From a bacterium (GTDB taxonomy: Bacteria > Sumerlaeota > Sumerlaeia > SLMS01): a stretch of DNA of 13,509 nt. The DNA lies in assembly GCA_030431385.1 (NCBI GenBank), contig JAUIJJ010000057.1, forward strand, positions 1 through 13,509, read 5' to 3'. This document shows positions 1 through 13,509 of the stretch, in pieces; position 1 is the stretch's first letter; every line of letters starts with the position of its first letter. The notes beneath the pieces are model-generated. The model searched no databases. It was not told where the DNA came from and saw only the letters and a list, made by a program, of their open reading frames with translations. The translations under genes were made by a program, and so were the position numbers.

Positions 1-2
1 TC

Positions 3-425
3 ATTTACAAGTCTCGCATCAGCCAAGCAACTGCTCAGGCCGCAAGCACAGCGACTCCGACGCCGATTAATCCCTCCAACCCGACTGACTCGGCGGCGAG
101 ACTAAACACTTTCATCTACCAGTCCTTTTCGTCCGAAGGCCGCTGCCAGACGGTTGGAGACGGCTTCCAACCGACACCTTTCCTCCCCAAAGCGACCGCC
201 TACATTCTGCACTCGGTCGGCCCTGATGCGAATTTTTACAACCTCGGTGGTATTCTCGACAACGATGGCGCAGACCAGATTGAGCACACGATCGACCTGA
301 TCTATGATCCAACAAACGGCACCGTGTCCCGCGGAAGTATCTGGCGAACGGGCGGCGAAGCCGGTGAAAGCACTGACTACGCCGGTGGTAAGGGCCTGGT
401 TATTGCCATTCAGTCTCAGGACTAA
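3..425 (+). CDS. Hypothetical protein, C-terminal 140 aa. The 5' end lies upstream of the window, so there is no in-window Met and the ORF track does not list it.
   Basis: Frame 3 of the plus strand is open from nt 3 to a TAA at 423-425 (141 codons, no internal stop). Translation ends ...FLPKATAYILHSVGPDANFYNLGGILDNDGADQIEHTIDLIYDPTNGTVSRGSIWRTGGEAGESTDYAGGKGLVIAIQSQD*. GC-rich third-codon positions resemble the other genes. A canonical intrinsic terminator sits about 25 nt downstream. The overlapping minus-strand 190-aa ORF is low-complexity (P/R/G/A-rich) and looks like a shadow. Confidence 0.5.
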   Translation: MYKSRISQATAQAASTATPTPINPSNPTDSAARLNTFIYQSFSSEGRCQTVGDGFQPTPFLPKATAYILHSVGPDANFYNLGGILDNDGADQIEHTIDLIYDPTNGTVSRGSIWRTGGEAGESTDYAGGKGLVIAIQSQD

Positions 426-450
426 GAAACGCCCAAAGCATCGCACCACC

Positions 451-490
451 CCCGACCCGGTCGCAAGATCGGGTCGGTTTGTTTTTATCT
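451..490 (+). terminator. Rho-independent terminator for the plus-strand CDS ending at 425.
   Basis: Stem CCGACCCG (452-459) pairs with CGGGTCGG (470-477), plus G460:C469, around an 8-nt loop. It is followed by TTTGTTTTTATCT (478-490). Confidence 0.65.
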
Positions 491-504
491 GTCGCCGTCC
501 GGGA

Positions 505-555
505 CGCCTAAAAAGCCACCCGCACCGGACCTTGGGGGAATCCGGTGCGGGCGGC
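505..555 (-). terminator. Rho-independent terminator oriented for minus-strand transcripts. It could serve the cobA-hemD message or a 3'UTR-derived RNA.
   Basis: 11-bp perfect stem CCCGCACCGGA (519-529) with TCCGGTGCGGG (541-551), extendable by GCC (515-517) with GGC (553-555). The loop is 11 nt. On the minus strand the hairpin is followed by UUUUUA (complement of 509-514, AAAAAG). The plus-strand 3' side has only TTT. Confidence 0.5.
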
Positions 556-808
556 TTTAAGTGGGGCTGTGATGGTTTGAGAAAGGAGCAAGGCTCTTGG
601 GGGGAGTTCCTTAGCGCTCCTCTCAGTTGTGCTCCCCTACATGGCAAAGCCTGTGCCGCGCCCGTGGCAGCCACTCGAAAACGCCTACACCACTGAAAAC
701 ATTTGGGTTATGACAGTCCGAGTGGGGGCTGTACGCGTCCGAGGCAGCTCGTTCTTGAGTAACCGAGTACCTAATTACCCTTGGATGTGCAGGGAGATTC
801 TCTGAACT

Positions 809-2665
809 CTACCAGTTGTCGAGATCGTGGCGAGCATCGACCTCGTCGCGGAAGGTCGACGGATCGAGCCTCCAGCGCATGAGCATTCTGGAGAGGCTTT
901 CGAGAGTCGGGCGCTGTGCCTCGACCTGCGCGGTGAGACCGCAGTCGGCAAGCGCCACCGAGGTCGCCGCGCTGATCGATGCGATTCCCACATCTGTCAG
1001 CAATCGCTTGAAAGTCGTGTCGCCCCACGCCGCTCTGGCCACCTCGACGCTGGATGCCGAGAAGAAAGCGACGCAATCGACCTCACCCTTGGTCAGCGCC
1101 TGACGCAGTTCCAGAAGGTTCAGCTTCGATGGCTGCTTTTCGTAGAGCGGAACATGCGTGACGTTCGCGCCTCGAATATGCAGCTCCTTGCTAAGTTCCG
1201 GCCGCGCGTCCGTTGACCCCAAGATCAGCACCCGATCTCCATTCATCCGCGCTTCGAACGATTCCATCAAGTTATCGTTGGTGAACGGCTCGCGAACGAC
1301 TTGTGCGCGGATGCCGTGATCTCTCAGTTGCGAGCGGGTCATCTGGCCAACGGCGATGACGCTGCATTGTTCGGGGATGAGCCGCAGGTCCAGCTCTGCT
1401 TCCCGAAGTGCTTTGAGGAAGATCTCGACGGAAGTTTCCGTGGTAAAGACGATGTGAGTTGCGAGGCGCAGATCGTCGCTCATCGCGTCGAGCACCTGCG
1501 GCAGGCCTGCCACAGGGCGGGTTTGTTCGAGAGGAAACGGCAGCACCTGCGCGCCAAGCTCGCGGTAGAATTGGCTCGTCTCGGCGTTGCGGCTTTCCGC
1601 CCGCGTGACGGCCAGCTTCAAACTGAACAGCGGTCGGTTTTCGAAGAGGTTGAGGTGTTCCTGAAGATTGACCGCATCGCCCACGATCAGCGTGCAGGGC
1701 GACTTTAGGTTCTCACGCCCAATCTCACGTGCCAGCTTGTCCACTGTCGAGACGACGGTTCTCTGATGAGGAGTGGCACCCTGAGAGATCGCGACGACCG
1801 GCTCGTGAGGAGACCGCCCGCCCTGAAGCAGTCCGTCTCTGATAGCATTGAGGCACGGGAGTGGACGCGTGAACACGAGCGTATCTGCCGCAGTGCAGGT
1901 CGCTTTCCAGTTCATCACGACCACGTCTGCGGGTTCCTCGCCGGTAAGGGGAAAGCGCTCGATCGCCCCGCCCAACGGCACACTGGTTTCACTCGAACGC
2001 CAAGTATCGATGCGCCCCATTGAGGTCTCGGACTTCTTCTTGCCGTGGTCCAACGTAGTCTCGGATTCCGCACCCCGGATCTGAAAGGTCGCCGAGGACT
2101 CTTTTCGAGACTTGCGAGAGCGGCGAATGACGACCCCGGGGCGGCGCGGTTCTTCGTACTTTTGCTCGGGTTTCACCACAGGCTCCATCCGAAGCGACCG
2201 CGGCCGCTCGCAAGAAACGAGGCCCTCGATGATGAGGACCTTCCCTGCGATGCCAGGCTGGAGGATCGGAACTCCTGCCGCGGCGGAGGCGGCAACGGTT
2301 ACGGGTAATCCAGGGACGACATCAAACTCGATCCCCAAAGCGCGCAAGTGCATCATTTCTCCCGCGCTGAACGATGCCGTGATAGCGTCGCCTTGGCGGA
2401 GGCGCACGACGCTCAGGCCACGGCGGCCACGCTCGACGAGTACGTCCTTGATCTCATCCGGAGTTTGCGGCCCGAGCCCACCGGGAAGCCCGGTGGGTAA
2501 TAGCTCAGCATCGGTACGACAGAGACTCAGCAGTTCCTCGCCCAACTCGGCGTCATAGAGGACTACCTTTGCCTCTTCGAGAGCGCGTCGACCACGCACC
2601 GTCATCAGCCCCGGATCGCCCGGGCCTGCTCCAACGAAAGTGACTTTGCCAGTTCGCTTCTTCAT
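809..2665 (-). CDS. cobA-hemD: Bifunctional uroporphyrinogen-III C-methyltransferase (SUMT, CobA/CysG-type) / uroporphyrinogen-III synthase (HemD) fusion.
   Basis: ATG start preceded by GAGG. The N-terminus has the SUMT signature TFVGAGPGDPGLMTVRG, followed by VVLYD, then VVRLRQGDA...GIEFDVVPGLPVTVAASAAAGVPI and TLIVGDAV. The C-terminal half (SLKLAVTRAE...IVFTTETSVEIF...VLILGSTDARPELS...VAFFSASSVE) matches the HemD fold pattern. The SUMT domain carries an approximately 80-aa K/R/S/E-rich insertion. 618 aa, with a TAG stop at 809-811. Confidence 0.88.
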   Translation of the reverse strand: MKKRTGKVTFVGAGPGDPGLMTVRGRRALEEAKVVLYDAELGEELLSLCRTDAELLPTGLPGGLGPQTPDEIKDVLVERGRRGLSVVRLRQGDAITASFSAGEMMHLRALGIEFDVVPGLPVTVAASAAAGVPILQPGIAGKVLIIEGLVSCERPRSLRMEPVVKPEQKYEEPRRPGVVIRRSRKSRKESSATFQIRGAESETTLDHGKKKSETSMGRIDTWRSSETSVPLGGAIERFPLTGEEPADVVVMNWKATCTAADTLVFTRPLPCLNAIRDGLLQGGRSPHEPVVAISQGATPHQRTVVSTVDKLAREIGRENLKSPCTLIVGDAVNLQEHLNLFENRPLFSLKLAVTRAESRNAETSQFYRELGAQVLPFPLEQTRPVAGLPQVLDAMSDDLRLATHIVFTTETSVEIFLKALREAELDLRLIPEQCSVIAVGQMTRSQLRDHGIRAQVVREPFTNDNLMESFEARMNGDRVLILGSTDARPELSKELHIRGANVTHVPLYEKQPSKLNLLELRQALTKGEVDCVAFFSASSVEVARAAWGDTTFKRLLTDVGIASISAATSVALADCGLTAQVEAQRPTLESLSRMLMRWRLDPSTFRDEVDARHDLDNW

Positions 2666-2727
2666 TCCGCCTCAGAGTACTCTCGGAGTTCCCCGCGCGC
2701 CACAGGATTCTTCAGCCAGATCATTAG

Positions 2728-2758
2728 GGTTTGCTCCCCGCCGAATGGGTCGCAAACC
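2728..2758. promoter_or_regulatory. Inverted repeat GGTTTGC-N17-GCAAACC in the divergent cobA-hemD / tauE-like intergenic region; candidate operator.
   Basis: GGTTTGC at 2728-2734 and its exact reverse complement GCAAACC at 2752-2758, inside the 120-nt divergent promoter region (2666-2785). Confidence 0.25.
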
Positions 2759-2785
2759 ATAGCGCTCTTAGTTGAAACGGCTCCC

Positions 2786-3640
2786 ATGGAAATCACCTCG
2801 ACCATTCTCATCGAACTTATCGCCCTCGGGTTCGTGGTGGGGATTTTGGCAGGTACCTTCGGCGTTGGAGGCGGATTCCTGATCACCCCGCTCATCGGGT
2901 CTATGTTGGGCCTTCCCTACACGCTCGCGGTCGGCAGTTCGCTCGCATCCATTATCGGCACGAGCCTAACCGGCATCCACAAACACTGGCGTATGGGGAA
3001 CATTCACTTCGATCTGATCTCAGCGATCGGCGGTGGGACGGTCGCAGGGACCCTGTTCGGCACAGCCATCCACAAGTGGTTACGGGAATTCCTCGTCGCC
3101 GATGGCGACAGCACGACCTTCGAACTCACCATGATCGCGCTCTACGCAATTTGTCTGACGGTCATCGCCATCGTGTTCCTTTTTCAGGCGCGCGCGAAAA
3201 AGTCCGAGCCAGCGCCCGCAGAAGGCGACAGAAAATCCCCGCCCCCGCTTCCAAAATTTGATGCACGATTCGTCGTCACGATGACGGGCATCGGACTTTC
3301 AATCGGAACCCTGAGCGGGCTACTGGGGCTGGGCGGAGGCATCTTGATTATGCCCGCCCTCGTCATCTTGCTGAAGTTTGATCAGCGGCTGGCAGTCGCC
3401 ACGAGCCTCGGCGCAGTCTTCCTCAGTGCCGTCACTGGAACATGGGGATACGCAATCGGCGGATTCGTCAGCCTACCGATTGCGTTGTCCATTCTGGTCG
3501 GTGGAATCGCCGGAGTCCAGGTCGGCGGGGTCATCTGTCAGCGAATCAGCGGCCAGCGATTCCGCAGCGCGTTCCTTATCGTCATCGTTGCGGTCATCGC
3601 ACTGCTCGCGTGGAAAGCCACCAGAATCCTGACCGCCTAG
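2786..3640 (+). CDS. TauE/SafE (DUF81) family sulfite/sulfonate exporter-type membrane permease.
   Basis: 284 aa, strongly hydrophobic. Two internally duplicated halves each carry the glycine-rich signature (GVGGGFLITP... and GLGGGILIMPAL...), separated by a charged loop (RAKKSEPAPAEGDRKSPPPLPKFD). ATG at 2786 and TAG at 3638-3640. Confidence 0.85.
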   Translation: MEITSTILIELIALGFVVGILAGTFGVGGGFLITPLIGSMLGLPYTLAVGSSLASIIGTSLTGIHKHWRMGNIHFDLISAIGGGTVAGTLFGTAIHKWLREFLVADGDSTTFELTMIALYAICLTVIAIVFLFQARAKKSEPAPAEGDRKSPPPLPKFDARFVVTMTGIGLSIGTLSGLLGLGGGILIMPALVILLKFDQRLAVATSLGAVFLSAVTGTWGYAIGGFVSLPIALSILVGGIAGVQVGGVICQRISGQRFRSAFLIVIVAVIALLAWKATRILTA

Positions 3641-3643
3641 CCG

Positions 3644-4510
3644 CTATCGGCTCTCAACCTGACGCGCCAGAATCTTGATCGCTTCCTTCTCCGCACCGTT
3701 CAACCGGATGATCCGAGTGGAGCCCCAGTTATCCTGAAGCGGGTCGAAAAAGAAAATCCCTGCCACTGCGTCCCAGAATTGAAGGGGATGAAACTTAACG
3801 TTGAGAGCGACTACGCCCACGTTTGCCTGCACACCGACGGCCCAATAGTCCCTCGCTCGCTGAAAAACCCAGTCGCCGGGTCGCTTCAGGCCGGTGCCGG
3901 CGTGATTCAGTGCATAGCCACGGCTCATCGCGCTCCGCCAGGCAACCATACTGCGAATCTCAATAGGCAGTATGTCCAGGAACTCCTCCACGTTCGCGCT
4001 GACGCTCGGGTCGCCACGATAGAACCCAACCATGAACTCGCCACCAGATGCCTGAGCACCAACGGCAACAGCTTCGGTGACCTGTGCCTTCACTCCGGCG
4101 CCGAAACACACGCCGACCTCGGCCGTGAGCGAATCAAAGATGTCGAATAGAACATTAGCCGGCCACAGAATGACGCGCTTCGCGATTCCGACATCGTCAT
4201 TTGCGACTCGCATCGCATAGTTAGAACCTGCGGCTGTCCGAGCACCAAGTCGCCAGAGGTGGGGTGCCTCCAAAAGCGCGGTCTTGCGAATCTCTTTCGC
4301 ATCTTGGTCCCCCGGTTCCGCATCCAGCAGAAACAAGCTCAGGTAAAGCGCCTTGTCGTACTCTTTCGCGTTCAGGTGGTTGTGCGCTGAATCACGCAGA
4401 AACTCTCGAGTATCGTTGTAGCGACCGGGATCAAAGGTGGTGCATCCAACCAATGTGCCGAAACAGGCCAGCAAAACACCAAAACTCAAGACCAGACGAA
4501 CTGTCCGCAT
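3644..4510 (-). CDS. Hypothetical lipoprotein.
   Basis: The preferred ATG start at 4510 gives MRTVRLVLSFGVLLACFGTLVGC, an SPase II signal with lipobox LVGC. The ORF track instead starts at a TTG at 4519. The mature part is 260 aa with no recognisable motif. The stop at 3644-3646 lies 3 nt from the convergent tauE-like stop. Confidence 0.7.
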   Translation of the reverse strand: MRTVRLVLSFGVLLACFGTLVGCTTFDPGRYNDTREFLRDSAHNHLNAKEYDKALYLSLFLLDAEPGDQDAKEIRKTALLEAPHLWRLGARTAAGSNYAMRVANDDVGIAKRVILWPANVLFDIFDSLTAEVGVCFGAGVKAQVTEAVAVGAQASGGEFMVGFYRGDPSVSANVEEFLDILPIEIRSMVAWRSAMSRGYALNHAGTGLKRPGDWVFQRARDYWAVGVQANVGVVALNVKFHPLQFWDAVAGIFFFDPLQDNWGSTRIIRLNGAEKEAIKILARQVESR

Positions 4511-4521
4511 CAAATTCAAGA

Positions 4522-5073
4522 TTACTCGTCCTTTTCAGATGACTCATGAGCGTCGGGACGAAGAAGTTCCTCAATGGAGACCTCCGCCGTAGGCCCGTAA
4601 ATCGGCGTGCATCTCTCACCCATGATCCTCAGATACAGTTGCAACTGGGCGCGGTGGTGAATCCAATGACCGTGGTGCAACTCGATGATCTTCACACCCG
4701 GGAACAGACCAAAATCCAGAAGCTCAACGTCCGATGCAAGCTGGGTGACGGAGAGATTGCGCAGTCCCTCGAAAAACTCCGAGAAGAACGCATCGCATTG
4801 TTGAACCAATCCATCCGTATCGCCAGGTATCTCGAACTCAGGAGGCTCCGCTGTGATGCTTTCATCCCCCTGCAACAATTTCAGAAACCAGGTCCCGGCA
4901 AAGTAGAGGTGAAGCGCCATTTCGGCGAATGGCATCGAGAGCTCATGCGGCTTCCATCCAAGCTTATCCGCAGGACACGAGGCGATCACGGACACGGTCA
5001 GTTCGTGCTCGGAGGGGAACTCGTGCAGCCATCGGCTGCGCTGTTCATGAGCATATAGTTGTGATACTGGCAT
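4522..5073 (-). CDS. DinB_2/YfiT-like metal-dependent enzyme (DinB superfamily).
   Basis: The C-terminal motif ELHHGHWIHHRAQLQLYL matches the DinB-superfamily HxxHHRxQ metal-binding signature. Size (about 183 aa from ATG 5073) is typical of the family. The ORF-track start at 5121 is a TTG with no SD, so the ATG at 5073 (MPVSQLYAHE...) is preferred. The TAA stop at 4522-4524 lies 11 nt upstream of the lipoprotein ATG. Confidence 0.6.
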   Translation of the reverse strand: MPVSQLYAHEQRSRWLHEFPSEHELTVSVIASCPADKLGWKPHELSMPFAEMALHLYFAGTWFLKLLQGDESITAEPPEFEIPGDTDGLVQQCDAFFSEFFEGLRNLSVTQLASDVELLDFGLFPGVKIIELHHGHWIHHRAQLQLYLRIMGERCTPIYGPTAEVSIEELLRPDAHESSEKDE

Positions 5074-5138
5074 AGCCAACTCGCGTCGAGAATTGTCTGA
5101 AGAGAAGTACCCGACACACAACAGAGGCTAGCAAAAAG

Positions 5139-8100
5139 TCAGGAACCCGATTGGTACTGTTCCAGCAGCGACTTAGCCTCGGCGCAACCGTGATCCAGTG
5201 AGCGGAGAATAGTCCCCAACTCATTCTTGGTCAGGCTCGAACCCTCGCGGCTTTCAATGACCATCAACACGTTCTCGCCGCTCTGGCTTCGATCAATTCC
5301 AATGCTCACCGGCAAGATCTTCGTGTTTAAATCAAGAAGCTCCTCATAGAACTTGCCGTTTAGCTCGTGATTCACATTTCCCACCCGCGCCTGAACGTAG
5401 AATCGGTCCTCGAGGATTCGGAAGTAGGTCGGAGTCTTGTTCTCTCGGTTGATTCTAAACAGCGTGCGCTCGACTTCTTCGACTGCATACCCCATCGATT
5501 CCAGAAAACGTCGCATGGAACCGGCGGCGTGAAACTCGCCTTCCTTCGGCGACCAATCAACCTCGACTTCCGGCTGTGTCTCGGACTGCGAAGGCGGGCC
5601 AGTCGCTACACGATGCTCACCGCCAGCGACCTTCAAATCGCCGAAGATTTCCTTGAGAGCCTCGATCGCTTCGAGAGTGAAGTGCGCGGAGACGGGGCGT
5701 GCCATCGTGCCCTCGGACACGGCGTGAGAAGGGGCCGCCAATTTGTCGCGAATCTCCGCCAGCACGATCTTCAGTTGATCAATCGTTTCCGGTGCAAACT
5801 CCGCCCGTATCGCGGTCGAAGCATCCTGTCGAGATTCCGTGATCGCCCTTGCGAGTTCACTAAATGACTCGCGCAGGTGAACCAGCGTTTCTGGTTCGAA
5901 TACCGCCTTAACATCTCGCGATGAGTCGTCAGAAGAACCACCCACCAGACCGCGCAGCCCGCTGCCGATGTCCTCGCGCAACCTCGTGATTCCATCACCG
6001 AGATCGCCCAGCATCGTCACGGCCTGAGTCATTGAATCACTCGAATCCATCCCTCTGAATTTCTGATTTCGACAGAATGTATCCTTAATGTCCTTCCACC
6101 GCGCAAGTTCCTCCTCGGTTGCGAAATCAAACATCTCGCGGAACTTGAGCATGTTCGCCTCTGCACCGGTGGTGAGCGTCTGCGATTCGCCCTCATAGTG
6201 AGCAAGAATCATCGAGCGCAATTCCTCATCATTCATGATGGGAAGTACCTTCTCCGCCAACTTGTTCATGTTACGATAGGATCCCTGCAACTTGAACGGA
6301 GGCTCGGTACGATAATCATCCGCCTGCGCGGCAGATGCGATGTACTCGGCGTTGACGCGCAAGATAACATCCCGAACAACGAGCATCTTCTTAAGCACAG
6401 AAACGATCTCGTTTAGCTCCTCTGTCGAGTAGTTTCCTTCGAGTTCAATTCCCTCCCGGTCGCCAGAATTCGCCAATCTGAGGATCGAATAGATGTCCTT
6501 GCTGGCCCGACTCGCGACGCGAGCCAACACGGCATTCGAGGTCAACGAGTTCTCGATATAGCTCATTTCGAAGGCCTCGGATTGATCCCCAATGATGTCG
6601 CCGAGATTGTACGTATCTGCGCGGTTTGCCAACATATCGGGGATCTGGAACTTCTCGCCGCTTTCGGTGTACGGATTGCCCGCCATCACAACACAGACCT
6701 TCTTACCGCGCAGGTCATAGGTGCGCGTGCGGCCGCGCCAGACACCCTCGATCTTCCGTTGAGCGTCACACAATGAAATGAACTTCTGTAGGAACTCGGG
6801 ATTACAGTGCTGAATGTCGTCCAGGTAAATCATCACATTGTCGCCCATCTCGAGCGACAGATTGAGTTTCTCTAATTCCTCTTTGGCCGTTGCGTTTGGA
6901 GCTTCCGAAGGATCGAGTGACGTGACCCGATGACCAATCGCGGGGCCGTTAATCTTCATAAACACAATGCCGAGGCGATTCGCGACATATTCCATCAAGG
7001 TCGTCTTGCCGTAGCCCGGCGGCGACACGAGGAGGAGCATACCCATGCGATCGGTACGTTTGTCCGCGCCCGCTGCGCCCATCTGCTTGGCGAGGTTATC
7101 GCCAAGCATCGGGAGGTAAACCTCGTCGATCAATTTGTTGCGAACAAAGGAAGTCAGGATGCGGGGCTTGAACTCATCCAAGCGCAGATTGTCGCGATAC
7201 TCCTCAGCCGCGTCCTTCTTGGCCAGAACATAACTTTCGAACAGCGGAACTGATTCGTTTGTAAAGCGATAGAGCCTTTCCATATACTCGGGATAGTTAA
7301 GCCGGTAAACACCATCAACGATCAGGTCATGACTTCCAGTCATCGCTTCGATATCTCGGACAACGGTAACGTTCAGCACATGAGAAGGATCAAACGAATC
7401 CGCGAAGAACATCGCCGCGACCTCGTCGGCATATTGGCGCAGCTCTGATTCTTCAGAGTTCTCAATGTATCCATTCACCCAGGTTCGGATAAGGTCAAAC
7501 CGGCCGACATCGTCGTCCGCCATTTCATCGAGAATCCCGCGTAGCTCAAGATAGCTCTTTGATTCATCGAGGTACTTGCGAATGCCCTGAAGCAACTGCG
7601 CCGATTCAGGACTCGTCACAATCCGCACGCTTCCAGTTAACTCGTGAAACAGATATTCGGCGGCTTCGGGAATGAGATCTTCATCGAAGAGTTCTGTCTC
7701 GATAATGAACGCCCTGAGAGAATCGCCTAAATCTTCGATATGATCAGCAAAATCGGTGCGATGCGGAACGACGCGCAACGCCGCGCCGAGCCCTCTTAAC
7801 CGCGCAGAAAGCCGCTTCTTCGTCGCAGAATCGGCGAAGGTTTCCCACCAGCAACGAGCGCAGGCTCGCGCGATGGAGCGGTACCTCAACAAGTCGACAG
7901 TCTGATTGAGATCAATGAGAGCTGACACAATACGCGCCGCGTCGTGATCATGAACGCCCTTCACATACCCTTCGCTAAAACGCGGCCCCATGAACTTTTG
8001 GACCTCTGCCGAAACTTCTTCAACCGTCGCGGTGCTGAGCTCAGATATAGACCGAATTCTACCAGCCTCGACCTCTGTCATGAACAAGTATGCTAGATAC

Positions 8101-10844
8101 TCAGCGCGATACACGTCCGCATTCTCTGATACGTACTCCTGATTCCAAACGGACTTCGTAGAAAGGAGCTTCTCATCAGTCGCTTTCTCAAAGAAGTTCG
8201 TGCCGGTAATGTGAAATGTGAGCTCACCATTTCGCATGACAGATGTTAAATCCAGCGGCTGTGTGTTTACATTGAAACGATGCTTTCCGAACTTGATAAT
8301 GTTCTCGCCATCGACGAAAAGGTCCTGGCGGTCTCTCAGTTGGCGAACCGCGTCTTCTTTGATAGACTTGAGCTTACTCCCGATCTCGTCGGCCTTAACG
8401 CTATCGCCCATTTCAATGAGCTGTTCAACGATTCCTCGCACCTTTTCAATCATCAGATCAGATGCGAAGTATCCGTTAATGTCCGAGACCGCCTTCAGAT
8501 TCCGCGCACGGTTGTCGATCCCCTTGAGAATTCGATCCGCTGCGCTGTGAAGCGCAACCGCCCGCTTGTTGCGCGCCTCTATGAGTGCGAGCTTTTTGGA
8601 TTCGAACGCGTTCGCTGCCTCTTCACGCTTCTCCGCCAACTGGATGATGAAGGCGTCGAAATCGGTGAACCGCCCCTCAAGTTCTTCAATCTGAACCAGC
8701 AATTTGTTCAGGTACTCATCGCACTTTTCAGGCGTGTCACAAATGTCCAAATAGTTGATGACACCCTGATTAAGGAGCTTCATTTGCGATCCGAACTCGG
8801 CCACAGCTTCGGTCCCCTGAAGGTCCTTCTTCCTCCGCGCCAGTTTAGAACGCACCTGATTCACAACGGTGAAGATCGAGGAGATGTTATCAATGATCTG
8901 GGTTGTCTTGGTCGAGTCATCAATCTTTAGGTTACTGACGATCTCAATTAGAAGTTCCAGCTCTGACGAAACCTTGGCGACGGATTCTTCCAAATCCTTC
9001 GCTTCGGTGACTTTATCCAATTCTGCAATTCTGGAATCCAGCTGATGGACCTTCGATTGGTAAACATCGAGCGCATCGGGCCGCAGGAGAAACTCGACGC
9101 AGCCTTTCGAGAGTTCCGAAGACTGCTCGGAAACTCTCTTTTCGAGCGCGTCGATCTCCTCACCATTCGCATAACGCAAATCGCGAAGTGAGATGATCTC
9201 GCCACGCAGCTTACGCAACTCCGCGAGGGACTCCACGTAGTGATCGACAGACTCGAAAGTGCGCCGCGCGTTCTGCCCGACAAGCGAATCCGTTTGCAGG
9301 GAAACCTCGCGGACGCGTTCTAAAGTTTGCTTCCGAATCCGACTGACCTTCTCGAATTCTTCAATCGCAGCGCCGGCGGTTTCTCTAATCTCACCAAGGG
9401 TTTTCTTGAGGTTCCCCGTCCTCTCCTCCCCTACCCAGAAGTAGGAATCCATGACATCTTGGGTCTGCCGCACGATATCGATGTAAAGCCCCTCGTATGG
9501 GTCAGGTCGGTGGATGAGCCTTAGAACTTCGTGACACTCGGCCATCGCCTTTACGATGTCTTTGTTTCCGATCTTGTATAGATAGGATTCGGTCGAGGCT
9601 GCGGGAACGTGGTTAGGGCCGACGTAGGGTGTTTGCCAAACTTGGACGGTATGATGCTTTTGCGGCTCCGGATCGGCCGTGAAGTAGACCAACTCTCCAT
9701 CATCAAAGAAGGAATAACCACCGCAAATGATAGGTGTCTCAACCCGCTTCTCGATGAGGTTATAGCTCAGAATAATGTATGTACCATTCTCCCGATTGTA
9801 GAAAACATACAAGTAGTCCTCGCCATTCGAGGACTGCATTCGACGTTCGAAGAGCATCTCGCACAGCCCGTGCTCGAACTGTTTGTACTCGCCAGAGACT
9901 AGATAGTACCCGCTGCTGAAGATCAGACCGTGCGAATCGGGAAGCAGCACACACGAGTCCTCGATGTCGTCAATCCGCCTGGCAGTTTTCGTCTTTTCAT
10001 TATATACTATATACCGAAACTCGTCTTCCTGATAGGGTCGTATCTTGAGGAGAATGATCGGGCCGATAATTGCATAGTAGACTTCTGCATCGTCGAGAAT
10101 CTGATCGGGGTTTTCGACCGCTTCCTCGTAAATCCCCGCGCCGGTATCGGTATTGTCCTCAACCTTGATTGTCAAGTCACCGCCCACCGTCTCTACAAAC
10201 AGCCGGTCGTCGATGGAGATATGCGGGTGCGCGCCGGCGCGGTGCATGTCTCGATGCGTGCGCTTCCATCTAAACTCATGCTGCTCGGGATATCGGTATT
10301 CGTGGTCGCTTCGGTTGTCCAAATAGTGCAGCTCGTCGCCTTCGATTGCCCACTTGAAGGTCTTCACATCGCTGACGCGCTTCCCCACTCGAAACACCAT
10401 GTAGAGATGCGGACCAGTAGAAAAGAACTTCGCAAACTGAGTCTCTTTGTAGTACTTGTAGAGGTTCGCAAAGTCCTCCTCGAAGCTACCATTAGAAATC
10501 AGCTTCAACGTATCCGGGTGAAACTTATTGTTCTCATCAAATGTATAGACAGCAAACACGTCTGAGATTTCGACGGTTGACTTGAGGCCAAACCTGACAT
10601 TGTACCCAAACAAGAATCTGCGTCCGACAGGTATCATGTCCCTGGCGACGCAGTTATTCTCCGTAGTGATTCGGTCGCTATCGATGAGCTTGAACTCGAT
10701 AGACCCAAAGACGGACTTCCGCTCCTCATTCAGTTTGTTCACACGCGCCAACAGCTCCTCGCCGTGCGTGTTGAGCCGGCCGCGGATTATCTCATAAGTC
10801 CCGCCCTCAAGAACCTGATCCTGCTTTTGTTGTTCCTCAGCCAT
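5139..10844 (-). CDS. Giant (1901 aa) multidomain protein with one AAA_5 (MoxR/dynein-related) ATPase module, a long coiled-coil region and a C-terminal YbjN/secretion-chaperone-like domain. Family unknown.
   Basis: Uninterrupted 5.7-kb ORF. ATG at 10844 is preceded by GAAGGG; TGA stop at 5139-5141. Walker A is LLLVSPPGYGKTTL (nt about 6999-7019). Walker B is VMIYLDDIQHCNPEFLQKFISLCDAQ (about 6810-6836). Sensor-1 is CVVMAGNPYTE and an Arg finger sits in IPDMLANRADTY; together these are the hallmark AAA_5 pattern (hhhhDE ... atmNP ... R). Residues about 480-860 are heptad-like and E/K/R/L-rich (coiled coil). Residues about 1-470 are rich in Y/F/W beta-strand-like segments. Residues about 1770-1900 resemble the YbjN fold. 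Confidence 0.85.
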   Translation of the reverse strand: MAEEQQKQDQVLEGGTYEIIRGRLNTHGEELLARVNKLNEERKSVFGSIEFKLIDSDRITTENNCVARDMIPVGRRFLFGYNVRFGLKSTVEISDVFAVYTFDENNKFHPDTLKLISNGSFEEDFANLYKYYKETQFAKFFSTGPHLYMVFRVGKRVSDVKTFKWAIEGDELHYLDNRSDHEYRYPEQHEFRWKRTHRDMHRAGAHPHISIDDRLFVETVGGDLTIKVEDNTDTGAGIYEEAVENPDQILDDAEVYYAIIGPIILLKIRPYQEDEFRYIVYNEKTKTARRIDDIEDSCVLLPDSHGLIFSSGYYLVSGEYKQFEHGLCEMLFERRMQSSNGEDYLYVFYNRENGTYIILSYNLIEKRVETPIICGGYSFFDDGELVYFTADPEPQKHHTVQVWQTPYVGPNHVPAASTESYLYKIGNKDIVKAMAECHEVLRLIHRPDPYEGLYIDIVRQTQDVMDSYFWVGEERTGNLKKTLGEIRETAGAAIEEFEKVSRIRKQTLERVREVSLQTDSLVGQNARRTFESVDHYVESLAELRKLRGEIISLRDLRYANGEEIDALEKRVSEQSSELSKGCVEFLLRPDALDVYQSKVHQLDSRIAELDKVTEAKDLEESVAKVSSELELLIEIVSNLKIDDSTKTTQIIDNISSIFTVVNQVRSKLARRKKDLQGTEAVAEFGSQMKLLNQGVINYLDICDTPEKCDEYLNKLLVQIEELEGRFTDFDAFIIQLAEKREEAANAFESKKLALIEARNKRAVALHSAADRILKGIDNRARNLKAVSDINGYFASDLMIEKVRGIVEQLIEMGDSVKADEIGSKLKSIKEDAVRQLRDRQDLFVDGENIIKFGKHRFNVNTQPLDLTSVMRNGELTFHITGTNFFEKATDEKLLSTKSVWNQEYVSENADVYRAEYLAYLFMTEVEAGRIRSISELSTATVEEVSAEVQKFMGPRFSEGYVKGVHDHDAARIVSALIDLNQTVDLLRYRSIARACARCWWETFADSATKKRLSARLRGLGAALRVVPHRTDFADHIEDLGDSLRAFIIETELFDEDLIPEAAEYLFHELTGSVRIVTSPESAQLLQGIRKYLDESKSYLELRGILDEMADDDVGRFDLIRTWVNGYIENSEESELRQYADEVAAMFFADSFDPSHVLNVTVVRDIEAMTGSHDLIVDGVYRLNYPEYMERLYRFTNESVPLFESYVLAKKDAAEEYRDNLRLDEFKPRILTSFVRNKLIDEVYLPMLGDNLAKQMGAAGADKRTDRMGMLLLVSPPGYGKTTLMEYVANRLGIVFMKINGPAIGHRVTSLDPSEAPNATAKEELEKLNLSLEMGDNVMIYLDDIQHCNPEFLQKFISLCDAQRKIEGVWRGRTRTYDLRGKKVCVVMAGNPYTESGEKFQIPDMLANRADTYNLGDIIGDQSEAFEMSYIENSLTSNAVLARVASRASKDIYSILRLANSGDREGIELEGNYSTEELNEIVSVLKKMLVVRDVILRVNAEYIASAAQADDYRTEPPFKLQGSYRNMNKLAEKVLPIMNDEELRSMILAHYEGESQTLTTGAEANMLKFREMFDFATEEELARWKDIKDTFCRNQKFRGMDSSDSMTQAVTMLGDLGDGITRLREDIGSGLRGLVGGSSDDSSRDVKAVFEPETLVHLRESFSELARAITESRQDASTAIRAEFAPETIDQLKIVLAEIRDKLAAPSHAVSEGTMARPVSAHFTLEAIEALKEIFGDLKVAGGEHRVATGPPSQSETQPEVEVDWSPKEGEFHAAGSMRRFLESMGYAVEEVERTLFRINRENKTPTYFRILEDRFYVQARVGNVNHELNGKFYEELLDLNTKILPVSIGIDRSQSGENVLMVIESREGSSLTKNELGTILRSLDHGCAEAKSLLEQYQSGS
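6585..7067 (-). other. AAA_5 ATPase module of the giant protein (residues about 1260-1420).
   Basis: Walker A GYGKTT, Walker B YLDD, AGNP sensor and Arg, read directly from the translation. The reverse complement of 6999-7040 encodes MLLLVSPPGYGKTT. Confidence 0.8.
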
Positions 10845-10895
10845 CGACTACGCGCCCTTCAAGAATTGGGGAGTGTATTGTAACTGGAGTGAACA

Positions 10896-10926
10896 GGAGA
10901 GAGGAGCATCGCGCGCTCCCCTCCCC
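10896..10926 (-). other. Stable hairpin without a U-tract between the flotillin stop and the giant-ATPase start. Candidate partial terminator or RNA processing/stability element.
   Basis: On the minus-strand RNA: 5' GGGAGGGGAGC / GCGCGAU loop / GCUCCUCUCUCC, an 11-bp stem that includes 2 G-U pairs. The same positions give A-C mismatches on the plus-strand RNA, so the fold is strand-specific. It lies 17 nt downstream of the flotillin TAG (10943-10945) and about 50 nt upstream of the ATG at 10844. No U-run follows it. Confidence 0.45.
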
Positions 10927-10942
10927 CATTCGTCAGGAGCTT

Positions 10943-13018
10943 CTATTTGTCTTCGATGAACGATGAAGCCGGTGCGCCGCCGAACCCGGCAGACTTCACG
11001 GCTTCCAGTATCGACTGGAGTTTGCCCTGTTGTTCCGGGCTGCTGCTTTGCGACATCAACTGCATGATCAGCGCGGTGACCGACAAATTCTTGATATCCT
11101 CGCTGCTGACTCCGAATTGATCCACCAGCTTCGCGATCTCTTCTTTGAAGTTTCCAGGCTCACCGTTGAAAAAGGTCTCCTTCACATCGCGCAGCACTGC
11201 CGAGTTATCGACCAATCGGTCTACTGACTTACCGTTTGCAATCGCACCCACGAGGCGGTCGAAGAACTTCTGATCGCCACCGACAATGTCGATCTTCGCA
11301 TTCATCAGGCCCTCGCGAATGACGCTTGCCTGAGCCTCCGCGATGTCACGCTGTACATTGATCTGCGCGAGTTGCACGTCCCGATGGATGTTCATGCGGA
11401 TTTTGTATTCTTCGTGTTCCTTGCCAACGCCATCGAGCTTCTTCATGGCCTCGGCCTTTTCTTCGATGCCCTGTGCTTCGGCGCTCATCTTCTTGTGAAG
11501 TACGTCTGCATCAACCTCGCCCTGCTTCTGCGCGGCGTCCGCGTTCGCGACTTTGCCCTTCGCCTCGGCTGATGCTTTGAGCTCGATGACCTTTGCTTCG
11601 GCGGCACCTTCCTTCTCGACTGCCGACGCGCGCGCCTCGAGTACACGAACTTCCGATAGACCATGAATGGCTTCTTCTTCGGCTCGCGCTTCGGCGATGG
11701 TCTTCATCGCGACGGCGCGTTTCTCGGCAGCCAGCTGCTCGGCCTGGGCTTCGATCTGGACCTGTTCCGCAGTATGTCCGGCTGCAGTCTTCCTGGCTTC
11801 GGCGCCCTTCACTTCCATGACCAACTTTTCTTCAGCTTCCTTTTCCGCGTTAGTGATCGCGACCAACTTCTCACGATCAGCGCCAGCTCTCGCGCGTGTA
11901 TCCTTAATGCGCTCCTCTTCTTCGACCACTTCTCGCTCTACAGCGACACGTTCGCGGATGACGGTCTGAATGTTCTTGCGCTCTTCTTCGACTGCTTTGT
12001 CGCGTTCGATCTGTGCGAGTGAAACGATCTTCTCGCGTTCGGTCACTTCCAACTGACGGTCGCGTTCGATCCGTTCAGTCTCGATGGCGTCGGTACGTTC
12101 TTTAGCTTTAGTTGCGACGATGATCTGGCGATCCTTGTTTTCATTGGCGACGCTGATCTCTTCGTCAGCAATGATCCGAGCCTGTTCCCACTTCTGCCGC
12201 TCTTCGTGCTGAATCTTGGCAGCTTCGGCCTGTTCGCGTGCGGTGACTGATGCGATCTCGCGCTTCTGCTTCTCTTCCTTCTCGGCGAGCTGTCGGTCGA
12301 GTTCAAGAATCGCCTCGCGCGCCTCGACGTCCTGCTGGCGAATCGTCTTCTCTTTATCACGTTCGATCTTGTTAGATAACACTCGCTGCGCGGCAGTCAG
12401 ATCGGTGATCTTTTTGATACCTTCAGCATCGAGGATATTGTTCGGATTCAAGGTCTCGATCGGCGTTTGTTCGAGGTAGTCAATCGCCGCATCGTCGAGC
12501 ACGTAACCATTCAGATCGGTACCGATAATCTGTAGAATCTCGTGCTTGAATTGCTCGCGTTCAGTATATAGTTTTGTAAACTCAAAACCCTTACCGACAG
12601 TCTTCAGCGCCTCGGAGAATTTGGCGTCAAAGAAGTCGACGAGCGCCTGCGGACTCGATGCGCGTTTACAACCAATGCACTGCGCGACTTTGAGCACGTC
12701 TTGCTCAGTCTTGTTTACGCGAACGAAGAAGGCCACCTTGATGTCTCCGCGAATGTTGTCCTCGCAGATCAGGCCATCTTTCCCCGATCGCTCGATCTCG
12801 ACCCTCTTGACGCTGATGTCCATCAGCTCCAGACGGTGGAAGATCGGTATAACAAAGAACGACGTAAAGCTGACGACCGTTCCCCCGCGCCCTGTTCGAA
12901 TGAGCGCCTGGCCTTGCTCTGCCTTGACCAGAAACTTCGTAAAGAGCGCCAACGCGCCCACGACAAAGATCAGGCCAACTACCAAAATTCCGATGATAAT
13001 GATGCCCGTTTGTGGCAT
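10943..13018 (-). CDS. Flotillin-family SPFH/band-7 protein (YqiK/FloT-like), 691 aa.
   Basis: N-terminal TM helix (IIIIGILVVGLIFVVGALALF), then an SPFH domain, then an approximately 290-aa E/A/K/R-rich coiled coil (EERQKWEQARIIADEE..., AEKEAEEKLVMEVKGAEARK...) and a C-terminal flotillin domain. ATG at 13018 is preceded by GAGGAAG 7 nt upstream. It lies 11 nt downstream of the nfeD-like stop, indicating translational coupling. Confidence 0.9.
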   Translation of the reverse strand: MPQTGIIIIGILVVGLIFVVGALALFTKFLVKAEQGQALIRTGRGGTVVSFTSFFVIPIFHRLELMDISVKRVEIERSGKDGLICEDNIRGDIKVAFFVRVNKTEQDVLKVAQCIGCKRASSPQALVDFFDAKFSEALKTVGKGFEFTKLYTEREQFKHEILQIIGTDLNGYVLDDAAIDYLEQTPIETLNPNNILDAEGIKKITDLTAAQRVLSNKIERDKEKTIRQQDVEAREAILELDRQLAEKEEKQKREIASVTAREQAEAAKIQHEERQKWEQARIIADEEISVANENKDRQIIVATKAKERTDAIETERIERDRQLEVTEREKIVSLAQIERDKAVEEERKNIQTVIRERVAVEREVVEEEERIKDTRARAGADREKLVAITNAEKEAEEKLVMEVKGAEARKTAAGHTAEQVQIEAQAEQLAAEKRAVAMKTIAEARAEEEAIHGLSEVRVLEARASAVEKEGAAEAKVIELKASAEAKGKVANADAAQKQGEVDADVLHKKMSAEAQGIEEKAEAMKKLDGVGKEHEEYKIRMNIHRDVQLAQINVQRDIAEAQASVIREGLMNAKIDIVGGDQKFFDRLVGAIANGKSVDRLVDNSAVLRDVKETFFNGEPGNFKEEIAKLVDQFGVSSEDIKNLSVTALIMQLMSQSSSPEQQGKLQSILEAVKSAGFGGAPASSFIEDK

Positions 13019-13029
13019 GGCTCTTCCTC

Positions 13030-13509
13030 TCAGTTTATTGTTTCAACGAGGTAGATTTCTTTCTCCTCGTCGTAGTGGACAATCACAACTTCCTCACCCT
13101 TGGGGAGGGCGATTCCCTCCCGACAGCGTACGGTCAGCAGCAGCGACGCACCCTTTGTCGTCATCTCCGCCTGACCGTGGCGGTCGCTCGATGCCGGTGT
13201 CAGCAATGTACACGTCCTGCCGATGACCTGCATCGCCTCGCGCTCTTCTGCCTGAGCCTTTGCGATGACCTTGGCAAACGGGGCCGTCGCGCCCTTCGTA
13301 ATCAAGATCGAAATGATCCAGTTGATCAGGAACAGAATCGCCGCGCGGATTCCGGAGAACTCAGGATTCAAATGCAGTGTTGTAAGCATCGTGAGTGACC
13401 ACATACTGATCACAAACAAACTAATGATGATGGTGAGCGGAACGTATTGCGCGTTGAGGAAAATCAGCCCCGTGCCCACGATCCCGTAGGGGCTCGCGTG
13501 AACCGCCTG
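13030..13509 (-). CDS. NfeD/YqiJ-like membrane protein with C-terminal OB-fold. Classic partner of SPFH proteins. 5'-truncated by the window edge.
   Basis: TM segments (LTIIISLFVISMWSLTMLTTL, AAILFLINWIISILI) are followed by the soluble beta-rich C-terminal segment GASLLLTVRCREGIALPKGEEVVIVHYDEEKEIYLVE, typical of NfeD OB domains. The ORF-track start at 13479 is a GTG, and the frame stays open to nt 13509 (QAVHASPYGIV...), so the real start is probably upstream of the window. TGA stop at 13030-13032. Confidence 0.8.
   Translation of the reverse strand, partial: QAVHASPYGIVGTGLIFLNAQYVPLTIIISLFVISMWSLTMLTTLHLNPEFSGIRAAILFLINWIISILITKGATAPFAKVIAKAQAEEREAMQVIGRTCTLLTPASSDRHGQAEMTTKGASLLLTVRCREGIALPKGEEVVIVHYDEEKEIYLVETIN

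Follow-up and report, generated by a model that had tools for sequence, protein, structure and literature searches.

A Sumerlaeota locus pairing an NfeD-like protein and a flotillin with a giant AAA+ ATPase: a putative variant of the PspA-/Bac-type flotillin module

Bacterial flotillins and PspA/ESCRT-III proteins, PspA being a bacterial ESCRT-III, have been studied intensively, and to our knowledge no dedicated ATPase that remodels either of them has been established in bacteria. Two described systems come closest to the locus studied here. In their comparative-genomics paper, Ravi et al. (mSystems 2024 / bioRxiv 2020; PMC11237479) describe an operon class that combines a YqiJ/YuaF protein, a band-7/flotillin protein and a “novel AAA+ ATPase with β-propeller and coiled coil”, in many cases joined by CesT/Tir-PspA and PLD components, and propose sub-membrane assembly and dynamics with PspA. 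The second is the Pseudomonas aeruginosa operon bacABCDEF (PA3732-PA3727 / PA14_16140-16200; PMC10948618, and Macé et al. 2008 as cited there), whose core consists of the NfeD/YqiJ-like BacC, the 688-aa flotillin BacD and BacE, a DUF3686+DUF7902+AAA protein termed merely hypothetical in the Bac papers (PMC10948618). Separate genes for BacA (DUF2170, CesT/Tir-like) and BacB (PspA) lie upstream and bacF (PLD) downstream, i.e., DUF2170 > PspA > 213 aa > 688 aa > DUF3686-AAA > PLDc_2. A bacA mutant has biofilm, rhamnolipid, swarming and virulence defects, and such defects were also reported for an earlier pa3731 (bacB) mutant, as cited in the same paper (PMC10948618). A reduced likeness is found in Escherichia coli yqiJK and Bacillus subtilis yuaF-floT, where the gene of an NfeD-type membrane protein is likewise followed by a closely spaced flotillin gene; in yqiJK, however, no ATPase gene comes after yqiK.

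Here, we analyzed a 13,509-nt window, i.e., the whole stretch of a Sumerlaeota contig under study, in which these genes lie on the minus strand (Table 1). An earlier note on this DNA had described an nfeD-flotillin pair followed by a giant ATPase gene, and the gene order, the 11-nt and 98-nt spacers and the hairpin without a U-tract were all confirmed. Its interpretation held in part: the ATPase stands as a dedicated, co-oriented partner, whereas neither the claim that the module was undescribed nor the suggested membership of the DinB_2 and lipoprotein genes could be upheld. The core order is that of bacCDE, and the arrangement equals the widespread “abbreviated operon” without PspA reported by Ravi et al. 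(PMC11237479); for the example named there, Dokdonia donghaensis ANH61663.1, the equivalence runs via Flavobacteriales and Cytophagales loci of the same gene order. Since the module already figures in both the PspA-associated operon and the bacABCDEF literature, the locus adds a member to a system that has been described but is poorly understood. Judged on its sequence features (ATPase architecture, ~690-aa flotillin and YqiJ/YuaF-type NfeD protein), it belongs to the flotillin-NfeD-DUF3686 AAA+ module class. Relative to Bac, it has no PLD gene, its putative CesT/Tir-like domain is part of the ATPase by fusion, and the region upstream is lost at the contig end.

Table 1. Features of the locus, in order of transcription (positions are those of the window)
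Feature	Position	Strand	Basis or remark
NfeD/YqiJ/YuaF-like membrane protein gene	13030-13509 (ORF 13030-13479)	minus	5' end cut by contig end
nfeD-flotillin spacer, 11 nt, GAGGAAGAGCC, with Shine-Dalgarno-like GAGGA	13019-13029	minus	direct sequence reading
Flotillin gene (YqiK-type SPFH protein), 691 aa	10943-13018	minus	YqiK similarity, position
Flotillin-ATPase spacer, 98 nt	10845-10942	minus	
18-bp G+C-rich stem-loop, no U-tract	10891-10931	minus	fold of the 98-nt spacer
Giant soluble AAA+ ATPase, 1901 aa (BacE / “DNA repair ATPase” family)	5139-10844	minus	Pfam, homologues
DUF3686, aa 30-469: predicted long N-terminal helix, then beta-propeller	9438-10757	minus	Pfam E 1.4e-189, AF2 model
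DUF7902, aa 590-673, inside the long helical/coiled-coil middle region (aa ~470-1250)	8826-9077	minus	Pfam E 3.7e-26
Single AAA+ module, aa ~1258-1400	6645-7073	minus	Pfam E 1.4e-6
C-terminal CesT/Tir-like (YbjN-type) chaperone domain, aa 1776-1897	5154-5519	minus	Pfam CesT_Tir_1 (marginal)
DinB_2 gene	4522-5121	minus	
Lipoprotein-like gene	3644-4519	minus	

The upstream sequence of the window ends inside nfeD at the contig end, the reading frame staying open up to position 13509, and an alignment that combines E. coli YqiJ with 19 homologues (203-235 aa long) indicates that ~55-65 N-terminal codons are absent. What remains comprises two hydrophobic helices followed by a putative C-terminal NfeD-type domain (hydropathy and alignment). 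The match to Pfam NfeD (PF01957) is weak (E 0.068, aa 84-135; 13.8 bits, where the cut-off is 29.1) and the pairwise comparison with YqiJ reached E 0.071, while the family alignment takes in YqiJ over its full length. Members of this family lie upstream of the flotillin at 54 of the 80 related loci, and the putative NfeD identity rests on the weak Pfam match, the full-length YqiJ-family alignment and the conserved position. In the flotillin, an N-terminal membrane anchor (aa 1-34, hydropathy) is followed by the SPFH region, a long coiled coil rich in Ala, Glu and Lys, and a C-terminal region that is conserved. In BLASTP it aligned with YqiK of E. coli (465 aa, 30% identity, E 1e-47) across anchor, SPFH region and coiled coil, and its homologues at 55-77% identity carry the source names flotillin or YqiK. 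Band_7 and Flot were unmatched in Pfam even up to E 10, NCBIfam FloT reached just E 0.43, and the sequence alone gave no PDB match; a 20-homologue profile retrieved only QmcA from the PDB (E 0.32). The protein represents a distinct ~690-aa subfamily, its C-terminal 130 aa showing no similarity to YqiK.

The ATPase has >5,700 homologues and is 42% identical over 1629 aa to the P. aeruginosa protein P0243 (= PA3728/BacE). In addition to the AAA module it matches the Pfam domains DUF3686, DUF7902 and CesT_Tir_1, none of which the earlier note had named, and hydropathy revealed no hydrophobic segment, indicating a soluble protein. Structure models were of moderate confidence (pLDDT 70-75). For DUF3686, the AF2 model (pLDDT 70, pTM 0.70) places a helix at residues 13-46 and is all-beta beyond, and the leading Foldseek matches in the PDB were nearly all beta-propellers (Sec12, DCAF1 WD40, CyRPA) at E ~1e-6 with low TM-scores. 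The AAA module retains Walker A (SPPGYGKTT), Walker B (IYLDDIQH), sensor 1 (AGN) and an Arg finger within ANRAD, all kept in >90% of homologues. An AAA_5 profile match, together with the MoxR-like fold and pre-sensor-1 hairpin of the predicted model, assigns the module to the MoxR/dynein type at the level of that model. Similar modules occur in MoxR-family remodellers (NorQ, CbbQ, RavA; Pfam AAA_5) and in midasin/dynein; here, by contrast, the module is embedded in 1901 aa with a predicted propeller and coiled coil. MoxR proteins are ~300 aa long and partnered by VWA-domain proteins, and MoxR-type remodellers are not known to be threading unfoldases. MoxR proper was rejected as an identity, the protein being too long and no VWA gene lying in the window or belonging to the conserved neighbourhood.

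The classical AAA clade (Cdc48, Vps4, FtsH) was ruled out as well, on the missing canonical pore loop and the pre-sensor-1 hairpin of the model; the PF00004 match (29.2 bits) and the Cdc48 matches are mostly confined to the Walker A region. Specifically, the aromatic-hydrophobic-Gly motif of pore loop 1 is absent, its position reading NGPAIGHRVTSLDP and being conserved among homologues, and Walker B has DD rather than DE. Together, these two features make a threading unfoldase of the Vps4/Cdc48 type unlikely, and the sequence suggests that ATPase activity may be slow or regulatory. The missing pore loop also bears on the idea that the protein is a membrane-protein quality-control unfoldase, organized by a flotillin cage as FtsH is by HflK/C and handing its substrates over to a protease whose gene lies elsewhere. 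HflK/C-FtsH is an established case of an SPFH cage around an AAA+ protease (PMC13220708), the Walker A region is closest in sequence to Cdc48/VCP, and the CesT/Tir-like domain could bind unfolded segments. However, the ATPase contains no protease domain and has no conserved protease neighbour, the aromatic-hydrophobic-Gly loop is missing, the predicted fold lies nearest to MoxR-type remodellers, and flotillin and ATPase are both on the cytoplasmic side, the latter without a membrane segment; we consider this explanation unlikely. The analogy to HflK/C-FtsH that had been drawn for this locus thus survives as a shared theme, i.e., an inner-membrane AAA+ machine with functional ties to an SPFH scaffold, but not in its particulars: FtsH is a membrane-anchored classical-clade AAA+ protease, whereas the window ATPase is soluble, has no protease domain or canonical pore loop, and is predicted to adopt a MoxR/dynein-like fold.

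NCBI and Pfam use the names “DNA repair ATPase” or “ATPase involved in DNA repair”, which would make the giant protein a repair enzyme whose adjacency to a flotillin has no functional meaning. DinB_2 downstream in the window, and YaeQ and RecJ downstream of bacF in P. aeruginosa, would fit a DNA-damage theme, and there are weak RuvB_N and RuvB matches at the Walker A region, with RuvB among the top Foldseek matches. Against this, neither a DNA-binding, a DNA-processing nor a nuclease domain was detected in the ATPase, its conserved partners are membrane proteins, and a search of the available literature returned no paper tying DUF3686/PF12458 to DNA repair. DinB-like genes, moreover, were present at just 2 of the 80 related loci, where their strand and distance differ, and the lipoprotein gene at none, so that neither is a conserved partner and their membership of the transcription unit is unsupported. 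In the window, the spacer from ATPase to DinB_2 measures 17 nt to a TTG start or 65 nt to an ATG, and that from DinB_2 to the lipoprotein-like gene 11 nt to the ATG. We give a repair function next to no probability and regard the “DNA repair ATPase” label in public databases as an unsupported name, i.e., a mis-naming.

We evaluated how widely the gene order is conserved. A same-strand flotillin gene lies directly upstream of the ATPase gene in 66 of 71 related loci, spanning Planctomycetota, Bacteroidota, Verrucomicrobiota, Calditrichia and others. The order was kept in all seven further ATPase-seeded loci, i.e., two from Sumerlaeia, one from P. aeruginosa and four distant ones at ~40% identity (Pseudomonas plasmid pQBR103, Streptomyces, Deinococcus and Proteus), and the DUF3686-AAA gene was found downstream in 3/3 flotillin-seeded look-ups. 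Across 80 related loci, the NfeD-like and flotillin families are the sole widely recurring neighbours of the ATPase. One Cloacimonetes metagenome-assembled genome has both flotillin and ATPase genes, unlinked. Overall, the linkage is far beyond chance, and this strongly positive enrichment bears out the proposal that the ATPase is dedicated to the NfeD-flotillin pair and co-oriented with it.

Beyond this core, gene content varies. Hymenobacter-type loci read CesT_Tir_1 > PspA > NfeD > flotillin > ATPase, a Pontiella locus has three PspA genes upstream, planctomycete loci have PLDc_2 upstream, and in the closest relatives opposite-strand genes immediately follow the ATPase. No pspA gene lies near the module in most loci, among them those of the closest relatives (L082 and L083), which rules out PspA as an obligatory cis-encoded client. 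A further explanation would be an anti-phage or other conflict system, with SPFH scaffold and large NTPase as the sensor of infection and a nuclease or phospholipase of the PLD family as the effector. In its favour, the modules of Planctomycetes and P. aeruginosa come with a PLDc_2 gene, large plasmids carry copies (pQBR103, a linear plasmid of Streptomyces and a megaplasmid of Deinococcus), and in some Bacteroidota selfish elements (a DUF559 endonuclease, an IS200 transposase) separate the flotillin gene from the ATPase gene. Yet the window and its closest relatives lack a PLD gene, and PADLOC returned only mad8 at the P-loop/Walker A (E 0.0082, 13.7 bits), leaving the other four proteins unmatched. 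Identity is unusually high for a defence gene, at 53-59% for the 80 closest loci across phyla, ~40% to Proteobacteria, Actinobacteria and Deinococcus, and 83-87% in the AAA core, and the P. aeruginosa cluster has 3,222 member sequences, suggesting that most sequenced isolates carry the gene. With mutant phenotypes concerning biofilm, rhamnolipid and virulence (PMC10948618), we judge a defence role decidedly improbable.

The flotillin-ATPase spacer is strongly structured, with −36.1 kcal/mol and z −2.3 for all 98 nt and z −4.2 against shuffles for the best 60-nt window. A scan of this spacer found no sigma-70-like or terminator-like site. Structure without sequence conservation recurs among relatives: z was below −2 in 34 of 52 spacers of unrelated sequence (51 related loci plus the window's own), and the P. 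aeruginosa bacD-bacE spacer is likewise structured (z −2.5). There, RT-PCR products span bacD-bacE and bacE-bacF (PMC10948618); we mapped the published primer sites to positions 7665-7684 and 8202-8221 of the P. aeruginosa locus (L088), giving a 557-bp amplicon that matches the size in the paper and crosses the flotillin-ATPase junction. In the bacA mutant, BacB-F rise 6- to 13-fold, BacD and BacE together (PMC10948618). The co-transcription of flotillin and ATPase proposed in the earlier note has thus already been found in a homologous operon, and by analogy we propose that nfeD, flotillin and ATPase form one transcription unit in the window, co-transcription and co-regulation being known from P. 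aeruginosa. The stem-loop probably lowers ATPase relative to flotillin expression, or stabilizes the upstream mRNA, without ending transcription. Were the hairpin instead a terminator, the flotillin pair and an ATPase gene with its own promoter would be separate units lying side by side. The hairpin is indeed stable, relatives' spacers are often 100-300 nt long (median 175 nt), and in some of them partial T-runs follow the stem. But the window's own spacer has neither a U-tract nor a promoter-like match, order and strand are kept across phyla, and in P. aeruginosa an RT-PCR product crosses an equally structured spacer and both proteins rise in the bacA mutant (PMC10948618), so that separate units appear highly improbable.

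A further addition made by the window concerns the C-terminus of its ATPase. Residues 1776-1897 match CesT_Tir_1 marginally (E 2.9e-6, 27.7 bits against a cut-off of 27), the same family was the top match in three relatives (E 1e-4 to 1e-3), and the remaining 75 aligned ATPase homologues lack the domain. Profile-profile comparison (hhalign) with the stand-alone CesT_Tir_1 genes of Bacteroidota operons gave E 0.0034 over 104 columns, at a probability of only 9.5%. A CesT/Tir-like adaptor that is fused to the ATPase here and encoded as a separate gene near pspA elsewhere suggests that the adaptor acts on or with the ATPase. We tentatively read the fusion as a “Rosetta stone”, in which the BacA-type chaperone would work directly with the MoxR-like ATPase, the ATPase would be a membrane-scaffold remodeller recruited via this chaperone-like adaptor and the missing energy source of PspA/ESCRT-III or flotillin scaffolds, and its dosage relative to flotillin would be set by the structurally conserved stem-loop; taken jointly, these elements are possible but doubtful. 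The available portions of Ravi et al. (PMC11237479) and of the Bac-operon paper (PMC10948618) mention neither fusion nor stem-loop.

Taken together, we favour, with some reservation, the reading that the locus is a member of the PspA-/Bac-type flotillin module whose ATPase remodels a membrane-associated assembly on a flotillin platform. Starting from the observed gene order, conservation and domain content, we infer that the flotillin, held by its N-terminal hydrophobic segment, would oligomerize into an SPFH scaffold on the cytoplasmic membrane face, with the multi-pass NfeD/YqiJ-like protein as its membrane partner. The soluble 1901-aa protein, predicted to consist of a helix, a beta-propeller, ~750 aa of helical/coiled-coil sequence and one MoxR/dynein-type AAA+ module, would be recruited to this platform by physical interaction and use ATP to remodel a membrane-associated protein assembly, in the direction of either assembly or disassembly. 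PspA and/or the flotillin lattice itself would be the likeliest clients, and their remodelling may form part of an envelope-stress or membrane-maintenance response. The CesT/Tir-like adaptor, encoded elsewhere by bacA or a CesT_Tir_1 gene, would act directly on or with the ATPase from its C-terminus, and the three genes would share one transcript on which the stem-loop may tune ATPase against flotillin or stabilize the upstream mRNA. Vps4-ESCRT-III offers a parallel as an analogy only: some lineages couple an AAA+ ATPase genetically with PspA, an ESCRT-III-superfamily protein, at a membrane, and the adaptor domain of the window ATPase could take the part of the MIT domain. It differs in that the window ATPase falls outside the classical AAA clade and has no pore-loop motif, and in that PspA is absent from most loci.

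The window itself contributes only a domain-fusion variant (the putative CesT/Tir-like fusion) and a regulatory detail (the recurrent intercistronic stem-loop), together with the assignment of the AAA fold, on the predicted model, to the MoxR/dynein type. The chief value of the analysis is that it brings together a locus of an uncultured lineage, the comparative-genomics class of Ravi et al. and the experimentally tractable bac operon, three subjects so far treated apart. With thousands of members, 40-60% identity across phyla and PA3728/BacE among them, this ATPase family is a strong candidate for a dedicated flotillin/PspA remodeller.

The association between flotillin and the giant ATPase is real and old. 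We scanned one genome per species for relatives of the window ATPase and kept the best 80 of 569 loci, whose ATPases are 53–58% identical to it and which were drawn from Planctomycetota, Bacteroidota, Verrucomicrobiota, Calditrichia, Desulfobacterales, and Cloacimonetes. Among those of the best 80 with at least 1 kb of upstream sequence, 66 of 71 carried a homolog of the window flotillin directly upstream of the ATPase gene and on the same strand; for one of the five exceptions, a Cloacimonetes MAG, the partner flotillin lay on a different contig. When ORFs were clustered across the same best 80 of 569 loci, flotillin and the NfeD-like family (54 of 80) were the only neighbor families to recur widely, bearing out the enrichment next to SPFH and NfeD genes for which the earlier note had proposed a check. 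The pair was also kept in the two closest relatives, both Sumerlaeia, amid flanking genes that are unrelated and on the opposite strand, with the NfeD-like gene present in one of them. Gene order persisted down to ~40% ATPase identity on the Pseudomonas plasmid pQBR103, a Streptomyces plasmid, a Deinococcus megaplasmid, and the Proteus mirabilis chromosome, and flotillin-seeded look-ups returned a DUF3686-AAA gene immediately downstream in three out of three cases. Genomes carry few flotillin genes, so that a flotillin within 10 kb of the ATPase should rarely arise by chance.

The two genes downstream of the ATPase in the window are not part of the unit. DinB-like genes, which the earlier note had tentatively assigned to the same transcription unit together with the lipoprotein gene, occurred in 2 of the best 80 of 569 loci, at varying distance and strand, and the lipoprotein gene in 0 of these 80; both were dropped as system members for want of conservation. 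More generally, neither they nor the uroporphyrinogen-III fusion and TauE/SafE-type genes were conserved beside the ATPase in relatives.

Within the window, direct reading reproduced the spacer lengths reported earlier: 11 nt between nfeD and flotillin, holding GAGGA, 98 nt between flotillin and ATPase (10845–10942), 17 or 65 nt ahead of DinB_2 depending on the start codon chosen, and 11 nt ahead of the lipoprotein ATG. The nfeD-like frame stays open through 13480–13509, i.e., to the final window base, and its homologs are longer, so the gene is truncated by the contig end: alignment with 19 homologs of 203–235 aa and E. coli YqiJ indicates that ~55–65 N-terminal residues are absent, a stretch made up of the first helix plus a DxD-rich acidic segment. 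The promoter lies beyond the contig end, as would any pspA or cesT gene located upstream. Rfam and tRNA scans returned zero matches.

Features of the window and domains of the ATPase
Feature	Position	Strand	Details
NfeD-like gene	13030–13479	minus	149 aa as listed, 5' end cut by contig end
Flotillin gene	10943–13018	minus	691 aa
Stem-loop	10891–10931	minus	directly after flotillin stop codon, within spacer 10845–10942
ATPase gene	5139–10844	minus	1901 aa
DUF3686	ATPase aa 30–469		Pfam E 1.4e-189
DUF7902	ATPase aa 590–673		Pfam E 3.7e-26
Single AAA+ module	ATPase aa ~1258–1400 (6645–7073)		PF00004 29.2 bits, AAA_5 26.8 bits
Putative CesT/Tir-like domain	ATPase aa 1776–1897 (5154–5519)	minus	Pfam CesT_Tir_1 E 2.9e-6
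DinB_2 gene	4522–5121	minus	199 aa
Lipoprotein-like gene	3644–4519	minus	291 aa, lipobox LVGC, without detectable family
TauE/SafE-type exporter gene	2786–3640	plus	
Fused uroporphyrinogen-III methyltransferase/synthase gene	809–2665	minus	TP_methylase + HEM4

Because Pfam, NCBIfam, and PDB sequence searches all gave no match for the flotillin, we identified it by aligning it pairwise with E. coli YqiK (30% identity over 465 residues, E 1e-47); its close homologs carry the source names flotillin or YqiK. The NfeD assignment is the weakest among the three proteins: the Pfam NfeD match is weak (E 0.068), and the assignment draws its support from an alignment of the family that includes YqiJ and from conservation of the gene's position. 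Plus-strand AT skew falls to −0.40 over window positions 11000–12500, where long antisense ORFs cross the flotillin coiled coil; both are a composition effect of the Ala/Glu/Lys-rich flotillin coding strand. In three related loci, the longest-ORF gene caller chose an antisense frame over the flotillin gene.

The earlier note had put the system forward as a candidate undescribed one, yet this operon class already appears in Ravi et al. (PMC11237479; preprint 2020) and as bacABCDEF of P. aeruginosa. The operon passages of Ravi et al. describe operons in which CesT/Tir-PspA occurs together with a band-7/flotillin protein, a YqiJ/YuaF protein, and an AAA+ ATPase bearing a β-propeller and a coiled coil, sometimes with PLD, along with widespread shortened versions consisting only of flotillin, a YqiJ/YuaF protein, and the ATPase. 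All variants described in these passages were reproduced among the loci examined here: Hymenobacter and Pontibacter loci are ordered CesT_Tir_1 (E 8e-53), PspA (E 9e-35), NfeD, flotillin, ATPase; in Planctomycete loci, PLDc_2 lies upstream; and Pontiella has three upstream PspA genes. On the P. fluorescens SBW25 megaplasmid pQBR103 (L084 1–12196), the module ends a long same-strand array of genes for PspA, rhomboid, DUF2491, DUF350, DUF1190, and a glutathionylspermidine-synthase-like protein, which connects it with the PspA operon type that Ravi et al. link to polyamines.

The P. aeruginosa homolog is P0243, whose cluster comprises 3,222 sequences. It shares 42% identity with the window ATPase across 1629 residues, and its locus reads DUF2170, PspA, 213 aa, 688 aa, DUF3686-AAA, PLDc_2, YaeQ, RecJ, LasB. 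This locus is PA3732–PA3727, the bacABCDEF “biofilm-associated cluster”, so that the homolog is BacE. RT-PCR products span every bac operon junction, a σ54 promoter has been proposed, BacB–F are up 6- to 13-fold in a bacA mutant, and biofilm, rhamnolipid, swarming, and virulence phenotypes are reported, while BacE is treated merely as a hypothetical protein (PMC10948618). The bacD/bacE forward primer maps to the flotillin 3' end (L088, the bac locus, 7665–7684) and the reverse primer near ATPase codon 70 (L088 8202–8221), giving the listed product size of 557 bp; as printed, the reverse primer has one extra A and is unmatched at ≤3 mismatches, and the corrected 20-mer fits the 557-bp amplicon. 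A second pair, bacE/bacF (L088 13105–13124 and 13261–13280), spans the ATPase–PLD junction with 176 bp in this strain vs. 501 bp listed. The co-transcription check proposed in the earlier note is therefore answered positively, on the P. aeruginosa homolog, for the flotillin–ATPase junction; gene linkage is shown for the module, and co-transcription and co-regulation for the P. aeruginosa operon. That the flotillin pair and the ATPase form two separate transcription units is very improbable, being contradicted by both conservation and the RT-PCR result. A review table (PMC8190622) names PA3728 (BacE; L088 8001–13241) an “ATPase” and records it as mutated across three independent cystic-fibrosis lung adaptation studies; the ATPase goes unmentioned in a 2026 survey of P. 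aeruginosa SPFH proteins.

We evaluated RNA structure across the flotillin–ATPase spacers of 52 loci. Although these sequences are mutually unrelated, 34 of the 52 (the window's included) hold a 60-nt stretch with z < −2 against their own dinucleotide shuffles, with a median z of −3.05. The P. aeruginosa bacD–bacE spacer (L088 7852–8000) is likewise structured (z −2.5) despite transcription read-through. In this region, promoter-like and terminator-like sites were no more numerous than in shuffles, with none inside the flotillin–ATPase spacer. The stem-loop is probably an intra-operon attenuator or mRNA-end stabilizer setting the flotillin:ATPase ratio. In Bacteroidota and one Verrucomicrobiales MAG, the spacer of an otherwise intact module holds inserted genes for a DUF559 endonuclease, a DMP19-like protein, or an IS200-type Y1 transposase (related loci L074 9403–9897, L012 8609–9238, and L060 6190–6672; also L007–L009, L027, L062, and L075).

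In the AlphaFold model of ATPase aa 1–480 (pLDDT 70, pTM 0.70), an all-β domain comes after a long helix; the leading Foldseek PDB matches were nearly all β-propellers, with low TM-scores. The model of aa 1215–1640 (pLDDT 75.5) has an AAA+ fold with a β-hairpin preceding the sensor-1 strand. The fold is predicted to be MoxR/dynein-like and not of the classical clade. Walker A (SPPGYGKTT), Walker B (IYLDDIQH), sensor 1 (AGN), and ANRAD were conserved in >90% of 76 homologs. Walker B is DD, not DE, with Asp at the position of the usual catalytic Glu, and the aromatic-hydrophobic-Gly pore loop was not found in the alignment of these 76 homologs, where the pore-loop-1 position reads GHRVTSLDP. Full-length family profiles matched PDB entries at Walker A regions only, and the family hence has no solved relative. 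One 58% identical homolog (P0050) belongs to a set of eukaryotic proteins (eukprot g33011.t1) and may reflect contamination or horizontal transfer.

Quality control of the HflK/C-FtsH type is unlikely, given an ATPase with neither protease nor membrane anchor; no hydrophobic segment was found in it. A defense system is quite improbable, as PADLOC was negative, with a P-loop-level match only, and conservation is too high, AAA-region blocks being 83–87% identical to the window across phyla. A role in DNA repair is extremely improbable: the name “DNA repair ATPase”, its only argument, is without backing from domain content, gene context, or publications found, and looks like a mis-annotation propagated from the Pfam DUF3686 description. 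Our searches found no publications on DUF3686/PF12458, or on “DNA repair ATPase” with flotillin.

The ATPase C-terminus may carry a fused CesT/Tir-like domain, a reading with weak to moderate sequence support. The last 125 residues scored 27.7 bits against CesT_Tir_1, barely over the cut-off of 27. The domain is common to the window and four query-spanning relatives only (P0002, P0010, P0019, and P0074), two of them named Sumerlaeia, and CesT_Tir_1 is the top Pfam match for three of these four tails (E 1e-4 to 1e-3). Tails were unrelated or absent in the remaining 75 aligned homologs, and tblastn and phmmer searches with the window's C-terminal domain recovered nothing equivalent from the 80 genome loci, where Planctomycetes have a helical motif and Bacteroidota nearly no tail. 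In Bacteroidota, the CesT_Tir_1 family is instead a separate operon gene beside pspA; an hhalign comparison with these stand-alone CesT genes covered 104 columns at E 0.0034, with a probability of only 9.5%, and the C-terminal profile returned nothing significant from PDB.

A membrane-scaffold module is the best-supported account of the locus. Flotillin and its NfeD partner would form a platform on the cytoplasmic membrane face, to which the soluble giant ATPase would be recruited. By analogy with MoxR-type remodelers, it may spend ATP on building up or taking apart a protein assembly there. The most likely clients would be PspA/ESCRT-III polymers and/or the flotillin lattice, with the CesT/Tir-like domain as a putative client adaptor; interaction, client, and direction of remodeling are all inferred. 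The DD Walker B, the absent pore loop, and the lack of pspA at most loci speak against two readings, a threading unfoldase and an obligatory role for PspA as client.

Taken together, the window adds a further member, in a candidate domain-fusion variant, to a known module of unexplored mechanism with a confirmed flotillin–ATPase association. Its source is an uncultured lineage, with Sumerlaeia as the nearest relatives that have a name. The window contributes a recurrent stem-loop, a predicted MoxR/dynein-like fold, and the putative fused CesT/Tir-like domain; if real, this fusion argues that a BacA-type chaperone works directly with the ATPase.

Follow-up and report, generated by a model that had tools for sequence, protein, structure and literature searches.

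The 13,509-nt stretch of bacterial DNA analysed here (the window) encodes a 1901-residue protein in which a single ATPase module lies between a large N-terminal part and a small C-terminal α/β domain, raising the question of what kind of ATPase this is and on what it acts. The gene is complete (5139..10844, minus strand, with an ATG start in the ORF list and translation), and Pfam matches together with homologs identify its product as a DUF3686/DUF7902/AAA+ ATPase carrying a CesT-like domain at the C-terminus. A sequence-only reading of this DNA had held that no nameable family fits the protein. This view does not survive the searches: besides the matches to Pfam DUF3686, DUF7902 and AAA/AAA_5 and an existing NCBI product name, there are at least 5,760 colinear homologs in many phyla, and the listed ones share its precomputed Pfam architecture. 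The best 120 of these at least 5,760 homologs are 51-59% identical to the query (about 55%) over 85-100% of its length, and DUF3686 is N-terminal in every long protein (about 1,500-2,040 aa) among the best 150 representatives listed. In the alignment, conservation across phyla stays near 55% up to residue ~1600. The reading had named assignment to a well-characterised family as what would overturn it; the family is catalogued but not well characterised, so by that measure of its own it is overturned only by half. Membership in a DUF3686-DUF7902-AAA+ family of giant cytoplasmic ATPases, encoded as the last gene of a conserved flotillin operon, is well supported by these comparisons and by the neighbourhood described below.

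Searches of the PDB by sequence, with the single ATPase sequence or a 20-sequence profile, return only P-loop and coiled-coil noise, from which we take the family to have no solved structure; the full-length AlphaFold model has a mean pLDDT of 83. NCBIfam yields only RuvB and Cdc48 P-loop matches far below threshold. Pfam detects no nuclease, protease, VWA, helicase or DNA-binding domain in the 1901-aa protein, and the Kyte-Doolittle profile shows no transmembrane segment (highest 19-residue mean 1.24). Since VWA, nuclease, protease and transmembrane segments are all lacking, the earlier exclusion of RavA/MoxR-VWA, McrBC, BREX and FtsH-like proteins stands. Rfam and tRNA scans over the whole window are empty, and a promoter/terminator scan of the window gives counts close to those in shuffles, with zero sites in the short gaps beside the ATPase gene.

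The N-terminal region (residues 30-469; 9438..10757, minus strand) matches DUF3686 (PF12458) over profile positions 1-448 of 448 (E=1.4e-189), contains invariant columns and is modelled mostly at pLDDT 85-95. In the AlphaFold model an N-terminal helix (13-46) is followed by a 6-7-bladed β-propeller with ~25 strands within residues 52-404, and Foldseek retrieves β-propellers, namely the DCAF1 WD40 domain (E=1.5e-5), CyRPA and the prolyl-oligopeptidase propeller. A β-propeller or β-sandwich had been proposed for residues ~1-470 from aromatic β segments, which map to residues 344-410, and the family match, the modelled strands and the Foldseek propellers bear this out. The loop at residues 221-250 is nearly invariant, yet is of low confidence in the model. 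Overlapping the end of this region, residues 421-842 (8319..9584, minus strand) are helical throughout in the model, the individual helices being 14-58 residues long and the pLDDT about 85-90; this segment contains DUF7902 (PF25472; residues 590-673, nt 8826-9077, minus strand, E=3.7e-26) and is enriched in heptad-like windows, of which 8.7% exceed the 99th percentile of shuffles. The coiled-coil stalk formerly placed at residues ~480-860 is thereby upheld as to its all-helical nature and heptad enrichment, but not as a single continuous two-stranded stalk, and the segment is better described as a predicted helical arm of coiled-coil character.

Between the arm and the ATPase module, where residues 860-1260 had been left undescribed, two models place a small β unit (849-887) and an all-α domain (913-1148, pLDDT above 90) within residues ~849-1148 (7401..8300, minus strand), for which there is no Pfam match and no PDB sequence match. 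The single AAA+ module (AAA_5/MoxR-like) with its lid occupies residues ~1260-1460 (6465..7067, minus strand), as defined by Pfam, motifs, invariance and the strand order in the second model. Both the Pfam AAA (29.2 bits) and AAA_5 (PF07728; 26.8 bits against a cut-off of 22) matches exceed their cut-offs, the latter spanning profile positions 2-127 of 139. Walker A (SPPGYGKTT, residues 1274-1282, nt 6999-7025, with GYGKTT at 1277-1282) and Walker B (VMIYLDD, residues 1337-1343, within nt 6816-6839, with YLDD at 1340-1343), both on the minus strand, are joined by the sensor-1 residue Asn1390 (in AGNP, 1388-1391) and a candidate Arg finger, Arg1408 (in NRAD, 1407-1410); all four elements are invariant across an alignment of 20 homologs. 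In the second model a β-hairpin at 1364-1377 precedes sensor-1. The structures nearest to the module are CbbQ, NorQ, RuvB and MCM, the MoxR remodellers CbbQ and NorQ being closest, and together with the invariant motifs this suggests that the module is competent as an ATPase. One AAA_5 module with intact motifs had been recognised at ~1260-1420 and is confirmed here, with the qualification that Walker B reads hhhhDD instead of the canonical hhhhDE, so that hydrolysis could be slow or this position could act as a regulatory switch. A conserved helical domain behind the lid (residues 1474-1595; 6060..6425, minus strand), identified in the second model and the alignment, is the last segment with cross-phylum conservation.

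Beyond this point the protein departs from most of its relatives. Residues ~1600-1765 (5550..6047, minus strand) form a helical linker of low confidence (pLDDT 30-55) that is variable between homologs and holds three short 'xFxPE[TA]..L' repeats, which also occur in homolog tails. The linker leads to a domain at residues 1766-1898 (5151..5549, minus strand; TLFRINRENK at 1794-1803) arranged as α-β4-α-β2-α, and a fold test places it in the α-β-α chaperone fold of the CesT/YbjN/type-III chaperone-like superfamily. Profile and structure tests agree with the YbjN/type-III-chaperone-like domain that had been read at ~1770-1900. Against Pfam CesT_Tir_1 (PF22550) the domain scores 26.1 bits (E=9.3e-6), 0.9 bit short of the gathering score of 27, whereas a free-standing neighbour in Bacteroidota loci scores 182.5 bits (E=4e-54). 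Profile-profile comparison of the fused and free-standing forms gives hhalign E=3.7e-4 with a probability of 36%, and a profile built from 13 free-standing CesT_Tir_1 proteins scores poorly (-0.5 bits) on the window's C-terminus; support for homology between the ATPase C-terminal domain and the free-standing CesT_Tir_1 proteins of Bacteroidota operons is modest. The C-terminal CesT-like fusion is found in 5/120 closest homologs and 0/80 GTDB loci. Compared by eye, most homolog tails are of other kinds, with ankyrin repeats or a helical motif in this place, which means that an adaptor of the CesT-like type is no general feature of the family. By sequence comparison, the CesT-like module in the window's clade is fused to the ATPase C-terminus, as against a separate neighbouring gene in other bacteria; what is unusual here is this fused tail, a rare variant of a known but uncharacterised family.

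The most informative evidence on function is the conserved flotillin/YqiJ neighbourhood, which the sequence-only reading had omitted. Upstream of the ATPase gene and on the same strand lies a gene for a 691-aa YqiK-type flotillin (10943..13018, minus strand), in which a membrane segment at the N-terminus and an SPFH-like region are accompanied by a helical region rich in E, A and K and by a C-terminal extension that is conserved. Pfam does not recognise this protein even at E<=10, and its profile retrieves only QmcA from the PDB (E=4.5e-4); its identity is settled instead by aligning it directly with E. coli YqiK (BLASTP E=1e-47, 30% identity over 465 aa; hhalign probability 100%). The next gene upstream (13030..13509, minus strand) is truncated by the contig end; its product, a membrane protein of the YqiJ/NfeD-like type ending in a β-rich domain, was assigned from its translation and orthologs, one of which (L001) matches Pfam YqiJ_N (E=1.2e-4) and E. 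coli YqiJ (E=7e-6). Of the 65 loci in which the upstream sequence exceeds 2.5 kb, 62 have the flotillin gene there on the strand of the ATPase gene, and the flotillin-linked loci span Planctomycetota, Bacteroidota, Verrucomicrobiota, Desulfobacterota, Clostridia, Omnitrophota and Kiritimatiellota. Orthologs of the YqiJ-like gene are present in 52/61 loci with enough upstream sequence (54/80 overall), giving a conserved order of YqiJ/NfeD-like membrane protein, YqiK-type flotillin and, as last gene, ATPase.

In Bacteroidota the operon is extended, with a divergently encoded LexA/CI-like (HTH+S24) repressor followed by CesT_Tir_1, PspA (E=4e-41), YqiJ, flotillin and ATPase. Among 80 loci, PspA is found in 18, all of them Bacteroidota, the repressor in 16 and a free-standing CesT_Tir_1 in 13; no conserved neighbours beyond these, YqiJ and flotillin were found in the 80 loci, the remaining genes being ordinary housekeeping genes with no defence-island context. 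The 13.5-kb contig has neither pspA nor a separate CesT gene, and the CesT-like module occurs there only as the fused domain. As PspA is confined to those Bacteroidota loci and is absent from the window, the obligate partner of the ATPase is flotillin, not PspA. Downstream of the ATPase gene, a DinB-fold gene is present in the window and in two other loci (3/81).

The family and its operon are already known, from Pfam and from one comparative-genomics paper, and this is not their first sighting. Ravi et al. (mSystems 2024, PMC11237479) describe, by genomics alone, a CesT/Tir-PspA-YqiJ/YuaF-flotillin operon with a "beta-propeller + coiled-coil + AAA+ ATPase", propose for it a chaperone/membrane-dynamics role, and admit 'abbreviated' operons without the adjacent CesT/Tir-PspA pair. 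The ATPase here shares the published domain order from residue 1 to about 1600, and its gene likewise follows those for a YqiK-type flotillin and a YqiJ-like protein. Gene for gene, our Bacteroidota loci agree with the context string published for Dokdonia, and the window corresponds to an 'abbreviated operon'. It differs in that the CesT-like module is part of the ATPase chain and has no gene of its own beside pspA, and in that pspA is absent from the window; the passages of that paper considered here make no mention of a CesT-ATPase fusion. A paper on SPFH evolution and one on P. aeruginosa SPFH proteins do not mention an ATPase partner, and PMC8581546 reports that B. subtilis PspA reaches the membrane only with an SPFH protein.

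Gene neighbourhood, the one fusion and the fold analogies lead us to favour, with confidence only a little better than even, the proposal that the protein uses ATP to remodel flotillin/PspA assemblies beneath the membrane, with its CesT-like domain as a built-in client adaptor. The single MoxR-like AAA+ module would probably assemble the protein into a ring. Propeller and arm would anchor this ring to the flotillin/YqiJ scaffold in the cytoplasm, although the arm could have a role in oligomerisation instead of tethering. The CesT-like domain, flexibly linked to the rest, would grip a client along an extended segment, the likeliest such client being a member of the PspA family whose gene lies elsewhere in the genome. 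ATP hydrolysis would then remodel or disassemble the sub-membrane assemblies in membrane stress or repair. Such a role would be analogous to that of Vps4 on ESCRT-III, or to type-III chaperones passing substrates to their ATPase.

The linkage to flotillin also fits a different client. Near-universal association with SPFH/flotillin and NfeD-like genes, seen against the established pairing of SPFH cages with AAA+ proteases, might indicate a quality-control unfoldase whose ring extracts or unfolds client membrane proteins corralled by a flotillin cage, with neither scaffold nor PspA as its substrate, in the manner of HflK/C-FtsH or prohibitin/m-AAA minus the protease domain; the binding of unfolded polypeptide segments by the CesT fold in the matched structures would suit such a task. 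We regard this as unlikely, given that the ATPase has no protease domain or transmembrane anchor and the conserved operon no proteolytic partner, that MoxR-like AAA+ proteins are mostly remodellers and not threading unfoldases, and that the tie of the CesT-like module to PspA/YjfJ-type partners suggests scaffold proteins as the clients. An anti-phage or abortive-infection module, in which the large ATPase would sense infection through its propeller or adaptors and act with a membrane effector, is improbable. Giant multidomain ATPases with variable C-terminal adaptors typify conflict systems, tails vary here among CesT-like, ankyrin and helical forms, and the LexA/CI-like repressor of Bacteroidota is divergently encoded; against this, the sole PADLOC match of the ATPase is an insignificant one to mad8 on the P-loop (E=0.0082, 13.7 bits) and the flotillin has zero matches, the core is ~55% identical and syntenic across phyla among housekeeping genes, and Pfam finds neither an effector nuclease nor a pore-toxin or NADase domain.

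The remaining two readings concern the identity of the ATPase itself. Both the NCBI product name of the homologs, "DNA repair ATPase", and the Pfam description of DUF3686 assign it to DNA repair, with which weak RuvB matches, the DinB-fold gene and the S24 (LexA-like) repressor of Bacteroidota loci could be aligned. However, the NCBIfam RuvB match is confined to the P-loop segment 1258-1305 (25.2 bits, with the cut-off at 282), Pfam finds no domain of the DNA-binding, nuclease or helicase kind, the conserved partners are membrane proteins, the DinB linkage is limited to three loci, and a literature search found no paper mentioning DUF3686 or PF12458; we give a true DNA-repair function almost no credence and consider the public label a mislabel. 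Scarcely more credible is a miniature dynein/midasin-like mechanoenzyme, the analogy drawn by the sequence-only reading, or a classical MoxR-VWA maturation chaperone. Dynein and midasin are defined by six concatenated AAA modules, a stalk within the ring and, in midasin, a MIDAS tail, whereas the present protein has one AAA module, and a VWA/MIDAS partner is absent both from the protein (Pfam) and from the conserved neighbours in 80 loci.

In the organisation and repair of bacterial membranes, flotillin scaffolds and polymers of PspA/ESCRT-III have a central place, and we know of no dedicated energy-consuming remodeller of flotillin or PspA in bacteria. According to a 2025 review (PMC7619361), bacterial ESCRT-III appears to lack a regulator of the Vps4 type. 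An AAA+ protein of 1,600-1,900 residues, about 55% identical over at least seven bacterial lineages and nearly always encoded beside flotillin, is a strong candidate for such a remodeller, and the fusion, by joining the CesT-like partner physically to the ATPase, offers a concrete, testable idea of how clients might be delivered and a ready-made single-chain construct for biochemical work. A bolder version, which we hold to be a long shot, is that the family is the missing ATP-driven regulator of PspA (ESCRT-III-like) and flotillin assemblies, a Vps4 analogue of independent MoxR-like origin. If so, the fusion in the window would be direct genomic evidence that a CesT/YjfI-type PspA partner hands its client to the ATPase, and the ankyrin-repeat and helical-motif tails of other lineages would be alternative client adaptors.

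Several known systems invite comparison. The AAA+ module of the protein is assigned as MoxR-like by a small margin over other AAA+ clades, and relative to the MoxR remodellers CbbQ, NorQ and RavA it has no VWA/MIDAS partner, carries DD in Walker B and adds about 1,260 N-terminal residues and a 300-residue tail. The chaperone-like module differs from class I type-III chaperones, YbjN and YjfI (DUF2170) in being a domain of a 1901-aa ATPase and not a small stand-alone dimer, and no type-III secretion genes occur in the window or related loci. As in HflK/C-FtsH and prohibitin/m-AAA, an SPFH scaffold and an AAA+ ATPase form a genetic pair, here with an NfeD-like protein in the same operon; unlike in those systems, the ATPase has no protease domain or membrane anchor, and the flotillin is of the YqiK type, with its bulk predicted to be cytoplasmic. 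The resemblance to Vps4/ESCRT-III lies in an AAA+ ATPase with a dedicated client-binding module that is genomically coupled, in Bacteroidota, to PspA of the ESCRT-III superfamily. Homology to Vps4 is limited to the AAA+ fold, there being no MIT domain and a MoxR-like instead of a classical-clade core, and the constant partner of this ATPase family is flotillin, not PspA.

The ATPase is encoded by an open reading frame at 5139..10844 on the minus strand (1901 codons), in whose translation the peptides and motifs listed by the sequence-only reading all lie at their predicted positions. Pfam assigns DUF3686 (PF12458) to residues 30-469 (E=1.4e-189), DUF7902 to residues 590-673 (E=3.7e-26) and both AAA and AAA_5, above cut-off, to residues 1270-1395; together with the 5,760 related proteins recovered at E<=1e-5 in a word-indexed search, these assignments overturn the earlier claim that the architecture fits no family. 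The best 120 of the 5,760 homologs are 1,640-1,916 aa long and share 51-59% identity with the query over 85-100% of its length. DUF3686 and DUF7902 are present in all homologs listed and an AAA-type match in nearly all, while conservation of about 55% extends through residue ~1600 and drops sharply beyond. PDB sequence searches found no solved structure of any family member, and a literature search found no paper mentioning DUF3686 or PF12458. One full-length homolog (P0050, EukProt g33011.t1, 1711 aa, 58% identity) comes from a eukaryotic proteome set and could reflect contamination or horizontal transfer; Pfam's listed occurrence of DUF3686 also includes eukaryotes.

The model of residues 1-880 (48-sequence alignment, mean pLDDT 83) opens with a helix (13-46) followed by about 25 strands within 52-404. 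Foldseek searches of the PDB match these strands to β-propellers, including the DCAF1 WD40 domain (E=1.5e-5), six-bladed CyRPA and the prolyl-oligopeptidase propeller. An exhaustive search that used only the propeller as query returned 753 representatives at 50% identity, and because it lies at the N-terminus of every long protein (about 1,500-2,040 aa) among the best 150 listed, the propeller appears confined to the ATPase architecture. Within it the loop VETVGGDLTIKVEDNTDTGAGIYEEAVENPDQILDDAE (residues 221-250, 10095-10184, minus strand) is modeled with pLDDT <50 yet is near-invariant across phyla (G222, D223, T225, K227, E229, T232, G235, G237, E241, V243, Q248, L250, D251 and D252), and this conserved flexible loop probably functions in binding or insertion. 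Beyond the strands the model is purely helical up to residue 842, with helices of 14-58 residues, and a simple heptad-register score is raised across 420-860 (8.7% of windows exceed the 99th percentile of shuffles). As modeled, this region is a helical arm with coiled-coil character; a single long stalk is not evident from these data.

In the model of residues 861-1901 (mean pLDDT 79), a small β unit at ~849-887 and a confidently modeled all-α domain (913-1148) lead to the AAA+ core, which carries a β-hairpin (1364-1377) ahead of sensor-1 and is followed by a lid and another conserved helical domain reaching ~1595. Across 20 homologs drawn from different phyla, Walker A, Walker B, N1390 and R1408 do not vary. 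The second acidic residue of Walker B (VMIYLDD, residues 1336-1343, 6816-6839, minus strand) is Asp where a catalytic Glu is usual, and neither Asp varies across the family. Residues 1600-1765 form a helical linker of low confidence, and 1766-1898 a compact α/β domain (pLDDT about 85). Pfam, the predicted models, Foldseek and motif invariance thus bear out all four regions proposed from sequence. The protein has no hydrophobic stretch (maximal 19-residue Kyte-Doolittle mean of 1.24). At residues ~1640-1740 (~5640-5940, minus strand) the linker holds three copies of a short repeat, xFxPE[TA]..L........ (AVFEPETLVHLRESFSELA, AEFAPETIDQLKIVLAEIR and AHFTLEAIEALKEIFGDLK), each modeled as a short helix of low confidence; similar repeats occur in homolog tails, e.g. 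GFTPEAVQEIVEALRNLGP three times in P0023, and they could be docking motifs.

The peculiarity of the window is that a CesT-like domain is joined to the C-terminus of the ATPase, a gene fusion that unites the two proteins. It is found in 5 of the 120 closest homologs (P0001, the window's own protein, P0002, P0010, P0019 and P0074) and in none of 80 loci from GTDB species representatives. A profile of the five fused domains, compared with 1,223 ORFs, has as its best non-self matches free-standing CesT_Tir_1 proteins, which align colinearly with modest scores (E from 1e-3; hhalign E=3.7e-4), and the top structural match of the fused domain is the DUF2170/YjfI family. In the contigs of three fused homologs flotillin lies upstream, and pspA and a separate CesT gene are absent within 8-10 kb. 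C-termini across the family are built from different modules (P0007, P0012, P0023 and P0101, the last being L001 10001-15721): a conserved helical motif (K[IV]PR.IL.VL..QF.LM..W..P) closes most planctomycete proteins, ankyrin repeats close one from Desulfobacterales, and those of Bacteroidota are nearly tail-less.

The 80 loci span Planctomycetota, Bacteroidota, Verrucomicrobiota, Desulfobacterota, Clostridia, Omnitrophota and Kiritimatiellota. Directly upstream of the ATPase in the window lies a flotillin gene (10943..13018, minus strand, 691 aa), and in 62 of the 65 loci having >2.5 kb of upstream sequence a homolog of it (identity mostly 45-60%) precedes the ATPase on the same strand. The window protein has no match in Pfam or NCBIfam; its alignment with E. 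coli YqiK (BLASTP E=1e-47, 30% identity over 465 residues; hhalign probability 100%) marks it as a clear homolog of that flotillin. Beyond residue ~560 it has a conserved C-terminal stretch of ~130 residues that finds no counterpart in the YqiK alignment and may serve to dock the ATPase. Strongly negative AT skew (-0.31 to -0.38) marks 11001-12500, overlapping the E/A/K-rich helical region of the gene, which gives rise to long spurious antisense ORFs (a cluster in L039, L055, L063 and L072). The second gene upstream, interrupted at the contig end (13509), encodes a YqiJ-like membrane protein with a β-rich C-terminal domain; it is kept in 54 of the 80 loci, and its L001 ortholog shows weak similarity to Pfam YqiJ_N and to E. 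coli YqiJ.

Clustering of all ORFs across the loci revealed an extended operon in Bacteroidota, in the order divergent HTH_3 and Peptidase_S24 repressor, CesT_Tir_1, PspA (E=4e-41), YqiJ-like protein, flotillin and ATPase, sometimes with small unrelated inserts between the last two. The free-standing 131-aa protein is a full-length CesT_Tir_1 (E=4e-54) that also matches YbjN and CesT. Genomic coupling of the ATPase is obligatory to YqiK-type flotillin and the YqiJ-like protein and facultative to PspA and the CesT-like protein. The repressor, of the self-cleaving LexA/CI-like type (L009, L015, L016, L018, L025, L027, L034, L035, L041, L045-L047, L052, L065, L071 and L073), suggests stress-induced derepression. 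The downstream genes of the window are not conserved partners across the 80 loci: a DinB-fold protein (DinB_2/DinB, E about 1e-6; 4522-5121, minus strand), 17 bp from the ATPase, has counterparts downstream of the ATPase only in L002 and L052, and a 291-aa lipoprotein-like ORF lacking a database match (3644-4519, minus), a TauE/SafE-family exporter (2786-3640, plus) and a fused uroporphyrinogen-III methyltransferase/synthase (CobA-HemD; 809-2665, minus) are unrelated to the operon.

We tentatively favor a role for the ATPase as a remodeler of flotillin and/or PspA assemblies. AAA+ proteins generally oligomerize into rings, and the single AAA+ module may do so here, with the propeller and arm attaching the ring to the flotillin/YqiJ scaffold on the cytoplasmic face. 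Type-III chaperones bind extended segments of their clients; by analogy the CesT-like domain, on its flexible linker, could hold an extended client segment, most likely of a PspA-family protein. ATP hydrolysis would then remodel flotillin and/or PspA assemblies, or take them apart, under membrane stress. Such a role would bear on the open question of what powers remodeling of bacterial flotillin and ESCRT-III-like assemblies.

A quality-control unfoldase acting on membrane proteins corralled by flotillin we consider unlikely, and a defense module is more improbable still. Homologs with a source name are mostly called 'DNA repair ATPase', almost certainly misleadingly, and a genuine repair function has the slightest chance of all, with a dynein-like or MoxR-VWA machine scarcely better placed.

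The assignment of the protein to this family and operon is made with high confidence: it is a rare fused variant within a widespread family that is already known and experimentally unexplored. Neither Ravi et al. (mSystems 2024, PMC11237479) nor the other papers searched report experiments on the family. Ravi et al. suggest that it acts in membrane dynamics in a chaperone-like manner, describe DUF2170/YjfI as the CesT-like neighbor of the PspA paralog YjfJ, and note abbreviated operons, without the CesT/Tir-PspA pair, as more widely distributed. The family and its operon are already on record there as exactly the CesT-PspA-YqiJ-flotillin-ATPase arrangement, and the Dokdonia donghaensis context string in Table S3 corresponds gene for gene to our Bacteroidota loci.
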